From Solirubrobacteraceae bacterium (GTDB taxonomy: Bacteria > Actinomycetota > Thermoleophilia > Solirubrobacterales > Solirubrobacteraceae): a stretch of 64,000 nt of DNA. This document shows, in pieces, positions 1 through 64,000 of this stretch; within the stretch, counting starts at the first letter, position 1, and every line of letters begins with the position of its first letter. Both the position numbers and the translations under genes were made by a program. The notes beneath the pieces are model-generated. The model had not been told where the DNA came from, did no database searches, and saw nothing but the letters and a program-made list of their open reading frames with translations. The stretch lies in assembly GCA_036267075.1 (NCBI GenBank), contig DATAWT010000042.1, positions 4,529 to 68,528 of the forward strand, read 5' to 3'.

Positions 1-677
1 TTCGCCAGAGCCAGGTCGTGGGTGATGAAGAGGACCGCGAGGCCTCGCTCGCGGCGCAGGCGATCCAGGAGCCGCACGATGCCCGCCTGGGTGGTGACAT
101 CCAGAGCCGTCGTCGCCTCGTCGGCCAGCAGCACCGCCGGCTCGACCGAGAGCGCGCCGGCGATCATGACGCGCTGGAGCATGCCGCCCGACATCTCGCC
201 GGGGTATTGGTGAATCCGGCGTTCGGGCTGGTCGATGCCGACGGTGTCGAGCAACTCGATCGCGCGGACCCTTGCCTCACCGCGACTGAGGCCCCGGTGC
301 ACGCGGAGTCCCTCAGTCAGGTGGTCCTCCACCCGCCACAGAGGGTCGATGAACGCCCGGGGATCCTGAAAGATCATGCCGATCGACGGCTGCACCTCGC
401 GACGGCGACGACGGCTCATCGCCAGCAGGTTCTCGCCACCCAGCAGCACCTCACCGGACACGGCGGCGCCCGGAGGTAGCGCGTCGGCGATCGTGCGCGC
501 CGTCATCGACTTGCCGCTGCCGGACTCGCCGACCAGCCCGACGATCTCACCAGCCCCCACTTCGAGGTCGATCTCGATCACAACGGGACGCAATTGCGAG
601 CCGACGCGGAGCGACGTGCTCACCCGCCTGAGCGCCAGCCTGACATCCCGGGGAGCCTGGAACTCGGAAACGGTCAT
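1..677 (-). CDS. ABC transporter ATP-binding protein, oligopeptide/dipeptide (DppD/OppD) type; 3' end lies outside the window
   Basis: My reverse-strand translation from the ATG at 675-677 reads MTVSEFQ...GEIVGLVGESGSGKS (Walker A)...YPGEMSGGMLQRV (ABC signature)...LLADEATTALD (Walker B)...LFITHDL. It has an ATGA overlap with the stop of the upstream permease. It is absent from the ORF track because it is open at the window edge. Confidence 0.9.
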   Translation of the reverse strand, partial: MTVSEFQAPRDVRLALRRVSTSLRVGSQLRPVVIEIDLEVGAGEIVGLVGESGSGKSMTARTIADALPPGAAVSGEVLLGGENLLAMSRRRRREVQPSIGMIFQDPRAFIDPLWRVEDHLTEGLRVHRGLSRGEARVRAIELLDTVGIDQPERRIHQYPGEMSGGMLQRVMIAGALSVEPAVLLADEATTALDVTTQAGIVRLLDRLRRERGLAVLFITHDLALA

Positions 678-1573
678 CGGCGCTCCTCGCGTGCGCGGTT
701 GTACTCGAGCGTCCAGTCGGCCACGAAGTTCAGGGGAACGACCAGCAGAACGATCGCGAGCGCCGGAAAGATCACGCCCGTGGCTGATTGGAAGACGCCC
801 TGATTCGCGTTCTCGAGCATCGTGCCCCAGTCGATCTGCGGCGGTTGCGCACCCAGCCCGAGAAACGACAGCGCAGCAAGGTCCAGCAGCGCGTAAGCGA
901 AATACAGCGTCGTCTGGCTCACGAGGATGCGTCCGATGTTCGGGGCCACGTGCAGCACGAGGATCCGCCAGGAGCCGTAGCCCTGCAGGCGACATGCTTC
1001 GACGTAGGGCTTCTGCCGCTCGACCAGACAGGCGGATCGCACCACGCGCCCCATCAGCGGGATGTAGGTGACCGTGACGGCGAACACCGCGGAGTAGAAG
1101 CTCGTCCCGAACGTCGCGACGATCACGATTGCGAGCAGCAATGCCGGAAACGCGAAGATCAGGTCGAAGACGCGCGATACCCCGATGTCGGTCCATCCTC
1201 CGCTGTACGCAGCTGCGAAGCCGAGCGGCACCCCCACCGCGAACGCGATCAGGATGACGATCGTCGGGCCCAGCAGTGAGAGCCGCCCTCCGTACAGGAT
1301 CCTGGAGAGGATGTCGCGTCCGGCGCTGTCCTGGCCGAAGAGGTGTGCCGCGCCCGGTCCCGCGTATGGGTTCAGCAGGTCCGGGGTGTTCGGGTTGTAG
1401 GGCGCGAGGAGCGGCGCGAGGATCGCGGCCGCCACGATCACGACGAGCAGCGCGATGCTGACGCCGACGACGACCTTCGGGAGTCCGCGCAGCAGCCTGC
1501 TTCCGTAGCGCCTGTGGCGCAGGTCCTCGGTGGGTTCCAACAGCACATCGAGCGTGGGATCGCTCGTCGTCAT
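674..1573 (-). CDS. ABC transporter permease, DppC/OppC type
   Basis: Track ORF 674..1615. It is a multi-pass hydrophobic protein with the binding-protein-dependent transport signature region (VERQKPYVEACRLQGYGSWRILVLHVAPN). I chose the start at internal M15 (MTTSDP) because it gives an ATGA overlap with the upstream permease stop at 1570. Confidence 0.85.
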   Translation of the reverse strand: MTTSDPTLDVLLEPTEDLRHRRYGSRLLRGLPKVVVGVSIALLVVIVAAAILAPLLAPYNPNTPDLLNPYAGPGAAHLFGQDSAGRDILSRILYGGRLSLLGPTIVILIAFAVGVPLGFAAAYSGGWTDIGVSRVFDLIFAFPALLLAIVIVATFGTSFYSAVFAVTVTYIPLMGRVVRSACLVERQKPYVEACRLQGYGSWRILVLHVAPNIGRILVSQTTLYFAYALLDLAALSFLGLGAQPPQIDWGTMLENANQGVFQSATGVIFPALAIVLLVVPLNFVADWTLEYNRAREERR

Positions 1574-2526
1574 GTCCTGCCTCCGGCGAGCCTCACGCGC
1601 GGATCGATCAGGCAATAGAGAAGGTCTACGACCAGGCTTATGAAGAGGAACTCGAACGTGACGATCAGCGCGATCGCCTGGACGACGGCGTAGTCCTTCC
1701 CCTGCACCGACTGGACGAGCAGCGTGCCGATCCCGTTGAGGCCAAAGGCGTACTCGATGACGATGGCGCCGCTGAGCAGATAGCCGACCTGCGCCCCGAT
1801 GATCGTGACCACCGGGATCATCGACCCGCGGAGCGCGTGCTTGACGACGACGCGTCGGCGCGTGAAGCCGCGGACCTTGGCGCCGAAGACGTGGTCGCTT
1901 TCCAGTTCGCCGATCACCGCCGACCGCGTGATCCTGCTCACGAGCGCCAACGAGGACAGCGCCAGCGCCAGCGCCGGGAGCGTGAGATGGTCGAGCCTCG
2001 TGAACAGACTGCCGGTGTCGCCACCTCCCTCCGCCGGGAACCAGGCAAGATCGACGCCGAAGACGACGGCGAAGACAACTCCGGTCACGTACGTCGGAAT
2101 CGCGGTGAAGGTCAGTGATCCGAGCGTCGCGGCCAGGTCAAACGGACCGTTGCGAACCACGCCGCTCAGCACGCCAATCGCGACGCCGAAGATGGACATC
2201 AGCACCACGGCGTATCCGGTCAGCAGCAGCGTGACGCCGATCCGCGGCGCGAGCACCGAGGTGACCGACGAATGGGCCGCGATCGATTGTCCGAAATCGC
2301 CGTGCAGCAGGTGCCCGAGCCAGATCACGTACTGATCCGGTAGGGAGTGATTGAGCCCGTAGCGGGCGTTGAAGTACTTGAGGGTGGCCGCGTTCGGTGC
2401 GTGCCCACCGTTCAGAAGCGTCGCCGGATTTCCCGGCCCGACGTGCAACAGCAGGAACACGATCAATGTCGACGCGAACAGAACGCCGACGGTCGTGGAG
2501 AGCCGGATGCCCAGGTATCTCAGCAT
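1570..2526 (-). CDS. ABC transporter permease, DppB/OppB type
   Basis: C-terminal 318 aa of track ORF 1570..3294, starting MLRYLGIRLSTTVGVLFAS. This is the typical DppB N-terminus and membrane topology. The upstream part of the long ORF is Arg/Gly-rich read-through antisense to nothing coding. Confidence 0.85.
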   Translation of the reverse strand: MLRYLGIRLSTTVGVLFASTLIVFLLLHVGPGNPATLLNGGHAPNAATLKYFNARYGLNHSLPDQYVIWLGHLLHGDFGQSIAAHSSVTSVLAPRIGVTLLLTGYAVVLMSIFGVAIGVLSGVVRNGPFDLAATLGSLTFTAIPTYVTGVVFAVVFGVDLAWFPAEGGGDTGSLFTRLDHLTLPALALALSSLALVSRITRSAVIGELESDHVFGAKVRGFTRRRVVVKHALRGSMIPVVTIIGAQVGYLLSGAIVIEYAFGLNGIGTLLVQSVQGKDYAVVQAIALIVTFEFLFISLVVDLLYCLIDPRVRLAGGRT

Positions 2527-3563
2527 GCGGCTGGCTGCGCCGGCGTCGCAGCGGTCTGCTGAGGCGCGACCGTGATCTTCCCTGCTCCCGGGAAGCTGTC
2601 GCGGTCCATCGCCGCGGGAAGATCCTCGAGGCCGAGCCGATGCGTGATCACGCCATCCAGGAGCACTCGGCGGCTGGCCAGCAGGTCGATCGCGCGCTGG
2701 TGCGTATGCGGATTGTTCAGTGAGCCGACGATCCGAAGCTCGTCTTCGTTGACCCTGAAGGGACTCACTTGGAGGCGCTCCTGTTCGGGATAGACGCCGA
2801 AGAGGACCACCGTTCCTCCGCGTCGCACGAGCCCGATCGCCCACTCCGCGGTCTGCGTCCGGCCACTTGCCTCGATGACGACATCCGCTGCCGGGTCGCG
2901 CAGCTCGCTCAGCACGGCAACCGCCTCGTCGGGGCCGCAGGTGAGATCGGCACCCGCCGCGACGGCGTGAGCGCGCCGTGCCGGCTCCGGCTCGACGGCG
3001 AGGATCGTTCCCGCTCCCTGGATGCGCGCGAGCTGGATCAGCAGACAGCCGATCGGTCCAGCCCCGAGCACCGCGACCAGATCGCCGAGCCCGATTCGTG
3101 CCTGGTCGATTCCGCGCACGCAGCAGGCCAGTGGCTCCACGAGCGACCCATCCTCGACCGAGACACTGTCCGGCAGCCGGTAGGCGTTGCTCGCCGGCAC
3201 GGCGGCGAACTCCGCGAAGCCTCCGTTGCGAGTGATGCCGAGCGGCGAGAGTCCAGAGCAGAGGTTGGTCTCGCCCCGCCGACAGAAGAAGCACGTGCCA
3301 TCGACGACGTTCGGGTCCGCGGCCACCCGGTCTCCCAGCGACAGCCCTGTCACGTCTGAGCCGACCTCGACGACGACGCCGCTGAACTCATGACCGAGCA
3401 CAACGGGCCATGCGGCGGGGGCCTCGCCCCTGAAGATGGCTCGATCGGTACCGCATATTCCGCACGTGGCGACCCCAACGATCACCTCGTCTGGGGCGCA
3501 CGCGGGTTCCGGCAGCTGCACATGCTCGAATGCGCCCGGCTGCGTGAGGAGCGCGGCTCTCAC
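2520..3563 (-). CDS. Zn-dependent medium-chain alcohol/polyol dehydrogenase (sorbitol/threonine dehydrogenase-like)
   Basis: Contains CGICGTD, GHEFSGVV, the structural-zinc Cys cluster CFFCRRGETNLC and the GAGPIG Rossmann motif. Confidence 0.88.
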   Translation of the reverse strand: MRAALLTQPGAFEHVQLPEPACAPDEVIVGVATCGICGTDRAIFRGEAPAAWPVVLGHEFSGVVVEVGSDVTGLSLGDRVAADPNVVDGTCFFCRRGETNLCSGLSPLGITRNGGFAEFAAVPASNAYRLPDSVSVEDGSLVEPLACCVRGIDQARIGLGDLVAVLGAGPIGCLLIQLARIQGAGTILAVEPEPARRAHAVAAGADLTCGPDEAVAVLSELRDPAADVVIEASGRTQTAEWAIGLVRRGGTVVLFGVYPEQERLQVSPFRVNEDELRIVGSLNNPHTHQRAIDLLASRRVLLDGVITHRLGLEDLPAAMDRDSFPGAGKITVAPQQTAATPAQPAAC

Positions 3564-4426
3564 GGCTGGGTCTTCGCCGGCTCCAGCAGATTCGCGGTAC
3601 GACCGGTCTCCATGCCGGCCGCGGCCGGCATGTCATGCCGGCGCCTGAGGACGCTGAAGGTGAACATCTCACCAAGGTGGTAGTCGCGAGCAGCCAGCAC
3701 ACAGCGGCCGTCCCGGGTCACGCAGCGCTCGTTCACGTAGAGCCACGGACCACGGGGAAGCGCGCCGTCTGCCAGCTCGTCCTCGGGCTGTGGTCGGTCC
3801 ACCGCCTGGATGTGCGCAGAGGAGGCGATGATCACCTGGCCGCAGCGGTCCAGCAGATCGACCACCGACCCGCTCCAGTCGATCTCGGCGACGTCTCGGT
3901 CGAGCACGGAGGCATCGATGATGTTCACGGAATAGATGACGGTCTTCCCGTCGCACTCTCGCAGCCGGCGGGTTTCGACGACCCTCGCCGATCCCCGCAG
4001 TCCCAGCACCGCCCGCTCCGGCTCGGTTGCCTTGCGTTGGGTCACGCTCAGCACCACGGTCGAGACGTCGCGGCCGAGCGCGCGCATCATGCTGGTGAGG
4101 CTCTCGAACTGAGTGATCGGGCGTTCAGGCTCGAGCTCCGTGGTGACCGAAACGAAGCGGCCCTTGCCGGGACGCACCTCGACTATGCCCTCCTGCTCAA
4201 GCAGCTTCATCGCCTCGCGGATCGTCGAGCGGCTGACACCCAGCCGATCGGCGAGCACAAACTCATTGGGCAGCCTCGCGCCGACCGTCAGGCCCTCCGC
4301 GTGGAGAGCTTCGACAATCGCGTCGCGCGTCTGCTGGGGCAGCAGGTGCCGCTCGCCCGGCCCACCGGATCTGGCAGCGCGGCCGAGACCGTTGCCGCCC
4401 GGTTGCTTGATCATTCGGGTCGCCAT
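3560..4426 (-). CDS. GntR-family (HutC/UTRA-type) transcriptional regulator
   Basis: N-terminal winged HTH LPNEFVLADRLGVSRSTIREAMKLLEQEGIVEVRPGKGRFV followed by a UTRA-like C-terminal domain. Start taken at M17 (MATRMIK), just after the SDR stop at 4434. Confidence 0.85.
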   Translation of the reverse strand: MATRMIKQPGGNGLGRAARSGGPGERHLLPQQTRDAIVEALHAEGLTVGARLPNEFVLADRLGVSRSTIREAMKLLEQEGIVEVRPGKGRFVSVTTELEPERPITQFESLTSMMRALGRDVSTVVLSVTQRKATEPERAVLGLRGSARVVETRRLRECDGKTVIYSVNIIDASVLDRDVAEIDWSGSVVDLLDRCGQVIIASSAHIQAVDRPQPEDELADGALPRGPWLYVNERCVTRDGRCVLAARDYHLGEMFTFSVLRRRHDMPAAAGMETGRTANLLEPAKTQP

Positions 4427-4433
4427 CGTCAGA

Positions 4434-5189
4434 TCAGTCCATGTAGCCGCCGCCGTTGATGGCGACGCTCTCACCCGTCATCGAGGCTGCGCTGTCGCTG
4501 GCCAGAAAGAGGATCAGCGCGGCGACCTCGTGCGGCGTCTGGTCGCGTCGCTGCGGCGTGTCGGCCCGGTGATTGGCGATCACCTGCTCGCGCGTGAGCC
4601 CGAGCAGCTCCCCCTCCCAGCCGATCTCTCGGTCCTGCATTCCGGTGTCCACGTAGCCGGGGCAGACGCTGTTGACCCGGATGTCCTGTGACGCCAGTTC
4701 GCAGGCCATGGCCTGCGTCAGGCCCACGACGCCGAATTTCGACGCGATGTAATGGGCCAGGAGCGGCACTCCGCCCCGTTTACCGGCCATCGAGGCAACG
4801 TTGACGATCGCGCCACCGCCGCCCTGGCTGATCATCTGCCGCGCTGCGACCTGCCCACCGATCAGGACCCCACGAAGGTTCACGTCGAGGTTCCAGTCGA
4901 TCTCCTCATCGGTCAGATCAAGGAAGTGCGCCATCGTCGAGACGCCGGCCGACGATACCCAGACCTTGAGCGGGCCGAGGTCTCGAACGGCCTGCGTACA
5001 CCCTTGCTCGATCGAGGCCCGGCTGCGGACATCCACCTCATAGGCGGCAGCACCTTCAAGCGAGCTTGCGACGCCTCGCGCAGCCTCAAGATCGACGTCA
5101 GCCACGGCCACCGAGTGGCCGGCGGCGGCGAACGCCCTGGCGGTCGCGGCGCCAATGCCCGCTCCGGCGCCGGTAATCATCGTCGTCAA
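4434..5189 (-). CDS. Short-chain dehydrogenase/reductase (SDR)
   Basis: TGAGAGIG cofactor motif, NVASMAG, and the catalytic YxxxK (YIASK). Confidence 0.88.
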   Translation of the reverse strand: MTTMITGAGAGIGAATARAFAAAGHSVAVADVDLEAARGVASSLEGAAAYEVDVRSRASIEQGCTQAVRDLGPLKVWVSSAGVSTMAHFLDLTDEEIDWNLDVNLRGVLIGGQVAARQMISQGGGGAIVNVASMAGKRGGVPLLAHYIASKFGVVGLTQAMACELASQDIRVNSVCPGYVDTGMQDREIGWEGELLGLTREQVIANHRADTPQRRDQTPHEVAALILFLASDSAASMTGESVAINGGGYMD

Positions 5190-5299
5190 CGCTTTCTGCC
5201 TTTCGTCGGTGCCAGCGTCAGCTTCGGCTCGGCGGAGGCTCTGCGGACGCGCTTTCGCCCGCAGAGCCCCAGGACGCTATAGCCGCGTCCCGACCGAGA

Positions 5300-7009
5300 T
5301 CAACCGAAGGAAACCTGATCAGGGAAGTCCTGATAGACGAACACCTGCGTCTGCGTGTACCCGTGCAGGTTTGAGGGCTGCACCATGACCAGCGGATCCG
5401 AATACATCGGGATGTACACGTTGTCCTTGGTCACCTGCTTCATCAGCGCGATGGTCGCATTGACCTGCGCCGTGCTCCCGTTCTTCGTGGCTGCCCATGC
5501 TGCCCGCAGCTTGTTGAACGTCGGCGAGAAGTAGCAGGAGACGTCCGAGTAGACGCTGGCCAACGGCGGCACGAGCTCCGCGGACGGTGCCGGGAAGTCG
5601 GGGTTCCACCAGTTGGTCAGAGCGTCAACTGTTCGCGGGCACTTGCCGCTGTAGCTCACGTTGCCGAACGCGGCCGGGGTGAGCTTGTCCATCTTTACGT
5701 TCAGCCCGATCGAGCTGCCGACCTGCTGAAGCTCCGCTCCGACGGTGTCCGAGGTGAGCGACTGCTCGATCGCGATGTTCACCGCCTCGCCCTTGGCGTG
5801 AGCCTGTGCGATGAGCTGCTTGGCCTTCGCCAGATTCGGGCTGTTCGGAATGCCGAGGCCGTTGTAGGCGGACATGTACTGGGACTGGTGATCAGTGAAC
5901 AGCGCGGGCGTCTCGACGAGATCCAGCGGACGACCGTACTTGCCGTCAACCGCCGTCGCCAGGGCGGAACGTGGGATGGCGAGGTTGAACGCCTCCCTGA
6001 CCAGCGGGTTCTTGAACGGCCCCTTCTCGACGTTGGGGCTCAGGTAGTTGGTATCACCGGCGTAGGGGACGTAGTTGATCTTCAGCGAGGAGTCGCCGGC
6101 GAGAGTCAGTGCGTCGCGGGCCGGCAGGTCGAACGTCCCATTGATCGAGCCACTGCGGAGCCCGGCGATGAGCGCCTCAGCGTCGTTCACCGTGGAGAAT
6201 GTGATCGACTTGATCTTCGGCTGGTGCGCCTTGTCCCAGTAGTTCGGGACGGCTTGAAGGACGGTCTTTGCTCCCTTGACGTATGAGACCGGCCGGAAGG
6301 GGCCGCTGCACATCGTCTTGGCCGGCGTGGTTCCGAAGGCGAGCCCGTACTTCTCGACAGCGCTCTTCTCGACGACCTGTCCGATCGGCGTCGCGGGCAG
6401 ATCCTGGGCGATCGGGTTCGGCTTGGTCAGATGCACCACGACCTGCCACTTCCCATTGGCGGTGGCGTTCTTGACGTCGCCGGTCTGAAGCAGGCTCAGC
6501 AGCGGCGAGGCGAGCTTGGCGCTGGCGATGCGATTCATGGAATACGCCGCATCCGCCGCCGTAACGGGATTGCCGTCCCAGAACTTCGCGTTGTGGACGA
6601 GGTTGTAGACGAAGGTCGTCGGGCTCGTCTGCTTCCAGCTCGACGCGAGTTCAGGCGCCAGTTGACCCTGCGAGTTGAACTGCAGCAGGGAGTTGCACAT
6701 CGAGGCAGTGACGATGTTGGGGTCGATCGCGTAGACGTCGCCCGGATCCAGAGATGGATCGATCGACGTGATGCCCCAGTTGAGACTTGACGAACTGGCA
6801 GCTGTAGCCGTCGAATGGCCACTGGCCGAGCTGCTGACGGCCGTGACCCCTATGACCGCGGCGACCGCGAGCAATGCAGTCGCACGGGCGATCTTCGAGT
6901 TTGCGCGCACCAACGGAACCTCTCTTCCCTCGTTTGTTTCCCTCCAGCGGGCCGCTCCAAGTTCCGGCCACCGGTTGTCTGACATCGGACCGGTATGGTT
7001 GTCTGACAT
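5300..7009 (-). CDS. ABC transporter substrate-binding protein, family 5 (peptide/nickel/opine type)
   Basis: 569-aa ORF with an N-terminal signal-like stretch (KIARATALLAVAAVIGVTAVSSSASG) and family-5 SBP-like sequence throughout. It is the first gene of the minus-strand operon. The start is ambiguous among M1 (7009), M9 (6985) and a downstream GTG because of a 24-bp duplication. Confidence 0.8.
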   Translation of the reverse strand: MSDNHTGPMSDNRWPELGAARWRETNEGREVPLVRANSKIARATALLAVAAVIGVTAVSSSASGHSTATAASSSSLNWGITSIDPSLDPGDVYAIDPNIVTASMCNSLLQFNSQGQLAPELASSWKQTSPTTFVYNLVHNAKFWDGNPVTAADAAYSMNRIASAKLASPLLSLLQTGDVKNATANGKWQVVVHLTKPNPIAQDLPATPIGQVVEKSAVEKYGLAFGTTPAKTMCSGPFRPVSYVKGAKTVLQAVPNYWDKAHQPKIKSITFSTVNDAEALIAGLRSGSINGTFDLPARDALTLAGDSSLKINYVPYAGDTNYLSPNVEKGPFKNPLVREAFNLAIPRSALATAVDGKYGRPLDLVETPALFTDHQSQYMSAYNGLGIPNSPNLAKAKQLIAQAHAKGEAVNIAIEQSLTSDTVGAELQQVGSSIGLNVKMDKLTPAAFGNVSYSGKCPRTVDALTNWWNPDFPAPSAELVPPLASVYSDVSCYFSPTFNKLRAAWAATKNGSTAQVNATIALMKQVTKDNVYIPMYSDPLVMVQPSNLHGYTQTQVFVYQDFPDQVSFG

Positions 7010-7011
7010 CG
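6973..7011. repeat. 24-bp-period tandem duplication across the SBP start region
   Basis: ggttgtctgacatcg occurs at 6973-6987 and again at 6997-7011. On the minus strand this gives MSDNHTGP-MSDNR with two in-frame ATGs. Confidence 0.7.
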
Positions 7012-7400
7012 TACAGCCTTAGGAAGACCAACGTCAAACTGCCTTGACGACGCCGGACCGCTCGCCTAGCGCAGCACCGCACGAGCCACGCTGGCCAGCG
7101 CGACATCCGGCGTGACGGGCAGTCCGCCTGCGCTCGGGGATGCCGACCCTCGGCATCGCCTCGATCTACCCTCAGGGCATCGACAACGCCGAGATCATCA
7201 CCACCGTCTACGACCGACCCGCGCCCATGATCCCCGCCAGGGCCGGGCTCGTCAGCTCCAGCTGATCGCGGGCGAAAGCGAGCGACGGGGCTCGGCCGAG
7301 CGGGGATGGCGCGCGCATCCTGGCGAAGGACCTCCCGTAGTGCCTCGGTCTAGTAGTGCCTCCGCCTAGCTCGCGAGTAACCGCAAACGCGTGATCGTCC

Positions 7401-7850
7401 TCAATCGTTGCGGGGGTCGTCGCTCGGGTTGACGTACTCCATACCAAGCGGTCCGATCGCTGTTATCTGCGAGACGTACTCTCCGGATTTCGCCCAGTGA
7501 AAGTGCGGAGTCCCGCCGGGCAAGACGATCACACTTCCGGGCGGATAGGCCGTCAGTTCCTCGCCGTCGAACTCACGCCCTATGCCGATATAGAAGACAC
7601 CGGAGATGACCGTGTAGACGCGATCCTCTGGGTGCGTGTGCGGCATGAGCTTCACATCCGACGGGACCTTGACTCTGGTCACATACGGTCCTGGCTCCGC
7701 CGGACGCCCCACGACGACCGCAAGTTGTGCGCCAGCTGGGAATGCTGCGAACGGCCCCCATTCGACCTCCTCGGGCAGGACCGACCTGAAGACCGCCGCG
7801 TCCGACTCCGCGACTCGGTGGCCGGCCTCGCTGCTTGCATCGGTACCCAT
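7401..7850 (-). CDS. Cupin-domain protein
   Basis: Cupin motifs HTHPEDRVYTVISG ... PGGTPHFH. Start taken at M31 (MGTDASS) of track ORF 7401..7940. Confidence 0.75.
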   Translation of the reverse strand: MGTDASSEAGHRVAESDAAVFRSVLPEEVEWGPFAAFPAGAQLAVVVGRPAEPGPYVTRVKVPSDVKLMPHTHPEDRVYTVISGVFYIGIGREFDGEELTAYPPGSVIVLPGGTPHFHWAKSGEYVSQITAIGPLGMEYVNPSDDPRND

Positions 7851-7972
7851 TGGGCCCCTCTTTCGAGTCGGGGTTGGCGGTTGCGGTGAGGCTAGCGCGT
7901 CGCAAGATCCCCGCCTCCATTGGCGCCGCTGGTCCATCACGGAAGCTGTGTAACCCTCGCGGCATCGCGAAA

Positions 7973-9031
7973 TTAGCTGTCGGGCGCGCCCCGAGGAGCA
8001 CCTGGCGGCGGCAGCGTCCGCACACGCCCCTCAGCGTCGACTGAAGCGACAAGCTGCTCGACCGCGTCCCCAGCAGCGCCGAGGAGCATGGACGTGTCGT
8101 CGCCCTGCCCCTGTCCCAGCACCACGCCGACGGCCGTCTGCTCGCGCCCGGCGACGGTCACATTGGTGAAAAACGCCAGGCAGCCTCCAGCCGCGGAGTC
8201 CGACCCGGTCTTCCCGGCGTAGCCCGCAACGATCAGCGGGTCATAGTTGGTGAGTGTGCCGGCGACCGGCAGCGTCACGCTCGGCATCGAGACGATCTGG
8301 CGGAAGACCGCAAAGCGCATCGCCCGCTGGAACACGCGCAACTGGTCGGCGGCGGTGGAGACGGTGCTCGGATCGAACCCGCTGGGATCGGTGTAGATCG
8401 TGTGGTCCATTCCGAGCGCGCGCGCCTCGGCGTTCATCTCGGCGAGGAAGCGGGCTTCGCTGCCCGCGACCATGCCGGCGAGGATTTCGGCGATGTTGTT
8501 GCCGGAGGGGATCAACAGCGCCTCGAGCAGCTGGCGTTCGGTCAGCTGCTCGCCAGGCTGTACCGGCACCCGCGACTGGTTTTGCGCGGCGTCCTGCGCG
8601 GCGTCCTGCGCCTGGTCCTCGGTGACCGTCATCGTGAACCCTGCCTGCGTGACGCTCAGCGGGTAGCGCTCGAGCGTCAGGTAGGCGGTCATCACCTTCG
8701 CCACGCTCGCGATCGGGACCGGCACTTCGTGCGGGCTCGCCGCCGGCCGGCCGCCGCCGAGCACAAGCGCCGCCTGCCCCTGCTGCGGCCACGTAACCGC
8801 CTGCCGGGAGGTGCCGGGGGCGCGGTTGATGCTGGACGTCAGTGTGCGAATGGCCGTGCGGTTGGTGGTTGGTGTGCGCGCCTTCCCGTCCAGCAGGTGG
8901 GGGAGCGCCGCCAGCGCCGCGACGGCGAGAAGTAGCGCCAGGACCGTGCCGAGCAGCGTGCGGCGGCGCCGGCGGTACACGGTGATCCGGGTGCCGCGAG
9001 CGGCTGTCCGTGCCGGTTGCCTGAAGGGCAT
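7973..9031 (-). CDS. D-alanyl-D-alanine carboxypeptidase (serine peptidase S11 / PBP5-like)
   Basis: All three penicillin-binding motifs are present: SVAK (SxxK), SGNN (SxN) and KTGS (KTG). There is an N-terminal TM/signal stretch (LLGTVLALLLAVAALAAL). Start at M152 (MPFRQP) of track ORF 7973..9484. Confidence 0.85.
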   Translation of the reverse strand: MPFRQPARTAARGTRITVYRRRRRTLLGTVLALLLAVAALAALPHLLDGKARTPTTNRTAIRTLTSSINRAPGTSRQAVTWPQQGQAALVLGGGRPAASPHEVPVPIASVAKVMTAYLTLERYPLSVTQAGFTMTVTEDQAQDAAQDAAQNQSRVPVQPGEQLTERQLLEALLIPSGNNIAEILAGMVAGSEARFLAEMNAEARALGMDHTIYTDPSGFDPSTVSTAADQLRVFQRAMRFAVFRQIVSMPSVTLPVAGTLTNYDPLIVAGYAGKTGSDSAAGGCLAFFTNVTVAGREQTAVGVVLGQGQGDDTSMLLGAAGDAVEQLVASVDAEGRVRTLPPPGAPRGAPDS

Positions 9032-9118
9032 GCCCCCAGTCAAGGGCGCGGGACGTTGCCAGCGCGTATGCCGTTTTCGATACGCCGGCGATACGTAGCG
9101 GCTGCGATCATCGAGAGC

Positions 9119-9793
9119 TTGCGTGTGTTGATCGTCGAGGACGAGCCCTACATGGCCGAAGCGGTCCGCGACGGTCTGCGCCTCGAAGCGATCGCGGCAG
9201 ACATTGCCGGTGACGGCGACACCGCCTTGGAGCTGTTGGGCGTCAACGCCTACGACATCGCGATTCTCGACCGCGACATTCCTGGTCCGTCCGGTGACGA
9301 GATCGCCGAACGCATCGTCGCTTCCGGCAGCGGCATGCCGATTCTCATGCTCACCGCGGCCGACGGACTTGACGACAAAGCGTCCGGGTTTGGAATCGGT
9401 GCCGACGACTACCTCGCGAAGCCGTTTGAGCTCCAGGAGCTCGTGCTTCGCCTCAGAGCACTCGACCGTAGGCGTGCGCACCACAGGCCGCCCGTGCGAG
9501 AGCTCGCGGGTCTGCGGTTGGATCCGTTCCGCCGCGAGGTCTACCGCGACGGCCGCTACGTCGCGCTGACCCGCAAGCAGTTCGCCGTGCTCGAAGTTCT
9601 TCTCGCCGCCGAAGGTGGTGTCGTCAGTGCCGAGGAATTACTGAAACAGGCGTGGGATCGGCACGCAGATCCGTTCACCAACGCGGTGCGCATCACAGTC
9701 TCGGCGCTGCGCAAACGGTTAGGGGACCCCGCGATCATCGCCACCGTAGCCGGCGCCGGTTATCGGATCGACGCGGAGCCGGATAGTGGGTGA
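9119..9793 (+). CDS. OmpR-family response regulator
   Basis: Receiver domain (LIVEDEP...ILDRDIPG...LMLTA...DDYLAKPF) plus a winged-helix trans_reg_C domain (LTRKQFAVLEVLL...GAGYRI). The start is TTG at 9119 or GTG at 9125. The ATG at 9017 would overlap the divergent gene. Confidence 0.88.
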   Translation: MRVLIVEDEPYMAEAVRDGLRLEAIAADIAGDGDTALELLGVNAYDIAILDRDIPGPSGDEIAERIVASGSGMPILMLTAADGLDDKASGFGIGADDYLAKPFELQELVLRLRALDRRRAHHRPPVRELAGLRLDPFRREVYRDGRYVALTRKQFAVLEVLLAAEGGVVSAEELLKQAWDRHADPFTNAVRITVSALRKRLGDPAIIATVAGAGYRIDAEPDSG

Positions 9794-9841
9794 GCGCCGC
9801 GTGACCTTCACCGTTTCCCGAGGCAGCGACCGGATCTGACG

Positions 9842-11110
9842 ATGGCCCGAGCGTTGCTCGCCAGGCTCGTTCCGCGTCGGCTGCTCCGCCTGCCGTCGCG
9901 GACGGTCCGCCTGCGGCTAACCCTGCTCTATAGCGGACTGTTTCTCGTCTCGGGGACTGTGCTCCTCGCGATCACCTACATCTTCGTCCGCAGTACGACC
10001 GGCCCCGACCTGATCGTCGCCGGGGCGAATCCGCACGGGACGACCGGGCCGCGCGCTCTCGAGAAAGCGCTCGCGAACCCGGCCGTCGCGCGCTATGTGC
10101 GCTACGTCGCCGGTCAGCAGTACACCAGGGTGGTCAGTCTGCACACCCACGATCTCCACCAGCTGCTCGTGTGGTCGGGGATCGCGCTGGCGATCGTGAC
10201 CCTGGTCTCGATCGCGCTCGGCTGGCTGGTCGCGGGCCGGGTCCTGCGCCCGCTGCGAACGATGACGGCGACGACCCGGCAGATCTCCGAGCGTAACCTG
10301 CACGAGCGTCTGGCGCTCGCAGGCCCCGACGACGAGCTGAAGGATCTCGGCGACACGATCGACGGCCTGCTCGCGCGCCTCCAAGCGCACGTCGCCGAAC
10401 AGCAGCGGTTCGCCGCCAACGCCTCGCATGAGCTGCGCACCCCGCTGTCGATCACGCAGACGCTCCTCGAGGTCGCCCGCAACGATCCGAACCGCGACAC
10501 CGGCGAACTCGTCGACCGCCTCCATGCCGTCAACGCCCGCGCGATCGATCTCACAGAGGCATTGCTCCTGCTGAGCCGCGCCGACCAACGATCCTTCACC
10601 CGAGACTCCATCGACCTGTCGCTGGTCGCAGAGGAAGCCGTCGAGACCCTCCTACCCCTCGCGGATCAACGCGGCACCACGATCGAGATCTCCGGCGACG
10701 TGACTCCCACCATCGGTTCACCCCCGCTCCTGCTGCAGATGGCCATCAACCTCGTCCACAACGCGATCGTCCACAACCTCCTCGGACACGGCACCGTGTG
10801 GGTGACGACCAGCCTTCAGCCGAGCAGCGCGGTGCTCACCGTCGAGAGCACCGGAGCGCACCTCACCCCCCAGCTGGTAGCCAGGCTTGACGAGCCGTTT
10901 CAGCGCGGCGCAGAACGCATTCGCACCGACGACCACGCGGGACTCGGGCTCGGGCTCGCCATCGTCAAGAGCATCGCCCAAGCGCACGAGGGAAGCCTCA
11001 CCATCATCCCGCGGGACGCCGGCGGCCTCCACGTCAGCGTGCGACTGCCGGTCGCTGCCGGTTCTGCCGCAACACCACGACAGCCACGGCGAGCGGGTTT
11101 CGGCCGCTAG
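9842..11110 (+). CDS. Sensor histidine kinase (TM-HAMP-HisKA-HATPase_c)
   Basis: Two TM segments, the H-box FAANASHELRTPLS, an N-box LVHNAIVHN and a G-box GLGLGLAIVKSI. Confidence 0.88.
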   Translation: MARALLARLVPRRLLRLPSRTVRLRLTLLYSGLFLVSGTVLLAITYIFVRSTTGPDLIVAGANPHGTTGPRALEKALANPAVARYVRYVAGQQYTRVVSLHTHDLHQLLVWSGIALAIVTLVSIALGWLVAGRVLRPLRTMTATTRQISERNLHERLALAGPDDELKDLGDTIDGLLARLQAHVAEQQRFAANASHELRTPLSITQTLLEVARNDPNRDTGELVDRLHAVNARAIDLTEALLLLSRADQRSFTRDSIDLSLVAEEAVETLLPLADQRGTTIEISGDVTPTIGSPPLLLQMAINLVHNAIVHNLLGHGTVWVTTSLQPSSAVLTVESTGAHLTPQLVARLDEPFQRGAERIRTDDHAGLGLGLAIVKSIAQAHEGSLTIIPRDAGGLHVSVRLPVAAGSAATPRQPRRAGFGR

Positions 11111-11132
11111 GCGAAACCGGTTTACTGCCAGC

Positions 11133-11819
11133 GTGGCGATTCTGCAGCGCAGCGACCTGATCGACGAGATGCTTGACGTCCGCGGCCGCGATGTCCTCGA
11201 CGTCGGGTGTGGCGAAGGCTGGCTGACGCGGTGGCTGCGCGATGGAGGCACCGGGCGCGTGATCGGCATCGATCCGCTCGCCGTGGCGATCGAGCGAGCC
11301 CGGGCACAGGACGAGAAGTTCGCCGACTGCTATCTCGAGGGGTCGGCCGGGGCGTTGCCATTCGATGACGGCAGCTTCGACATCGTCGTGTTCTTCAACA
11401 GCCTCCACCACGTGACCGGGGACGAGCTCGATGCCGCGCTGGACGAGGCCCTGCGCGTGCTGCGCGCGCAAGGGCTGATCTATGTGCAAGAGCCCGTGGC
11501 GAGAGGCGAATTCCACGAGCTGATGCTTCCGATCGAGGACGAAACCGGTAGCCGCGCCGCGGCGCAGGCTTTGCTCGATCGCGCGATCGCCGGCCGCCGA
11601 GTCGTTGAGCGATCACGCCGCGACGCTGTCGTCGGGATGACGTTCGCCGATTTCGAGGCATGGCACGAGCTGATGGTCAGCGTCGAGCCCGAGCGCGAAC
11701 GACTGATCGCCGCCCAACACGCGGAGCTCCACCACGAATTCGACCGGCTCGGCCATCCCGTCGAACACGGCCGCCAATTCGAGGTTCCCGTCCGCGTACG
11801 GATCCTCGCGCCGCGATGA
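11133..11819 (+). CDS. Class I SAM-dependent methyltransferase
   Basis: Motif I VLDVGCGEGW and a post-I acidic IGIDP. The in-frame GTG at 11133 follows the kinase stop. Upstream of 11133 the track ORF (10887..11819) runs through the 3' end of the kinase gene. Confidence 0.8.
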   Translation: MAILQRSDLIDEMLDVRGRDVLDVGCGEGWLTRWLRDGGTGRVIGIDPLAVAIERARAQDEKFADCYLEGSAGALPFDDGSFDIVVFFNSLHHVTGDELDAALDEALRVLRAQGLIYVQEPVARGEFHELMLPIEDETGSRAAAQALLDRAIAGRRVVERSRRDAVVGMTFADFEAWHELMVSVEPERERLIAAQHAELHHEFDRLGHPVEHGRQFEVPVRVRILAPR

Positions 11820-11901
11820 CTCGCCGCGGCGGAAGGAGGCCAACGTCGCCGCGCGCGACAGCAGATGTCGCGGCGGCTGGGTCGGCCGCTAGCCGGGCGG
11901 G

Positions 11902-12540
11902 TCAGCTCGGAGCAGGGTCCTCGAGCGGCGCTGTCCGTGGTGCGAACACGGTACGTGAGAGCTGCGGGTAGGTCCCGCGGTAGCCCCGCGCTCGAGCGAT
12001 TGGGGCAAGTGCACCGAAGAGCGCGCGCTGCACGGGCAGTGGCGGCGAGCGGAACACGATGACGTCACTGAACTCCTGCGCGAACACGGCGAGCTGTAGC
12101 GGGTTCGGCATCCCCTTGGCGTTGGTGTAGCCGAGCCTCGCAAGACCGAAAAGCGTCTCGAGCATGTGGGCGAAGCGCTCACCGGGGGTGACCTCGACAT
12201 GGACGCGCGCGTCGCGGTCGCCCGCGTTCCACCAGTCGTGCCACACGCCGGGTTCGACAACAGCGCTCTCGCCCTCCCGCAGAATGGTCGTCTCCCCGTC
12301 GCGTTTGACGGTCAACTCTCCCTCGAGCGCCGTGAAGCGCTCGACGATCGCGGGGTGGCGGTGCTCGCCGACCACGCGCGCGCCAACGAGGGCCGTCAGC
12401 TCCGCCGCAGCGCGGCCCTCGGCGTTTGTGTGTGGAAGCTCTTGGACGGTCGCGCGCTCGCGCGTAACGGGGTTCTCGAAGACCTCCCCGACGCGGATCG
12501 GCGTCAGGTCACGCGGACCGTTCGGATCGGGATGCGACAC
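11902..12540 (-). CDS. Cupin-domain protein
   Basis: 212-aa ORF with a cupin core (GEHRHPAIVERFTALEGELTV...PGVWHDWWN). Confidence 0.75.
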   Translation of the reverse strand: MSHPDPNGPRDLTPIRVGEVFENPVTRERATVQELPHTNAEGRAAAELTALVGARVVGEHRHPAIVERFTALEGELTVKRDGETTILREGESAVVEPGVWHDWWNAGDRDARVHVEVTPGERFAHMLETLFGLARLGYTNAKGMPNPLQLAVFAQEFSDVIVFRSPPLPVQRALFGALAPIARARGYRGTYPQLSRTVFAPRTAPLEDPAPS

Positions 12541-12605
12541 ACCGACAATCTAGGGCGCCGAGGCCGCCTCCGTCGCGAGGGTCGCACGCACCCCTTCACC
12601 CTAAG

Positions 12606-14994
12606 TCAGTGCTTCTCGTGCTTGCGCGCCTTGAACGTCACCTCCTGCGTCGAAACGGTTCGATTCTTCCCGGCGATGCGCCGGGTAACGGTGAGCTTGG
12701 TTGCGAGCCGATGCCGCGCCGCCAGGGCCTTGCGCCCGGTGCGGTTGAGACCGATCCGCACCGTCTGCTTGTGCCCGGCCTTGATCGTCGCCTTCGCCGT
12801 GCCCACGGTCACCGTCTTGTGCGTTATCTTGGCCTTGCGGGCGCTGATCGCGATGACCCGGTGATGCCGGAGTGTCTCGGTCACCGTCAGCTTGAGCGCC
12901 ACGGTGCAGTTCGTCTCGCCCTTGCAGGTGATCGGAATCGAGACCGTGGTGCCCGACACCCGAGCGCGACCAACCGACGGCTTGCCTGCAGCGACCGCCG
13001 GCGCGGCCGATGTCGTGGTCAGCGTCTGATCGGAACCGACCTCTGCGCCGAAGTCGCTCGTGGCCACCGCCCGGTAGTGGATGGTCGTCGCGGCCGGCAG
13101 GCCGCTCAACGTCGCGCTGAGCGCGTCGACGGCGTTGTCGGGTCCCGTGACCTGAGCCGGCGTCGACTGTCCGTAGGCGGTCGTGGTCCCGAACTGGAAC
13201 GTCACGCTCGTGCGCGCGCCCTCCGGGTACACGCTGCCGGAGACGGTCGCCGTGGTCTGGCCCACGCCACTTGACGCACCGGTCAGGGGCGCGTCGGGCT
13301 GGTACGCGTCGGCGAACAGGCCGACTGGGCTCGCGCCGTTGGTGAACAGGAAGAAGGGCGTTCCCATCGCACCGCCCTGGCACGTCGCGCCGTCCGCGTT
13401 GAACGGATTCGCTGTGCAGCCCGACGAGATCGGCTCACGAACATCGGCGGTGGTGGTCGGAGTCAGCGACGTGTTGCTGCCGTCCAGCACGAACGTCGGG
13501 CTGGCGGCGTTGACGAAATGGCCCACGAAGGCCGTTTCGACGCCCCCGCCGGTGTCCTCACGCCACGACACATATGGCGTGTTGCCGGAGAACGTGATGT
13601 CCGGTCGCGTGGAGTCGTTCGCTCCTGTCGAGATCGGCTGACCGTTGTTGACCAGTGCGAACCGCGCCGCGGCGCCAGTACCCGTTAGGCGGCTGACGAA
13701 TACCTGCTGGTGCCCACCGACGGTCTCGTCCCAGGCCACCCACGGCACCGTCGGGTCGGCGGAGTTCATCGTGCCCGCGGCGACGCGCGGGTCCTCGGCG
13801 TTGGCGGTCGGGCTGGCGTTCAGCGAGCAGGCTTCCTCGCTCGTGACATTCGCGGCGCAGGAGCCGAAGTTCTGCGGGGCGGTTCCACTGGTGTCGAGCT
13901 CGCCCTGAGCGTTGTTGCCCACCACCTGCCAGTGGAATCCGCCGTCCGCGGCCCCATCCTGGACGCCCTCGGCGGCGAACACCATCTCGTTGCCGCTCAG
14001 CGGACTGACGGTCGTGTGGGTGGCGCCCTCCTCGTACCAGACGACCCAGGGCACGTTGTCCCCGGCGCCGGCGAAGGCGATTTCGGGCTCCGCGGCGTTG
14101 CGCGTGGGATCCACGTTCAGGCTTGGATCGAGCGTGCCCGATCCGAAGCGGGCGATTCCCGTCTGCTGCCAGCAGAACCCGCCGTCCGGAGCGGTGGCGG
14201 TTCCACCCGGAGTGACCCCCGTGCAAGTCGTCGAGCCCGGGCCGATCGGCTTCACCACAAAGATCTGCGTCGGGTTCACGGCCGGTCTCCGTCGCCGTGG
14301 AGGTCTCCTGCCAGGTGATCCAGGGACCAGGATCGCCACCGGGCGTCGTGGTGCCGCCCGCCACCGACGGATGCTCGGCGTTCTGGTTGGTGTGGATGTT
14401 GAGCGAGGGGACCTGCACGTGGTTGCTGCCGCCGAGTCCCCGGTCCTGTCCGACAAACACCCACCTGTCATGGGTGGCGTCGAATTGACTGGCGAAGATG
14501 TTTTCGCTGTTGAACCCGGTCCCGGTCGTGTCCTCATACCAGGTGGCCCAAGGCACGGTCCGGCCCACGCCGGCGAAGTCGATCGCCGGCGCCTCGCCGT
14601 CCTCGCTCTGGTCGAAGTTCAGCGATCCGCTGAACGGAGGCGCCGCGCTCGAGCTCCCGCCGACCGTCCCGATCCCGCGCGTCGTCCAAGCTCCGTCCGC
14701 GAACGAGCGCGAGAAGATCTGATCCTTGGCACCCCCGGTCTCCTGCTGGCGGAACACGGCCCACGGTACGGCGACCTTCCCGGCGGTCAGTGCCCCGCCG
14801 ACGACGTCGGCGTTGGCCGGCTCCGCGGTGCTCACGCTGAGCGCCGGATTGATCCCGGCCGCCGGGTCGTTGTTCACCTGCCCGCCGCTCGGCAGCCCCT
14901 GCAGGCCAAACGCCGCGCCGGCGCTGGCCAGAACAACGGCGGTTCCCGCGACGGCGATGGACGATCGCCCCAGCCTGCGCCCGCGAATCCCCAT
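12606..14994 (-). pseudogene. Large secreted repeat protein (about 795 aa if repaired) interrupted by a frameshift near 14280
   Basis: The N-terminal part is in the frame of track ORF 13558..15384, from M131 (MGIRGRRLGRSSIAVAGTAVVLASAGAAF, a signal peptide) to ...PWITWQETSTATETG. The sequence continues seamlessly as VNPTQIFVVKPIGPGS... in the frame of ORF 12606..14537. Skipping base 14280 joins the two frames. Confidence 0.8.
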
Positions 14995-15308
14995 GTCTCT
15001 CAGCCCCTCCGTTGATGTGGTCGAGCAAGCGCTCGCGCCCCCTTTACGGATATGTCCAACATTGTGCCTCAGGGGGACCTGCGTGGCCGGCTGGCACGCG
15101 ATGCGACCGGCGGCGACGCAAGAGCTAACTCCCCAGACAGGCGCGGCACCGATCCGGTTCTGCCGGACATGCGCTTGGCAGCGGGCGGATGGCGGCGTAG
15201 GCCGTGCTGGTCGATGCGGTCGGCGGCCGTCCTGTGTCCGGACCTTGCAGGTCATACGTTTGCCTAAATGCCTCAGCGTGCCGCGGCGAGCGGGGCATAG
15301 TTGGGCAC

Positions 15309-15881
15309 GTGTCGCGCCTGCGATGGCTCCGATCGATCTCCCAGGTTGCCATCGCGTTTCCGGTTCTGGCCGTGTCGATCGCAACGGCCACGCCAGCGGA
15401 TGCGAGCTCTGTTCCGCATTGCACGTGGTATTCCGGTAGTGGGATTCCGGCGGGTAGCGGTATTCCGCCGTGGGGGTTTCATGCTCCGCAGGCGTTTGCG
15501 GGAGGGGCGAGCGGTTTCGCGTACGGGTGGGGGGACATCAATCTGGATACGAACTGGATCTCGGGCAACATTTGCCAGAGCGTTTCGCGTCCGGGCCGGC
15601 GTGCGACGAGGATCGTGTTGGGCGTCGGGCCGCAGATCACCTATCACTCGCATGTCGCGGTGATGTGGGGCTATCCGGGGAATCTGATCAAGACCTCGCT
15701 GCGCGTCCTCGCGAGCAGCGATCCGCGCTGCAGGGTCGGCACCACGGGCCGCGTGATCATGTATGCCAGCTACAACGGCGTCCGCAGCGACAGCATGCAG
15801 TTCTCCTTCGACCCCGGCTGCCAGGACCAGGATCACCTCTACCACGGCCCACAAGTAGCCGCACAAGTACCCCCGCTCTGA
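15309..15881 (+). CDS. Hypothetical secreted protein
   Basis: A GTG start gives VSRLRWLRSISQVAIAFPVLAVSIATATPADA, which looks like a signal peptide. GC3 is high. I recognise no family. Confidence 0.55.
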   Translation: MSRLRWLRSISQVAIAFPVLAVSIATATPADASSVPHCTWYSGSGIPAGSGIPPWGFHAPQAFAGGASGFAYGWGDINLDTNWISGNICQSVSRPGRRATRIVLGVGPQITYHSHVAVMWGYPGNLIKTSLRVLASSDPRCRVGTTGRVIMYASYNGVRSDSMQFSFDPGCQDQDHLYHGPQVAAQVPPL

Positions 15882-16000
15882 CGCGTGGCCGGGCACGCGG
15901 CGTCGCCACCGCGCTCCGGCGCCACCTAGACGGTCGCGCCCAGCGCGGATCATCAGGCTCGGATTCGGCGACGCGGTCCGGATAGTGTCCTCGGTAGCCC

Positions 16001-16888
16001 ATGAACGCGATCGAGGTCACCGATCTGCGCAAGTCCTACGGCGACCGCGAGGCGATTCGTGGTGTGAGCTTCACGGTGGCGGCCGGCGAGGTCTTTTGCC
16101 TGCTTGGGCCTAACGGAGCGGGGAAGACGACCACGACCGAGATCCTCGAGGGCTACCGCTCCCGCAACGCGGGCAGCGTCAGCGTCCTGGGTCTCCATCC
16201 CGCCGAGCGTCCTCGCGAGCTACGCGAGCATGTCGGGATCGTCCTGCAGTCATGCGGCCTGCAGGAGGACCTCACCGTCACGGAGCTGCTCATGATGTAC
16301 CGGCGCTACCACCTGCGCGAGCGCGACGTCGACGAACTCATCGAACTCGTCGAGCTCGGCGAGAAGAGCAGCGCGCGAGCCCGCGAACTGTCGGGCGGCC
16401 AGCGTCGTCGGCTCGATCTCGCACTGGCGCTTGTCGGCGACCCGGATCTGGTGTTCCTCGACGAACCAACGACCGGCTTCGATCCGGCCGCGCGACGACA
16501 GGCCTGGACAACGATTCGCTCGCTATGCCAGCTCGGAAAGACGGTGTTTCTCACGACCCACTTCATGGACGAGGCGCAGACGCTCGCCGACCGGGTGGCA
16601 GTGATGCGCGACGGAGCGATCGTCGCCGAAGGCAGGCCGGAGGAGATCGGCGGCCGTGACCTCAGGCCAACGGAAATCCGTTTCGTCCTGCCCCCGGAGC
16701 GGTCCGCTGCCGATCTTCCCGAGCTGCCGGGTGCAGAGGTGACAAGCGAGGGAGACCGTGTGCTCGTGCGAACGCGCGAGGCCGTTGCGGCAACGGCGCG
16801 GATCACAGCGTGGGCGCTTGAGCAGCGGGCGAGCTCGGCCGCTTCTCGGTTACGCAGCCGTCGCTTGAGGACATCTACCTCGCGCTGA
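16001..16888 (+). CDS. ABC transporter ATP-binding protein (DrrA/ABC-2 exporter type) with an apparent -1 frame break near 16827
   Basis: Walker A GPNGAGKTT, signature LSGGQRRRL and Walker B LVFLDEPT. The canonical C-terminus (ELGRFSVTQPSLEDIYLALTG...ADQ) is encoded in another frame over 16822-16932, and its stop overlaps the ATG of the permease gene. Confidence 0.85.
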   Translation: MNAIEVTDLRKSYGDREAIRGVSFTVAAGEVFCLLGPNGAGKTTTTEILEGYRSRNAGSVSVLGLHPAERPRELREHVGIVLQSCGLQEDLTVTELLMMYRRYHLRERDVDELIELVELGEKSSARARELSGGQRRRLDLALALVGDPDLVFLDEPTTGFDPAARRQAWTTIRSLCQLGKTVFLTTHFMDEAQTLADRVAVMRDGAIVAEGRPEEIGGRDLRPTEIRFVLPPERSAADLPELPGAEVTSEGDRVLVRTREAVAATARITAWALEQRASSAASRLRSRRLRTSTSR

Positions 16889-16928
16889 CCGGTTCTGGCG
16901 ACGAAGGCGACGAAGTGGCGGCGGACCA

Positions 16929-17735
16929 ATGAGCACTGGAACACACCCCGACACCTGGTCGCTGCGGCGTGATCTCAGGCTGGCCGGCTGGCAGATCCTC
17001 TACGAGCAGCGCGCATTCTGGCGCAACCGTGCACGGGCGTTCTTCTCCTTCCTCATGCCCGTCATGTTCCTCGTCATCTTCGCGACGATCTACCACGGCC
17101 AGACGATTCGTGGCCCGCACGGCGCGATCTCCTACGACGCCTTCTTTGTTCCCGGCATCCTCGCCTACGGCATCATCGCCACGACGTTCACCAATATGGC
17201 GATGAGCACCTCCATCCTGCGGGAACAGGGCGTACTCAAGCGGATGGCAGGCACACCGCTCCCGGGCTCGGCTTACGTCGCAGGGCGCATCGGCTCCACC
17301 CTCCTGATCACGACAGAGATGACCGTGGTGGTCCTCGTCATCGGACGCGTCGCCTACGGCGTCACGGTGCGCGGCGCGACCCTTCCCGGACTGCTTGCCG
17401 CGCTCGTCATCGGCAGCGCCAGCTTCACGGCGCGAGGTGTCGGCATCGTTCGCTACATCAAGAACGCGGAAGCGACGCCGGCGGTGATCAACTTCGCGAT
17501 CTTGCCGCTCACCTTCATCTCCGGCGTCTGGTTCCACTCGAACCTGTCGACGGGAATCACCGACATCGCCAAGGTCTTTCCGATACGACCGCTAGCTCAC
17601 GCGCTCCAGTATGCGTTCAACCCGTTTACCAGCGGCAGCGGCATCGAAGCCAACGATCTCGAGACACTCGCGATCTGGCTCGTCGTCGGAGTCTTCATGA
17701 TGGCCCGCTTCCTCCGTCGACCCGCAGGCGACTAG
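16929..17735 (+). CDS. ABC-2 type transporter permease
   Basis: 268-aa, six-TM-like hydrophobic protein directly following the DrrA-like ATPase. Confidence 0.82.
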   Translation: MSTGTHPDTWSLRRDLRLAGWQILYEQRAFWRNRARAFFSFLMPVMFLVIFATIYHGQTIRGPHGAISYDAFFVPGILAYGIIATTFTNMAMSTSILREQGVLKRMAGTPLPGSAYVAGRIGSTLLITTEMTVVVLVIGRVAYGVTVRGATLPGLLAALVIGSASFTARGVGIVRYIKNAEATPAVINFAILPLTFISGVWFHSNLSTGITDIAKVFPIRPLAHALQYAFNPFTSGSGIEANDLETLAIWLVVGVFMMARFLRRPAGD

Positions 17736-18601
17736 CTCGGCGGGGTGGGGTGAATGCTTTGTGAGGCCGCGGCCCGCGGCGCCAGGTCGGCGAGCGTGAT
17801 CGGGTGCCGAGGCGGATGATCGATAGCGACCGTCGATGACACCCGCAGGGTCTCGTCGACGTGCAGCATTTCGCCGGAAGCGAGCGGCCGCCAGCCGGAG
17901 TCCTCGTCCATCGGTTCGCTGGCGATTACAACGCCCGGCTTGGCGCCGAGGTCAGTGCTGTGCACGCGAACCGTGCCAGCGCTGCCGCTGTGCTCCAGCC
18001 CACCGCCTGGCTCCCGCTCGAGGACGTACAGCGCGTGGGTGTCGGGGTAGCGCAGAGCCCAAAGCTGGTTTCGGGTGGTGAGCACTACGTTCAGTGCGAA
18101 CAGCGGAAGCTCTTCGGCAACCCACCGAGCGGCGGCGGTCAAGCCTGCGGTCACGTCGCCGTCGTGCTGCTCGGTGTGCTTGGTCACGAGTGCGAAGAAG
18201 CGCTCGGAGTCGGTTTCACCGCTGACCAGGCTGCGGTAGCTTCCGAGCTCCGCCTCGAGCTTTGGCAGGCCCTCGATCACCCCGTTGTGAGCAAGCAGTC
18301 GACCCCGCTGTTCAAACGGGTGCGTGTTGGAGGGAGTTAGTCCGCCGGTCGACGCGAAGCGGATATGAGCGACGAATGTTTCCGATCGCACCTCCTTGGC
18401 TTCGCGCGCGAAGGCTCGATCCTCGAAGGCGGCGATCGGGCGCTTGTCGACCCTCGGCGTGCCGTTTGCGGCGAAGTACCCGAGTCCCGTGCCGTCAGGC
18501 TCGCGATGACTTTGAACCGCCAGGCTGTCGTCGGCCTGGAGCAGCCAGAACGTGGCCCGCACGCGATGCGGTGCACCGGACATACCAAATAGCCGGCACA
18601 T
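17732..18601 (-). CDS. Class II glutamine amidotransferase (stand-alone, YafJ-like)
   Basis: Begins MCRLFGMS with the catalytic Cys2, followed by ...AHIRFASTGG...NTHPF...LAHNG. Start at M147 of track ORF 17732..19039. There is no asparagine-synthetase domain. Confidence 0.82.
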   Translation of the reverse strand: MCRLFGMSGAPHRVRATFWLLQADDSLAVQSHREPDGTGLGYFAANGTPRVDKRPIAAFEDRAFAREAKEVRSETFVAHIRFASTGGLTPSNTHPFEQRGRLLAHNGVIEGLPKLEAELGSYRSLVSGETDSERFFALVTKHTEQHDGDVTAGLTAAARWVAEELPLFALNVVLTTRNQLWALRYPDTHALYVLEREPGGGLEHSGSAGTVRVHSTDLGAKPGVVIASEPMDEDSGWRPLASGEMLHVDETLRVSSTVAIDHPPRHPITLADLAPRAAASQSIHPTPPS

Positions 18602-18616
18602 CGCTGTCGAACCATA

Positions 18617-19180
18617 ATGCTCGGATCGGTGTCTCCCTCCGGCGAGGACGTCGCGTGCTCCGGCTTGCGCGTTCGTGAGTTGCTTCTGGCCGAGGTCGGT
18701 GTTCGGATCGACTACTTCCACGACGCCTCGGACGAGCACCTCCTCACGCTCGGCGTCGATCGTGCACTGCTGCCGTCGCGTCAGGCGTGGCGGGAGTTCT
18801 ACGAGACCGACTACCCGCGACCAATCCACGAGCGTGAGCACTACATCCTGGCCTGGGAGCTCGACGAGCGAGTGATCGGCTTCAGCTCTACCGACCAGAT
18901 CACCTACGGAGAGCAGGCCTTCATGCATCTGCACATCATCGATCCGCCGGATCGACGAGCCGGACTCGGAACCGAGCTGGTGAAGCTCTCCGCGGCCGCG
19001 TACTTTCGCGCGCTCGACCTGCAGCGCCTCTACTGCCAACCGAACGCGTTCAACGTTGCTCCCAACCGGACGCTGCAGCGTGCCGGGTTTCGCTACTTGT
19101 TCACCCGGCAGTTACAGCCCAGCCCGATCAATTTCCACCAGCCGGTCACTCGCTGGGTTCTCGACGAGCCACCGCGATAG
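18617..19180 (+). CDS. GNAT-family N-acetyltransferase
   Basis: Acetyl-CoA-binding-like core (IIDPPDRRAGLGTELV...NAFNVAPNRTLQRAGF). It is divergent from the GATase gene, with only about 15 nt between the two starts. Confidence 0.7.
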   Translation: MLGSVSPSGEDVACSGLRVRELLLAEVGVRIDYFHDASDEHLLTLGVDRALLPSRQAWREFYETDYPRPIHEREHYILAWELDERVIGFSSTDQITYGEQAFMHLHIIDPPDRRAGLGTELVKLSAAAYFRALDLQRLYCQPNAFNVAPNRTLQRAGFRYLFTRQLQPSPINFHQPVTRWVLDEPPR

Positions 19181-19256
19181 CCCGCCGCGTCTGCGTAGAC
19201 ATCGACGGCTCGGCCCGTCCGGCGATGCCGCCCCAGGACTCGTCGCTGCCGCGCGT

Positions 19257-19440
19257 CTAATCCGGCGCGGGCCGCAAGTCGTACCGCAGGGGCCCGTGTC
19301 GCGCGCCTCGGGCGGCGGAGGGTCGAGAGGGCCGCGGCCGTCGTGCTGATCCCGTCATCCGGCCCGGCGCGAACTCACGGCGGCTAGGCGTCAGCGCCAG
19401 GGCCGTTCCGCGACCTGGCGGATTCGACGACCGGCTTTGA
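19257..19440 (-). pseudogene. Decayed relic of a VOC/glyoxalase-family gene
   Basis: The minus-strand translation NPPGRGTALALTPSRREFAPGRMTGSA parallels SPPGGGAALALSPGRGEFTPGRMTGIA of the intact VOC gene at 24248..24631. The DNA is roughly three-quarters identical over about 65 nt (19353-19420 versus 24419-24485). The flanks lose frame and similarity. Confidence 0.4.
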
Positions 19441-19580
19441 AAACTTGCTTGTTCGCGTCCTTGCGCGCGCTCCACGCGCGGCGTAAGACGACGACGGCTC
19501 GCCCGCCTGAACAGTTGGTTGCCGTGTGCGCGCCGTCTGTACGATTGGCGCGCGATCGGCCGAGCGACCGCAAACTGCAC

Positions 19581-20345
19581 ATGGCCCTGCCCAGCGACAT
19601 TCAGCGATTCATCGATGAGCAGGCCGAGCGCGCGGCCACGCGCTATGACGACCTGCGGGCCGTCGTGTTCAACGGTACGACGAAGCGCTCACCGGAGGCC
19701 AGCAACACCGATGGCCTGATCGCGATCGTGAGCGGGATCTTCAACCGTGTCGGCGTTGAGGTCGAGGAGATCCGGACGGTGGATCGCGATATCCCGCCGG
19801 GCCTGTGGCCAGACATGCGCGAACACGGCTACGACAGCGACGAGTTCCCCGACATCTACAAAGCCTCGATCGTGCCCGCGAACATCCTGATCATCGCGGG
19901 ACCGATCTGGTTGGGGGACCAGAGCTCGCTGACGCGCAAGATCGTCGAGCGCCTCTACGCCTACTCATCAGACGTCAATGACGCGGGCCAGTGGGCCTAT
20001 TACGGCAAGGTCGGCGCGGCGATCACCACCGGAAACGACGACGGCGGCAAGCATGTCAGCGCCCAGGTTCTCTACGCCTTGCAGCACATCGGACTCACCA
20101 TCCCGCCCCAGTCGGATACCTACTGGACCGGGGAGGCTGGACCTGGGCCCTCCTACCTCGACCCCGTCGCGGGTGGCGAGCACAACGCCTGGGCGACCCG
20201 TAACACGGTCTTCCTGGCCTGGAACGTGCTGCACCTTGCCCGCATGCTCACCGACGCCGGCGGCATCCCCGTGTACGGGAATTCGACGTTCGACTGGGAC
20301 TTGGGGCAGCCAGACCACCCAAACCCCGAGCACCGGCGGTCCTGA
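19581..20345 (+). CDS. Flavodoxin-like fold NAD(P)H-dependent FMN reductase family protein
   Basis: Start at M49 (MALPSD) of track ORF 19437..20345. Contains VVFNGTTKRSPEASNT...IIAGPIWLG...GGKH, typical of the FMN_red/flavodoxin_2 fold. Confidence 0.75.
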   Translation: MALPSDIQRFIDEQAERAATRYDDLRAVVFNGTTKRSPEASNTDGLIAIVSGIFNRVGVEVEEIRTVDRDIPPGLWPDMREHGYDSDEFPDIYKASIVPANILIIAGPIWLGDQSSLTRKIVERLYAYSSDVNDAGQWAYYGKVGAAITTGNDDGGKHVSAQVLYALQHIGLTIPPQSDTYWTGEAGPGPSYLDPVAGGEHNAWATRNTVFLAWNVLHLARMLTDAGGIPVYGNSTFDWDLGQPDHPNPEHRRS

Positions 20346-20349
20346 TCAT

Positions 20350-20368
20350 CCGAAGGCGGCGACTTCGG
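20350..20368 (+). terminator. Short GC hairpin right after the flavodoxin-like gene stop
   Basis: ccgaag-gcggcga-cttcgg (6-bp stem, 7-nt loop) followed by tt. Confidence 0.3.
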
Positions 20369-20446
20369 TTGCCGCAGCCCGCCTACCGCGGTCGAGGCCA
20401 GCGATCGCTCAGAGCCCTACGGCTGTCTCGAGGCACCATGGTCGCG

Positions 20447-21391
20447 TCAGCGTTCGCGCCGGTAGGCGATCAGCGCGCGAGGCAGCCCGGCGATCACAGC
20501 GAGCACTCGCAGCGCCCGCGCGAGGAGAAGGCCCGCCGAGCCTCGACGCGCGAGCGCATGGTCGCCCCGTAGCTGCTCTGCAGGCGGAAACAGCTTGGCC
20601 GCAACGTAGGCGAGGCGCGCCGCATGCGTGGGCCGCGAGCGCAGGTGCGAGATCGAGTACACCGACCGCGGCGCACGGCCTGAGGTAACGGCCCCGACGA
20701 GGTTGTAGTAGTCGGAGCCGCGCGGGCTGATCATGAGGCGTTCGGCAAGTTGGGCGCCCGCGGCGAGGCGCTGCAACCGCGCCGACAGCTCGGACTCGAT
20801 TCCGAGCTCGCGCGCCAGGCTGACGGCTGCTCCCCAGGTCACGTCATCGACGCGCGCAAGCGCCAGTTCGAGATCCTGCCACGGCTTGCTCGTTGGACCG
20901 TCGGCCGGCACCGGGTGAAGCGCCACGTTGAGCGTCGTGAGCACGGGGTCGGTGACGTTGACGCTCGCGCCGCCGACCTCCATTTGCGAGAGGTGCCTGC
21001 CGACCATCGCCCAAACGCGGTCGGCGGCGACACGCTCCATGCCGTGCAGCGTGCGATGCAGATCGACATTCGCCCCGTCGTCGCTGCGCAGGAAGATCCG
21101 GGCGTGATGTTCGTCGGCCTCGATCAGCGGATGCTCCTGTGCGCGGAAGCCGAGCTCGGTGAGCAGTGCCCGCGCGCGCTCGGTGTCATCGGGGCCGACG
21201 AGCAGGTCGCAGTCGCAGTAGACGCGCCGTTCCGGCTGCTCGCTGTAGAGCCGGCGCGCGATAACCGGACCCTTCAGGAGCACCGGCTCGATGGCTCGCG
21301 CACGCATCGCGCGCACGACCTCGGCCGTCCAGCTGTCGACACGCAACCGCAGCGCGGTGGCCACCGCCACGGCGCTGGGGCTCTCACTCAT
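20447..21391 (-). CDS. Uncharacterised nucleotidyltransferase family protein (NTP_transf_5-like)
   Basis: AIEPVLLKGPVIARRLYSEQPERRVYCDCDLLVGPDDTERARALLTELGF matches the hallmark of that family: LLKG ... R.. DxDLLV ... L...GF. Confidence 0.75.
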   Translation of the reverse strand: MSESPSAVAVATALRLRVDSWTAEVVRAMRARAIEPVLLKGPVIARRLYSEQPERRVYCDCDLLVGPDDTERARALLTELGFRAQEHPLIEADEHHARIFLRSDDGANVDLHRTLHGMERVAADRVWAMVGRHLSQMEVGGASVNVTDPVLTTLNVALHPVPADGPTSKPWQDLELALARVDDVTWGAAVSLARELGIESELSARLQRLAAGAQLAERLMISPRGSDYYNLVGAVTSGRAPRSVYSISHLRSRPTHAARLAYVAAKLFPPAEQLRGDHALARRGSAGLLLARALRVLAVIAGLPRALIAYRRER

Positions 21392-21473
21392 CCGTGGTCT
21401 CCGCCGGCCGGAAGCGGGTCGGCGGCCGCCGGCGGAGGAGCAACGCCGCGCGGTTCGATGCCGACGGGCTCGC

Positions 21474-22487
21474 TCAAGCCGGCGAGACGGCGGGTTGCGT
21501 CGCGGGCCGGCTGACCGCGGCCGAGCGAATCAGCGCCTCTATCGCCGGCACGCCCTCGGCGGGAGTGGCGGCTATCGCGCCGTCCGCGTCGATGAGCACC
21601 GCAGACGGCGTTGCGCGCAGCGCATAAAGGCCGAACACTTCGGACCCCTCCTGGGCGAGAGCCACACTCAGCCCCGCGTCGTCGGCAATGCGATCGACCT
21701 CGGAGTGCTCGCCCGAGAAAATCGCCGGAAGTGACACGGCGCCGGCGAGCGACTCCTGCCAGTCGGCGAGCTTCGGCAGCATCGTCAGGCACGGCATGCA
21801 TCGCGTGCTCAGGAACACCAGAATCGTTGGCTGCGGTGGGTTGAGCAGTTCCTCGAGCGTCTCGGCGGCGCCCCTGATCGCGGCAAGAGTGAAGGCGGGA
21901 GCTGCCGCCCCGCGCGGGAGCCCCGGCGGTTGCTTGGCAGCGATGACGGTGGCCAGCTCGCGGCGCAGGCGGCGTCCGTCGCCCCATTGTGCGGCTGCAG
22001 CCAGCCCCAGCACGAGCGCAAGCACCGCGGTGGCGACGAGTGCGTCTTGTGTGCCGTTGAGACTCGCGAGTCCGCCGTCGAGCGATGGTCCGCTGCCTGC
22101 GATCAGGATCAGCAGCGCCGGCGCTGCGAGCACGGCATTGCGCGCGAGCGTCGCGGGACCGGCCGGCTCGGAGTGGATCTGGCCGAAGCAATGACAGTCC
22201 GGTGCCCGCCCTTGCGACATGGCGCGCGCGACGCCGCCAATGAAGACGACCAGCAGCACCAGGGCGCCGGCGGCGCCGGCGACGGCCGTCGGGCGGATCA
22301 GCAGCGCGACCGCGACGGCCAGCTCGCAAAGCGGCAGAGCCACGCCGGCGAGCGCCGCCACTCGCACCGGCACACCGAACTCTCCAAGCGCCGCGCGTGA
22401 CCCCGCCAGATCGAGCAGCTTCCCGGCCGCCGCCAGCAGGAACACGCCCGCCAGAACGCAGCGGGCAGATAACAACAGTGCGCTCAC
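21474..22487 (-). CDS. MauE/DoxX-family membrane protein fused to a TlpA-like thioredoxin domain
   Basis: GTG start. The N-terminal part has four TM-like helices with the CHCFG motif (C98, C100). The C-terminal part is a thioredoxin fold carrying CMPC (C230-C233) in ILVFLSTRCMPCLTMLPKL, then ATPSAVLIDADG. Confidence 0.8.
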   Translation of the reverse strand: MSALLLSARCVLAGVFLLAAAGKLLDLAGSRAALGEFGVPVRVAALAGVALPLCELAVAVALLIRPTAVAGAAGALVLLVVFIGGVARAMSQGRAPDCHCFGQIHSEPAGPATLARNAVLAAPALLILIAGSGPSLDGGLASLNGTQDALVATAVLALVLGLAAAAQWGDGRRLRRELATVIAAKQPPGLPRGAAAPAFTLAAIRGAAETLEELLNPPQPTILVFLSTRCMPCLTMLPKLADWQESLAGAVSLPAIFSGEHSEVDRIADDAGLSVALAQEGSEVFGLYALRATPSAVLIDADGAIAATPAEGVPAIEALIRSAAVSRPATQPAVSPA

Positions 22488-22535
22488 GACTTAATCGTAG
22501 AGGCGCGCCGAGCCTGGAATGGCCGGCTGGCTCCT
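22488..22535. promoter_or_regulatory. 48-bp divergent intergenic region between the MauE-Trx and HprK-like genes
   Basis: Only 48 nt (gacttaatcgtagaggcgcgccgagcctggaatggccggctggctcct) separate the two divergent start codons. It must hold both promoters, or the mRNAs are leaderless. Confidence 0.3.
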
Positions 22536-23369
22536 ATGATCGCGCCGATGAGGCTGAGACGAGACCGCGCGGGATCGATGGCATTCGAAGCGTTTGGGGT
22601 CGCTGCGGAGGTGCGTTTTGGTGCCGCCGAGCTCGAAGCGCACGTGCGCGCGATTCTTCCCCCGGGCTGGCGCGCGTGCGACTCGGCGAGGGCCATCGCC
22701 ACGTTCTCGCTGCAACGTGTGGAGGTCGACAGCTACAGCGTGACCATCAACGGCAGCAGCGCGATCGAGCATGCCAGTCTCGATGTCGCCCTCGGGCTGA
22801 TCGACGCCGACATCCGCATGCTGATCGCGACGAAGACGAGCGACTGGATCTTCGTCCATGCCGGAGTGGTCGCGCTGGGCGATCGCGCACTGGTCCTCCC
22901 GGGTACGAGCTTCTCGGGCAAGAGCACGATCGTGCGCTCGCTAGTCGAGCTCGGCGCGACCTACTACTCAGACGAATACGCCGTGTTCGATGAAGACGGG
23001 ATGGTTCATCCCTATCCGCGGCGGCTCTCGATCCGAAGCGACGACGGCGCGGTGATCACCGAGCACGACGTCCGCGAGCTCGGCGGCGTAGCCGGCGAGG
23101 ACCGGGCAGCGGTGGGGCTCGTCGCACTGATCCGCTACCGCCCCGGCGCGCAGTGGCGGCCGGCGACGATCTCGGCGGGCGAAGGCACGGTCGCCGTGCT
23201 CACCAACACGGTCCCGGCGCAGCAGCGGCCCGGCGACTCGCTGCGCACCGTGGCCCGGGCGCTGCGCGACAGCCGTGTGCTGGTGGGCGACCGCGGCGAG
23301 GCGGGGGTGGCCGCGGAGGCACTGTTTGCGGAGCTAACCGCCGCCGGAAGCGAGGCTCCGCGTTCTTGA
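22536..23369 (+). CDS. HPr-kinase/phosphorylase-like P-loop protein (HprK-related kinase)
   Basis: FVHAGVVALGDRALVLPGTSFSGKSTIVRSLVELGATYYSDEYAVF resembles the HprK C-terminal domain P-loop (G.S..GKS) and the following SD-D/E segment. M5 or M15 are alternative starts. Confidence 0.72.
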   Translation: MIAPMRLRRDRAGSMAFEAFGVAAEVRFGAAELEAHVRAILPPGWRACDSARAIATFSLQRVEVDSYSVTINGSSAIEHASLDVALGLIDADIRMLIATKTSDWIFVHAGVVALGDRALVLPGTSFSGKSTIVRSLVELGATYYSDEYAVFDEDGMVHPYPRRLSIRSDDGAVITEHDVRELGGVAGEDRAAVGLVALIRYRPGAQWRPATISAGEGTVAVLTNTVPAQQRPGDSLRTVARALRDSRVLVGDRGEAGVAAEALFAELTAAGSEAPRS

Positions 23370-23452
23370 CCGCGCGAGCCTGGCGCGGGTGTCCCCCAGC
23401 GTCGGACGAATCTACCCTCGGTAGCGCTGCGTGACTTCGCTACCGTGACGCC

Positions 23453-24067
23453 ATGGCCGATCGACCGCGGGCACGCAGCACCGGCGTCCTCACCGAGCAG
23501 GTCGGCGACGAGCTCGTCGTCTACGACTCGGTCTCGCGCAGCGCGCACTGCCTTTCGGCGGACGCCGCCTCGGTGTGGTCGCTGTGTGACGGGGAGCGCT
23601 CGCCCGCCGGCATCGCCGGAGAGCTCGGCATGGCAGGCGAAAGCGTCGACACCGCGCTGCGTGAGCTCGGTGATGCCGGACTGCTCGAGAGCGTCTTTCG
23701 CCAACAGCAGGGTATTTCGCGACGCGATGCCGCGAAGCGCCTGGCGACGATCGGAGCCGCCGCAGTCAGCGCGCCGCTGATCTACTCGGTGGTGATCCCC
23801 GCCGCCGCGGCGGCAATGTCTGGCACGAGCGGCCCCACCGATCTGTGCGCCGGCAAGAACTGCGACGACCACAACGCCTGCACGATCGACGGATGCAACC
23901 CGCTCAACGGCCAGTGCACCCACACTCCGGTCGTCTGCGACGACAACAATCTCTGCACGATCGACACGTGCGATGTCACGAAGGGCTGCGTTTTCACGCG
24001 AGTGGCAAACGGCACGCCGTGTCAGGACGGGACGTGCCAGGGCGGTGTCTGCGTAAAGACCCCCTGA
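23453..24067 (+). CDS. PqqD/RRE-like domain fused to a twin-arginine-like hydrophobic segment and a 12-Cys repeat domain
   Basis: Residues ~10-80 are PqqD-like (ELVVYDSVSRSAHCLSADAASVWSLCDGERSPAGIAGELG...VDTALRELGDAGLL). Residues 88-121 are ISRRDAAKRLATIGAAAVSAPLIYSVVIPAAAAA. Residues 132-200 are CAGKNCDDHNACTIDGCNPLNGQCTHTPVVCDDNNLCTIDTCDVTKGCVFTRVANGTPCQDGTCQGGVC. Confidence 0.8.
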   Translation: MADRPRARSTGVLTEQVGDELVVYDSVSRSAHCLSADAASVWSLCDGERSPAGIAGELGMAGESVDTALRELGDAGLLESVFRQQQGISRRDAAKRLATIGAAAVSAPLIYSVVIPAAAAAMSGTSGPTDLCAGKNCDDHNACTIDGCNPLNGQCTHTPVVCDDNNLCTIDTCDVTKGCVFTRVANGTPCQDGTCQGGVCVKTP

Positions 24068-24189
24068 ACCGCTCGGACGCCGGCTTGAGCGTCGTGCGGT
24101 TTGCATTGGTGCTGGAGCCGGTTTCGAGGTTGCCGTTGGGGACGGCATAGTCGCCAGCGCGGATCGTTACGGTCATCACATCGCGCTGA

Positions 24190-24217
24190 GCGGTCGGTCG
24201 CTCACGCAACCGACCGC
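24190..24217. terminator. GC hairpin between convergent genes
   Basis: gcggtcggt (24190-24198) pairs with accgaccgc (24209-24217): a 9-bp stem with a 10-nt loop. It sits between the stop of the PqqD-fusion gene and the stop of the VOC gene. There is no U-tract. Confidence 0.35.
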
Positions 24218-24247
24218 GTCACGTGAGCGTCGGCGATCGCGCCGCCG

Positions 24248-24631
24248 TCACGCCTCCTGCGCCGCCACGATCAGCAGCTGGTTGCCGTCGCCGTCGCGGA
24301 CGAAGAACATCAGCGGCACCGTCCCGTCGCCGCCCATCAGCTCGGCGTCGACGTCGACGCCGGCGTCCTTCAGCTCAGCGTGGTCAGCGCGCGGATCGGG
24401 CGAGGTGAGCGCGATGCCGGTCATCCGGCCCGGCGTGAATTCGCCGCGCCCTGGGCTCAGCGCCAGCGCCGCGCCGCCTCCGGGCGGCGAGACCTCGACC
24501 CAGCGGTCGCCGTGGCCGAACGGCGTGTCGGCGGTCAGCGTAAAACCGAGTCGCTCGGTGTAGAAGGCGATCGCCGCGTCCTGGTCGGCGACCGGCACGA
24601 TTACACGGCCCACCTGCGTTATCTGCGGCAC
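24248..24631 (-). CDS. VOC (glyoxalase/bleomycin-resistance) family protein
   Basis: 127 aa. Contains IAFYTERLGF...RWVEVSPPGG...FFVRDGDGNQLLIV, typical VOC beta-alpha-beta-beta-beta modules. Confidence 0.82.
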   Translation of the reverse strand: MPQITQVGRVIVPVADQDAAIAFYTERLGFTLTADTPFGHGDRWVEVSPPGGGAALALSPGRGEFTPGRMTGIALTSPDPRADHAELKDAGVDVDAELMGGDGTVPLMFFVRDGDGNQLLIVAAQEA

Positions 24632-24688
24632 GTCAGTCTCCTTGGTCGCAATTTGTTCTTGCCAATAGGACGCCCTGCGGCGGTGAAA

Positions 24689-26224
24689 CTAATCGCCGCC
24701 GAGCGCTGCGCTGGCCGCGAAGGTCGGCGGCCGGCGTGCGCTCGCGGCCCGCTCGAATCCGTGCGCGAGGCCGATCAGCCGCGCCTCACTCCACGCTGTC
24801 CCGACGAAGGAGATCCCGACCGGCAGGCCGTGCACGAACCCCGCCGGCACCGTGACGTGCGGGTAGCCGGCGACGGCCGCCGGTGTCGAGAAGCTCCCTC
24901 CGTAGTGGTCGCCGTTGACGAGATCGGTCAGCCATGCGGGCCCGCCGGTCGGGGCGACCAGCGCGTCGAGTGAGTCCGCGCGCAGCGTTGCGTCGATCCC
25001 CTCGCGGCGAGCGACGCGGCGGCATGTCGACAGCGAGCGCAGGTACTCCGGGCTCTTCAAGTCGCCACGCGCCTGCGCCTGTTCGAAGAACTCCTGGCCG
25101 AACCAGCGCAGCTCCTCGGCCGTATGGGCCGTGTTCCAATCGATCACATCGGCGAGCGACTGAACGGGCGCCTGCGGCATGAATTCGGGAAGCCAGCCGG
25201 CGACACCGGCCTTGAGCTCGGTCAGCAGGACGTCGAGCTCAGCCTCCTGCAGCTCAGCTGCGAGCTGGAGCTCGACTGGGTCGACCAGCACGGCACCCTT
25301 CGCCGCCAGCAGACGCAGCGCGTCCTCGATCACTTCATCGACCGCCGGACTGGAGCCGAACTCGCTACGCACCACACCGAGGCGCGCACCCTTCAGTGCG
25401 TTTCCGCGCAGCGCCTTCGCATAGTCGGCGAACTTCGCCTCACTCGTCGCGGCGTCGTGGGCATCGACGCCGGCGATCGCGGCGAGAAGCGCCGCGGCGT
25501 CAGCGACGGTGCGCCCGATCGGCCCGGCCGTGTCCTGGCTGTGGGAGATCGGGATGATCCCGTCGCGGCTAACAAGGCCGACGGTCGGCTTGATCCCGAC
25601 GACCCCGTTGGCGTTTGCGGGTGAGACGATCGAGCCGTCCGTCTCGGTGGCGACCGCGACCGCGGCGAAGTTAGAGGCGACGGCGGCCGCCGATCCAGAG
25701 CTCGAGCCGCTCGGGTTGCGATCGAGCGCATAGGGATTTCTCGTCTGCCCGCCGCGGGCGCTCCATCCACTCGTCGAATGTGACGAGCGGATGTTCGCCC
25801 ACTCGCTGAGGTTGGTCTTGCCGAGGATCACGGCTCCGGCGTCGCGAAGGCGCGCGACGAGGTGGGAGTCGCGGATCGCCGTCACGCCGGCGAGGGCTAG
25901 CGAACCCGCCGACGTCGACATCCGATCGCCCGTGGCGATGTTGTCCTTGATCAGCACGGGGATGCCGTGCAGGGGTCCGCGCGGTCCGGTCGTCTCGCGT
26001 TCGCGGTCGAGCGCTCGGGCGATCGCCGAGGCGTCGGGGTTCATCTCGATCACCGAGCCGACCGACGGGCCATGGCGGTCGAGCGCGCGGATCCGCGCGG
26101 TGTAGGCAGCCGTGAGCGCCTGGGCGCTGAGGCGACCGGCGCCCATCTCGGCCTGCAGCTGGTCGACCGTGGCCTCGAGGTGGCGAAAGCGGGCGCCGGG
26201 CGTCGTGGAAGCCACGGCGGACAC
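24689..26224 (-). CDS. Amidase (amidase-signature family)
   Basis: GIPVLIKDNI...GSSSGSAAAVA...GTDTGGS-like ATETDGSIVSPA. The start is uncertain: GTG at V35 or V38 of track ORF 24689..26326. Confidence 0.82.
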   Translation of the reverse strand: MSAVASTTPGARFRHLEATVDQLQAEMGAGRLSAQALTAAYTARIRALDRHGPSVGSVIEMNPDASAIARALDRERETTGPRGPLHGIPVLIKDNIATGDRMSTSAGSLALAGVTAIRDSHLVARLRDAGAVILGKTNLSEWANIRSSHSTSGWSARGGQTRNPYALDRNPSGSSSGSAAAVASNFAAVAVATETDGSIVSPANANGVVGIKPTVGLVSRDGIIPISHSQDTAGPIGRTVADAAALLAAIAGVDAHDAATSEAKFADYAKALRGNALKGARLGVVRSEFGSSPAVDEVIEDALRLLAAKGAVLVDPVELQLAAELQEAELDVLLTELKAGVAGWLPEFMPQAPVQSLADVIDWNTAHTAEELRWFGQEFFEQAQARGDLKSPEYLRSLSTCRRVARREGIDATLRADSLDALVAPTGGPAWLTDLVNGDHYGGSFSTPAAVAGYPHVTVPAGFVHGLPVGISFVGTAWSEARLIGLAHGFERAASARRPPTFAASAALGGD

Positions 26225-26256
26225 TGTATGCGCGGAGCCCTTGCTAGCGTGCGGCG

Positions 26257-27123
26257 ATCTTCGGCGGCATCGAGCTCGGGGGCACAAAGACCGTCTGGGC
26301 GGTCGGCGACGCCACGCAGGCGCCACGCGAGCACGGCGAGTTTCCGACCGGCGAGCCTCGCGAGACTCTCGATCGAGCGCTCGGCTGCATCGAGGCTGTC
26401 GGGAGCGTCAGTGCTGTCGGCGTCGCCGCGTTCGGCCCGATCGATCTCGCGACCGGGACGGTGCTCCAGACGCCGAAGCACGACTGGCGCGGCGCGGAGG
26501 TTCTCGCGATCGTGCGCGAGCGCGTACTGGTTCCAATCGGGTTGGACACCGACGTCGGCGCGGCCGCGCTCGCCGAGCAGCGCCTCGGAGCCGCGCGGGG
26601 GCTGAGCGACTGCGTGTATCTGACCGTCGGGACCGGGATCGGGGGCGGCGCAATCGTGGGCGGCTCGATCGTTCACGGCGCGGGGCACCCCGAAATGGGT
26701 CACGTTCACGTTCCGCGCCACCCGCGCGACATCGAAGCGGCCTTTACGGGCGTCTGCCCGTATCACCTCGACGGCTGCCTCGAGGGACTCGCCAGCGGCC
26801 CCGCGATCGCCGCGCGTCACGGCGTGCCGGCGCAGGAGCTTGCGAGCGACGACGAAGCCTGGGAGATCGAGGCGCACTACCTGGCGCACGCTGTCGCAAA
26901 CCTCGTCGCGACGCTTCGGCCGCAGCGGATCATCCTCGGCGGCGGCGTGATGTCGGCCGAAGGACTACGCGGGCGCGTCCAGCGAAGGCTCGTGCCGCTC
27001 GTCAACCCCGACTACATCGACGTCGGCGACGGCCACGACTACGTGGTCGCGCCCGGCCTCGGACACTTGTCTGGCGTCACCGGCGCAACACTGCTTGCCG
27101 AGCAAGCGCTCGCCGCAAGTTAG
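26257..27123 (+). CDS. ROK-family sugar kinase (fructokinase/glucokinase-like); no canonical start codon for the N-terminal ATP-binding segment
   Basis: The in-frame upstream sequence reads AIFGGIELGGTKTVWAV...AAFGPIDL, then the track ORF (GTG 26461) continues ...LTVGTGIGGGAIV...GHPEMGH...CPYHLDGCLE (ROK zinc motif). An in-frame stop lies at 26245-26247 and there is no ATG/GTG/TTG before 26461. Confidence 0.75.
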   Translation: MFGGIELGGTKTVWAVGDATQAPREHGEFPTGEPRETLDRALGCIEAVGSVSAVGVAAFGPIDLATGTVLQTPKHDWRGAEVLAIVRERVLVPIGLDTDVGAAALAEQRLGAARGLSDCVYLTVGTGIGGGAIVGGSIVHGAGHPEMGHVHVPRHPRDIEAAFTGVCPYHLDGCLEGLASGPAIAARHGVPAQELASDDEAWEIEAHYLAHAVANLVATLRPQRIILGGGVMSAEGLRGRVQRRLVPLVNPDYIDVGDGHDYVVAPGLGHLSGVTGATLLAEQALAAS

Positions 27124-27133
27124 CCTTTTGCAG

Positions 27134-28102
27134 GTGCGTCGAGGTTGGATCACCGCGACGGCGGCGCTGGTCGCTGCCCTGCTCGTATCGCCTACGGCCG
27201 GTGCGGCCGACGGCGCCTGTGGCTCCCTGACCTCATCGGTGACCCAGGCGGTTGACGCCCAGGTGATCTCGAACATCTATGCCAACGAGCTGTCCGGACG
27301 CGAGGTCAGCCAGGATCTCGCGCAGATCGCGGCCGCGCCCGACCTGCTGGCGGGCGTCGCCGCAGATGCCCCGGCGGCAACCTTCAAAGCCGTCAAGCGC
27401 ATCGTCTACCACCACGGCTGGCACATCGTTCGCCTGCGCGTTCTCGATGCCTCGGGGAAGCTGCTCGCCGACTTCGGCGGCCCGTTCGTGGTTGCGCCGG
27501 TGCGCGGGATCCTGCGGTCGGCGAGCGGCGCCAAGATCGGCAGCTTCGTGATGTCCGTGCAGGACGACGCCGGCATCGCCAAGCTCGAGAACCGCTTCGT
27601 CGGCGACGCGGTGGCGGTCTACTACAACACCCACCCGGTCGTTGAGGTCGGCGGGGTCTTCTTCCCTCGCGCCATGCCGCGCGGCACCGCGCTGACCGTA
27701 CGCGGCGTTCGCTACACCGTCCAGAAGCTGACCTACAACGCTTTCCCGACCGGCACGCTGACGATGGTCATCCTCGTTCCCCCCGTCTCAAGCGCCGTCG
27801 CTTCCGAGCCGTGCGCGACGGTTCGCACCGGCGAGTTCGGCCGCGTCGCACGCCGCCTGACGACGCTGCTGGGCCCGATCACGCAGCACTACTACGGCTA
27901 CACCTACTGGGTTCACCTCTACACGGGTGCCGCGGTCTACGTGCGCAATCCCGACGGCTCGCAGATCGCCTCAAGCGACGGAACCGATCCCGACGACCTG
28001 CCGATCGCTGGGGCCGCCACGGTCAACGGGCAGAGCTACCTCGTTTTCTCCTTCGAACCGAAGCCGCCGGTTCGCGTGTACCTGCTCGTGGCGCCGGCCT
28101 GA
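27134..28102 (+). CDS. Hypothetical secreted protein
   Basis: A GTG start gives VRRGWITATAALVAALLVSPTAGAADG, a signal peptide. GC3 is high. I recognise no family. Confidence 0.6.
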   Translation: MRRGWITATAALVAALLVSPTAGAADGACGSLTSSVTQAVDAQVISNIYANELSGREVSQDLAQIAAAPDLLAGVAADAPAATFKAVKRIVYHHGWHIVRLRVLDASGKLLADFGGPFVVAPVRGILRSASGAKIGSFVMSVQDDAGIAKLENRFVGDAVAVYYNTHPVVEVGGVFFPRAMPRGTALTVRGVRYTVQKLTYNAFPTGTLTMVILVPPVSSAVASEPCATVRTGEFGRVARRLTTLLGPITQHYYGYTYWVHLYTGAAVYVRNPDGSQIASSDGTDPDDLPIAGAATVNGQSYLVFSFEPKPPVRVYLLVAPA

Positions 28103-29327
28103 TCGAGACGCTGACCGGCCGCGTGCTGCACGGGTAGCCGTTGCAGTCCTGCGGCGCCGCGGCGCCGTCGCCGAGATCGCCGAACCAGTCGGCACCCCAG
28201 CAGCGCACCGTCCCGCCGGCGAGCAGCGCGCAGGTGTGATCGCCGCCCGCCGCGACTGCCACCACGTGTGAGAGCGACGCGGTGGCGACGGGCGTCTTCG
28301 CGCAGCGCACGAGCTGCCAGTAACAGGTCTGCGGGCCGCCGCTCTGGCCGTCACCGAGCTGGCCGTAGGAGTTGTAGCCCCAGCACTCGAGCGCGCCCGC
28401 GGCGATCGCGCAGGTGTGGTCGCCGCCGGCGGAGATCGCCGACGCGCCGGCCAGCCCCTCGACGGCCACCGCATGGGCGCTGCACCAGCCACCGCTGCTG
28501 CACACTGCCGGGCCGCTGCTCGTCCCGATCCCGAGCTCGGCCGCGAAGTTGTAGCCCCAGCACTCGACCGTCCCGCCGGCGAGGATCGCGCATGTGTGGT
28601 CGTCGCCGGCGGCGATCGCGACCGCCCCGCTGACGCCCGCGACGGCGACCGCGGTGCGCGAGCACGCCTCCCCGCCGCAGCTCTGCGGCCCGACGCTCGT
28701 GCCGGTCCCGAGCTGGCCATAGCCGTTTGCGCCCCAGCAGCGCACCGAGCCGCCGGAGATCAGCGCGCAGGAGTGCTGGCCGCCGGCCGCGACCGCGATC
28801 GCCGCCCGGACTCCGGCGACCGTTGCCGCACCGCCGCGTGCGGCGCCGCCGAGCTGCCCGGCGCCGTCCGCTCCCCAGCATTCGACGCCACCGCTCGCAA
28901 GCAGCGCGCAGGCGTGGTCTGCGCCGACCGAGACCGAGACGGCGCCCGAGACCCCCTCGATCGCCGCGGCGCTGGCTCCCCGCCCGGCGCCCCAGCAGTC
29001 GACCGACCCGCCGGTCAGCACGGCGCACGTCTGGTCGCCGCCGGCGGCGATCGCGATCGCGCCGCGCAGGCCGCGCACCCGCACCGGTGCGGTTGAGCAT
29101 GCGCTTCCGTCGCAGTTCTGTGGCCCGCGCAGCGTGCCATCGCCGAGCTGGCCGTCACCGTTGGCGCCCCAGCATTCGACGCTCCCCCCGGTGAGCAGGG
29201 CGCAACTGTGGTCTGAGCCGGCCGCGATCGCGGTGACCGCCGGAGCAGACGCCGCGATGCCGAGCGGCGCGCTGCAGAGCAGCAGCACGAGCGCGATGGC
29301 GGCCGCGGTCAGCGTCGATGTACGCAC
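28023..29327 (-). CDS. Secreted RCC1-repeat (beta-propeller) protein
   Basis: The GTG start (V117 of track ORF 28023..29675) gives the signal VRTSTLTAAAIALVLLLCSAPLGIAASA. It is followed by seven repeats of the form AAG..H.CA.L..G.V.CWG.N..GQLG.G. Confidence 0.82.
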   Translation of the reverse strand: MRTSTLTAAAIALVLLLCSAPLGIAASAPAVTAIAAGSDHSCALLTGGSVECWGANGDGQLGDGTLRGPQNCDGSACSTAPVRVRGLRGAIAIAAGGDQTCAVLTGGSVDCWGAGRGASAAAIEGVSGAVSVSVGADHACALLASGGVECWGADGAGQLGGAARGGAATVAGVRAAIAVAAGGQHSCALISGGSVRCWGANGYGQLGTGTSVGPQSCGGEACSRTAVAVAGVSGAVAIAAGDDHTCAILAGGTVECWGYNFAAELGIGTSSGPAVCSSGGWCSAHAVAVEGLAGASAISAGGDHTCAIAAGALECWGYNSYGQLGDGQSGGPQTCYWQLVRCAKTPVATASLSHVVAVAAGGDHTCALLAGGTVRCWGADWFGDLGDGAAAPQDCNGYPCSTRPVSVSIRPAPRAGTREPAASVRRRKRGSSAR

Positions 29328-29411
29328 GGCTGCAATTGTGGATGCTCGCTCACCCGCCCGGTCTGGTGGAATGTGGGCAGTGGCTGCTCGACACCGCCTC
29401 ACGCAGGCGCG

Positions 29412-30890
29412 ATGAGTCGCACCCTCCGCCGGATGATCGGCGCCTCCGTGCTGATCGTCGCCCTGACGTGCGTCGCTCTTTCGACCGCCGCGATCGAGAC
29501 CGTCGGGACGGTCGGCGACCTCCTCGGCAAGGGCGGCTACGTCAAGTCGACCGAGCTTCAACCGGTCGGTGCCGACTCGCCGACGACGTTCCTGATCCTC
29601 GGCTCCGACCAGCGCGACAAGGGCGCCGTCGATTACACGAACTTCGGACGCAGCGACACGATTCTCCTCGTCCACCTCGATCCGAGCTCAGGCCTCTGGA
29701 GTGAGATGTCGATCCCGCGCGACTTCTACGTCCACTGGAAGTGGAAGCGCAACACCTACGACACCAAGATCAACGAGGCCTTCTCGATCGGTGGCGTCAA
29801 GGCGTCGCTGCACGTCGTCAAGGACCTTCTGCAGATGCCGATCAACTACGTCGTCGACATCGACTTCAGCGCGTTCGATGCGATCGTCGACAAACTCGGC
29901 TGCGTATACGTCGACGTCGACCACCTCTATTACAACCCGCCAGGCGACGGCTACGCGTCGATCAACGTCCGGTCCGGCTATCAGCGGCTGTGCGGTCAGC
30001 ACGCGCTCGACTACGTCCGCTACCGCCACGACGACAGTACCTTCGCGCGCGACGCCCGCGAACAGGCCTTCCTGCGAGACGCCAAGCAGCAGCTCGGCCT
30101 GAGCGGCCTGCTCGGGCACGCGCAGGACATCGTCAACGCCCTGGCGGGCGGGATAACCTCCAATCTCCCACGCGGCTCGGCTGCTCTGACGGGGCTGCTC
30201 GAGACCGTGGTCGACTCCGTCAGCGGCCCGGTCAACCAGATCCAGTTCCCCAACCAGCCGCTCGTCCTCCCCGACGGCGAGGATGACCAGACGGCCTCGC
30301 GCAGCCAGATCCGCTCCGTTGTCGCGCAGTTCCTGCAGCCGAGCGTCGCGCCGCCGCAGGTCGCCGGGATCGTCGCCGCCGCGCGGCGCGCCACGCGCCA
30401 TCACCACCACGCGCACGGCTCCTCCGCGCACGGCGCGTTCGTCCCGTCGGCGCCGCATCTGATCGCCACGAACTCGGGCGTCGCCACGGAGGCCCAGACG
30501 CTTTCGCCGAACGTCAGCTTCCCGGTCGTCGTGCCGTCGCTCTCACTCGACACCGCCACGCTCGCCCAGTCCGACTTCGATCCCTTCTCCCATTACGCGG
30601 TGCGTGACCCGCAGGGGCATCTCCACTACGGCTACCGGATCGTCTTTTCGACCGGTGACGTCGCGTCCTACTACGGCATCGAGGGCATGAACTGGACGAA
30701 CCCGCCGCTCTTCGCCCACGCCGATCATGTGCACGTCGACGGCGTCAACTACCTCTACGTCAACACCGGCGGCAAGGTCCAGGATGTCGGCTGGATCTCG
30801 CACGGCGCGCTCTACTGGATCAGCAACACGATCTTCCAGAACCTCACAAACGCCCAGATGTTCGCGCTCGCCGAGTCGGCCGCGGACTGA
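29412..30890 (+). CDS. LytR-CpsA-Psr (LCP) family cell-envelope phosphotransferase with a long C-terminal extension
   Basis: N-terminal TM, then [10 protein letters not shown]...[12 protein letters not shown]...SIPRD...INEAF...VDIDFSAF...ALDYVRYRH...D..R..RQQ-like REQAFL. Confidence 0.82.
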
Positions 30891-30901
30891 ACGCAGGCGC
30901 G

Positions 30902-32383
30902 ATGACGCGCTTCGTCGCCGCCATCGACCAGGGCACGACGAGCACGCGCTGCGCGCTGGTGGGCCGCGATGGGCAGATCGCGGCGCTCGCCCGGCGCGAG
31001 CACGAGCAGATCACCCCGCGGCCCGGCTGGGTCGAACACGACCCGCGCGCGATCCTTGCCAACGCGCTCGAAACGATCGAGCAAGCGCTGCGCGAGGCAG
31101 CGGCGAGCGCCGCCGACGTCGTCGCCGTGGGGATCGCCAACCAGCGCGAGACAACCGTTGTCTGGGAGCGCGAAACCGGCGAGCCGATCGCGAACGCGAT
31201 CGTCTGGCAGGACACGCGTACCGCCGCGCGCCTCCACGAGCTCGCCGCCGACGGCGGGGCAGAGCGGTTGCGCGAGCGCACCGGGCTCCCGCTGTCGACC
31301 TACTTCTCAGGGCCCAAGGCGTCCTGGCTGCTTGACTCGATCCCCGGCGCGCGAGCACGCGGCGAGTCCGGTGAGCTCGCCTTCGGGACGATCGATGCCT
31401 GGCTCGCGACGCATCTGGCCGGCGTGCACGCGACCGACGTGACGAACGCCAGCCGGACGCTGCTGATGGATCTCGAGACGCTCGACTGGCACGAGCCGGC
31501 GCTTGAGCTGCTCGGCGTTCCGCGGGCGATGCTGCCCGCGATCGGTGCGTCCTCAGAGGTGATCGGCGAGGTCGCCGTCGGCGCGCTGGCCGGCTGTCCC
31601 CTCGCAGGGATCCTCGGCGACCAGCAGGCTGCGCTGTTCGGGCAGCGCTGCTTTGACTCAGGCGACGCCAAGAACACCTACGGCACGGGATCGTTCCTGC
31701 TCGTCAACACCGGCGAGCGGATCGTCCGCTCGCCGGCGCTACTGACGAGCGTCGCCTACCGCCTCGCCGGCGCCGCGGCGGTCTATGCGCTCGAAGGGTC
31801 GGTGGCGGTCGCCGGCGGTCTCGTTCAGTGGCTGCGCGACCAGCTTGGAATCATCGCCTCGGCCGCGGAGATCGAGTCGCTCGCGCGCGGCGTTCCCGAC
31901 AACGGCGGCGTCTACATCGTCCCGGCGTTCGCGGGCCTCTTCGCGCCGCACTGGCGCGACGACGCGCGCGGGGTGATCGTCGGGCTGACCGCGCACGCCG
32001 GCCGCGGGCAGCTCGCTCGTGCGGCGCTTGAGGCGGTCGCCTGGCAGACGCGCGACGTCGTCGAGGCCGTCGAGCAGGCGACCGGCGCGCCGCTCGCGCA
32101 GCTGCGCGTCGACGGCGGGATGACCGAGAACGAGCTGCTGATGCAGATCCAGGCCGACGTCCTCGCTACGCCGGTGCTGCGGCCGCAGATCAGCGAGACG
32201 ACGGTGCTCGGCGCCGCATTCGCCGCGGGCCTCGCGACTGGGTTCTGGTCGGGCCTTGATGAGCTGCGGTCGCTCGCAACGGCCGAGCGCCGCTACGACC
32301 CGGCGGCGCCGCGCGCCCGAATCGAGCGCGAGCACGCGCGCTGGCGGGCGGCACTCGAGCGCTCACTCGGCTGGGAAGCCTGA
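30902..32383 (+). CDS. glpK: Glycerol kinase
   Basis: [10 protein letters not shown]...GWVEHDP...[13 protein letters not shown]...IVWQDTRT...[10 protein letters not shown]...KNTYGTG. It is a full-length FGGY kinase with GlpK-specific motifs. Confidence 0.93.
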
Positions 32384-32384
32384 A

Positions 32385-32561
32385 TCAGGCGCCGGCCGGC
32401 ATGCAGCGCGCGTGGTAGAGCGAGGTCTGCGAACTTCGCAACTCGGGCTCCGCGGCGATCGAGGTCTCGCGAACACCGTGCCCGTCGCGCACCGCGATCG
32501 GCTCGTAGACGCCGAGCACCTCGCCGCAGTGTGCGCATCGCAGCGGGCGGTCATCGCTCAT
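32385..32561 (-). CDS. Small CxxC...HxxC protein (putative zinc-ribbon-like); paralog of 53213..53425
   Basis: MSDDRPLRCAHCGEVLGVYEPIAV...SLYHARC. It shares LRC..CGE.L..YEP...(L/M)(Y/W)H..C with the second copy. Start taken at M8 of the track ORF. Confidence 0.55.
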   Translation of the reverse strand: MSDDRPLRCAHCGEVLGVYEPIAVRDGHGVRETSIAAEPELRSSQTSLYHARCMPAGA

Positions 32562-32701
32562 CGCGGCCGATCGAGGCTCCACTCAAAGATCCGGCTGCTG
32601 CCGCCCTGCCGCACCGTCGCGCTCCTTCCAACGCTGGTTTGGCCCGCACTACCCTCGCCGCGGGCATCCCCAAACGCGCCGGGCGATAGGCTCGCGCCGC
32701 G

Positions 32702-33640
32702 GTGAGCGGCGTTCATTCGATCCACGAGCTGCGCGGTGACGCCTACAACGCGGTCTGGGACAACTCGATCGAGCCCGCGCTCGAGGTGGCCGATGGCGAC
32801 GTCGTCGAGCTCCACGCGCGCGACTCCTCGGACGGTCAGCTGACGCCCGACTCGACGGCGGCCGACGTCGTCGGGATGGACTTCAGCCGCGTCAACCCCG
32901 TCAGCGGGCCGGTCTACGTCAAGGGCGCGAAGCCCGGCGACACCCTCGCCGTCGAGTTGCTCGAGTTCCGCCCCCCCGACTGGGGCTGGACGGCGATCAT
33001 TCCGCGGACCATCGGCCTGCTCGCAGACGACTTCCCCGAGGCCTGGCTGGCGATCTCTGAGATCGACGCGCGGCGTAAGGAGATCCGCTTCGGCGGCCGC
33101 GCGACGCTGCCGCTGCGGCCGTTCTCTGGCAACCTCGGCGTCGCTCCGGCCGAGCCCGGGGCGCACTCGGTGATCCCGCCGCGGCGCTGGGGCGGGAACC
33201 TCGACATCAAGCACCTCGGAGCCGGAGCGACGCTCTATCTGCCGGTCGGCGTCGAGGGTGCGCTGTTCTCACTCGGCGACACGCACGCCGCTCAGGGCGA
33301 CGGCGAGGTCTGCGGCACGGCGATCGAGGCGGCGATGGACGTCGTCGTGCGTCTCAGCGTGCGCCGCGACATGCCGATCGCGGCACCGCAGTACGAGCTG
33401 CCGAAGGCGTCGGCCCCGCCGCCGAGCGCGTTCCACGTCTGCACGGGCGTCGGCCCCGATCTGCTCGAGGCGGCACGCGACGCGATCCGCGCGATGATCG
33501 ATCACCTAGAGCGGCGCCACGGCCTCGACACCCAGCTCGCCTACGCGCTCTCGAGCGTCGCCGTCGACCTGCGCATCCACGAGGTCGTCGACGCGCCCAA
33601 CTGGGTCGTCGGCGCGTTCCTGCCCGAGGGGATCCTCTAG
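32702..33640 (+). CDS. Acetamidase/formamidase family protein
   Basis: NPVSGPVYVKGAKPGDTLAVE...GGNLDIKHLGAGATLYLPV...GDTHAAQGDGEVCGTAIE. Confidence 0.85.
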   Translation: MSGVHSIHELRGDAYNAVWDNSIEPALEVADGDVVELHARDSSDGQLTPDSTAADVVGMDFSRVNPVSGPVYVKGAKPGDTLAVELLEFRPPDWGWTAIIPRTIGLLADDFPEAWLAISEIDARRKEIRFGGRATLPLRPFSGNLGVAPAEPGAHSVIPPRRWGGNLDIKHLGAGATLYLPVGVEGALFSLGDTHAAQGDGEVCGTAIEAAMDVVVRLSVRRDMPIAAPQYELPKASAPPPSAFHVCTGVGPDLLEAARDAIRAMIDHLERRHGLDTQLAYALSSVAVDLRIHEVVDAPNWVVGAFLPEGIL

Positions 33641-34590
33641 GAGACGGCGTCGGGGGCGGGCTGCGCGGCGATGATCTCGCGCAGCTGCGCACCGACGCGC
33701 TCGACCGCGCGGTTGCCGGTCTGGAACGCGTTGACGAAGGAGAAGAAGCCGTGCGGCTGGTCGTCGTAGCGGTGCACGCTGACCTCGACGCCCGCGGCCG
33801 ACAGCGCCTCGGCGTAGCTGACGCCCTCGTCGCGGAGCGGGTCGTACTCGGCGATCACGACTATCGCCGGCGGTAGACGCGAGAGGTCGCCGGCGCGAAG
33901 CGGCGCGGCATCGGGGTGCGCGCGATCGGCGAGGTCCGGAAGGTAGTGGCCGATGAACCACTCCATCTCGCGCCTTCCGAGCATCAGCGTCTCATCGGCG
34001 CCGTGCGTCAGATAGGAGGTCGTGCTCGTGTCGGTGTCGACGACCGGATAGACGAGGACCTGCGCCGCGAGCGTCGGCCCGCCCCGGTCGCGGGCGCGCA
34101 GGGCGCAGACCGCCGCCATGTTCCCGCCCGCTGAATCCCCGCCGATCACAAGCGGCCCCTGCTCACGCTCGGCGGCCCACAGCAGCGCGTCCCAGCAGTC
34201 ATCGACCGGCACCGGGAAGGGATGCTCGGGGGCGACGCGGTAGTCGACGCTGATCACGGTCGCCCGCGCGGTGTCGGCGAGGATCCGGCACATCGCGTCG
34301 CTGACCGCGATTCCGTCGATCACCCAGCCGCCGCCGTGCAGCCAGACGAGCGTCCCGAGCGCGCCCGACGGGCGGTAGCGGCGCGCGGCGATCCTCGTCC
34401 CGTCGCCGACCTCGATCTCAAGCTCGGCGACATCCTCGACATCGGGGCCGGCGCCGATCAGCTCGGCGATTGCGGCGCTGCCCTGCCGGGTCTCCTGCGG
34501 GCTGACCTCCCAGATGTGCGGGCGGCCGCTCTCTGCAAGCGAGCGGTAGAAGGCAACGGCGTCGGGGTGCAGGCCCATCGCGACGCGCAC
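33637..34590 (-). CDS. Alpha/beta hydrolase, hormone-sensitive-lipase-like esterase
   Basis: HGGGW oxyanion motif and the GDSAGG nucleophile elbow. Confidence 0.85.
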   Translation of the reverse strand: MRVAMGLHPDAVAFYRSLAESGRPHIWEVSPQETRQGSAAIAELIGAGPDVEDVAELEIEVGDGTRIAARRYRPSGALGTLVWLHGGGWVIDGIAVSDAMCRILADTARATVISVDYRVAPEHPFPVPVDDCWDALLWAAEREQGPLVIGGDSAGGNMAAVCALRARDRGGPTLAAQVLVYPVVDTDTSTTSYLTHGADETLMLGRREMEWFIGHYLPDLADRAHPDAAPLRAGDLSRLPPAIVVIAEYDPLRDEGVSYAEALSAAGVEVSVHRYDDQPHGFFSFVNAFQTGNRAVERVGAQLREIIAAQPAPDAVS

Positions 34591-34622
34591 TCTAGCGCCG
34601 ACGGCGCGAGGGGTCGAGGAAC

Positions 34623-34934
34623 CTAGGCGGCGTAGTCCTCGCCGCCGATGATGTGCAGCGAGACGTAGGGTTCATCGCCCAGCACCCAGCTGTCGTGGCC
34701 GGGCGGGATATAGAAGAGGTCGCCGGCGCGCATCACGATCTCGCTGCCGTCCTCCATCGCCGCGACGGCGGCGCCGCTTTGGACGAGCCCGACGTGCTCG
34801 ATCTGGCAGAGGCGCTCTCCGCTCGCCGCCCCGACGTGCTCAGACCACCGCCAGCCCGGCTCGTAGGTGGCGCGGCCGATCGTCGCCGGGCCGACGCGGT
34901 AGATCTCAAAGCGCCCCTTCGGGAAGGTGCGCAC
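34623..34934 (-). CDS. Cupin-domain protein
   Basis: 103 aa with a cupin core (EHVGLVQSG...GDLFYIPPGHD). Confidence 0.72.
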   Translation of the reverse strand: MRTFPKGRFEIYRVGPATIGRATYEPGWRWSEHVGAASGERLCQIEHVGLVQSGAAVAAMEDGSEIVMRAGDLFYIPPGHDSWVLGDEPYVSLHIIGGEDYAA

Positions 34935-35048
34935 CTGCGTCGGCTCGGCGAGGTTGAGGAGCTCGGGATCGATGCGGGCGATTATGCCAACGAAAAAGCG
35001 CCGCCCTCTAGGCGGCGCCTCTCCGGCAATCTGAAGCGCCGGCGCGCG

Positions 35049-35765
35049 CTAGGCCGCGTGGACCTCGCCGCGGTCGTGCGCTGAGACCTCGACATCGAAG
35101 GCGACGCCACGGGGGACGATCAGGACGCTCGAGGTAGCGGTCTCGACGACGTAGGAGTGGGCGGCCGAGAGGCTGACGCGACCCTCGGGCGTTCCCGGGC
35201 GCGAGCCGATCACAAGCAGGTCAAGCCCCTCCTTGGAGGGCAGCGCGAGCGGGGCGCCGCTGCGCGCGGCAAGGCCCTCGGCGGTGATCCGCGCGGCCTC
35301 GTCGACCTCGCCTCCGGCGAGCGCGACGCTGCTCAGTGCGCGCTGCGGCTGCTCGCGCAGGCCGGCGCTTGCGATCGCGACGGAGACCGGGCCGCCCTCG
35401 ATCAGGCGGGCGGCCGAGCGGCCCGGCTGAACATGCCCCGGTGTCGTGTGCCAGTCCGAGCCGAAGACGATCAGGTCGGCGTTCTCGCGCTGCGCGAGCA
35501 GGGCGAGCCCTTCGCCGGTCGAGCCGCTGAGGACGACGTGCCGGGCGACCTCGGGGTGGCCGAGCCACTGCGCGCCGCGCTCGAGGAGCTCCTCGGCATG
35601 GTCCTGTGCAGCGGCCTCGGCGGCCGGATCGGTCTCGGTCGCGTGACGCACATAGGCGAGTGACACGCGCGCGCCGGCATCGCCCAGGATGCGGCCGAGC
35701 GCGAGGGCGTCGGTGTCGTTGTCGGTCCCGTCGTAGGAGATGATCACGTGGGTCTGCATAGCCAT
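35049..35765 (-). CDS. Universal stress protein (tandem Usp-like)
   Basis: MQTHVIISYDGTDND...ADLIVFGS... and a second half with LLVIGSRPG...VLIVP. Confidence 0.72.
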   Translation of the reverse strand: MAMQTHVIISYDGTDNDTDALALGRILGDAGARVSLAYVRHATETDPAAEAAAQDHAEELLERGAQWLGHPEVARHVVLSGSTGEGLALLAQRENADLIVFGSDWHTTPGHVQPGRSAARLIEGGPVSVAIASAGLREQPQRALSSVALAGGEVDEAARITAEGLAARSGAPLALPSKEGLDLLVIGSRPGTPEGRVSLSAAHSYVVETATSSVLIVPRGVAFDVEVSAHDRGEVHAA

Positions 35766-35909
35766 CCCTCTTAGAAGTCGTTCACCGGGTCCGAGTCGGC
35801 GCGACGGCGGTCGTCGCGAAGACCGGGATAGTGGTTATCTGCGTTCAGTATCGGCCTCCTACGCCATTACTACAAGTACAGTTAGTGATACGCGATATAA
35901 GTTGAGCTA

Positions 35910-36833
35910 ATGCTAAACGTCAACCGACTGCGAATCCTCAGCGAGGTCGCGAGCCGCGGCTCCTTCTCCGCCGCCGCCGACGCGCTCTCCTACACCCAGT
36001 CCGCCGTCTCGCAGCAGATCGCGGCGCTCGAGGCCGAGACCGGGGTGACGCTGCTCGAGCGGCTCCCGCGCGGCGTGCGCCTCACGCCGGCCGGCCAGGT
36101 CCTGCTCGAATACGCGGAGGGGATCCTCGCCCGCCTGCACGCCGCGGAGGCCGAGATGGCCGCGATCGCCGGGCTGCGCGGCGGCCAGCTGCGGATGGCG
36201 TCCTTCCCGACCGCCGGGGCGACGCTGATGCCGCTGGCGATCGCGATCTTCCGCGCCCAGCATCCGGAGGTCGAGCTGACGCTCGCCGAGGGCGAGCCCG
36301 AGGACATCGCCCCGCGCCTGTCGGCGGGCGAGTTCGACCTCGCGCTGCTGTTCGAGTTCGAGGGCACGAGCGACTCGCTGGGGCCGGAGATCGGGCGGCT
36401 GGCGCTGTTCGAGGACCCGATGTTCCTCGCCCTTCCGGCCGACCATCCGCTCGCGCAGCGCCCGGCGCTGCGCCTCGAGGACCTGCGCACCGAGGCGTGG
36501 ATCCAGACCTCGGCCGCGAGCGCCTGCGCGCGCCACGTCGTGCGCTCCTGCCACGCTGCCGGCTTCGAGCCGATCGTGTCGTTTGAGAGCGACGACTACC
36601 AGACCGTGCAGGGGCTGGTCGCCGCCGGCGTGGGGGTGTCGCTGATCCCGAGGCTCGCTCTGTCGGGGAGCCGCGACGACATCGCGATCCGCGCGCTCTC
36701 GCCGCGCAATCCCGTCCGCGACGTGATCGCCGCGACGCCCGAGGGGACGCGCCTCACCGCGGCCGCGGCGGCGATGCGCCAGATCCTCGGCGACACCGCG
36801 CAGCGCTTCGCCGGCCCCGAGGCGATCATCTAG
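35910..36833 (+). CDS. LysR-family transcriptional regulator
   Basis: HTH LRILSEVASRGSFSAAADALSYTQSAVSQQIAALE plus a LysR substrate-binding domain. A comparatively AT-rich 144-nt divergent intergenic region lies upstream (35766-35909). Confidence 0.88.
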   Translation: MLNVNRLRILSEVASRGSFSAAADALSYTQSAVSQQIAALEAETGVTLLERLPRGVRLTPAGQVLLEYAEGILARLHAAEAEMAAIAGLRGGQLRMASFPTAGATLMPLAIAIFRAQHPEVELTLAEGEPEDIAPRLSAGEFDLALLFEFEGTSDSLGPEIGRLALFEDPMFLALPADHPLAQRPALRLEDLRTEAWIQTSAASACARHVVRSCHAAGFEPIVSFESDDYQTVQGLVAAGVGVSLIPRLALSGSRDDIAIRALSPRNPVRDVIAATPEGTRLTAAAAAMRQILGDTAQRFAGPEAII

Positions 36834-36915
36834 AAAGCGGCGCCGGGCGGCTCTGCCCGGAGCGTGCGGCGCCGCTCCGATCCGAACCGCCGTCCGCCCG
36901 CCGCTCGCTGGCCCG

Positions 36916-37959
36916 CTAGGGCGTCGCGGGCTCGCCGACCCCGCCGGCGGAATGCTCGCCGACGTCGGAAGCACCCTCCTGCGCGGTGCTCGAGCGAAGC
37001 GGGCGGGCGAAGCGGCCCCGCCCGCGCTGCGGCTCCGCGGGCGACGGCGACTCCCCGGCGAAGCCGGCTGAGGATTCGGCGAGGCCGAGACCGACGGGGT
37101 CAAGCGCGGCCTCGAGCGCCGCGTGGGCGCCGGGCGCCGGGATCGCCCGGCCCGCGCCACGGTGGCGGACGGCAGTGGCCGGCGCGCGTGCGCGCAGGCG
37201 ACCGAACCCGCTCTGCAGGGCGTAGGCGAGGCCGAGCGTCGCGATCCCGGCGAGCACGTCGAGCATGTAGTGGTTGCCGGTCGCCAGCACGACGAAGGCG
37301 GTCGTCAGCGGATAGAGCACGGCGATCACGGCCACCCAGCGGCGGCGGAAGAGCTGCCAGAGCCCGATCCCGCTCCAGATCGCCCAGGCGATGTGCAGCG
37401 AGGGCATCGCCGCGAGCTGGTCGGCGTCGTCGACGAGCGCGCCGCTGCTCCACGACACCAGCGAATGCGACCTGCCGATCACGTCGATGAAGCCGCGGCT
37501 GGGGAAGAGCCGCGGCGGCGCGAGCGGGTAGCGCCAGAAGACTGCGAAGGCGATCAGGTTGACGATCACAAGGCGCGTGCGAAGGCGCCGGTAGAGCGGC
37601 GCGTTTCGCCACCACAAGAGGACCAGCACGGCGAGCGTCACCGCGCCATGGGCGAAGAAGTAGTAGTAGGAGGAGATCGATCCGAGCGTCGCGTGACCGG
37701 CGAGCCAGTGATTGAGCGTCAGCTCCGGATTGATGTGCAGCGTGTTCTCGAGGCTGAGCAGGCCGACGGCGTTGCGCCGCGCAAGAGCCTGGCGCAGCGG
37801 CGCGGCGTTGTTGACGACGTCGTAGAGCCAGAAGAGCCACGCGATCACGCCGAGCTCGATCCAGATCGGCGCGCGGCCGTCGCTGCGCCGCCCGATGCGA
37901 CCCCAGACCCTTTTCGGCAGCGCGCGAGCGCCCACTGCGACCCCCTCGACCGATGCCAT
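36916..37959 (-). CDS. PAP2-superfamily membrane protein (Aur1/Ipt1-like PAP2_C)
   Basis: Start at M112 (MASVEGV) of track ORF 36916..38292. It is multi-TM with PSLHIAW and GNHYMLDVLAG motifs and has a low-complexity C-terminal tail. Confidence 0.72.
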   Translation of the reverse strand: MASVEGVAVGARALPKRVWGRIGRRSDGRAPIWIELGVIAWLFWLYDVVNNAAPLRQALARRNAVGLLSLENTLHINPELTLNHWLAGHATLGSISSYYYFFAHGAVTLAVLVLLWWRNAPLYRRLRTRLVIVNLIAFAVFWRYPLAPPRLFPSRGFIDVIGRSHSLVSWSSGALVDDADQLAAMPSLHIAWAIWSGIGLWQLFRRRWVAVIAVLYPLTTAFVVLATGNHYMLDVLAGIATLGLAYALQSGFGRLRARAPATAVRHRGAGRAIPAPGAHAALEAALDPVGLGLAESSAGFAGESPSPAEPQRGRGRFARPLRSSTAQEGASDVGEHSAGGVGEPATP

Positions 37960-38005
37960 TCCTACATTCTCGACGATCGGGCGCGGCGGCGGCAAGCCCC
38001 GCCGG

Positions 38006-38971
38006 TCAGACGTGCAGCACGGCCTCGAGCGCCGTCGCGCCGGCGTTGGCGCCGCCGAGAACGGCGACGCGCGGCCCCCCGCCGGCGCCGCCCTCGCGAA
38101 GCGCTCCGGCCAGCGCCAGGCCCGCGGCTCCCTCAGCTGCGACATGGTGGTCAAGCAGCGCGATCCGCATCGCCGCGGCGATCTCCTCCTCGCCGATCTC
38201 GAGCCAGTCATCGACCAGCGCGGCGCAGATCGCGAGCGTGATCGAGCCCTCCTCGATGCCGCCGGCGGTGGCATCCGACAGCGTGTCCTCAAGGCGCGAG
38301 GCGACGGCCCGCCCGCCTGCGGCGACGGCGTCGGCCATCGCCGGTGAGGCGGCCGGCACGCAGCCGACGATCCGCGTTCCTGACCAGTGCGCGCGCACGG
38401 CGAGTGAGATGCCCGAGATCAGTCCGCCGCCGCCGACGGCGACGAACAGCGCCTGCGGCTCCTCGCCGAGCTGCTCGGTCAGCTCGAGGCCGACGCTCGC
38501 CTGTCCGAGCACGACGAGCGGGTCGTTGTAGGGCGAGACGAACAGCGCCCCGTCGGAGGCGGCCGCCTCGCGCGCGGCGAGCTCCGCGCGAAGCGGATCT
38601 CCCGCCACCTCGACGAGCTCGACGCCGGCGGCGCGCAGGCGCGCCAGCTTGAAGCCCGACGCCGAGGAGGGCACGAAAACCCGGCAGGACATGCCAAGCC
38701 CGGCGGCGACGTGGGCGACGGCGAGTCCGTGGTTGCCGGTCGAGGCCGCGATCACCGAGCGCGCCCCGGCGAGGTGGCCGGCGGTCAGCGCCGAGGCGGC
38801 GCCACGGACCTTGAAGGAGCCCGTTCGCTGGAGCGTCTCGAGCTTCAGCAGGAGGCCCGGCGCGGCCTCGATCAGCGGCGTCTCGCGCACCCAGCGCCGG
38901 ATCCGCGCGCGGGTCTCAAGCGCCGCCTCGTGGCTGCGCGCCAGGTCCGACTCGAGCGCCCCGCCGCTCAC
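38006..38971 (-). CDS. PLP-dependent threonine/serine dehydratase family enzyme (no ACT domain)
   Basis: PLP-lysine motif TGSFKVRGA, ASTGNHG and the GGGGL loop. The GTG start (V138) overlaps the stop of the upstream gene (GTGA). Confidence 0.8.
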   Translation of the reverse strand: MSGGALESDLARSHEAALETRARIRRWVRETPLIEAAPGLLLKLETLQRTGSFKVRGAASALTAGHLAGARSVIAASTGNHGLAVAHVAAGLGMSCRVFVPSSASGFKLARLRAAGVELVEVAGDPLRAELAAREAAASDGALFVSPYNDPLVVLGQASVGLELTEQLGEEPQALFVAVGGGGLISGISLAVRAHWSGTRIVGCVPAASPAMADAVAAGGRAVASRLEDTLSDATAGGIEEGSITLAICAALVDDWLEIGEEEIAAAMRIALLDHHVAAEGAAGLALAGALREGGAGGGPRVAVLGGANAGATALEAVLHV

Positions 38972-39600
38972 GCCGTCTCGAGGGCGCGCGCGATCGCCGC
39001 GGCGCCGCCCGAGAGGACCGGCTCGCCATGGGAGACGAGCACCGCCTCGCAATCGAGCTCGAGCAGCGGCGCGAGCATCGCCGCGAGCTCCGCCGCGCCG
39101 GGCGGCGGAGCGAGGTAGCGCATCCAGGACTGCGGGCACAGCCGCAGGGTGCCGCCGCCGTCCTCCGCGCCGAGCAGGCGATCGCCGGGGACGAGCGCCT
39201 GCAGCTCGGCGATCCAGAACATCGTCTCCCCGGCGTCCGGGAACTCGAGCGCATCGACGAGCCCCGGCGGTGGCACCCTCGCGGCGCCGTAGCGCGCGGT
39301 CACCTCCGGGCAGCTGCGGCGGTGGAAGTGGATCGTCTGAAGCACCGCCACCGAGCGACCCTCGCAGCGCGCGTCGGCCCACTCCCAGAAGAGCTGCTCG
39401 TCGCTGTCCGGCAGGAGCGGATCGATGAAGACGGCGACGCCGGACGCCTCGTAGAGGACGCAGCCGACCTCGCGCGGCCAGTCACCCTCACCGCTCGATC
39501 CCGCCTCGGCGGGCTTCCAGGCGGGGTGTGGCGCGGTCCAGCGCCACAGCCCCGTTCTGATCTGCGATAGCTCCAGAGCGCGGAATCTAGTCGACCGCAC
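38968..39600 (-). CDS. Hypothetical protein, possibly a degenerate MBL-fold
   Basis: 210-aa ORF with high GC3. It has LQTIHFHRRS (an HxH remnant) and a VLVSHGEP-like C-terminal motif. It is translationally coupled to the dehydratase gene. Confidence 0.5.
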   Translation of the reverse strand: MRSTRFRALELSQIRTGLWRWTAPHPAWKPAEAGSSGEGDWPREVGCVLYEASGVAVFIDPLLPDSDEQLFWEWADARCEGRSVAVLQTIHFHRRSCPEVTARYGAARVPPPGLVDALEFPDAGETMFWIAELQALVPGDRLLGAEDGGGTLRLCPQSWMRYLAPPPGAAELAAMLAPLLELDCEAVLVSHGEPVLSGGAAAIARALETA

Positions 39601-39651
39601 GGAGGCGCACGCGGCACGCCCGCGCGCCCGGCGGCGGAGCGCCCCGCCGGC

Positions 39652-40812
39652 TCACGCGGCCCGGATCGCGCGCTCCCGCGCGCGCTGGCGCACCGCCGTC
39701 GCCGCCCACCACAGGGCCAGCCCGCAGAGCGCGAACGGCAGCACGATCGCCAGCACGACGAGCGCGATCGCGAGGATCTCCTCGAGTGCGTGGAGGGCGT
39801 CGTGGTAGGCGCCCGCGAGCGCGCCGGTGTGGCCCGAGCGCTTCGGCGCGGCGCCGACGACCAGCTGCACTGCGAGCGTCGCGTCGGCGGCGTCGCGCTG
39901 AAGGCGCGTGATCGTCTCCTGCTCGATCGCGATCCGCGTGTTGAGCCCCGCGATCTGCTTGCGCAGGCTCGCCGCCTGCGTCGCGCTGACCGCGACGGCG
40001 AGCTGCCTGCGAAGCGACGCGCGCTGCGCGATCCGTTTGGCCAGCAGCGCGACCTCGCGCGTGTAGGGGTTGGTGATGTCCTGCGTCGACTGGTTGAGCG
40101 CCGCCACGCTGGCGAGGCTCGAGAGCGCCGAGATCAGCCGCGCGAGCCGTGCGCTTGGGACCTGTAGCGAGAAGTTCGCGTAGCTCGAGCGGCCGCGGAT
40201 CGAGACGTTCGAGTTCTCGACGACCCCGCCCAGCTGCTCGGTCGCGGCGACGAGGCGGTTGGCGACCGTCTGCATCGAGGCGGCCGGCGTCGACAGCGTC
40301 AGCGTCGACCCGCGCTGGACGAGGCGCCTGCGGATGGCAGACTGCGCGGGGAGGGGCGTCGCGGGTGAACCGTGGGTCGCCGCGGGACCGCTCGCGTTGG
40401 CGGCGCCAAAGACGGTCGCCGAATGATGCGCCGGCGGGCTCGTGCGCTCGACGCCGGCGGCGGGCCCCGCCGGAGCGAGCGTGTGCCCGCCGCCGAAGAT
40501 GTCGTCGCGCACCGACCCCGACAGCAGGATCGTCAGTGTCGCGGCGGCCGCGACGAGCCCGCCGCTTGCGATCGCCAGCTGGCCGACGCGCGGCCGTCCG
40601 CGCCGCGCCCGGTGACGGGACGCCGTCCGCGCCGCGAAGCGCTGCTCGAGTGAGGCGGCGAAGACGGGGTCGATCGACGGCGCTCCGGCACGCACCGAGT
40701 CGACGAGCGCCGCGAGCTCGAGGTGCTCCTCGGCGATCGGCTCGTGCGCCAGGATGCGCTCGAGCGCGTCGAGCTCTGAAACCCGCCGCGCGGTCTCCTC
40801 ATCGCGTGACAC
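39652..40812 (-). CDS. Anti-sigma-like N-terminus plus DUF4349-like extracytoplasmic coiled-coil protein with a C-terminal TM
   Basis: The GTG start (V91 of the track ORF) overlaps the ECF sigma stop by 14 nt. One TM (LAIASGGLVAAAATLTILL), a coiled-coil region (LRKQIAGLNTRIAIEQETITRLQRD) and a terminal TM (ILAIALVVLAIVLPFALCGLALWW). Confidence 0.7.
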   Translation of the reverse strand: MSRDEETARRVSELDALERILAHEPIAEEHLELAALVDSVRAGAPSIDPVFAASLEQRFAARTASRHRARRGRPRVGQLAIASGGLVAAAATLTILLSGSVRDDIFGGGHTLAPAGPAAGVERTSPPAHHSATVFGAANASGPAATHGSPATPLPAQSAIRRRLVQRGSTLTLSTPAASMQTVANRLVAATEQLGGVVENSNVSIRGRSSYANFSLQVPSARLARLISALSSLASVAALNQSTQDITNPYTREVALLAKRIAQRASLRRQLAVAVSATQAASLRKQIAGLNTRIAIEQETITRLQRDAADATLAVQLVVGAAPKRSGHTGALAGAYHDALHALEEILAIALVVLAIVLPFALCGLALWWAATAVRQRARERAIRAA

Positions 40813-41326
40813 CGCACACCTCCCGAAGTCGTTCGATCGCACGGTGCAGCCTCGTTCCGGCGTTTGACTCGCTGCACCGAAGGACGCGGGCCAGCTCGGC
40901 GTGCGAGAGCCGCCCGAGGAACTTGAGGAGGATGACCTCGCGGTCGCGCGCCTCGAGCGACGCGAGACCCTCGCGGACCAGCAGGCGCCGCTCGGCCAGC
41001 GTCTCATCGACGTCGTCGAACTCGCTCTCGTCGGCGATCTCGCGGACGATCGCGCCTGCGCGCCGGCGCCGGCGCAGCTCATCGAGCGCGGCGTTGCGGG
41101 CGATCGCGAACAGCCAGGCCCGCGGAGTGCCGCGCCGCAGGTCGAGCAGCGCGCGGCGGCGGAACGCGCGCTCGAAGGCGAGCGCCGTCACGTCCTCCGC
41201 AGCCGAGCGATCGCGCAGCAGCGAGGCGACGTAGGCATAGACGTCGCCCGCGCTCGAGCGGTAGAGCTCGTCGAAGCGCTCGCGCGCTCCGGCGGCCTCA
41301 TCCGGCAGCGCCGTCATGACGCTCAC
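40799..41326 (-). CDS. ECF-type RNA polymerase sigma-70 factor
   Basis: Region 2 (DVYAYVASLL...EDVTALAFERAF...WLFAIARNAALDELRR) and region 4 (REVILLKFLGRLSHAELARVL.CSESNAGTRLHRA). Confidence 0.88.
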   Translation of the reverse strand: MSVMTALPDEAAGARERFDELYRSSAGDVYAYVASLLRDRSAAEDVTALAFERAFRRRALLDLRRGTPRAWLFAIARNAALDELRRRRRAGAIVREIADESEFDDVDETLAERRLLVREGLASLEARDREVILLKFLGRLSHAELARVLRCSESNAGTRLHRAIERLREVCGVTR

Positions 41327-41395
41327 GGAGTCATCATCCTCACACCTGCACTACGCTGATCCTGTCCCTTCGTCACAGCGGCCACTCACACCACA

Positions 41396-41875
41396 GTGTT
41401 AGAGGAACAAACGACTGCAATCGTGTCCAGCTCGAGCGGGTTTCCGCTCTGGAGCGAGGAGTATGAGTCGGCCTGGATCGGCCTGCTCGCGACCTACCGC
41501 CGGCTGATCCGCGAGCTCGATTCAGAGCTCGAGTCGGCGCACGGCCTGACGATGAGCGGCCTCGAGCTGCTCGTCCGCCTGGCGACGGCGCCCGAGGGCT
41601 GGCTGCGCCTCTCGACGCTCGCCGCCGAGGCCAACCTCAGCCTGAGCCGCGTCTCGCGGATCGTCGACGTGCTCGAGGCGCGCGGCCTCGTCGAGCGCCG
41701 CCCGTGCCCGAGTGACGCGCGCGCGATCAACGCCGTCCTGACCGACCACGGCCTGGCGGTCGCCAAGGCCGCGCAGGAGACTCACCTCGCCGCCGTCCGC
41801 GAGCGCTTCTTCGACCGCCTCAGCGAGGGCGAGATCCAGACGCTCGGCACGGTCTTCGCCCGCCTCGCTCCGTAA
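41396..41875 (+). CDS. MarR-family transcriptional regulator
   Basis: Winged HTH (LRLSTLAAEANLSLSRVSRIVDVLEARGLVERRPCPSDARAINAVLT). Confidence 0.85.
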   Translation: MLEEQTTAIVSSSSGFPLWSEEYESAWIGLLATYRRLIRELDSELESAHGLTMSGLELLVRLATAPEGWLRLSTLAAEANLSLSRVSRIVDVLEARGLVERRPCPSDARAINAVLTDHGLAVAKAAQETHLAAVRERFFDRLSEGEIQTLGTVFARLAP

Positions 41876-41968
41876 GCGCCGCCATTCGGCAGGCGCAGCG
41901 CAAGTCCGGGTTTCGCCGCCCCTCGCTGGGTAATACGAGGCGACCGGTGGCGAGCGAAACGGAGACTC

Positions 41969-44071
<2,103 letters not shown>

Positions 44072-44148
44072 CGGCGGCCCGTCCCTCTCAAAATCGTACC
44101 CCTGGCGGGGCACGGGCGAACGCCGCCCCCCGCGCCAGCCCGAAACCC

Positions 44149-44667
44149 TCAGGCCTCGCCCGCCAGCAGCGCCCGCTCATCGACGGCGCCGCGGACCTCG
44201 AAGCGCGGGCGGCCCTGCGCGTCGCGCGGCCAGCTCTCGGCCGGGCGGTCCCAGGCCAGCTCGACGCCGTTGCCGTCGGGGTCTGAGAGGTAGAGCGCGA
44301 GGTGGATGCCGTGGTCGATCGTCGTGCGGACCGGCCAGCCGGCCTCGCGCAGGCGCGTCAGCGCGTCGGCGAGGGCGGCCTGCGTCGGGTAGTTGATCGC
44401 GACGTGGTGAAGGCCCGTCGAGCCCTCGGGGGCCTCCGCGCCGTCGGCTGAGAGCCAGGTGTTGAAGCCGAGGTGGTGGTGGTAGCCGCCGGCGCGCAGG
44501 AACAGCACGTCGCCGCTTCGGCCCCAGCCGCTCACGCCGTGCTCCTCGAGGGCCACCTCGAAGCCGAGGATGTCGACGTAGAAGGCGCGGACCTTGTCGA
44601 TGTCGCTGCAGCGGAGGTGGACGTGGCCGATCCGCGTGCCCGGATCGATCGGCCCGCGCTCGCTCAC
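44149..44667 (-). CDS. VOC family protein (extradiol dioxygenase-like)
   Basis: IGHVHLRCSDIDKVRAFYVDILGF...GGYHHHLGFNTW...LYLSDPDGNGVEL. Confidence 0.82.
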   Translation of the reverse strand: MSERGPIDPGTRIGHVHLRCSDIDKVRAFYVDILGFEVALEEHGVSGWGRSGDVLFLRAGGYHHHLGFNTWLSADGAEAPEGSTGLHHVAINYPTQAALADALTRLREAGWPVRTTIDHGIHLALYLSDPDGNGVELAWDRPAESWPRDAQGRPRFEVRGAVDERALLAGEA

Positions 44668-45533
44668 GCCACGGCGACGGCGATCCCGGCCGGATCGCGC
44701 GCGAGGAAGGCGCCGTCCCCGCGATCCTCGATCGCGTAGCCGAGCGCCACAAGGCGCGCGCGCACCGCGTCGGCCTCGCCGGCCGTGCGCAGCGTCCAGT
44801 TGATCAGCCCGAGCGCGTCTGGTGAGGCTCCGCGGACGCCCTCGCCGCGCCAGAGGTTGTAGGCGACGTGGTGGTGGTAGCCGCCGGCCGAGACGAACTC
44901 GGCGTGCGGCATCCGCGCGCGGACCGCGAAGCCGAGGCCGTCGTGGTAGAAGCGGCTCGAGGCCTCGAGGTCGGAGACGTGGAGGTGGACATGGCCGACG
45001 CGCAGCCCCTCGTCGGCGTGCTCGCTGCGCGCCTCGCCGGCGATCGTCTCAAACAGCGCGCCGACATCGAGCGGATGCGGGCCGCCCATCGCGAACGGGT
45101 CAAGCGGCCACCCCTCGCGCGGGCGGTCGCAGGCCAGCTCGATCCCGATCCCGTCGGGGTCGGGGAGGTAGATCGCCTCGTGCGTGCCGTGGTCTGAGGC
45201 GCCGTCGATGCGCGTGCGCGTCTCGGCGACGCGGCGCCCGACGCGCGCGAGCTCCTCGCGAGAGCTGAACAGCAGCGCGTAGTGGTAGAGCCCCGACTCG
45301 CGCCCCGGCGCCCGCGCGGCGGGGTCTGAGTGAAGAACGACGACGCTCTCACCGCCGAGCCCGCCGAGCGACGCGCTGCGCTCGTCGCGATCGATCACGC
45401 GCAGGCCGATCGCGCGCTCATAGAAGGGCAGCGAGCGCTCGACGTCCGCGACGCGCAGCTCGACCGGCCCGAGCCGGGTCTCATCGGCCAGCAGGGCGCT
45501 TGCGGGCACCGCCTGTTCGCTCGTGGAACTCAT
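44664..45533 (-). CDS. Two-module VOC family protein (extradiol dioxygenase-like)
   Basis: Start at M159 (MSSTSEQ) of track ORF 44664..46007. It has two VOC modules (LRVADVERSLPFYERAIGL...YLPDPDGIGIEL and VGHVHLHVSDLEASSRFYHDGLGF...GGYHHHVAYNLW). Its stop overlaps the start of the downstream VOC gene. Confidence 0.8.
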   Translation of the reverse strand: MSSTSEQAVPASALLADETRLGPVELRVADVERSLPFYERAIGLRVIDRDERSASLGGLGGESVVVLHSDPAARAPGRESGLYHYALLFSSREELARVGRRVAETRTRIDGASDHGTHEAIYLPDPDGIGIELACDRPREGWPLDPFAMGGPHPLDVGALFETIAGEARSEHADEGLRVGHVHLHVSDLEASSRFYHDGLGFAVRARMPHAEFVSAGGYHHHVAYNLWRGEGVRGASPDALGLINWTLRTAGEADAVRARLVALGYAIEDRGDGAFLARDPAGIAVAVA

Positions 45534-45633
45534 TGCCTGCGCAACAGTCTGCCAGGGCGGGGGGTTGGGGCGGCCCGGGCGGCGGGGCGCCCGCCTGTGC
45601 CCCGCCAGGGGTGCGATATCGAGACGGCGTTTT

Positions 45634-46305
45634 TTGTGCAGACTGTCGGCCGTGGAGTGGCGGCTGCTCGAAGGGGTGCCCGCGGGGGAGGTTCGCCGCG
45701 TGCTCGAGATCGCCAGGCGGCGGACCTTCGAACGCGACGAGATCGTCTTCCACGAGGGCGACCCCGCCGACACGATCCACCTGATCGAGCGCGGCCGCGC
45801 CGCCGCGCGCGCGACGACGCGCCACGGGCAGCGCACGACGTTCGCCGTGCTCGGGCCCGGCGACGCGTTCGGCGAGCTGGCGCTGCTCGGGCCCAAGGCG
45901 CAGCGCAGCGCGAGCGTCGTGGCGATCGAGCCGCTCGTCACGCAGTCGATCTTCGAGGCCGACTTCCACCGCCTGCGCCGCGAGTACCCGCAGCTGACCG
46001 AGGTCATGATCGCGATGCTCGCGGCCTCGATCCGCCGCCTCAGCGAACAGCTCGTCGACGCCCTCTACCTGCCGGCCGAGCTGCGCGTCCGGAAGCGCGT
46101 CGCGGAGCTCGCCCAGCGCTACGAGTCAGTCGGCGGCGAGATCGTGATCCCGCTCCGCCAGGAGGACATCGCCGACCTCGCCGGCACCTCGCGGGCGACC
46201 GTCAACCGCGTCCTGCGCGAGGAGGAGCGCCGCGGCACGGTCCGCCTGATGCGCGGGCAGACGGCCGTGCTCGACCGCGAGCGGCTGTTCGAGCTCGTCT
46301 GGTGA
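45634..46305 (+). CDS. Crp/Fnr-family transcriptional regulator
   Basis: cNMP-binding-like domain (FHEGDPADTIHLIERG...GPGDAFGELALL) and a C-terminal HTH (QEDIADLAGTSRATVNRVLRE). The TTG start at 45634 is preferred; the ATG at 45523 would overlap the divergent gene start. Confidence 0.8.
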   Translation: MCRLSAVEWRLLEGVPAGEVRRVLEIARRRTFERDEIVFHEGDPADTIHLIERGRAAARATTRHGQRTTFAVLGPGDAFGELALLGPKAQRSASVVAIEPLVTQSIFEADFHRLRREYPQLTEVMIAMLAASIRRLSEQLVDALYLPAELRVRKRVAELAQRYESVGGEIVIPLRQEDIADLAGTSRATVNRVLREEERRGTVRLMRGQTAVLDRERLFELVW

Positions 46306-46431
46306 CGTAAGGGATCTGACCGCCCCAGCGGGCCGCCGCTCATCCCGCTCATAGCGGCCGTTTCGAGCATCGGCGGGGGGGAGACCGGGCCCAACGATCA
46401 CCGGCGCGTTGGGTGGACAACTCATCACGCG

Positions 46432-47742
46432 TCACTCCGCAGGGAAGCGCAGGCGCAGCCCCGGCGTGATGCGCCGGATGTCGCTCTCGTCGACCGCGAC
46501 GTCCTGCGCATAACGAGGCCATTCGGAGACGACGGCGCACACCTCGTCAAGGATGCGCTTGGCCTCACCCCGCTTGAGCCGCGCGACACGGCCCACCTGG
46601 TGGAAATCCTCGAGCGTGAAGCCATCGCGCTTGCCGGCCAGCGACATCTGGTGTTGCGAAGTCCATTCGCCCGTCGGGTTGTAGGAGTAGCTGAGGTCGA
46701 ACGCCGGCGAGAGTTCCCACTTTCCCGCGCGATCCATCAGGAACGCGATGTTCTTGACGTGGTCGTCCTGGTTTCGGCCGACGACGTTGAACAGCATGCG
46801 GCGGAACTGCTCGCGGGCGGCGTCAGCTTCCAGCCCGAGCGCGTAGATGACCTGGAATGCCTGCTCGTAGGAGTACGCGCCGGCCGCTCGGAAGTCGAAG
46901 TGGGCGAGCGCGGCGAGCGACTGCATGTGACGTTTGCCTCCGTCGTCGTCACGATCGAAACGGCGGGTCATGAAGTGGCGACGCCCGTTTTCCTCCATCA
47001 GCCGGCACTCGGTCATCGCGATGCCGCCGTCGCGGGCCATGTGCGAATACGCGAGTTCGATGGCGCCGAAGCCCGCCGGATCTGCGAGTCGCTCGCGGTC
47101 TTTGTTGCCCTTCACGCCGTCGAATTTCAACAGCCAGTATTCGAAGCCCGGGCCGGCGTCGAGCTGCCCCGAGCGGACCTCGCCGGTGGTGCGGTTCCAG
47201 GCGATTACCGCCTTGGCACGAGCACCGCCGGCCGACGTGCCGACGCTCAGAATGTCGCGCATCGCCTGCTCGCGCCGGCCGGCGGCGAGCGAGGCGACGA
47301 GCTCGGAGCGGTGGCTGAGCACTTCGGAGGCGAGCTCAACCAGGGCTGCGACGTGAAGTGTGTGGTTGCGCGTAGCGCGGGGCCCGCTCGCGGGTGCGAA
47401 CTCCAGCGCGCCCACCCCGCGGCGCCCGGTGTAGCAGAGTCGCTCGACCGCGTCGAAGCTTTCCGGGCTGCGCCCCTGTCCCGCCAGCCAGGCGTCGATG
47501 AGCGCCTGCCCGTAGCGGTCGGGCAGGGAATCGGCAAGCAGGCCGGGCAGGCCGTGGAAGCTGTCGAGGTTCAGGTTGGGGAACGCGAAGAGCCCCGCAC
47601 GCAGGGGCATCATGAGCGGCGAGACCTCGATGCCGCTGGCGCGGAACGCCCGGTCATACTCAAACCGTGCGGCGCGGCCGACGTCGAGTGAGACGGCCCC
47701 GATGGTGCTGCCCCAAAGGCGCACCATCGCCAACGAGCTCAC
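46432..47742 (-). CDS. hipA: HipA-family serine/threonine kinase toxin (type II TA)
   Basis: HipA N-terminal coupling region (GLPGLLADSLPDRYG), VGTSAGGARAKA and a catalytic region (RMLFNVVGRNQDDHVKNIAFL). 436 aa. Confidence 0.88.
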   Translation of the reverse strand: MSSLAMVRLWGSTIGAVSLDVGRAARFEYDRAFRASGIEVSPLMMPLRAGLFAFPNLNLDSFHGLPGLLADSLPDRYGQALIDAWLAGQGRSPESFDAVERLCYTGRRGVGALEFAPASGPRATRNHTLHVAALVELASEVLSHRSELVASLAAGRREQAMRDILSVGTSAGGARAKAVIAWNRTTGEVRSGQLDAGPGFEYWLLKFDGVKGNKDRERLADPAGFGAIELAYSHMARDGGIAMTECRLMEENGRRHFMTRRFDRDDDGGKRHMQSLAALAHFDFRAAGAYSYEQAFQVIYALGLEADAAREQFRRMLFNVVGRNQDDHVKNIAFLMDRAGKWELSPAFDLSYSYNPTGEWTSQHQMSLAGKRDGFTLEDFHQVGRVARLKRGEAKRILDEVCAVVSEWPRYAQDVAVDESDIRRITPGLRLRFPAE

Positions 47743-48095
47743 GCTTCATCGCCCCATTTCCAGGGACGGTCCGGCGCGACCTCTGCGCGGCCGTGAGCGC
47801 CGGATGCTCGTCGCCGCTGACGGCCGCGCAACTTCAGCTCTGCGAGGGGACTCGACGCCGCCGGCGCAATGAGCCGGTCGAGCGCGTCGAGCGCGTCGAG
47901 CGCACGCAGAACCCTGATCAGGTTGGTCGTGGTGACGGGCTCGCCCGCTTCGATGCGCTGTACAGCGGTCCGCGCGACACCGGCCCGCTCGCCGAGCTGA
48001 CGCTGGGTGAGGTCGCGACCGAGGCGGAGGCCTGCGAGACGCGCACCGAGCTCCCGCAGGACGGCTTCGTCGCTTAGCTGAGATTGGATTTGCAT
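47739..48095 (-). CDS. hipB: XRE-family HTH antitoxin (HipB-like)
   Basis: HTH LTQRQLGERAGVARTAVQRIEAG. ATGA overlap with the hipA start. M11 (MQIQSQ) is the preferred start; the upstream alternative lies in AT-rich DNA. Confidence 0.82.
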   Translation of the reverse strand: MQIQSQLSDEAVLRELGARLAGLRLGRDLTQRQLGERAGVARTAVQRIEAGEPVTTTNLIRVLRALDALDALDRLIAPAASSPLAELKLRGRQRRRASGAHGRAEVAPDRPWKWGDEA

Positions 48096-48096
48096 A

Positions 48097-48156
48097 GGGC
48101 TTCGTATTCCATGCTTTAGTAGCATTATCGGCGTTAAGGCTTCTCAAACGAAGCCC
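48097..48156. promoter_or_regulatory. Nested inverted repeats immediately upstream of hipB (candidate operator/promoter)
   Basis: gggcttcgt (48097-48105) pairs with acgaagccc (48148-48156). These enclose the palindrome atgct-ttagt-agcat (48111-48125). All of this lies within the only AT-rich patch of the window (about 48096-48310). Confidence 0.45.
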
Positions 48157-48460
48157 ATCAACTAGAAGATCATAGCAGACTTTCGGCATCGTAAATAAAG
48201 CTGTACGGCTAATTTCGACCGTAATGCTTCATATAACGAGCTAAATGGCGCTATAGGTTTCTCGGTCTGCCCACGTTGTGTCGCGAACTTGACACAGGCG
48301 GTGTCACGGATGTTCACGACGCGAAGCTCGCCGCGTCGTAGATTGCTCCGCGTAAGGACCGAGCAGCATTCTCAGGAGAGAGAACAGAAGCGTCGTCGAC
48401 CTCCTGTGACGACCAAAGCGTGTCGACCCGGCAAGGACGCCGGGCCGGAACGCGCCCAAG

Positions 48461-48856
48461 GTGGCTGATTCCACGGCCGGCTGCGACGGTCGAGGAATCA
48501 GCCATCAAGGCGCGCGTGCTGCGGCCGTCCGGTCGTGGTCCTCCTCGAGCGCGGCTCCCGCGCGATCAACGCACCGGTCGCCTGCGGGCGCTTGCCCAAC
48601 AGGAGATCTCGGCACTATCAAAGGCGCCTGGCTACCGGCAGTTGAACCTGGGGCCGACACCGTCGACGGCTTCGTCGCGCTCGACTGGCGCTTCGATGTC
48701 GATCAGGACGGCGTTCTGCTTGAGAAGGACGACGTGTTCTTTGTGGACCGTCATACCGACGAGGGCGTGGCGGTACTCGCGCAGGCGCCTGCCGATATGT
48801 ATCCGAACGTCAGCAGAGCGTTCGCGGCCCTGCGCCAGACGCTCGTCATGAACTGA
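48461..48856 (+). CDS. Hypothetical protein (weak call)
   Basis: The C-terminal ~80 codons have high GC3 and a plausible sequence (DTVDGFVALDWRFDVDQDGVLLEKDDVFFVDRHTDEGVAVLAQ...). The only in-frame start is the GTG at 48461, inside the inverted repeat. The N-terminal third looks non-coding. Confidence 0.3.
   Translation: MADSTAGCDGRGISHQGARAAAVRSWSSSSAAPARSTHRSPAGACPTGDLGTIKGAWLPAVEPGADTVDGFVALDWRFDVDQDGVLLEKDDVFFVDRHTDEGVAVLAQAPADMYPNVSRAFAALRQTLVMN
48462..48504. repeat. Perfect 11-bp inverted repeat with a 21-nt spacer
   Basis: tggctgattcc (48462-48472) pairs with ggaatcagcca (48494-48504). The spacer contains a cggccg palindrome. Confidence 0.7.
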
Positions 48857-48913
48857 ATCCGACCTGCTCGCGCACGCCGGCCCGATCTCGTTCCCCTCTG
48901 CGATGCTGGCGCC

Positions 48914-49498
48914 ATGGCGATGCGCCTTGCGATCCTCGCCTCGGGCGCGGGGACGACGGCCCAGGCCGTGATCGACGCCTGCGCCGACGGGCGGATCGAC
49001 GGGTCGGTCGCGCTGGTCGTCAGCAACAACGCCGACGCGCCCGTGCTTGAGCGCGCGCGCTCCGCCGGCGTCGCCTGGCGGCACATCTCGGCGCGCACGG
49101 AGGGGGGCGAGGAGGCGGTCGATGGCGCGCTGCTTGAGGCGGCTTCTGAATCCCGGGCGACGCATGTCCTGCTCGCCGGCTACATGAAGCGCGTCGGCCC
49201 GGCGTTCCTCGCGGCCTTCGACGGACGCATCTACAACACCCATCCCGCGCTGCTGCCCGTGTTCGGCGGCGCGGGGATGTACGGCGATCGCGTCCATGCC
49301 GCGGTGCTCGCATCGGGGTCCACGCGCAGCGGCGCGACCGTGCATCTCGTCACCGAGGATTACGACGGCGGGCCGATCGTCGGCTCCGTGGAGGTGGTGG
49401 TCCTGCCTGGCGACGACGTCGCCTCGCTCGGCGAGCGCGTCCGGGCGGCCGAGCGCGAGCTCGTCGTGGACGTTTTGGCAGCCGCGGCACGCGCCTAG
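48914..49498 (+). CDS. purN: Phosphoribosylglycinamide formyltransferase
   Basis: RLAILASGAGT...LAGYM...NTHPALLP.F.G...H...SGATVHLVTEDYDGGPI. Confidence 0.9.
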   Translation: MAMRLAILASGAGTTAQAVIDACADGRIDGSVALVVSNNADAPVLERARSAGVAWRHISARTEGGEEAVDGALLEAASESRATHVLLAGYMKRVGPAFLAAFDGRIYNTHPALLPVFGGAGMYGDRVHAAVLASGSTRSGATVHLVTEDYDGGPIVGSVEVVVLPGDDVASLGERVRAAERELVVDVLAAAARA

Positions 49499-49566
49499 CG
49501 CGGCGGCTGGCCGCCTCTCGTAACCGCGCTCATGCGCCGGGCGCGAGCTGCCGACGCTTGGCTTGA

Positions 49567-50961
49567 GTGCTCGACAAGGCCATCGCACGCAGGCGACGGC
49601 ACAAACCGGCGGCCGTGCACGGCTCGCTGCCGGTCTATCGCGGCCGCTTTGGCAGCGCGCAGGCGGAGCGCCTGCTGTGGCGCGCCGGCTTTGGCCCGCG
49701 CCCGGGCGACTGCGCCAAGGTGGCCGCGCTCGGGATGCGCCGCGCCGTGCTGTCGCTGACGCGTCCCGCAAGCCATGCCCTCGCCGGGCCGGCGCCGCAC
49801 ATCGAGAAGGGCCAGCCGCTCGCCCCCTACGACGTCTGGGGCAACGACGTCCTGTGGTGGCTCGACCGGATGGTCCGCTCGCGCGCCCAGCTGATCGAGC
49901 GGATGACGCTGACCTGGCACGACTGGTTTGCGACCTCCAACGAGGGCGTCAACTCGCAGCGGATGATGATCAACCAGAACCGCAGCCAGCGGCGGCTGTG
50001 CCTGTCGACGTTCCCGCGGATGCTGACCGCGATGACGACCGATCCGGCGATGCAGGTCTGGCTGTCGCTGTCGGGCTCGACCAAGCAGGCGCCGAATGAG
50101 AACTATGCGCGCGAGATGCAGGAGCTCTTCTCGCTCGGCGTCGGCAACGGCTACACCGAGGAGGACGTCCGCCAGCACTCGCGCGCGCTGACCGGTTGGA
50201 CGAACACCTGGAACCAGGCGACCGGCGAGCCGCAGGACTTCCACTTCGAGGCGGCGCTGCACGACGACGGCGTCAAGACGATCTACCACCACACCGGCCG
50301 CTTCGGCTGGCGCGACAGCCTGCGCCTGCTCGTCCACCACCCCGACCACCCGGCGTTCTTCGTCTCAAAGCTCTGGTCCTACTTCTGCCCCGCGCCGCTG
50401 CCCGCAGCCGACGCGAAGACGGCCGCGCAGCTGTATGTCGCCTCGGGACGCCAGATCCGCCCGCTCGTCGAGGCGATGCTGATGCACCCGCAGTTCTACG
50501 AGGGACCGCGGATGGTCAAGCCGCCGATCGTCCAGATCGCCGGGATGCTGCGCGCGATCGGGCGCTACATCGACACCGACGCCTGGGCCTGGGAGTCAAG
50601 CCTCGTCGGCCAGATGCCGTTCTACCCGCCGAACGTCGCCGGCTGGGACGCGACGCGCTGGCTGAACACCGACACCTGGCTCGCGCGCTTCAACCTGACC
50701 GCCGAGATGATCAAGCCGCGGCGGGCGGTGCAGGCCGGCAAGGTGAAAGTCAAGGCCGACCCGGCGGCGATGACCAAGCACGCGATCGCCTTCTGGGGGG
50801 ATCCGCTGCTCAGCTCGCCGACGCGCGTAGCCCTGCAGGGCTACGCGCGCGCCGCGATCAACTCCGCGACCGCCGACTGGGAGCGCGAGCAGTACCCGGC
50901 GCTGGCCGTCAACGCGCTGCGGGCCCTCGTCGTCGCAAGCCCCGACTACCACGCCTGCTGA
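49567..50961 (+). CDS. DUF1800-family protein
   Basis: LLWRAGFGP...MTLTWHDWFATS...NENYAREMQELFSLGVGNGYTEEDV...ALTGW are characteristic DUF1800 motifs. Confidence 0.82.
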   Translation: MLDKAIARRRRHKPAAVHGSLPVYRGRFGSAQAERLLWRAGFGPRPGDCAKVAALGMRRAVLSLTRPASHALAGPAPHIEKGQPLAPYDVWGNDVLWWLDRMVRSRAQLIERMTLTWHDWFATSNEGVNSQRMMINQNRSQRRLCLSTFPRMLTAMTTDPAMQVWLSLSGSTKQAPNENYAREMQELFSLGVGNGYTEEDVRQHSRALTGWTNTWNQATGEPQDFHFEAALHDDGVKTIYHHTGRFGWRDSLRLLVHHPDHPAFFVSKLWSYFCPAPLPAADAKTAAQLYVASGRQIRPLVEAMLMHPQFYEGPRMVKPPIVQIAGMLRAIGRYIDTDAWAWESSLVGQMPFYPPNVAGWDATRWLNTDTWLARFNLTAEMIKPRRAVQAGKVKVKADPAAMTKHAIAFWGDPLLSSPTRVALQGYARAAINSATADWEREQYPALAVNALRALVVASPDYHAC

Positions 50962-52367
50962 TGGCCGCGCGCTCCTGCAGCTGTGCCGACTTCACGCGCT
51001 CGGAGCTCTTGCGCCGCGGCGTCGCGCAGGCCGGCGCGGGGCTGCCGGCGATCGAGCCGGGCATGCCCACGCCGGCCGGGACAGGCCTCTCGCGGCGCGG
51101 CTTCCTGCTGCGCTCGGGCGGTCTCGCGCTGTCTGTCTACGGCGCCGGGCGGCTGCTTGACCCGCGCGCCTTCGAGGCCGGCGTCGCCGCCGCGGCGCAG
51201 TCGCCGACGGCAGCCGGGCGGGTGCTCGTCAACGTCTATCTCCAGGGCGGCATCGACTCGATGTCGGTCCTCTATCCGGCGGGCGACCCGCTCTACTCCC
51301 AGTACCGCACGACGCTCGCGCTGGCCGCGGGCGCGGGGCCCGTCTTCACCGAGGATCCGCGCCTCTTCTGGCACCCGATGGCCTCGCCGCTGGCGCAGCT
51401 CCACAGCGAGGGCAAGGTCAGCGTGATGCCGACGGTCGGCTACACCGACCCCAACCAGTCCCACTTCACAAGCCGCCATTACTGGGAGGTGGGGGCGACG
51501 CAGGCCGACCTGATGACGGGCTGGCTCGGGCGCTATCTGGACCTGAACGGGACGCCCGACAACCCGCTTCAGGGGCTCTGTCTCGATGACTCGCTGAGCC
51601 CGGCGCTTGCGACCGCGAAGGTCCCGGTCGCGACGATCGATCTCCCCTCCACCTACTCCGTCTGGGCGCAGGGCGTGTGGGGGCCGCCCGAGACCGTCAT
51701 GTACGACGCCTTCGACTCGCTCGGAAACGTCGGCGTGCGCTCGCGCGACGCGGGGATGATGCAGTCGGGCGAGGCGGCGCTGATGACGAGCACGCTGCGC
51801 CGCCAGCTGCTGCCCTTCCAGCCCGCCGACGGGGCGAGCGCGCCGCCGCTTCCGGCGCTCTACCCGAGCGTCAGCGACGAGTTCCCGGCGCGGATGGCGG
51901 CCGTCGCCCAGCTCCTCGGCGCGGGCCTTCCGATCAGCTGCGTCAGCGTATCGACGGAGTCGGTCTTCGACACCCATGAGAACCAGGCGCCGGCGTTCGA
52001 GCCGGGCCTTCAGGAGGCCGCGCAGACGCTGCTCGCCTTCCAGCGCGACCTCGAGGCGCGCGGCCTCGACGACCGCGTTCTGACCCTCGTGTGGTCTGAG
52101 TTCGGGCGCCGGCCGCTGCAGAACGCCTCCTCCGGCACCGACCACGGCGCCGCGGGCTGCGCCTTCCTGATCGGCACGCACGCGGCGGGCACGATGATCG
52201 GCGAATGGCCGGGTCTCGCGAGCGGCCTTGACCCGCTCGGCAACCTCGTCGAGACGGCCGACTTCCGCGTCGTCTACGCCTCGCTGCTCGAGCAGTGGCT
52301 CGGCCAGGCGGCGGCGCCGATCATCCCCGGCGCCGCTTCGATGGCCCGCGCCACGGTCGTGAAGTGA
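50961..52367 (+). CDS. DUF1501-family protein (sulfatase/phosphatase-like fold) with a twin-arginine signal
   Basis: The ATG at 50961 overlaps the DUF1800 stop. Tat motif LSRRGFLLRSGGLALS, then VYLQGGIDSMS...NQSHF.S...WSEFGRRP..N...GTDHG. Confidence 0.82.
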   Translation: MAARSCSCADFTRSELLRRGVAQAGAGLPAIEPGMPTPAGTGLSRRGFLLRSGGLALSVYGAGRLLDPRAFEAGVAAAAQSPTAAGRVLVNVYLQGGIDSMSVLYPAGDPLYSQYRTTLALAAGAGPVFTEDPRLFWHPMASPLAQLHSEGKVSVMPTVGYTDPNQSHFTSRHYWEVGATQADLMTGWLGRYLDLNGTPDNPLQGLCLDDSLSPALATAKVPVATIDLPSTYSVWAQGVWGPPETVMYDAFDSLGNVGVRSRDAGMMQSGEAALMTSTLRRQLLPFQPADGASAPPLPALYPSVSDEFPARMAAVAQLLGAGLPISCVSVSTESVFDTHENQAPAFEPGLQEAAQTLLAFQRDLEARGLDDRVLTLVWSEFGRRPLQNASSGTDHGAAGCAFLIGTHAAGTMIGEWPGLASGLDPLGNLVETADFRVVYASLLEQWLGQAAAPIIPGAASMARATVVK

Positions 52368-52771
52368 GGCGCGCGCTGCTCGGCTTGGCCGCCGCCTGCG
52401 CGGCCGGGCTCGGCGTCGCCGCGGGCGGCGCGCTCGCCCCCGGGGCCTCGGCGGCCGGCTCGGCCCGCGCCGCTTCGCCGACCGCCGCAAGCCACATCCA
52501 GGTCACGACCGTCGAGTACCGGCTGCTGCTCTCGCGCGCCGTCGTCCACGCCGGGCCGGTCGACCTCGAGGAGATCGACGCGGGGATGGATCCCCACGAC
52601 CTCGACCTGCGCTACGGGCACTCGCCGACCGTCATCCCCGAGCCGCAGCTGCTGCCGGGCCAGCGCTACGACGGCGTTGTCGACCTGCGTCCCGGCGTCT
52701 ACCACCTCTGGTGCTCGCTGCCCGGACACTGGAAGCTCGGCATGCACGCGATCCTCCGCGTCGTTCGCTGA
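52364..52771 (+). CDS. Cupredoxin-like (type-1 copper) secreted protein
   Basis: The GTG start overlaps the DUF1501 stop (GTGA). Signal VRRALLGLAAACAAGLGVAAG, and the C-terminal ligand pattern HLWCSLPGHWKLGMHA (C-x4-H-x4-M). Confidence 0.7.
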   Translation: MRRALLGLAAACAAGLGVAAGGALAPGASAAGSARAASPTAASHIQVTTVEYRLLLSRAVVHAGPVDLEEIDAGMDPHDLDLRYGHSPTVIPEPQLLPGQRYDGVVDLRPGVYHLWCSLPGHWKLGMHAILRVVR

Positions 52772-52808
52772 GGCGGACGTCGCCGCGAGGCGCTAGCTTG
52801 GGCGCAGC

Positions 52809-53162
52809 ATGTTCGACACCTTCGGCATCCTGCTGCGCGAGGGGGCGCGCGTGTTCCAGCGCAGCGTCGAGTCCGTCGCGATCCGCCTGCTTGCCCGCAC
52901 CCCGCCGCTGCTCGCGCGCGTGTTCACGCTCGGCGGGGCCGCGCCGCGCGCCGCGCTAGAGGTCGCCTCGAAGGTCGAGGAGGAGGTCGTCGAGACCGTC
53001 GGCAAGGCCGTCGAGGAGGTCGCCGAGGTCGCCGCGCCGCTCGTCGTGGCAAGCGGGCTGCGGCGATTTGCGACACCGCGGCGGCTGGCGACGGCGGTCG
53101 TCGTGCTGGCCGGCGCCGCGGCCGGAGCAGCGCTTTTGAAACGCGGCTTGCGCAGGCGCTAA
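52809..53162 (+). CDS. Hypothetical protein
   Basis: 117-aa ORF with high GC3 and a C-terminal hydrophobic segment (ATAVVVLAGAAAGAALL). I recognise no family. Confidence 0.5.
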   Translation: MFDTFGILLREGARVFQRSVESVAIRLLARTPPLLARVFTLGGAAPRAALEVASKVEEEVVETVGKAVEEVAEVAAPLVVASGLRRFATPRRLATAVVVLAGAAAGAALLKRGLRRR

Positions 53163-53212
53163 ATCGCGTCCGGACGCGATTGACAGCGGTTTCGCGCGGG
53201 TATTCATTTGTC

Positions 53213-53425
53213 ATGGCACAGACAGCTTTTGCGCACGTCGAGGCCGCGCCGGCCCTGCGCTGTGAGTACTGCGGCGAGGAGCTCGCGACGTATGAACCGC
53301 TCTGGCAGGAGCTTCACGACGGCACGGTGACGCTTTCCTCGGCGAGCGAGCTCGATGAGCACGGAACGGGCCGGATGTGGCATCCCGCCTGTCTCGGACG
53401 CGCGAGCGTCCATCTCGTCGCCTGA
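53213..53425 (+). CDS. Small CxxC...HxxC protein (putative zinc-ribbon-like); paralog of 32385..32561
   Basis: MAQTAFAHVEAAPALRCEYCGEELATYEPLWQ...RMWHPAC. Start taken at M12 of the track ORF. Confidence 0.55.
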   Translation: MAQTAFAHVEAAPALRCEYCGEELATYEPLWQELHDGTVTLSSASELDEHGTGRMWHPACLGRASVHLVA

Positions 53426-53462
53426 CGCCGCTTTCGAGGTCTCCCGCGTTTGCGCGGCGGCT

Positions 53463-54578
53463 CTACGGCGTGTTCGCGTCGGGGCGCGGCCAGTCATGCG
53501 CGCGCTCCGGAAAGGCGGCGAGCAGGGGGCTCGCCGCCGGAAGCGCCTGCGCGCGGCGCACGTAGGTCTCATCCAGCTCGGCCACGCTCTTCACGCCGAG
53601 CAGCGCCATCGCGACACTGATCTCCTCCTCGAGGATCTCGAGCACGCGCACGAGCGCGACCTCGCCGCCCGCCGCGAGGGCCAGCGCCTCGAGACGCCCG
53701 ACGGCGACCGCGGTCGCCCCGAGGGCGATCGCCTTGAGCACGTCGGTGCCGCGCAGGAAGCCGCCGTCGACGACGATCTCGGCGCGCCCCCCGACGGCGT
53801 CGACGACCTCGCGCAGCGACTCGATCGTCGCGTCGCCGTGGTCGAGGTCGCGTCCGCCGTGGTTTGACACCCAGACGACCTCGAAGCCGCGGTCGACGGC
53901 GATCTCGGCGTCGCGGCCGCTCTGCACGCCCTTGACGATCGCCGGCACGCCCGACTGCTCGCGCATCGCCTCGAGGCGATCCCATGTCAGCCGCGCCTGC
54001 CAGACGATCCCCGGTTCCGGCAGTCCGTCGCGGTGCGTCGGCGGGCGCCACCCCGTTTGCAGCTGGCGCTCGCGGCGGCCGTAGTGCGCCGAGTCGACGG
54101 TCAGCGCGATCGCGGCGTAGCCGCTGGCGACGACGCGTCCGATCAGCTCCTCGCACCACTCGGGGTCGCCGCGGATGTAGAGCTGGCTGATCAGCGGGGC
54201 GGCCGTCGCGGCGGCGACCTCCTCGAAGCTCGGTTCGGTGACGGAGCTGATCACGGCCAGCGTGCCGAAGCGCTCAGCCGCGCGGGCGGTCGCGATCCCG
54301 CCGTCGGGCGTGATCGCCTCGAGCGCGCCGATCGGCGCCAGCACGACGGGGATCCTCAACCGATGTCCGAGCAGCGAGGTCGACGGATCTACGACCGAGA
54401 CGTCGCGCCCGACGCGCGGGCGAAGGACCAGCGAATCGATGCCGAGACGGTTGCGCCGGGCCGTCGTTTCTGACTCCGCGGCGCCTGCGATGTAGTCCCA
54501 GACATCGTCGGCGAGGTTCGCCCGGGCGGCGTCGATGATCGCGTGGGTCGTCGCTGTTGAGCCGAAATCGTGCGGCAC
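53463..54578 (-). CDS. FMN-dependent alpha-hydroxy acid dehydrogenase/oxidase (LldD/glycolate oxidase family)
   Basis: PVVLAPIG...LTVDS...GRRERQ...IVKGV...VWVSNHGGRDLD...VVDGGFLRGTDVLKAIALGA. Confidence 0.87.
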   Translation of the reverse strand: MPHDFGSTATTHAIIDAARANLADDVWDYIAGAAESETTARRNRLGIDSLVLRPRVGRDVSVVDPSTSLLGHRLRIPVVLAPIGALEAITPDGGIATARAAERFGTLAVISSVTEPSFEEVAAATAAPLISQLYIRGDPEWCEELIGRVVASGYAAIALTVDSAHYGRRERQLQTGWRPPTHRDGLPEPGIVWQARLTWDRLEAMREQSGVPAIVKGVQSGRDAEIAVDRGFEVVWVSNHGGRDLDHGDATIESLREVVDAVGGRAEIVVDGGFLRGTDVLKAIALGATAVAVGRLEALALAAGGEVALVRVLEILEEEISVAMALLGVKSVAELDETYVRRAQALPAASPLLAAFPERAHDWPRPDANTP

Positions 54579-54671
54579 TCACGCGATCGTAGCCCGCGTG
54601 GATAACATGCGCCCGCGATGCAGACGCCGCCGCGCTCGCGGCGGCTGTTCAGCGAAAGGAAGTGGATCGCC

Positions 54672-55469
54672 ATGGCCATACCGGCCAGCCATCCGACGCT
54701 CGACTACACCGTCACCGATCGCGTCGCCCACGCTACGTTCACGCGCGAGGATCAGCACAACACGCTGTCCGAGCAGTCGCTGGACGACCTCAACGCGGTC
54801 GTCGCCCGCGTCCAGCAGGACAGCGATCTGCGCGCGCTCGTCGTCCGCGGCAGCGGCGAGTACTTCTCGGCCGGACTTGACCAGGAGCTGCTCGCGACGG
54901 CCTTCGCGGACTTCGAGTACTACGAGCACGCGCTGACGCGCGTGGCGGCGACGTGCTTTTCGCTGGAGGCCCTCGAGGTGCCGGTCGTCGCCGCCGTCAA
55001 CGGCGTCGCCAGCGAGGTCGGGTTCGAGCTGGCGCTGGCCTGTGACTTCATCGTCATGGCCGACGAGGCGAAGATCGGCGACGGTCGCGGCGAGCACGGG
55101 CGCGTCCCCGGCGGGGGCGCGACGGTTCGCCTTCCGCGCGCGGTCGGGATCCAGCACGCCCGCGAGCTGCTCTATTCGGCGCGCCTTGTGGGCGGCGCGG
55201 AGGCCGCCGAGATCGGCCTCGCGCTGCGCAGCGTCCCGCTCGAGCAGCTCGACGGCGCCGTCGCCGAGCTGACCGCGCAGTTCGCCGACAAGTCGCGCGG
55301 CGCACTCGCCGCGATCAAGCGCCAGCTCAACGGCGGCCTGGGGCTCGACACACCGAGCGGCGTCGAGCATGAGCGCAGCGAGTTCCTCAAGTACCTGCGC
55401 GAGCCGGGGTCCGACGCGCTGGAAGGATTCCGCGCAATCCAGGAGGACCGTCGCCCCAACTGGGCCTGA
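54672..55469 (+). CDS. Enoyl-CoA hydratase/isomerase (crotonase) family protein
   Basis: FTREDQHNTLS...LVVRGSGEYFSAGLD...VVAAVNGVASEVGFELALACDF. Start at M19 (MAIPASH). Confidence 0.83.
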   Translation: MAIPASHPTLDYTVTDRVAHATFTREDQHNTLSEQSLDDLNAVVARVQQDSDLRALVVRGSGEYFSAGLDQELLATAFADFEYYEHALTRVAATCFSLEALEVPVVAAVNGVASEVGFELALACDFIVMADEAKIGDGRGEHGRVPGGGATVRLPRAVGIQHARELLYSARLVGGAEAAEIGLALRSVPLEQLDGAVAELTAQFADKSRGALAAIKRQLNGGLGLDTPSGVEHERSEFLKYLREPGSDALEGFRAIQEDRRPNWA

Positions 55470-55476
55470 GCTGTCG

Positions 55477-55896
55477 ATGAAGGTGACGATGCTCCTCGCC
55501 GACCACGCCCAGGCGACGGAGGGCAAGCTCAACATCATCGGCGGCGGCTGGAACGTGACCGGGCCCGAGCCTGGCCCGTTCGCGATCGCGATCCTCTTCG
55601 AGGTTCCCTGGGACCGCGCCAACGAGGAGCACCGCTTCCTGCTCGAGCTCGTCGATCAGGACGGCGCCCCCGTGCTCGCCGACACCGTCGACGGCGAGGC
55701 GCCGCTGACGATCGAGGGTCAGTTCGAGGTCGGGCGGCCGCCGGGTCTGAAGCCCGGTACCTCGCTCGCCTTCCCGCTGGCGATGAACATGGGGCCGCAG
55801 CCGCTCCCGCCGGGCGGACGCTACGAATGGCGCCTGACGGTCGACGGGGAGAGCCACGAGGACTGGCGGCTCGTCTTCTCGACGCGAGCCGAGTAG
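55477..55896 (+). CDS. Hypothetical protein
   Basis: Starts MKVTMLLADHAQATEGKLNIIGGGWN. 139 aa with high GC3, tightly packed between its neighbours. Confidence 0.6.
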   Translation: MKVTMLLADHAQATEGKLNIIGGGWNVTGPEPGPFAIAILFEVPWDRANEEHRFLLELVDQDGAPVLADTVDGEAPLTIEGQFEVGRPPGLKPGTSLAFPLAMNMGPQPLPPGGRYEWRLTVDGESHEDWRLVFSTRAE

Positions 55897-56775
55897 TTGG
55901 AGGTCGCCTTCGCGGCGTCCGCGGTGGAGCTCGAGGAGCTCGCGCGGACGCTGCTCGAGGAGCGCCTCGAGCACAACGTGATCGCGACGGTGCTCGCCGC
56001 GGTGGCCGCCCACGGCGGGCACTTCCCGGGCGCCCTGTTCGCCTCGGTGACCGAGGACGGCACGGTCATCGCCGCGGCGCTTCGCACGCCGCCCCGTCAA
56101 CTGCTCGCGACGGCGATGGACCAGGCGGTCGCCGCGACGCTGATGGAGGCCTGGCTCGAGCGCGACCCCGCGCCGCCGGGGGTCGCAGCGCCCCAGCCCG
56201 CGGCGGGCTTCATCGCCGCGGCCTTCGCGCGGTCCTCGGGTGTCTCCGCCGCGCTTCATCGCGAGATGGCCGCCCACCGCCTCGAACGCGTGATCGCGCC
56301 GGCGCGCCCGGCGAGCGGGCGCCTGCGGGCGGCCGAGGCATCGGAGCGGGCCCTCCTGATCGAATGGACCGAGGCCTTCGGCCGCGACACCGGCATGTAC
56401 GCGGGCGACGCCGAGCAGACCGTCGAGCGCTCGCTCGAGCGCGGCCTGCGCTTCATCTGGGAGGACGGCGGCGAGGCGGTCTCGATGGTCGGCATCAGCC
56501 CTCCGGTGGCCGGGGTCGTCCGGATCGGACCGGTCTACACGCCAGGCTCACAACGCGGGAGCGGCTATGCCTCAAGCGCCGTGGCGGCCGTCAGCCTGGA
56601 CGCGCTCGAGCGCGGCGCGCGCGCCTGCATGCTCTTCACCGACCTCGCCAACCCGACCTCGAACAAGATCTATGCCGCGCTCGGGTACGAGCGTTTCGGC
56701 GACTGGGCCGAGTACGGCTTCTCAGGCGGCGGCGGTGTCGATCACGACGCGGCCGCGCAGCCGCCCGGCCAGTAG
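55897..56775 (+). CDS. GNAT-family N-acetyltransferase (two-domain)
   Basis: TTG start. The C-terminal GNAT core is VYTPGSQRGSGYASSAV...NPTSNKIYAALGYE. Confidence 0.72.
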   Translation: MEVAFAASAVELEELARTLLEERLEHNVIATVLAAVAAHGGHFPGALFASVTEDGTVIAAALRTPPRQLLATAMDQAVAATLMEAWLERDPAPPGVAAPQPAAGFIAAAFARSSGVSAALHREMAAHRLERVIAPARPASGRLRAAEASERALLIEWTEAFGRDTGMYAGDAEQTVERSLERGLRFIWEDGGEAVSMVGISPPVAGVVRIGPVYTPGSQRGSGYASSAVAAVSLDALERGARACMLFTDLANPTSNKIYAALGYERFGDWAEYGFSGGGGVDHDAAAQPPGQ

Positions 56776-57705
56776 GTCGGCGGCGAGCCCGGGTACGCGC
56801 GCGAGCGGCTCGACGCGCGAGAGCTCGCGAAGCGTCTTGAGCGGGAGGTCGCGCTCGAGGCGCGCCCAGGCTGCGCGGCGGTCGTCGATCGGGCACTGGA
56901 CGGAGTCGACTCCGAGCAGGCTCACGTTTCGAAGGATGAAGGGGATCACGCTCGCTGGCAGGTCGGCGCCGCCGGCCAGTCCGCAGGCGGCCACCGCGCC
57001 GCGGTAGCGCGTCGCGGCAAGGACGTTCGCGAGCGTCTGGCTTCCGACGGTGTCAACGGCGCCGCTCCAGCGCTCGCTCTCAAGCGGGCGCCCCGGCTCG
57101 TCGAGCTCGCTGCGGGCGACGATCGTGCGGGCGCCGAGGCCGCGCAGCCAGTCACCGAGCTCCGCGCGCCCCGTCGACGCCGCGACGCTGTGCCCGAGGC
57201 CGGCGAGCAGTGCGACGGCGATGCTGCCGACGCCACCGCTGGCGCCGGTGACCAGGACCTCGTGCTCCGGCGAGGGCTCCACGCCGGCGCGCTCGAGCGC
57301 GAGCACGCAGAGCATCGCCGTCAGGCCGGCCGTGCCGATCGCCATGCAGTCGGCGGCGCTGAAGGAGGCAGGGCGCCGCACGAGCCACTCCGAGCGCAGG
57401 CGCTGGAGCTGGGTGTAGCCGCCGGGGTGGGTCTCAGAGAGCCCAAAGCCGGTGACGATCACCTCCTCGCCGGGCGGCCAGTCGGGCGAGTCGGACTCCT
57501 CGATTCGTCCGGCGAGGTCGATTCCGCAGACCATCGGGAAGCGGCGGACGATCGGCGCGCCGGAGGCGCAGACGGCCATCGCGTCCTTGTAGTTCAGCGA
57601 GGAGTGCGAAACGGCGACGGTCACGTCGCCCTCCGGCAAGTCCTCCGGCGAAACGTCCCGCAGTGACGCGGGAACGCCCTTTTCAGTGGCCACGATCGCC
57701 TGCAT
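56722..57705 (-). CDS. NADPH:quinone oxidoreductase, YhdH/AcuI (acrylyl-CoA reductase-like) MDR subfamily
   Basis: VAVSHSSLNYKDA...GIDLAG...VLVTGASGGVGS...ACGLAGG. Its 3' end overlaps the GNAT 3' end by 54 nt. Confidence 0.85.
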   Translation of the reverse strand: MQAIVATEKGVPASLRDVSPEDLPEGDVTVAVSHSSLNYKDAMAVCASGAPIVRRFPMVCGIDLAGRIEESDSPDWPPGEEVIVTGFGLSETHPGGYTQLQRLRSEWLVRRPASFSAADCMAIGTAGLTAMLCVLALERAGVEPSPEHEVLVTGASGGVGSIAVALLAGLGHSVAASTGRAELGDWLRGLGARTIVARSELDEPGRPLESERWSGAVDTVGSQTLANVLAATRYRGAVAACGLAGGADLPASVIPFILRNVSLLGVDSVQCPIDDRRAAWARLERDLPLKTLRELSRVEPLARVPGLAADLLAGRLRGRVVIDTAAA

Positions 57706-57749
57706 GTCGCCACCCTACCCTCCGCTTTTGAGGTGTATGGTGAATTCAG

Positions 57750-58232
57750 ATGAAGGCCGGGCCGAACGAGGAAGTCATCTACTCCGGCCATCCATCGTGG
57801 AAGTCGATGCTCGACTTCCATCTCGCCAGCCTGCTGGCGGCAGCGGTCGTCGGAGTCATCGTGCGCCTTGCAAGCTCCAACACCGGATATGCGATCGCGG
57901 CGTTCGCGGCGATTCTCGCCGTGTCGCTGCTGATCGGCGTCGTGCGCCGCGCGTCGACGCGCTACATGGTCACCGACCGGCGACTGCACATCAAGCGGGG
58001 GATCCTCGGGCGAACCGAGCAGCACACCACGATCGAGCGCGTCCAGAACGTCGAGACGCGCCAGTCGCTGTGGGAGCGCGTGTTGCGGATTGGCACCGTC
58101 GATTTCGACACCGCCGCTACCGATGACTCGCAGTTCGCCTTCGAGGGCGTCGCCTCGCCCAAGCTCGTCGTCGCGGCCGTCGACCGCGCACAGCAGCTGG
58201 CGAGCAGGACGGAGTCACCGGCCCAGGTATGA
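57750..58232 (+). CDS. Bacterial PH-domain (bPH_2/YdbS-like) membrane protein
   Basis: Two TM helices, then TRYMVTDRRLHIKRGILGRTEQHTTIERVQNV. Confidence 0.78.
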   Translation: MKAGPNEEVIYSGHPSWKSMLDFHLASLLAAAVVGVIVRLASSNTGYAIAAFAAILAVSLLIGVVRRASTRYMVTDRRLHIKRGILGRTEQHTTIERVQNVETRQSLWERVLRIGTVDFDTAATDDSQFAFEGVASPKLVVAAVDRAQQLASRTESPAQV

Positions 58233-58954
58233 CCGCGATCGTCGCCGCCCACGAGCTGACCAGGCGCTATGGGCAGGGCGAGGTCGCAGTAGACGCGTTG
58301 GCCGGCGTCGACGTCGAGTTCGAGAGCGGCCGCTTCGCCGCGATCATGGGTCCGTCCGGATCCGGTAAGTCGACGCTGATGCACCTCCTGGCAGGCCTCG
58401 ACCGACCGACGAGCGGCACGGTCAGCCTCGACTCCATCGATCTCGGAACGCTCGACGACCGCGCGCTGACTCTGCTGCGCCGCGAGAAGGTCGGGTTCAT
58501 CTTCCAGACGTTCAACCTGCTGCCCGTTCTCGACGCGCGCGAGAACATCCTGCTGCCGCTGTCGATAGCCGGGCGCGAGGTCGACCAGGAGTGGTTCGAC
58601 CGCCTGATCGACACGGTCGGGATGCGCGATCGCCTTCACCACCGCCCGGCACAGCTTTCAGGCGGCCAGCAGCAGCGCGTCGCCGTCGCGCGGGCGCTTG
58701 TCTCACGACCAGCGGTCGTGTTCGCCGATGAGCCGACCGGGAACCTCGACTCCGCCGCCTCGGGCGAGGTGCTCGAGCTGCTGCGTCGCGCGGTCGACGA
58801 CTTCGGCCAGACCGTCGTGATGGTCACGCACGACGCGCATGCCGCGGCCCACTCCGACCGCCTCGTGGTGCTCGCCGACGGGCGGATCGTGCGCGACGGC
58901 GAGGCACTCGACGCCGACGGGGTCCTCGATTTGATGAAGTCGCTGAGCAGATGA
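58229..58954 (+). CDS. ABC transporter ATP-binding protein (MacB/LolD-like)
   Basis: GPSGSGKST, LSGGQQQRVAVARAL and VFADEPTGNLD. ATGA overlap with the PH-domain gene. Confidence 0.9.
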   Translation: MTAIVAAHELTRRYGQGEVAVDALAGVDVEFESGRFAAIMGPSGSGKSTLMHLLAGLDRPTSGTVSLDSIDLGTLDDRALTLLRREKVGFIFQTFNLLPVLDARENILLPLSIAGREVDQEWFDRLIDTVGMRDRLHHRPAQLSGGQQQRVAVARALVSRPAVVFADEPTGNLDSAASGEVLELLRRAVDDFGQTVVMVTHDAHAAAHSDRLVVLADGRIVRDGEALDADGVLDLMKSLSR

Positions 58955-61527
58955 ACCGCGTCGTCGTCCGGGGATTCTTCTCGAGACGACTGAGAGCGGT
59001 ACTGACCGGTATCGCGATCGCGCTCGGCGTCGCGCTGATATCGGGGACCTACATCCTCACCGACACGATCGACAGCTCGTTCGCGTCGCTCTTCAGCACG
59101 AGCGAGCGAAACCGCTCGGTCGTCGTCGTGCCCCACCAGGGGTTCGGCGCGACGGCGAGCGTCCAGACGTCGCTGATCAGCGACGCGACGCTCGCGAAGG
59201 TCAGGCGCGTTCCGGGCGTGGCGCTCGCGGCCGGCGAGGTCTTCACGCCGGTGTCGCTGTTCGCGAACGGCAAGCGCCTCAACAAGAGCGCCGCCAACTT
59301 CGTCAGCTCCGTCGTCCCGCCGCGGTTTGAGAACTTCTCGGCGGTCGCCGGGCGGCTGCCGTCGGGGGCGGGGGAGGTCGGGATCGACCAGGCGACGGCG
59401 CAGCGCTACTCGCTGCATGTCGGGCAGTCGATGCGCGTCGCGGGCCAGTCCTCGACCGTCATCGATCGCCTCGCCGGGATCCTCAAGTTCGCCGGATCCA
59501 CCTCGTTCGGCGGCGCCGGTGTCGCCGTGCTGCCGCTCGCGCAGGCGCAGCGCATCGCCGGTGAGTCGCACGCCTACGACGAGCTGCTCGTCGCCGGCGC
59601 ATCCTCGATCAGCGACGCCACGCTGCGTGCGCGCATCCGCGCCGTGCTGCCGAAGACGCTCGACGTGCGGACCGGTGTGCAGGAGGCAAACCAGCAGACC
59701 TCTGACCTCGAGAGCCAGCTCGGCGTCCTGCGCACGCTGCTGCTGGTCTTCGGCTACATCGCGCTGTTCGTCGGCGCGTTCATCATCTTCAACACCTTCT
59801 CGATCACGGTCGCTCAGCGGACCCGCGAGTTCGGTCTGCTGCGCACGCTCGGGGCCACACGCGGTCAGATCCTCGGCTCGGTCGTCGCCGAGGGGGTGAT
59901 GCTCGGCATTGGCGGCTCGATCGTCGGCATCCTCGCCGGGCTGGGCGTCGCGCCGGCGCTCGATGAGCTCTTCAAGGTGCTCGGGGCTGACATCCCCGAC
60001 AACGGCACCGTGCTCGAGGCGCGAACGATCTGGGTGTCGCTGATCGCGGGCACGCTGGTCACCGTCATCGCCGGATTGCTGCCGGCGTTGCGAGCGTCGC
60101 GCGTGACGCCGGTCGCGGCTCTGCGCGAGGGGGTGGCGCTCCAGGAGCGCTCGCCGCGAAGCCGCCGGCGTCGCGCGATCGGCCTCGTCGTGATCGTCGC
60201 GGTGATCCTGATCCGCTTCATCGCCGAGCTGAAGAGCGGCGCGGGAGTCGTGACGATCGTCGTGATCCTCGGGATCGTCATCGCGATCCGCGTGCCGCTC
60301 GTCCGCAAGCGGATCGGCCGCTTCTTCTCGGCGATCGTCGTCGGCGTAGCGCACGCCCTGAGCCGCCTGATCGCGTGGCGGGGCATCACCGGTCGCCTCG
60401 CACGCGACAACACCGTCCGCCACCCCGGCCGCACGGCGGTCACCGCGACGTCGCTGATGATCGGCCTCGCCCTCGTCACGCTGATCGCGGTGCTCGCGGC
60501 CGGCACGAAGGCATCGATCAACAACGCGATTGACGCCTCCTTCGCGGGAAACCTGATCGTCACCAACAGCTCGACGGCCGGCAACGAGGGGATCCCGTCC
60601 GAGATCCCGGCCGCGGTGCGCAAGCTCCCAGGCGTCGCGCGGGTGACCGCCGTCGCCTTCACCGAGGCGAAGATCCGGGGCGTCTCGGGCACCAAGACGG
60701 TGACCGCCGTTGAGACCTCGACGTTTGCGCAGATGTACCGGATCAACTGGGACTCGGGCTCGAACGCGACGCTTCGAAACCTCGGGATGACGGGAGCGGT
60801 CGTCAACAAGAACACGGCCGACGGCTACAACCTCCATGTCGGGCAGACGCTGTCGGTGCAGACTCCGTCGGGGCGGCGGATCTCGCTCGTCGTGCGCGGC
60901 ATCGCCACCGACAACGTCGGCCTCCTCGCGGCGCTCACGATCAGCTTGCCGCTGGCGCGCAGCGCCTTCGCGCAGCGAACCGACGCCGTCGACTTCATCG
61001 GCTATCAGCCGGGCGTGACCGACGCCCAGGTGCAACCGAAGGTCAACCGGCTGCTCGGGGCGAGCTTCCCGCAGGCGGAGTCGCAGACGGCCAAACAGTT
61101 CGAGGCGACCCAGGCCAACCAGATCAACAAGCTGCTGGCGCTGATCTACGTGCTGCTCGCGCTGTCGGTGATCGTCTCGCTGTTCGGGATCGTCAACACA
61201 CTCGTGCTCTCGATCTACGAGCGCACCCGCGAACTCGGGATGCTGCGCGCGATCGGCACGTCACGGCGCCAGATCCGCGAGATGATCCGCTACGAGTCGG
61301 TGATCACCGCGCTCGTCGGCGGCATCCTCGGGATCGTCCTCGGCATCGGTGTCGCGGGGATTCTGAGCGCGACGGTGCTCACAGGCGGGGGCTTTGTGTT
61401 CGTCATTCCGCTGACGACGATCGTCGTGCTGTTCGTGCTCGCCGCGCTCGCCGGCCTGGCGGCGGCGGCGTGGCCGGCGCGCCGCGCCGCGAGGGTCGAC
61501 ATCCTCGCCGCGATCGCCACCGAGTAA
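58951..61527 (+). CDS. ABC transporter permease with duplicated FtsX-like domains (MacB-type, 858 aa)
   Basis: There are two MacB_PCD/FtsX modules, each ending with a REFGLLRTLGATRGQI or RELGMLRAIGTSRRQI motif. ATGA overlap with the ATPase gene. Confidence 0.88.
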   Translation: MNRVVVRGFFSRRLRAVLTGIAIALGVALISGTYILTDTIDSSFASLFSTSERNRSVVVVPHQGFGATASVQTSLISDATLAKVRRVPGVALAAGEVFTPVSLFANGKRLNKSAANFVSSVVPPRFENFSAVAGRLPSGAGEVGIDQATAQRYSLHVGQSMRVAGQSSTVIDRLAGILKFAGSTSFGGAGVAVLPLAQAQRIAGESHAYDELLVAGASSISDATLRARIRAVLPKTLDVRTGVQEANQQTSDLESQLGVLRTLLLVFGYIALFVGAFIIFNTFSITVAQRTREFGLLRTLGATRGQILGSVVAEGVMLGIGGSIVGILAGLGVAPALDELFKVLGADIPDNGTVLEARTIWVSLIAGTLVTVIAGLLPALRASRVTPVAALREGVALQERSPRSRRRRAIGLVVIVAVILIRFIAELKSGAGVVTIVVILGIVIAIRVPLVRKRIGRFFSAIVVGVAHALSRLIAWRGITGRLARDNTVRHPGRTAVTATSLMIGLALVTLIAVLAAGTKASINNAIDASFAGNLIVTNSSTAGNEGIPSEIPAAVRKLPGVARVTAVAFTEAKIRGVSGTKTVTAVETSTFAQMYRINWDSGSNATLRNLGMTGAVVNKNTADGYNLHVGQTLSVQTPSGRRISLVVRGIATDNVGLLAALTISLPLARSAFAQRTDAVDFIGYQPGVTDAQVQPKVNRLLGASFPQAESQTAKQFEATQANQINKLLALIYVLLALSVIVSLFGIVNTLVLSIYERTRELGMLRAIGTSRRQIREMIRYESVITALVGGILGIVLGIGVAGILSATVLTGGGFVFVIPLTTIVVLFVLAALAGLAAAAWPARRAARVDILAAIATE

Positions 61528-61593
61528 CGCACGAAAACTTGCCGTCTGGCACCCCGCGTGCAGGCCTTGGCGGATTGCGCCGACGTCAATTGA

Positions 61594-62715
61594 ATGATGC
61601 CGATGGCCTCAACTTGGCTCGACGGTTTTGGGGACTGGGCCTGGCCGGGCGGCCCGAAGCCGGCCGTCGAGATCGGTCCGGCGGCGTGGGTTCCCGCGAC
61701 GCCGCTTGTGGCGGTCGAGGCCGCTCCGCTTCACCCCCGCGTCGTGGCCCCGCGCGCGAGCACGCTGCCGCGGCCGCTGCGTCTCGCGCGCCTCGCCCTG
61801 CTGCTGGCCGTCGCCGGCGCGACGTTCGCGCTCAGCAACCGCTTCATCTTCACCCACAGCGTGGCGGCAGGTCATCCGGTCAGCACGCCGCTGCTCTTGC
61901 CGGCCGTCCTGACCAGTCCGTTCGAGACCACTCCCGCACTGCCGGCCCACGAGACCGCCGGATACCCGGCGTCCGCACTGCCGGTCCCGGTGGTGCTCCA
62001 GCGCTACGCGGGCGGCGGCGAGGTCGCGCAGCTCACGTTCGCCTCGACCGCGCTTCGCCATCGCGACCGCTTCCTGGTCTATCTCCCGCCGCACTACGCG
62101 ACGTCGGCCAAGCGGTATCCGGTCATCTACCTGCTCCACGGCGACCTTCAGCCCGCCAACTCGTTCCTTCGCCTCGGCGTCCCGCAGACGCTCGGCACGC
62201 TGATCTCAAGCCACGCGATCAAGCCCGTGATCGCGGTCATGCTCCAGGGCGGCGGCGCGCCGGCGGACTGGGAGAACGGCTGGTCCGGCGACTACTACAA
62301 CTATGTCGGCGAGGTCCAGCGGCTCACCGATCGCGTCCTTCGCACGGTGCCCAACCGCTCGGCGCGGGCGATCGCCGGCTACTCGATGGGCGGCTTCGGC
62401 GCGATGAACGTCGCGCTCACACAGCTTCGCAACTACTCGGTCGTGGAGAGCTGGGAGGGGCAGTTCTCAAGCCTTGCCCCGAAGCTCGCCGCCGACCGGG
62501 CGCTGCTGGGTCGCCTACCGCTTGAGGCGTTCGTCTGGGGCGGCGCGCAGGATCGCACCGTCGACAGCACGCTCGACGCGCCGTGGGCGGCCGAACTGCG
62601 CGCCGCCGGTGCGAAGGCGCGCTCGGCCGTCTACCCGGGAGCGCACGCCTTCGCGCCGATCGAGCAGCACCTGCCGGCGATGCTCAGCTTCGCTGCCCGA
62701 GCGCTGCGAAGCTGA
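61594..62715 (+). CDS. Putative esterase-family alpha/beta hydrolase (enterochelin-esterase-like)
   Basis: YPVIYLLHG...IAGYSMGGFGA. The N-terminal region carries a TM/signal stretch (LRLARLALLLAVAGATFAL). Confidence 0.75.
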   Translation: MMPMASTWLDGFGDWAWPGGPKPAVEIGPAAWVPATPLVAVEAAPLHPRVVAPRASTLPRPLRLARLALLLAVAGATFALSNRFIFTHSVAAGHPVSTPLLLPAVLTSPFETTPALPAHETAGYPASALPVPVVLQRYAGGGEVAQLTFASTALRHRDRFLVYLPPHYATSAKRYPVIYLLHGDLQPANSFLRLGVPQTLGTLISSHAIKPVIAVMLQGGGAPADWENGWSGDYYNYVGEVQRLTDRVLRTVPNRSARAIAGYSMGGFGAMNVALTQLRNYSVVESWEGQFSSLAPKLAADRALLGRLPLEAFVWGGAQDRTVDSTLDAPWAAELRAAGAKARSAVYPGAHAFAPIEQHLPAMLSFAARALRS

Positions 62716-63106
62716 CGGCGTCCTCGATCACGACGGCGTGGTCGAAGGCGAGCTCGGGAAGCTCTGAAAGCGCCCACCAGCGCGCGTCGGCCGCATCGTC
62801 TCCGCCGGTCGCGTCAAGCTCCTCCGCAGTGCGCATCAGATGGACGACGGAGACGGTCGGCCCGCGCGGGTCGCGACCCGGCGTGTCATAGACACCGAGC
62901 AGCTGTAGCGCCCCGGCCGCTAGAGCCGTCTCCTCGCGAAGCTCGCGAGCGGCCGCCGCGACGACGCCCTCGTCGCCGTCGACGAAGCCGCCCGGCAGCG
63001 CCCAGGAGCCGGCGAACGGGTCGTTGCCGCGCTCGATCAGGAGCACCGAGCGCGGCGGAACGCCGGCCAGCACGACGATGTCGACGGTCAGCTTCGGGTC
63101 GCTCAC
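62684..63106 (-). CDS. NUDIX hydrolase
   Basis: Nudix box GGFVDGDEGVVAAAARELREETAL. The GTG start (V20) overlaps the SDR stop (GTGA). The 3' end overlaps the esterase 3' end by 32 nt. Confidence 0.82.
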   Translation of the reverse strand: MSDPKLTVDIVVLAGVPPRSVLLIERGNDPFAGSWALPGGFVDGDEGVVAAAARELREETALAAGALQLLGVYDTPGRDPRGPTVSVVHLMRTAEELDATGGDDAADARWWALSELPELAFDHAVVIEDAVSFAALGQRS

Positions 63107-63780
63107 GCGCGGCCGTAGACCGGAACGTGTGCGCCGCTGATCGGCTCGGCGTCCGCCGAGCACAGGAAGCCGATCACGGCCGCGATCTGCTCCGGCCTGA
63201 CCCAGCGAGAGTGGTCGTCGTCGGGCTGGGCGGCGCGGTTGGCCGGCGTGTCGATGACGCTCGGCATGATCGCGTTGGCGCGGATCCCGTCCTTGGTGTA
63301 CTCCGCGGCGAGGGCGTCGACGAACGAGAGCACCGCGCCCTTTGAGGAGATGTAGCCGGCGGCGCCCGAGAACGGGCGAACCGCCGCGCGCGTCGAGACG
63401 CAGACGATCGCGCCGCCGCCGTCGAGCATGCGCGGGATCGCGGCCGCGCTCAGCAGGTAGGTCGGCCGCAGGTTCAGGCGGAACTGCTTCTCGAAGTCCT
63501 CGATCGGCGTCTCGTGGACGCGTCCGCCGGAGGCGAACCCGCCGACGAGGTTGACGAGCGCTCGCAGCGGGTCCGGCGCCGCCGCCACCACCGCCGCGGC
63601 CGCGTCGGCGTCGAAGAGGTCGGCGGGGATGAGCGTCAGGCGCTGATGCGGTTCGACGCGCTGCAATTCGCGCTCGTCGACGTAGGGGACGACGACGTGC
63701 CAGCCGGCGTCGAGCATCGCTTTCGTGACGGCGCTGCCGAGACCGCCTGTGCCGCCGCTGATCACGACGCTTGCGTCCAT
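63103..63780 (-). CDS. SDR-family oxidoreductase
   Basis: SGGTGGLGSAV cofactor motif and the catalytic YISSK. Confidence 0.85.
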   Translation of the reverse strand: MDASVVISGGTGGLGSAVTKAMLDAGWHVVVPYVDERELQRVEPHQRLTLIPADLFDADAAAAVVAAAPDPLRALVNLVGGFASGGRVHETPIEDFEKQFRLNLRPTYLLSAAAIPRMLDGGGAIVCVSTRAAVRPFSGAAGYISSKGAVLSFVDALAAEYTKDGIRANAIMPSVIDTPANRAAQPDDDHSRWVRPEQIAAVIGFLCSADAEPISGAHVPVYGRA

Positions 63781-63825
63781 CGCCGCATACCGTAGCCGTC
63801 CGCGCCCCGGGCTACCTTCAGGATC

Positions 63826-64000
63826 ATGCTGATTCGAGAGTTCCAGGACGGCTTTGAGCTCGACCAGGTGCTGCTGGTGCGCGAAGTCGAGCGCCGCGAA
63901 CGCCGCGGCGGTTCGGGCGAGTACCTGCGCCTGACGCTCGCCGACCGCTCGGGCCAGGTCGTCGCGATGGTCTGGGAGGAGGTCGGCGACGTCGCCCCGC
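63826..64000 (+). CDS. OB-fold/HD-domain nuclease-like protein (YhaM-like N-terminus); partial, continues beyond the window
   Basis: My translation from the ATG near 63826 is MLIREFQDGFELDQVLLVREVERRERRGGSGEYLRLTLADRSGQVVAMVWEE. This is the typical OB-fold N-terminus pattern of YhaM-type proteins. It is not in the ORF track because it is open-ended. Confidence 0.55.
   Translation, partial: MLIREFQDGFELDQVLLVREVERRERRGGSGEYLRLTLADRSGQVVAMVWEEVGDVAP

Follow-up and report, generated by a model that had tools for sequence, protein, structure and literature searches.

The DNA analysed here is a window of 64,000 nt, in which four ORFs at positions 20447–24067, named A to D, form a conserved, uncharacterised module that is supported as one unit. 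We put the probability at about one half that A–D constitute one maturation module with an exported, disulfide-rich mini-protein, D, as its client, and the locus may point to a new bacterial route for tailoring secreted mini-proteins. The features are listed below, with the strand in brackets.

20447–24067: module of four ORFs, A (-), B (-), C (+) and D (+)
20447–21391 (-): A, Pol-beta-type nucleotidyltransferase (NTase) of PF14907 (NTP_transf_5), 314 aa (Pfam, E = 9e-24)
21206–21214 (-): catalytic K40-G41 and D60-x-D62 of A (motif alignment)
21474–22487 (-): B, fusion of MauE (DsbB-like membrane thiol oxidase, 5 TM) and a thioredoxin fold, 337 aa (Pfam, 11-orthologue alignment)
21567–21911 (-): thioredoxin-fold domain of B, aa 193–307, AhpC-TSA/Redoxin (Pfam AhpC-TSA, E = 2.4e-8)
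22101–22487 (-): MauE domain of B, aa 1–129 (Pfam MauE, E = 1.6e-25)
22188–22196 (-): C98-H99-C100 of B, active-site-type CXC in the TM3-TM4 loop
22488–22535 (no strand): divergent B-C intergenic region, 48 nt, or ~90 nt with the C start at 22578 (gene geometry)
22536–23369 (+): C, P-loop kinase of HprK/PEPCK fold, HprK-related kinase A-like, 277 aa (fold and weak TIGR04352 match)
22578 (+): alternative start of C (JGI call), giving 263 aa
22902–22928 (+): Walker A of C, G123-T131 (homologue alignment)
23453–24067 (+): D, putative client pre-protein, 204 aa, with an RRE, a twin-arginine-type signal or anchor and a 12-Cys domain
23453–23692 (+): D aa 1–80, PqqD/RRE fold, predicted cytoplasmic (AF2, Foldseek)
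23711–23821 (+): D aa 87–123, S89-R90-R91, Gly/Ala-rich hydrophobic region and Ala-rich AxA-type site (GISRRDAAKRLATIGAAAVSAPLIYSVVIPAAAAAMS)
23822–24064 (+): D aa 124–204, predicted exported domain, 12 Cys, two CTDC repeats (Dictyostelium-type)

All four ORFs that an earlier note on this DNA had placed here are present, with a coding-type GC3 of 0.81–0.84. The divergent gap between B and C is presumed to be a shared promoter region for both sides; no sigma-70 consensus was found at 22488–22535. The earlier note had also claimed that core RiPP enzymes are absent, and this holds for Asn-synthase-like genes, none of which appeared by tblastn in the 64-kb window or when 28 window ORFs (A–D, neighbours at ~17.7–36.8 kb and the longest of the remaining ones) were scanned with Pfam, while for radical SAM, YcaO and transglutaminase-type genes it is covered in part, the window scan for these being non-exhaustive.

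The family assignments proposed earlier for A and B are both confirmed by Pfam. A scored 84.8 bits against PF14907 (cut-off 31.2) and its catalytic motif, KG...DxD...[DE]LH, is invariant in 46/46 aligned homologues. In B the thioredoxin fold carries C230-M-P-C233, with CxPC kept in all 11 aligned orthologues, and shows weak NCBIfam matches to MauD/ResA. The MauE active site has been defined experimentally as a CXC in the TM3-TM4 loop, and through this periplasmic CXC MauE can take over DsbB function in E. coli (preprint 10.64898/2026.03.05.709764); the CHC of B sits at the same position. A simple positive-inside count predicts the thioredoxin domain of B to be cytoplasmic, in conflict with the homology-based topology. 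The HPr-kinase-like identity suggested for C stands by fold and by a profile match under the cut-off: no Pfam match was obtained, and TIGR04352 (HprK-related kinase A) gave 62.8 bits (E = 2.6e-17), below its cut-off of 200 bits. The AF2 model of C (pLDDT 93) matched PEPCK (E = 2e-6) and HprK/P (E = 3e-4) in Foldseek with TM(target) 0.5–0.63, and the Walker A residues G123, G128 and K129 are invariant among homologues.

The PqqD identity suggested for D is likewise supported by structure and by homologues, many of which match PF05402, whereas the window copy is sub-threshold (E = 0.05). AF2 modelled aa 1–80 with pLDDT above 90 as beta3-alpha3 (three beta-strands, three alpha-helices), and the best PDB matches were the RREs of lasso B1 proteins, TbiB1 (5V1U; E = 9e-4, TM(target) 0.70–0.72, rmsd 2.5 Å over 83 residues) and 6JX3, followed by the RRE domains of TigE, CteB, ThcOx and MccB; the D profile matched TbiB1 with E = 0.02. 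The Cys-rich domain (aa 124–204, pLDDT above 90) matched Pfam PF00526, Dicty_CTDC, with E = 1.1e-17. Both domains had been noted before as attached to each other, but the invariant S/T-R-R signal between them had been missed: R90 and R91 belong to only 6 invariant columns among 70 sequences. By motif alone, aa 87–123 look like a twin-arginine-type signal or signal-anchor; this stretch aligned weakly with the NosZ Tat signal, and the Tat-signal profiles PF10518 and TIGR01409 did not match D. On this reading D is a predicted pre-protein for export, whose RRE faces the cytoplasm and whose Cys-rich part lies beyond the membrane.

Dozens of independent loci carry this gene set, so that its clustering exceeds chance. 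A genome scan revealed 16 loci in Solirubrobacterales, with D identities of 42–69% and two gene orders containing all four genes (A<-B<- ->C->D and <-C ->B->D <-A), and the complete module was also found on plasmid 1 of the cultured Gemmatirosa kalamazoonensis KBS708 (Gemmatimonadota) as C->D->MauE-Trx with a convergent NTase gene. The linkage thus survives rearrangement and spans phyla, bearing out the view of the four genes as one unit. An HMM survey gave 114 loci in 90 clusters, of which 32 were non-redundant and had 3 kb or more of flanking sequence on each side. Near the D-family gene, C was found within 2 kb in 22/32, A within 3.5 kb in 20/32 and B within 2 kb in 20/32 of these loci; all three were near in 17/32 and all three missing within reach in 8/32, where D either works alone or is served by enzymes in trans. 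In locus L060 of the survey the genes C and D share 4 nt, indicating an operon. The conserved core is the kinase-RRE pair, and the NTase and MauE-Trx are frequent but dispensable neighbours. B was found beside Cys-rich tails only and is absent where the tails lack Cys (collagen-like, Ser-rich, Thr-rich).

When analysing unfused cassettes of the HPr-rel-A type (Sphingomonas, Vibrio and metagenomes), the PqqD was found as a free 84–108-aa protein, and beside PqqD, kinase and nucleotidyltransferase there is a gene whose product runs from a short N-extension through a canonical RR signal into a mature part. Such neighbours were found in Sphingomonas (TSRRMLMLGAVGASTVIAVRPALAQ), in Vibrio (FSRRRFIRSAAISSPILLSIKSPSAWAG), in L113 (LSRRELLRRGAALGG...AFAQ) and in L092/94/101, L095, L098 and L108. 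These cassettes show the fused and unfused forms to be equivalent, and because an RR-signal protein stands beside the stand-alone trio, D of the window resembles a Rosetta-stone protein, with chaperone and client joined in one chain.

A search with the RRE and signal of D (aa 1–125) gave 4,843 representative clusters, 1,145 of them at E ≤ 1e-10. The D family comprises more than 1,000 clusters that share RRE and signal and carry unalignable, mostly Cys-rich tails. In the 204 of 210 members that carry the signal the part after it has a median length of 81 aa and a median of 11 Cys, and 17,198/17,205 pairs matched in the N-part while the tails were alignable in only 10%. D resembles a precursor in this constant N-part and in its divergent tails, in the presence of [ST]RR, h-region and Ala-rich site in 204/210 members and in the several paralogues per genome or locus. 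A search of the hypervariable tails for a conserved Ser/Thr/Tyr acceptor found none, and Ser/Thr occurs among the last three residues in only about 60% of them, near chance.

The RRE-bearing, Cys-rich D is the most plausible client of A, B and C, given that synteny is conserved, that the fused form has its unfused equivalent and that MauE-Trx is restricted to Cys-rich tails. To this extent the earlier proposal that the kinase/NTase pair and the redox protein act on D is upheld; phosphorylation or glycosylation of D is proposed by analogy with lasso tailoring, in which an HprK homologue phosphorylates the C-terminal Ser of the precursor prior to folding and hexoses are attached to this phosphate by the nucleotidyltransferase (PMC8498205), and no acceptor site was found in D. 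In the proposed maturation the RRE (aa 1–80) would remain in the cytoplasm while the last 81 residues with their 12 Cys would end up outside the membrane. C, as constant partner of the RRE, would act together with A on the client in the cytoplasm before export, C phosphorylating a client hydroxyl and A then placing a nucleotidyl or sugar-phosphate group onto the phosphate, as in the lasso pair. B, a MauE oxidase (DsbB-like, CXC) with its own thioredoxin-fold partner, would form six disulfides after export. We infer the covalent modification itself, its chemistry and site, the order of the steps, the route (Tat or Sec) and the cleavage of the signal.

The constant proximity of RRE and RR-type signal, with the signal always directly downstream of the RRE or encoded beside it, could also mean that the RRE is an export-gating chaperone resembling TorD, DmsD or NapD, binding an RR signal that is in cis in D and in trans in the unfused cassettes. 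The client would be held until kinase and NTase supply a cue, such as a phosphate on the RRE or on the serine of S-R-R, and the enzymes would control export, not decorate the product. The nearly invariant S/T before RR, a low-confidence beta-strand modelled by AF2 within the h-region (aa 110–114) and a tail diversity too great for one conserved modification site fit this idea, which we nevertheless hold to be rather unlikely: S/T-R-R matches the usual Tat consensus, which is reason enough for its conservation, and in lasso clusters the homologous enzymes decorate the peptide itself. A membrane-tethered regulator of the ToxR/CadC kind, in which a cytoplasmic winged-helix DNA-binding domain, one TM segment and an extracytoplasmic Cys-rich sensor with its redox state set by B make up D, would agree with the single-span N-in/C-out topology, the divergent transcription of neighbouring genes and weak, sub-threshold matches of the N-domain to the HTH_47, HTH_Crp_2, ArsR and GntR families. 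It is very improbable, as structure and profile searches both point first to RREs with the complete beta3-alpha3 topology and not to DNA-binding wHTH proteins, the unfused PqqD is free (84–108 aa) with an RR-signal protein that lacks a wHTH, and collagen-like, poly-Ser and mucin-like tails are unlikely sensors.

Exopolysaccharide-type genes (Wzc, Wzy_C, glycosyltransferases, XrtA-type amidotransferase) surround many loci, so that kinase and NTase could act on a glycan and not on D. Their target would then be an exopolysaccharide or a lipid-linked sugar, which might, for instance, receive a phospho- or nucleotide-linked decoration, and D would not be a substrate but an extracellular matrix or adaptor protein that is anchored in the membrane and belongs to that polysaccharide system. 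Loci of the second gene order are flanked by genes for a Wzc-like tyrosine autokinase, for glycosyltransferases of the GT2 and GT4 families and for Wzy_C; Wzy_C and GT2 occur in L032, an XrtA-type amidotransferase and Wzy_C+TPR in L060, epimerase, deacetylase, Bac_transf and PEP mutase in L005 and L007, and the Sphingomonas cassette adjoins glmU and glmS. The CTDC repeats of Dictyostelium are known from extracellular matrix proteins. Glycan chemistry, however, does not need a peptide-recognition domain, characterised HprK-fold kinases phosphorylate proteins or peptides, no polysaccharide genes adjoin the module in the window, and the kinase-RRE adjacency is kept without such genes both there and in Vibrio; we regard this explanation as improbable. 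That the locus is a decayed lasso-peptide cluster, having lost cyclase, protease and precursor, was suggested by the joint occurrence of PqqD/B1-like, HprK-like and PF14907 genes in lasso clusters and by the lasso B1 proteins as nearest solved structures of the RRE, but is effectively refuted, in line with the earlier note, by four intact ORFs with invariant catalytic motifs and by the conservation of the set in dozens of loci and two phyla without a lasso B2 or C gene. The neighbourhood survey, one of the checks proposed earlier, showed this co-occurrence: no lasso cyclase or protease was found in the 10-kb flanks of 30+ related loci, and the only adjacent Asn-synthase homologue (L060) scored 263 bits as an XrtA/PEP-CTERM amidotransferase and 94 bits as a lasso cyclase.

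Returning to the maturation of D, the closest known arrangement is HPr-rel-A of NCBIfam (TIGR04352 HprK-related kinase A, TIGR04353 PqqD family peptide chaperone and a nucleotidyltransferase), in which the same three families lie side by side; its models are the best NCBIfam matches of the window kinase and RRE, and the annotated Sphingomonas and Vibrio cassettes show the same neighbours. The trio of PqqD, HprK-like kinase and nucleotidyltransferase is therefore, contrary to the earlier note, not wholly undescribed, though functionally uncharacterised: no publication was found on the function of canonical HPr-rel-A or on its link to an RR-signal protein. The window differs in scoring far under the equivalog cut-offs (62.8 vs 200 bits for TIGR04352, 18 vs 35 bits for TIGR04353), in gene order, in the added MauE-thioredoxin gene and in having the PqqD, free (~90 aa) in HPr-rel-A, fused to an RR-type signal and a Cys-rich domain. 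The lasso tailoring pair (PadeK/ThcoK-type paeninodin kinases, pseudomycoidin PsmK/PsmN) shares a homologous kinase and PF14907 NTase together with a B1/PqqD RRE, but the module lacks cyclase, B2 protease and short precursor, and its presumed substrate is ~200 aa long, with its own RRE and export signal and no conserved C-terminal Ser.

The Tat proofreading chaperones TorD, DmsD and NapD are likewise small cytoplasmic domains genetically tied to one RR-signal client, whereas the winged-helix/beta-sheet fold of the RRE is unrelated, fused in cis and has no known cofactor insertion. With the NHLP/Nif11-leader families D shares a conserved N-part of 80–125 aa, a small-residue cleavage-type motif, unalignable Cys-rich tails and several paralogues per genome, and with the bufferins (MNIO/DUF692 and DUF2063 RRE, Sec-signal precursors) an export signal and, as proposed, RRE-dependent modification; in D, however, the conserved N-part is the RRE, so that the recognition element is on the substrate and not on the enzyme, the signal is of twin-arginine type and the tails are protein-sized (40–240 aa). 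In the maturation of the methylamine dehydrogenase small subunit (MauE/MauD-MauA) a MauE CXC oxidase works with a thioredoxin-fold partner, as proposed here, though in B both are fused in one polypeptide and the module lacks mauA, mauB, mauG and tryptophylquinone chemistry. Pre-MauA has a long twin-arginine leader, and D resembles it in being a small, Cys-rich, predicted exported protein encoded beside MauE, whose RR-type signal has an N-terminal portion of unusual length; in D this N-extension is a folded RRE.

The four genes of the module were identified as follows.

20447-21391, minus strand: gene A, a PF14907 nucleotidyltransferase (Pfam, E = 9e-24, 84.8 bits)
21474-22487, minus strand: gene B, a fusion of MauE (aa 1-129, E = 1.6e-25) with a thioredoxin fold of the AhpC-TSA type (aa 193-307)
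22536-23369, plus strand: gene C, an HprK/PEPCK-fold P-loop kinase (AF2 and Foldseek; Pfam match absent)
23453-24067, plus strand: gene D, a PqqD-type peptide-recognition domain (RRE), a predicted twin-arginine-type signal and a Cys-rich tail (alignment, AF2, Foldseek and Pfam)

The open reading frames proposed in the earlier note are real and coding-like (GC3 0.81-0.84, normal GC2), and the families it had assigned to them, PF14907, MauE with AhpC-TSA, the HprK/PEPCK fold and the RRE fold, were all supported by Pfam, NCBIfam, AF2 and Foldseek, which establishes the domain identities. In the nucleotidyltransferase the motif KG...DxD...[DE]LH is unchanged in 46 of 46 aligned homologues. For the kinase the best NCBIfam match was TIGR04352, "HprK-related kinase A" (62.8 bits over aa 67-178, under the 200-bit cut-off), and its AF2 model (pLDDT 93) matched PEP carboxykinase (E = 2e-6) and HprK/P (E = 3e-4), two members of one P-loop kinase fold, with invariant Walker A residues. 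Since the TIGR04352 score lies below the cut-off while the fold is that of HprK/PEPCK, protein C is a divergent relative of HprK-related kinase A and not an equivalog. Sequence searches of proteins A and C against PDB chains gave nothing useful, and for C the fold search alone gave a result; about 15 of the 120 listed homologues of C carry the precomputed Pfam family PF27840, perhaps a new model of this kinase family. No match came from scans for promoters, terminators or Rfam families.

When homologues of protein D were aligned the protein divided into three parts, the RRE, a GISRRDAAKRLATIGAAAVSAPLIYSVVIPAAAAAMS stretch and the Cys-rich tail. An RRE attached to a Cys-rich domain had been described in the earlier note and both parts hold, but the RR-type signal between them had been overlooked. 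In AF2, amino acids 1-80 form three strands and three helices with pLDDT above 90, and the best solved matches in Foldseek were the lasso B1 proteins TbiB1 (5V1U; TM(target) 0.70-0.72, rmsd 2.5 Å) and 6JX3 (0.70-0.74 over the two), followed by the RRE domains of TigE, CteB, ThcOx and MccB. The D family profile also finds TbiB1 (E = 0.02), and against the PqqD chaperone family TIGR04353 the protein scored 18 bits (E = 0.004, under the 35-bit cut-off); the fold is that of an RRE, here in a domain fused to signal and tail. The C-terminus matches Dictyostelium CTDC repeats and holds 12 Cys (E = 1e-17).

In the signal stretch R90 and R91 are two of just six invariant columns among 70 sequences and S89 is nearly invariant, while the segment that follows is Gly/Ala-rich and finishes in an Ala-rich AxA-type site. 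Some members of the family carry SRRSFMQR, SRRRFMQR or SRRRFIR, and strings of the SRRSFMQR/SRRRFMQR type represent the textbook twin-arginine consensus. A weak profile alignment was obtained with the Tat signal of nitrous-oxide reductase, NosZ (E = 0.45), and the Tat-signal profiles PF10518 and TIGR01409 gave no match to the family signal in Pfam/NCBIfam with E up to 10. The signal is internal, placed after an 85-aa domain, and on the motif alone it is predicted to be of the twin-arginine type. Since the positive residues stand before the hydrophobic segment, a cytoplasmic RRE and an external Cys-rich domain are expected.

Using the RRE and signal part alone as query, 4,843 representative clusters were found (1,145 at E ≤ 1e-10) with matches extending through the signal region. 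Among the 210 members analysed, 204 contain [ST]RR together with a hydrophobic segment and a site rich in Ala, and in the tails after the signal the medians are 81 aa for length and 11 for Cys. The N-terminal part could be aligned in 17,198 of 17,205 pairs and the tail in just 10%, and among the tails are CTDC repeats, knottin-like patterns with double CCSGxC, domains of 20 Cys and CC-rich stretches and, rarely, collagen-like, poly-Ser or mucin-like sequences. Paralogues occur as two copies (loci L010 and L013), as tandem copies (L025) and as two loci in one MAG. In its sequence pattern the family fits a RiPP-like precursor family, with a constant recognition/leader part, a hypervariable product part and several paralogues. 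For a C-terminal Ser/Thr that could accept phosphate, as with the lasso kinases, the tails showed a weak, non-significant tendency, and no acceptor residue could be identified in them. At L025 (8800-13400) the kinase and D genes are tandemly duplicated and the tails are frameshifted, Arg-rich and apparently decayed, which suggests turnover of client genes. In a subgroup of D proteins (P0030/P0038/P0040; L004, L022, L023) the tails are rich in beta structure and hold just 5-6 Cys, and all three enzymes are missing within 8-10 kb, although a kinase homologue, P0191, is found elsewhere on the same 283-kb contig.

A scan of one genome per species with a 13-sequence alignment as query gave 16 loci, all from MAGs of Solirubrobacterales (class Thermoleophilia, Actinomycetota) except one labelled Alphaproteobacteria, and a metagenome scan added 80 loci. 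With the window proteins in tblastn, A, B, C and D were found together in two distinct gene orders, one shared by close relatives (A and B leftward, then C and D rightward) and one in which the D identity is 42-55% (C leftward, B and D rightward, A leftward). The linkage is conserved: neighbours were counted with iterated HMMs in 32 non-redundant loci having at least 3 kb on either side of D, and C lies within 2 kb of D in 22 of them, A within 3.5 kb in 20 and B within 2 kb in 20, all three being near D in 17 and none in 8, so that a quarter of the well-flanked D genes have no enzyme genes nearby. The kinase is the most persistent neighbour, directly adjacent and at times with a 4-nt overlap even at 32-40% identity. 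The full module is also carried by plasmid 1 of Gemmatirosa kalamazoonensis KBS708 (NZ_CP007129, about 1,039,900-1,043,800), a cultured bacterium from a different phylum. The kinase comes first there and is followed by D, whose PqqD domain passes the Pfam threshold with 31.7 bits and continues into ISRRR...AAA and a tail with 6 Cys; next come MauE (60 bits) with a thioredoxin fold that contains CxxC, and a convergent PF14907 gene (195 bits). The co-occurrence of the four families without lasso cyclase or protease genes, noticed earlier in the window, is thereby found again in Solirubrobacterales loci and in G. kalamazoonensis.

Several related loci differ in their surroundings. In several Solirubrobacteraceae MAGs (L005/L006, L007 and L010-L012) the module is situated within about 5-8 kb of the origin genes dnaA, dnaN, rpmH, rnpA, yidC, gidB, parA and parB, a position that probably reflects lineage synteny, whereas the window copy sits away from chromosomal origin genes. 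At L001 (4680-7206) the D homologue P0010 is an orphan, with kinase and nucleotidyltransferase absent nearby, and close to it are two AhpC-TSA fragments (153 and 54 aa), an ORF of 93 aa and a Fic gene that has been inserted, an arrangement in which a MauE-thioredoxin gene may have been disrupted. The acidobacterial locus L031 (Acidobacteriota CP065003, 8001-11233) contains two D-family genes (180 and 175 aa) that enclose a methyltransferase and a DUF1223 gene; a Peptidase_M50B gene is close by, and kinase and nucleotidyltransferase are absent. This is another accessory set around the same client architecture.

Protein B has five hydrophobic segments, its MauE domain scoring 90.3 bits with PF07291 (cut-off 27), and carries C230-M-P-C233 in the thioredoxin fold. 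A second Cys pair, C98-H99-C100, sits between TM3 and TM4 and is kept in 11 of 11 orthologues. MauE proteins substitute for DsbB in E. coli, with an active-site CXC in the periplasmic TM3-TM4 loop (preprint 10.64898/2026.03.05.709764), and the CHC of B falls exactly at this position. B thus has the look of a complete unit for making disulfides, in which the thioredoxin-fold carrier is joined to its quinone-linked oxidase. Its association with Cys-rich tails is evident from the survey, where it was seen only beside D proteins with such tails, apart from two frameshifted copies, and was absent at the five surveyed loci with Cys-less tails. After TM5 (aa 167-180) there is a strictly conserved basic stretch, W-x-D-x-RRLR (RRRLR), and the positive-inside count (about 11 K/R inside versus 2 outside) puts both the CHC loop and the thioredoxin domain on the cytoplasmic side, while homology to MauE, whose topology is based on experiment, puts the CXC loop outside. 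The cytoplasmic arrangement was set aside in favour of the MauE-like one, although the discrepancy stays; if the charge count is right, the disulfides would form before Tat export.

The PqqD-type protein and the RR-signal protein, one polypeptide in the window lineage, are encoded separately elsewhere. In Sphingomonas parapaucimobilis the HPr-rel-A cassette, the trio named in NCBIfam of HprK-related kinase A, PqqD family chaperone and nucleotidyltransferase, is preceded by a 161-aa "hypothetical protein" in which an extension of 33 aa is followed by TSRRMLMLGAVGASTVIAVRPALAQ and a mature region of about 100 aa. In the corresponding 274-aa ORF of Vibrio alfacsensis the extension measures 35 aa, FSRRRFIRSAAISSPILLSIKSPSAWAG comes next and the mature part contains Cys. 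On the same plasmid (NZ_CP140104; L116, 7715-7969) an unannotated PqqD-like ORF of 84 aa separates this RR-signal protein from the annotated HprK-related kinase A; this chaperone gene is missed in the RefSeq annotation. At L113, a locus from a metagenome, the PqqD-kinase pair is abutted by a divergent ORF of 177 aa that contains LSRRELLRRGAALGG...AFAQ and 8 Cys, and a simple motif scan found RR-signal ORFs beside stand-alone PqqD also at L092/L094/L101 (17 Cys), L095, L098 and L108, giving about 9 of 14 assessable unfused loci. The comparison demonstrates that the fused and unfused forms are equivalent. Since the RR-signal protein is encoded beside free PqqD and fused to it in the window lineage, a Rosetta-stone argument, the strongest evidence obtained, suggests that it is the client of the system.

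Decay of a lasso peptide cluster was considered as an origin of the set. An Asn_synthase-type cyclase was, as the earlier note had observed, absent from the window, both in a Pfam scan of 28 ORFs (the module, its neighbours and the longest others) and in tblastn of the whole window with an Asn-synthase-family query, and it was absent from the Pfam tables of 13 related loci. No PF13471-type B2 leader protease was matched in the Pfam tables of the window module or related loci. The only adjacent Asn-synthase homologue, at L060, is an amidotransferase of the XrtA/PEP-CTERM type (263 bits, against 94 bits for a lasso cyclase). A decayed lasso remnant is rejected, because cyclase and protease are missing from the Pfam tables of the related loci and the L060 homologue is XrtA-type. 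Nor was a separate short precursor gene of about 40-60 aa found, in agreement with the first reading of the sequence; the intergenic gaps in the module are 48-83 nt, the ORFs of at least 20 aa in it all overlap the four genes and no extra small ORF is conserved across loci.

The stand-alone class II amidotransferase noted at 17732-18601 on the minus strand is confirmed as such, its best NCBIfam match being EgtC (98 bits, below the cut-off). Its long ORF call (to 19039) overlaps a GNAT gene on the opposite strand (18617-19180), and at other loci the amidotransferase has no connection with the module. Elsewhere in the window an RCC1-repeat (beta-propeller) protein (28023-29675, minus strand) adjoins a LytR-CpsA-Psr family protein (29373-30890, plus strand), the two ORF calls overlapping by about 300 nt so that one start is probably wrong, and a HipA-type toxin kinase gene with HipA_C and Couple_hipA domains is located at 46432-47742 on the minus strand.

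The homologous lasso kinase and nucleotidyltransferase act on the C-terminal Ser of the precursor (PMC8498205). By analogy, kinase C would dock through the RRE and phosphorylate the client in the cytoplasm, after which nucleotidyltransferase A would place a nucleotidyl or sugar-phosphate group on the client phosphate. The modified client may then be exported, possibly by Tat, a route that would fit the need for cytoplasmic maturation, to be oxidised by B and possibly freed by cleavage at the Ala-rich site. A more novel reading, less likely than not with a probability of about 0.3, would be an unrecognised class of ribosomal product in which a substrate-borne RRE immediately precedes a twin-arginine signal, C and A would apply a phospho-linked mark (nucleotidyl or glycosyl-phosphate) in the cytoplasm, the RRE would gate Tat export up to that point and the MauE-thioredoxin protein would finish a disulfide-rich, knottin-like or matrix-type mini-protein outside; it would also explain the HPr-rel-A orphans of Proteobacteria, the client being the adjoining RR-signal protein.

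A role of the enzymes directed at glycans, or of D in a matrix, is a live alternative, since exopolysaccharide-type gene sets recur around the module (L020, 11600-16800; L024, 4061-7488; L032, 5513-7681; L060, 2-1495 and 3560-6346; L005, 1-4400; L007, 1727-4006 and 14524-15321). The neighbours there include a Wzc-like tyrosine autokinase, GT2/GT4, Wzy_C (once fused to TPR), the XrtA-type amidotransferase, UDP-GlcNAc 2-epimerase, polysaccharide deacetylase, Bac_transf and a PEP mutase fusion, but the window copy stands outside such a context. An RRE serving purely in export gating is another.

If the module works as proposed, it would provide a first functional handle on HPr-rel-A cassettes, annotated in many genomes without known substrate, for which the fusion in D points to an RR-signal exported protein as client, and RRE-guided tailoring, so far of short peptides, would reach exported, protein-sized, disulfide-rich products with the recognition domain on the substrate. 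The newly proposed MauE oxidative-folding pathway would then be tied to a dedicated client in Actinomycetota. A large bacterial family of Cys-rich secreted mini-proteins is uncovered (more than 1,000 clusters at 50% identity, including knottin-like CCSGxC) whose members may serve as toxins or adhesins, as parts of a matrix or in metal binding, and the complete module in the cultured strain KBS708 makes the idea directly testable.

Among known systems, lasso clusters resemble the module in that aa 1-80 of D match RRE/B1 proteins, and HPr-rel-A cassettes in that the PF14907 family occurs both in the window and in the Sphingomonas and Vibrio cassettes. [quoted passage not shown] Literature searches on PF14907, HprK-related proteins and RRE/PqqD with MauE or twin-arginine returned lasso papers and one phosphonate paper only; they gave no RRE borne by a substrate ahead of a twin-arginine-type signal, no link of HPr-rel-A cassettes to RR-signal clients, no account of the size and tail diversity of the D family and no dedicated MauE-thioredoxin partner. 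The earlier view that the arrangement is not a described system therefore fails for the trio, which is already catalogued as HPr-rel-A, and stands, in the literature searched, for the substrate-borne RRE and for the MauE-thioredoxin partner. Each part thus belongs to a known family, and the trio has been catalogued as a system but not studied, with a substantial chance that the whole is something more distinct.

Follow-up and report, generated by a model that had tools for sequence, protein, structure and literature searches.

The gene at 23453-24067 on the plus strand of the window, the whole 64,000-nt stretch of DNA analysed here, encodes a single polypeptide in which a PqqD-like RiPP recognition element (RRE) is followed by a twin-arginine (Tat) type signal segment and a cysteine-rich domain. 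The protein belongs to a family in which the leader, formed by the RRE and the signal segment, is conserved and the C-terminal cargo is hypervariable, and its gene is linked to genes of an HprK-like kinase, a PF14907 nucleotidyltransferase and a fusion of MauE with thioredoxin (MauE-Trx). On balance, the gene probably codes for the pre-pro-protein of a secreted disulfide-rich mini-protein, the RRE and the Tat-type signal being its unusually large conserved leader.

Organization of the gene

The reading frame has a GC3 of 0.84 and a GC2 of 0.55, consistent with coding in a window of 70% GC. An earlier note, made from the same DNA, had described this ORF, and its translation matches the letters quoted there exactly; the coordinates given there for residues 88-121 (nt 23714-23815) and 132-200 (nt 23846-24052) are correct, and the proposed modules, an RRE, a Tat-like segment and a Cys-rich part, were all found in this order. 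The gene is composed as follows:

23453..24067, plus strand: whole gene of the RRE - Tat-like signal - Cys-rich (CTDC) protein, 204 aa, stop codon included
23453..23485, plus strand: N-terminal extension, aa 1-11, with conserved P5 and R8
23486..23686, plus strand: PqqD-like RRE, aa 12-78, three strands then three helices
23687..23716, plus strand: variable linker, aa 79-88, recognised by entropy and low pLDDT
23717..23743, plus strand: twin-arginine n-region, aa 89-97, S-R-R-D-A-A-K-R-L, with the invariant RR
23744..23800, plus strand: hydrophobic h-region, aa 98-116, ATIGAAAVSAPLIYSVVIP, the most conserved segment of the family
23801..23824, plus strand: Ala-rich c-region, aa 117-124, AAAAAMSG, with a putative signal-peptidase site (small-x-small)
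23825..24064, plus strand: cargo, predicted to be exported, aa 125-204, with 12 Cys at 132-200 (PF00526 and AF2)
23858..23932, plus strand: CTDC repeat 1, about aa 136-160 (PF00526)
23933..24004, plus strand: CTDC repeat 2, about aa 161-184 (PF00526)

In the N-terminal extension, P5 is present in 192 of 211 relatives and R8 in 183, and the AF2 model has a two-residue strand at aa 6-7. The linker (aa 79-88) shows the highest entropy of the leader (2.75 bits, with 27% gaps) and a pLDDT of about 54.

The PqqD-like domain

For the single sequence, the PqqD assignment made by the earlier note is weak: PF05402 gives E=0.052 and 14.3 bits, below the Pfam gathering score of 23.4, and TIGR04353 gives E=0.0044 and 18 bits, under the curated cut-off of 35. 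At the levels of the family and of the fold the same assignment is solid. PF05402 is matched by 44 of 64 relatives at E<=0.01 (best 3.2e-11), being the commonest match among them, and TIGR04353, the most frequent NCBIfam match of the family, by 40 of 64. The AF2 model consists of strands 12-17, 20-25 and 30-34 and helices 36-43, 51-58 and 62-74 (pLDDT 90-97), and the best PDB structural matches found by Foldseek are TbiB1 (5v1u/5v1v) and a lasso B1 protein (6jx3), with target-normalised TM scores of 0.65-0.74 and probabilities of 0.99-1.0; further matches are RRE domains of TigE, TruD, ThcOx and CteB. The earlier note would have been contradicted by a domain unlike PqqD in HMM or structure comparisons, while the fold matches RRE proteins best.

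Residues Y24, D25, H32, C45, D46 and G47 of the domain are conserved in the family. RREs bind a leader peptide as an added strand beside beta3; in the AF2 model a low-confidence strand is seen at aa 110-114 (pLDDT about 55), and it persists in a construct of aa 1-126. PQQ biosynthesis was considered and rejected, pqq-type genes being absent among the neighbours.

The twin-arginine signal segment

R90 is found in all 211 relatives, R91 in 210 and S/T at position 89 in 208. The motif is of the S/T-R-R-x-F-L-K type, with a moderately hydrophobic h-region and a small-x-small c-region, as in Tat signals, and in divergent relatives it reads SRRRFMQR or SRRSFMKR. Searched by sequence against the PDB, the family profile matches the NosZ Tat signal peptide best, and TIGR01409 (TAT_signal_seq) is matched by 7 of 64 relatives; together with the invariant RR these matches support the suggestion of the earlier note that a Tat-like S-R-R motif lies in the middle of the protein. 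The h-region, with an entropy of 1.39 bits, is the family minimum, G101, P108, S112 and P116 being near-invariant, and its Kyte-Doolittle mean of about 1.7 over 19 residues is fairly hydrophobic. In the c-region, A119 is present in 151 of 211 relatives, A121 in 169 and S/T123 in 162 (30 gaps), and position 117 is R or H in nine of the ten relatives aligned.

The motif is not N-terminal: in 205 of the 211 proteins examined, and likewise in that of the window, where it starts at aa 89, it lies behind a folded domain, and we know of no characterised bacterial Tat substrate with its signal in such a place. An internal start, which would give an ordinary N-terminal Tat precursor, was rejected: Met60 is not conserved (it is replaced by Val or Ala in, among others, P0002 and P0003) and the frame is continuous across the family.

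Export of the C-terminal part by the Tat system is predicted from these features, and cleavage at the small-x-small site of the c-region is putative. The conserved small-x-small end and the hypervariable multi-copy cargo favour cleavage over a membrane anchor, two outcomes between which the earlier note had not chosen, without proving it; the unusual conservation of the h-region and its hydrophobicity would also fit an anchor that stays in the membrane or a specific contact with a protein. A lipoprotein was rejected as well, since a lipobox-like AAS-C junction occurs only in some relatives and the first Cys of the window protein lies about ten residues past the Ala run.

The cysteine-rich cargo

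The twelve Cys (at 132, 137, 143, 148, 155, 162, 168, 173, 179, 190, 195 and 200) and the two CDDxNxCTIDxC units noticed earlier are present; the last three Cys belong to a C-terminal cap. Pfam Dicty_CTDC (PF00526) matches the cargo in two stretches (E=1.1e-17, 64 bits against a gathering score of 27), and it is matched by 19 of 64 relatives (best 4.4e-30). The likeness to Cys-rich repeats of large secreted proteins, which had been remarked upon from the sequence, is thus that of Dicty_CTDC proteins, with 431 related bacterial or archaeal stretches, many of them from Myxococcales. Structure prediction, which the earlier note had proposed for this module, gave a confident all-beta fold of hairpins (AF2, pLDDT 93-97). 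Among close relatives the number of CTDC repeats is two or three.

A family with a conserved leader and variable cargos

A near-identical protein (P0001), scored as 100% identical but with a single difference at residue 64, is encoded on a 97-kb metagenome contig, and 72 related protein clusters were found besides. The domain order, for which the earlier note had proposed a database search, recurs without interruption in 18 full-length relatives with CTDC cargo (49-73% identity), while the RRE and the signal are carried by at least 150 protein clusters at 50% identity. One profile scan of genome contigs, which was dominated by the pattern of CTDC repeats, yielded the full architecture in the genomes of three GTDB species, all Solirubrobacterales. 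Close relatives with taxonomic names are also Solirubrobacterales; one distant member belongs to Acidobacteriota. Soil metagenomes and MAGs are the sources of the family's sequences.

These data bear on an assembly or sequencing artefact, in which an indel between 23693 and 23845 would have joined a small PqqD gene and a secreted-protein gene downstream of it. Nothing was found in its favour, and the architecture is intact in P0001, in the 18 relatives, in the genomes of the three species and in the clusters carrying the leader, that is, in many independent assemblies. The comparative data refute this explanation, which had been named by the earlier note as fatal to its own reading, and we give it practically no weight.

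Over 211 relatives the entropy is 1.85 bits in the RRE, 1.39 bits in the h-region and 2.79 bits in the cargo. The cargos are 45 to 240 aa long (median 80) and most are Cys-rich, 12 Cys being the modal number; those listed have 6, 8, 12, 14 or 16 Cys, counts that include a Cys just upstream of the fixed cut where one is present. The same leader carries quite different types of cargo, among them CTDC repeats, domains with knottin-like Cys spacing and 57-aa peptides with six Cys. There are one to four paralogues per locus, three of them in tandem in L094; no second copy was found within the window. The family thus shows the pattern of RiPP precursors, in which a conserved leader (1.4-1.9 bits) precedes a hypervariable cargo (2.8 bits) and several paralogues lie beside putative maturation genes.

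The gene cassette

Three further genes form a cassette with the family gene in the window:

22536..23369, plus strand: HprK-like P-loop kinase (TIGR04352), 277-aa ORF, Walker A GTSFSGKST
21474..22487, minus strand: MauE-thioredoxin fusion with an AhpC/TSA domain (PF07291, E=1.6e-25; PF00578, E=2.4e-8)
20447..21391, minus strand: PF14907 (NTP_transf_5) nucleotidyltransferase-fold protein (E=9.1e-24)

The best match of the kinase, to TIGR04352 (HprK_rel_A; E=2.6e-17), is partial, covering model positions 59-171, and has 62.8 bits against a curated cut-off of 200. A public gene call for the identical protein gives 263 aa, apparently starting at M15. The homologues of the kinase form 2958 clusters, none of them informatively named (those named are "hypothetical protein"); PF27840 is annotated on some of these homologues. 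PDB sequence searches with the kinase and with the nucleotidyltransferase gave no matches.

The MauE part of MauE-Trx has five predicted transmembrane segments (TM), with C98-H-C100 between predicted TM3 and TM4, and there is one more TM ahead of the thioredoxin-fold domain with C230-M-P-C233; a weak match to MauD was also obtained (TIGR02661, E=1.7e-4). The mauE and mauD genes have also been observed in candidate RiPP clusters with precursors of eight Cys or more. MauE has been shown to replace DsbB, its CxC loop between TM3 and TM4 being described as periplasmic (bioRxiv 10.64898/2026.03.05.709764). Contrary to that description, a crude positive-inside count puts the CxC loop and the thioredoxin domain of the window protein on the cytoplasmic side; this count was not relied on.

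The HprK-like kinase and MauE-Trx genes adjoin the family gene in 16 of 23 non-redundant loci, and the PF14907 gene is also present in 12 of the 23, several other loci ending at contig edges. In five of the 23, all three partner genes are absent up to a distance of about 8 kb. The cassettes occur in at least three gene orders, with protein identities of 50-80%, and the cassette is present in the divergent SRRRFMQR subfamily too. The kinase, the PqqD-like protein and the PF14907 protein are encoded together in the window (20447-24067) and in L005, L007, L010, L088, L091, L092, L094, L101, L106 and L107. In several loci the cassette is enclosed by surface-polysaccharide gene clusters. The conserved four-gene cassette, like the membership in a large family with interchangeable cargos, goes beyond what the earlier note had described.

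The intergenic gaps of the window cassette measure 48-180 nt, leaving little room for a separate precursor gene, and a screen of ORFs of at least 80 aa revealed no further ORF conserved across the loci. GATase_4 is the only domain of the nearest amidotransferase (17732-19039), which is absent from the ORF clusters conserved across loci. A promoter and terminator scan of 20300-24400 found neither.

Comparison with known systems

The closest likeness in gene content is to the HPr-rel-A system (TIGR04352, TIGR04353 and PF14907), which we take to be composed of HprK-related kinase A, a PqqD-family chaperone and a PF14907 nucleotidyltransferase, an uncharacterised system defined by comparative genomics. 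As there, the PqqD-like domain shares its locus with an HprK-like kinase and a PF14907 protein. The window proteins differ in that their scores fall short of the curated cut-offs (18 against 35 bits and 62.8 against 200 bits); their PqqD domain is joined in one chain with a Tat-type signal and a cargo instead of being small and stand-alone, and a conserved fourth gene, that of MauE-thioredoxin, is added to the cassette.

Lasso-peptide systems share with the window protein the RRE fold, their B1 proteins being its best structural match. Moreover, pseudomycoidin- and paeninodin-type clusters contain the PsmK/PsmN pair, which likewise joins an HprK-family kinase to an NTP-transferase-like enzyme and acts on a ribosomal peptide, PsmK phosphorylating and PsmN hexosylating a lasso peptide (PMC6993621). 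In contrast to these systems, the cargo in the window is 80 aa long and disulfide-rich, the putative substrate carries the RRE in cis and the C-terminal Ser acceptor is not conserved. A lasso-peptide cluster was rejected, as the cassette has neither an Asn-synthase-like cyclase (C) nor a transglutaminase-like B2 protease.

The mau (methylamine dehydrogenase) cluster also combines MauE, with a CxC loop, and a thioredoxin-fold CxxC partner with a small, very Cys-rich protein with a twin-arginine leader, such a leader being present on methylamine dehydrogenase's small subunit. In the window, however, MauE and thioredoxin are fused, and the cargo is no dehydrogenase subunit and has an RRE ahead of its signal; among the ORFs Pfam-scanned between 674 and 32383, no dehydrogenase subunit genes, mauG or other mau genes were found.

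Known RiPP precursors with large protein-derived leaders include those with NHLP/Nif11-type leaders and the borosin precursor-enzyme fusions. The present family resembles them in having a conserved N-terminus of about 80-120 aa from a folded family, a hypervariable C-terminus and several paralogues per locus, and differs in that the leader is itself an RRE with an export signal and that the "core" is a predicted folded multi-disulfide domain instead of a short peptide. Typical Dicty_CTDC proteins, in turn, are expected to be long repeat arrays. The cargo scores well above the threshold of PF00526, and related repeats are widespread in bacterial genomes, but the cargo of the window protein is a minimal module of two repeats behind a dedicated leader.

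Proposed function and alternative explanations

If the gene encodes a pre-pro-protein, the RRE and the conserved signal segment would dock the HprK-like kinase and the PF14907 nucleotidyltransferase in the cytoplasm. The twin-arginine signal would then carry the C-terminal domain across the membrane, leaving the RRE inside, and the membrane protein MauE-Trx, a DsbB/DsbA-like pair in one chain, would make six disulfides in the CTDC repeats and the cap. Finally, signal peptidase would cut past the A-x-A end, around A121/S123, and free a product of about 80 aa. Of these steps, disulfide formation by MauE-Trx is predicted, and modification by the kinase or the nucleotidyltransferase is putative, by analogy with the lasso-peptide enzymes; a C-terminal Ser, the lasso-type acceptor, is present in only 13 of 211 relatives, so any target of the kinase must lie elsewhere. 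That the product is a mini-protein of a binding, inhibitor or antimicrobial type is a guess. We counted against the pre-pro-protein the position of the signal at aa 89 behind a folded domain, the five partnerless loci of 23, the PqqD scores of the protein itself, which are below cut-offs, and the cytoplasmic positive-inside count.

An uncleaved type II membrane protein, in which the segment would be a permanent signal-anchor with the RRE in the cytoplasm and the CTDC head on the surface, serving binding or adhesion or forming the outer half of a trans-membrane scaffold for the cassette enzymes, deserves serious consideration but is rather unlikely. The family conserves its h-region more than any other part, unlike ordinary cleaved signals, and this region is about 19 hydrophobic residues long; CTDC repeats usually occur in large surface or secreted proteins, and the surface-polysaccharide gene clusters around the cassette would suit such a head. 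However, it is hard to see what purpose the conserved A-x-A end and the S/T after it would serve in a plain anchor, two helix-breaking residues (P108 and P116) hardly vary within the segment, and hypervariable, multi-copy and very small cargos (45-100 aa) resemble released products. Alternatively, the RRE might be a built-in export checkpoint, binding its own Tat h-region (APLIYS) in cis and thereby shielding the signal from the translocase; the kinase and the nucleotidyltransferase would then act on one of the conserved leader residues S/T89, S112 or S/T123 and so license or block its release. The signals of cofactor-containing Tat substrates are guarded by separate chaperones such as TorD, DmsD and NapD. 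We consider this checkpoint unlikely, if worth keeping in mind.

The protein could also not be a substrate at all, its RRE being a membrane-tethered chaperone that presents another small precursor to the kinase and the nucleotidyltransferase, with an unrelated extracellular role for the Cys-rich domain. Known RiPP pathways do place the RRE on or with enzymes, where it binds a separate leader peptide, and the closest curated family, TIGR04353, is one of stand-alone chaperones; but the gaps in the cassette are short, the ORFs of at least 80 aa include no extra one conserved across loci, and the conserved leader with a hypervariable tail is substrate-like, making a tethered chaperone quite improbable. 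Still further down the scale, and highly improbable in our view, stands a membrane-bound winged-helix regulator or sensor of the ToxR/CadC kind, whose N-terminal domain would bind DNA and whose Cys-rich domain would sense a signal. Three strands precede the three helices, the closest structures are those of RRE proteins and not of DNA-binding wHTH proteins, and PqqD models are the most frequent match (44/64), against which stand weak wHTH matches (HTH_47, HTH_Crp_2, MarR, ArsR) and an automatic ArsR-family annotation of some relatives. Hypervariable cargos and tandem paralogues are not sensor-like either, and there are no regulon targets among the partners, which comprise a kinase, a nucleotidyltransferase and a disulfide oxidase.

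Significance

Our search of curated models and literature found no description of the family, the fusion or the cassette. Known RREs belong to modifying enzymes or accompany them, while here the RRE is on the presumed substrate, ahead of an export signal, and this layout extends over at least 150 clusters at 50% identity, possibly thousands. The family supplies a concrete candidate substrate for two groups of orphan enzymes: the kinase of HPr-rel-A type together with the PF14907 nucleotidyltransferase, and MauE, newly recognised as a disulfide oxidase. A single small cassette makes the function of both directly testable. The interchangeable cargos seem to form a so far unexploited pool of disulfide-rich mini-proteins from bacteria, for which the common leader could be a genome-mining handle. 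If the RRE does act as an export checkpoint, a whole class of hypervariable disulfide-rich mini-proteins, knottin-like ones included, would be exported under enzymatic control. In addition, a folded domain upstream of a Tat motif would bear on the way in which the Tat pathway handles signal peptides.

Architecture of the protein and its N-terminal domain

The ORF at 23453-24067 (+) is present in the window, with a translation identical to that quoted in the earlier note. Its GC content (0.84 at third and 0.55 at second codon positions) has the same signature as that of its neighbours in a window of 70% GC, which fits a coding sequence. The protein consists of an RRE (aa 12-78) and a signal (aa 89-124), together called the leader, followed by a putatively exported cargo (aa 125-204), and we read this architecture with high confidence. 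The coordinates given for aa 88-121 (nt 23714-23815) are right, as are those for aa 132-200 (nt 23846-24052), where the count of 12 Cys was verified; both CDDxNxCTIDxC units were found in the cargo. An assembly artefact is ruled out by the same architecture in many relatives and in a nearly identical protein encoded by a public contig of 97 kb (reported identity 100%; one difference was seen, at residue 64).

The N-terminal part, described earlier as PqqD-like, matches no Pfam or NCBIfam model at its cut-off: PF05402 (E=0.052) is sub-threshold, and so is TIGR04353 (E=0.0044), the "HPr-rel-A system PqqD family peptide chaperone" model. PF05402 is matched by 44 of 64 relatives (best E 3.2e-11), and TIGR04353 by 40 of 64. 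In an AlphaFold2 model based on an alignment of 64 sequences, aa 1-80 (pLDDT >90) form three strands and then three helices; the top Foldseek matches in PDB are the lasso-peptide RRE proteins TbiB1 (5v1u, 5v1v) and 6jx3, a lasso B1 protein, all at target-normalised TM-scores of 0.65-0.74, followed by the RRE domains of TigE, TruD, ThcOx and CteB. The predicted PqqD/RRE assignment is sound at the level of family and fold, but not from the score of the window sequence alone. The residues before the first RRE strand (aa 1-11, nt 23453-23485) include P5, found in 192 of 211 relatives, and R8, found in 183, and contain a two-residue strand in the AlphaFold model.

The twin-arginine-like motif noticed in mid-protein proved to be near-universal: R90 occurs in all 211 relatives and R91 in 210, the preceding residue is S/T in 208, and [S/T]RR with a hydrophobic stretch was seen in 205 of the 211 sequences inspected. 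Divergent family members carry SRRRFMQR, SRRSFMKR or SRRRFINR at this site, the type of the textbook Tat consensus. Among PDB sequences the family profile best matches nitrous-oxide reductase, at its Tat signal peptide; seven relatives match TIGR01409 and one matches Pfam TAT_signal. The segment ends in a small-x-small pattern (A119 in 151 and A121 in 169 of 211) followed by S/T, and position 117 is R or H in 9/10 relatives of alignment A3; a basic residue in the c-region is a "Sec-avoidance" feature. The model has low confidence here (pLDDT 54-66), which is usual for signal or membrane segments.

A conserved leader with variable cargos

Relatives were sought in two ways, by a word-indexed search and by searching exhaustively with a profile of the first 126 residues. 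Besides the nearly identical protein, the former yielded 18 full-length relatives with a CTDC cargo (49-73% identity) and about 50 further ones sharing only the first ~125 residues. The latter gave 7971 representatives of 50% identity clusters at E<=1e-3, 4513 at E<=1e-10 and at least 150 at E<=1e-30; among the 150 matches listed, nearly all reach into or through the signal region. Column entropy is lowest, and conservation hence strongest, in the h-region:

Column entropy along the protein family
RRE: 1.85 bits
Linker: 2.75 bits
Twin-arginine n-region: 1.62 bits
Hydrophobic h-region: 1.39 bits
Region after the signal (cargo): 2.79 bits, 45% gaps

Cargo length has a median of 80 aa, 12 is the commonest Cys count, and in listed examples with a clear junction the Cys counts are even (6, 8, 12, 14, 16). 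The window cargo matches Dicty_CTDC (PF00526) in two stretches (E=1.1e-17, 64 bits, cut-off 27), while across the family the cargos are of unrelated types:

Cargo types
Two or three CTDC repeats in each protein
Modules spaced C-x6-C-x6-CC-x3-C-x4/5-C, resembling inhibitor cystine knots in pattern only
57-aa peptides with 6 Cys
MXAN_6577-like Cys-rich domain
A subfamily with cargos not rich in Cys (one match to the choice-of-anchor D model)

Modules with the C-x6-C-x6-CC-x3-C-x4/5-C spacing occur in pairs in the cargos of relatives P0027, P0032, P0043 and P0049, and also in loci L092 (7977-8588), L095 (7959-8588), L099 (5376-6293) and L101 (8001-8591); if the cystine-knot fold is real, these would be knottin-like bacterial peptides behind the same leader. 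Relatives P0028, P0030, P0038 and P0040 (L008 8001-8798) combine the same RRE and signal with a cargo of ~125 aa, probably beta-rich, from which the NCBIfam choice-of-anchor D match presumably comes; this cargo is not Cys-rich, and therefore the leader is not restricted to disulfide-rich cargos. CTDC-like repeats akin to the window cargo were seen in 431 stretches from species-representative genomes; these span many bacterial phyla and include methanogenic archaea (L031, L056 and L079, Methanotrichaceae / Methanosaeta MAGs).

Genomic context

The gene is the last of four forming a cassette in the window, and the genes flanking these four are ordinary and not conserved together with it.

Genes of the cassette
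20447-21391 (-): PF14907 nucleotidyltransferase (Pfam)
21474-22487 (-): MauE with a fused AhpC/TSA domain of thioredoxin fold (MauE-Trx; domain matches)
22536-23369 (+): P-loop protein, best curated match HprK-related kinase A (TIGR04352, E=2.6e-17, partial)
23453-24067 (+): RRE-signal-Cys-rich gene

In a set of 23 non-redundant loci, taken from public assemblies and metagenomes, the family gene adjoins the kinase-like gene in 16, MauE-Trx in 16 and the PF14907 gene in 12; several of the remaining loci end at contig ends, and in five of the 23 all three are missing within about 8 kb. At least three distinct orders and orientations of the four genes are seen, with protein identities of 50-80%, which argues for functional linkage and not regional shared ancestry. 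These comparisons establish the family, its conservation pattern and its gene linkage. Intergenic gaps of 48-180 nt in the window cassette leave little room for a separate precursor gene.

The number of family paralogues per locus ranges from one to four: L010 and L088 have a pair flanking the cassette, and L094 (1530-3171 and 5960-6634) has three in tandem and a fourth nearby. The L094 paralogues adjoin kinase-like, MauE-Trx and PF14907 genes, and the tandem copies have six-Cys cargos of 57-58 aa ending in GVCYS or GLCIS. In L003, L005, L007 and L106 the cassette, unlike the window copy, is embedded in loci for surface polysaccharides (Wzy_C, several glycosyltransferases, polysaccharide deacetylase, ECF sigma factor, ABC-2 transporter). 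In L006 (Acidobacteriota CP065003.1) two distant members (8001-8543 and 10706-11233) flank genes for DUF1223 (thioredoxin-like) and a PrmA-like methyltransferase, with an adjoining Peptidase_M50B gene and no kinase, MauE or PF14907 gene; these may be a different set of maturation genes serving leaders of this type. A short window ORF, 19257-19580 (-), weakly similar (E=7e-8) to the glyoxalase-family protein 24248-24631 and partly overlapping the FMN-reductase-like gene 19437-20345, is probably a chance or relic ORF.

Partner enzymes

In methylamine dehydrogenase the small subunit is very Cys-rich, and MauE has long been associated with its maturation. The window protein has C98-H-C100 between predicted TM3 and TM4, then one more TM and a thioredoxin-fold domain containing C230-M-P-C233. 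A 2026 preprint shows that in E. coli DsbB can be replaced by MauE proteins and that the CxC motif of the TM3-TM4 loop, described as periplasmic, is essential (bioRxiv 10.64898/2026.03.05.709764). By homology, the thioredoxin domain would lie outside, placing DsbB-like and DsbA-like units in one chain. A crude positive-inside count (K+R per loop 0/3-4/1/2/0-1/5-6, for 21474-22487 (-) and homologues in 13 loci) puts the CxC loop and the thioredoxin domain in the cytoplasm, contrary to the published location; we give this count less weight than the preprint. A genome-mining study noted mauE/mauD in candidate Streptomyces RiPP clusters whose predicted precursors have at least eight Cys.

HprK-family kinases and NTP-transferase-like proteins are found in lasso-peptide clusters, and in pseudomycoidin PsmK is required to phosphorylate the C-terminal Ser and PsmN to add hexoses to the phosphate (PMC6993621). 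A C-terminal Ser, the lasso-type acceptor, is not general in our family (13 of 211 relatives); conserved hydroxyl residues are S/T89, S112, S/T123 and S/T35. None of the 2958 homologue clusters of the kinase-like protein is informatively named. Neither the kinase nor the nucleotidyltransferase has apparent signal or membrane segments in translations read by eye, and if cytoplasmic they must act before export. Since these enzymes are conserved and the cargo is not, it is most likely the leader that they recognise and perhaps modify. That they act on the window protein itself is possible but doubtful.

Proposed maturation and alternatives

The gene product would be a pre-pro-protein whose RRE and conserved signal segment form a leader staying on the cytoplasmic side, while the twin-arginine signal would export the C-terminal domain and MauE-Trx would form its six disulfides. 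Signal peptidase would then probably cleave after the Ala run, freeing a CTDC mini-protein of ~80 aa. We infer that export depends on Tat, that the product is cleaved and that MauE-Trx oxidises it, and likewise any phosphorylation or nucleotidyl or glycosyl transfer; export with extracytoplasmic disulfide formation appears likely, and as between cleavage and anchoring we lean slightly to the former.

A permanent signal-anchor displaying the Cys-rich head on the surface is a plausible but less likely alternative. It would be in keeping with the conserved, fairly hydrophobic h-region; it accounts less readily for the conservation of the A-x-A end and of the prolines, and for cargos that are small, hypervariable and present in several copies. 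If the protein were a tethered chaperone serving an unseen peptide, the cassette would have little space for the gene of that peptide, and no additional conserved ORF of at least 80 aa was found, which makes this improbable. The order of the fold elements and the structural matches both speak against a membrane-bound wHTH regulator, which is very improbable.

Three named systems come closest. The uncharacterised HPr-rel-A cassette has the same three protein types, but all window scores are under cut-off and the window PqqD part is fused. Lasso B1 proteins and PsmK/PsmN have the RRE fold and tailoring enzymes in common with the window cassette, which is without cyclase or protease, and MauE/MauD-methylamine dehydrogenase has the same oxidase logic with a different cargo. 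For a variable exported cargo preceded by an RRE and then a twin-arginine signal, we found no curated model and no description in the literature searched, which suggests a new arrangement of known parts.

The h-region contains a five-residue strand (aa 110-114, IYSVV) in AlphaFold models of both the full-length protein and aa 1-126, at low confidence (pLDDT about 55). In the aa 1-126 model its partner should be the RRE sheet or residues 6-7, because nothing else is available. If the strand were to lie against beta3, like leader peptides in RRE complexes, the RRE would grip its own signal peptide. The interest of the family rests on its size, oddity and testability; were such gripping true, it would account for the h-region being conserved above all other parts, and the RRE would be an in-built counterpart of Tat proofreading chaperones.
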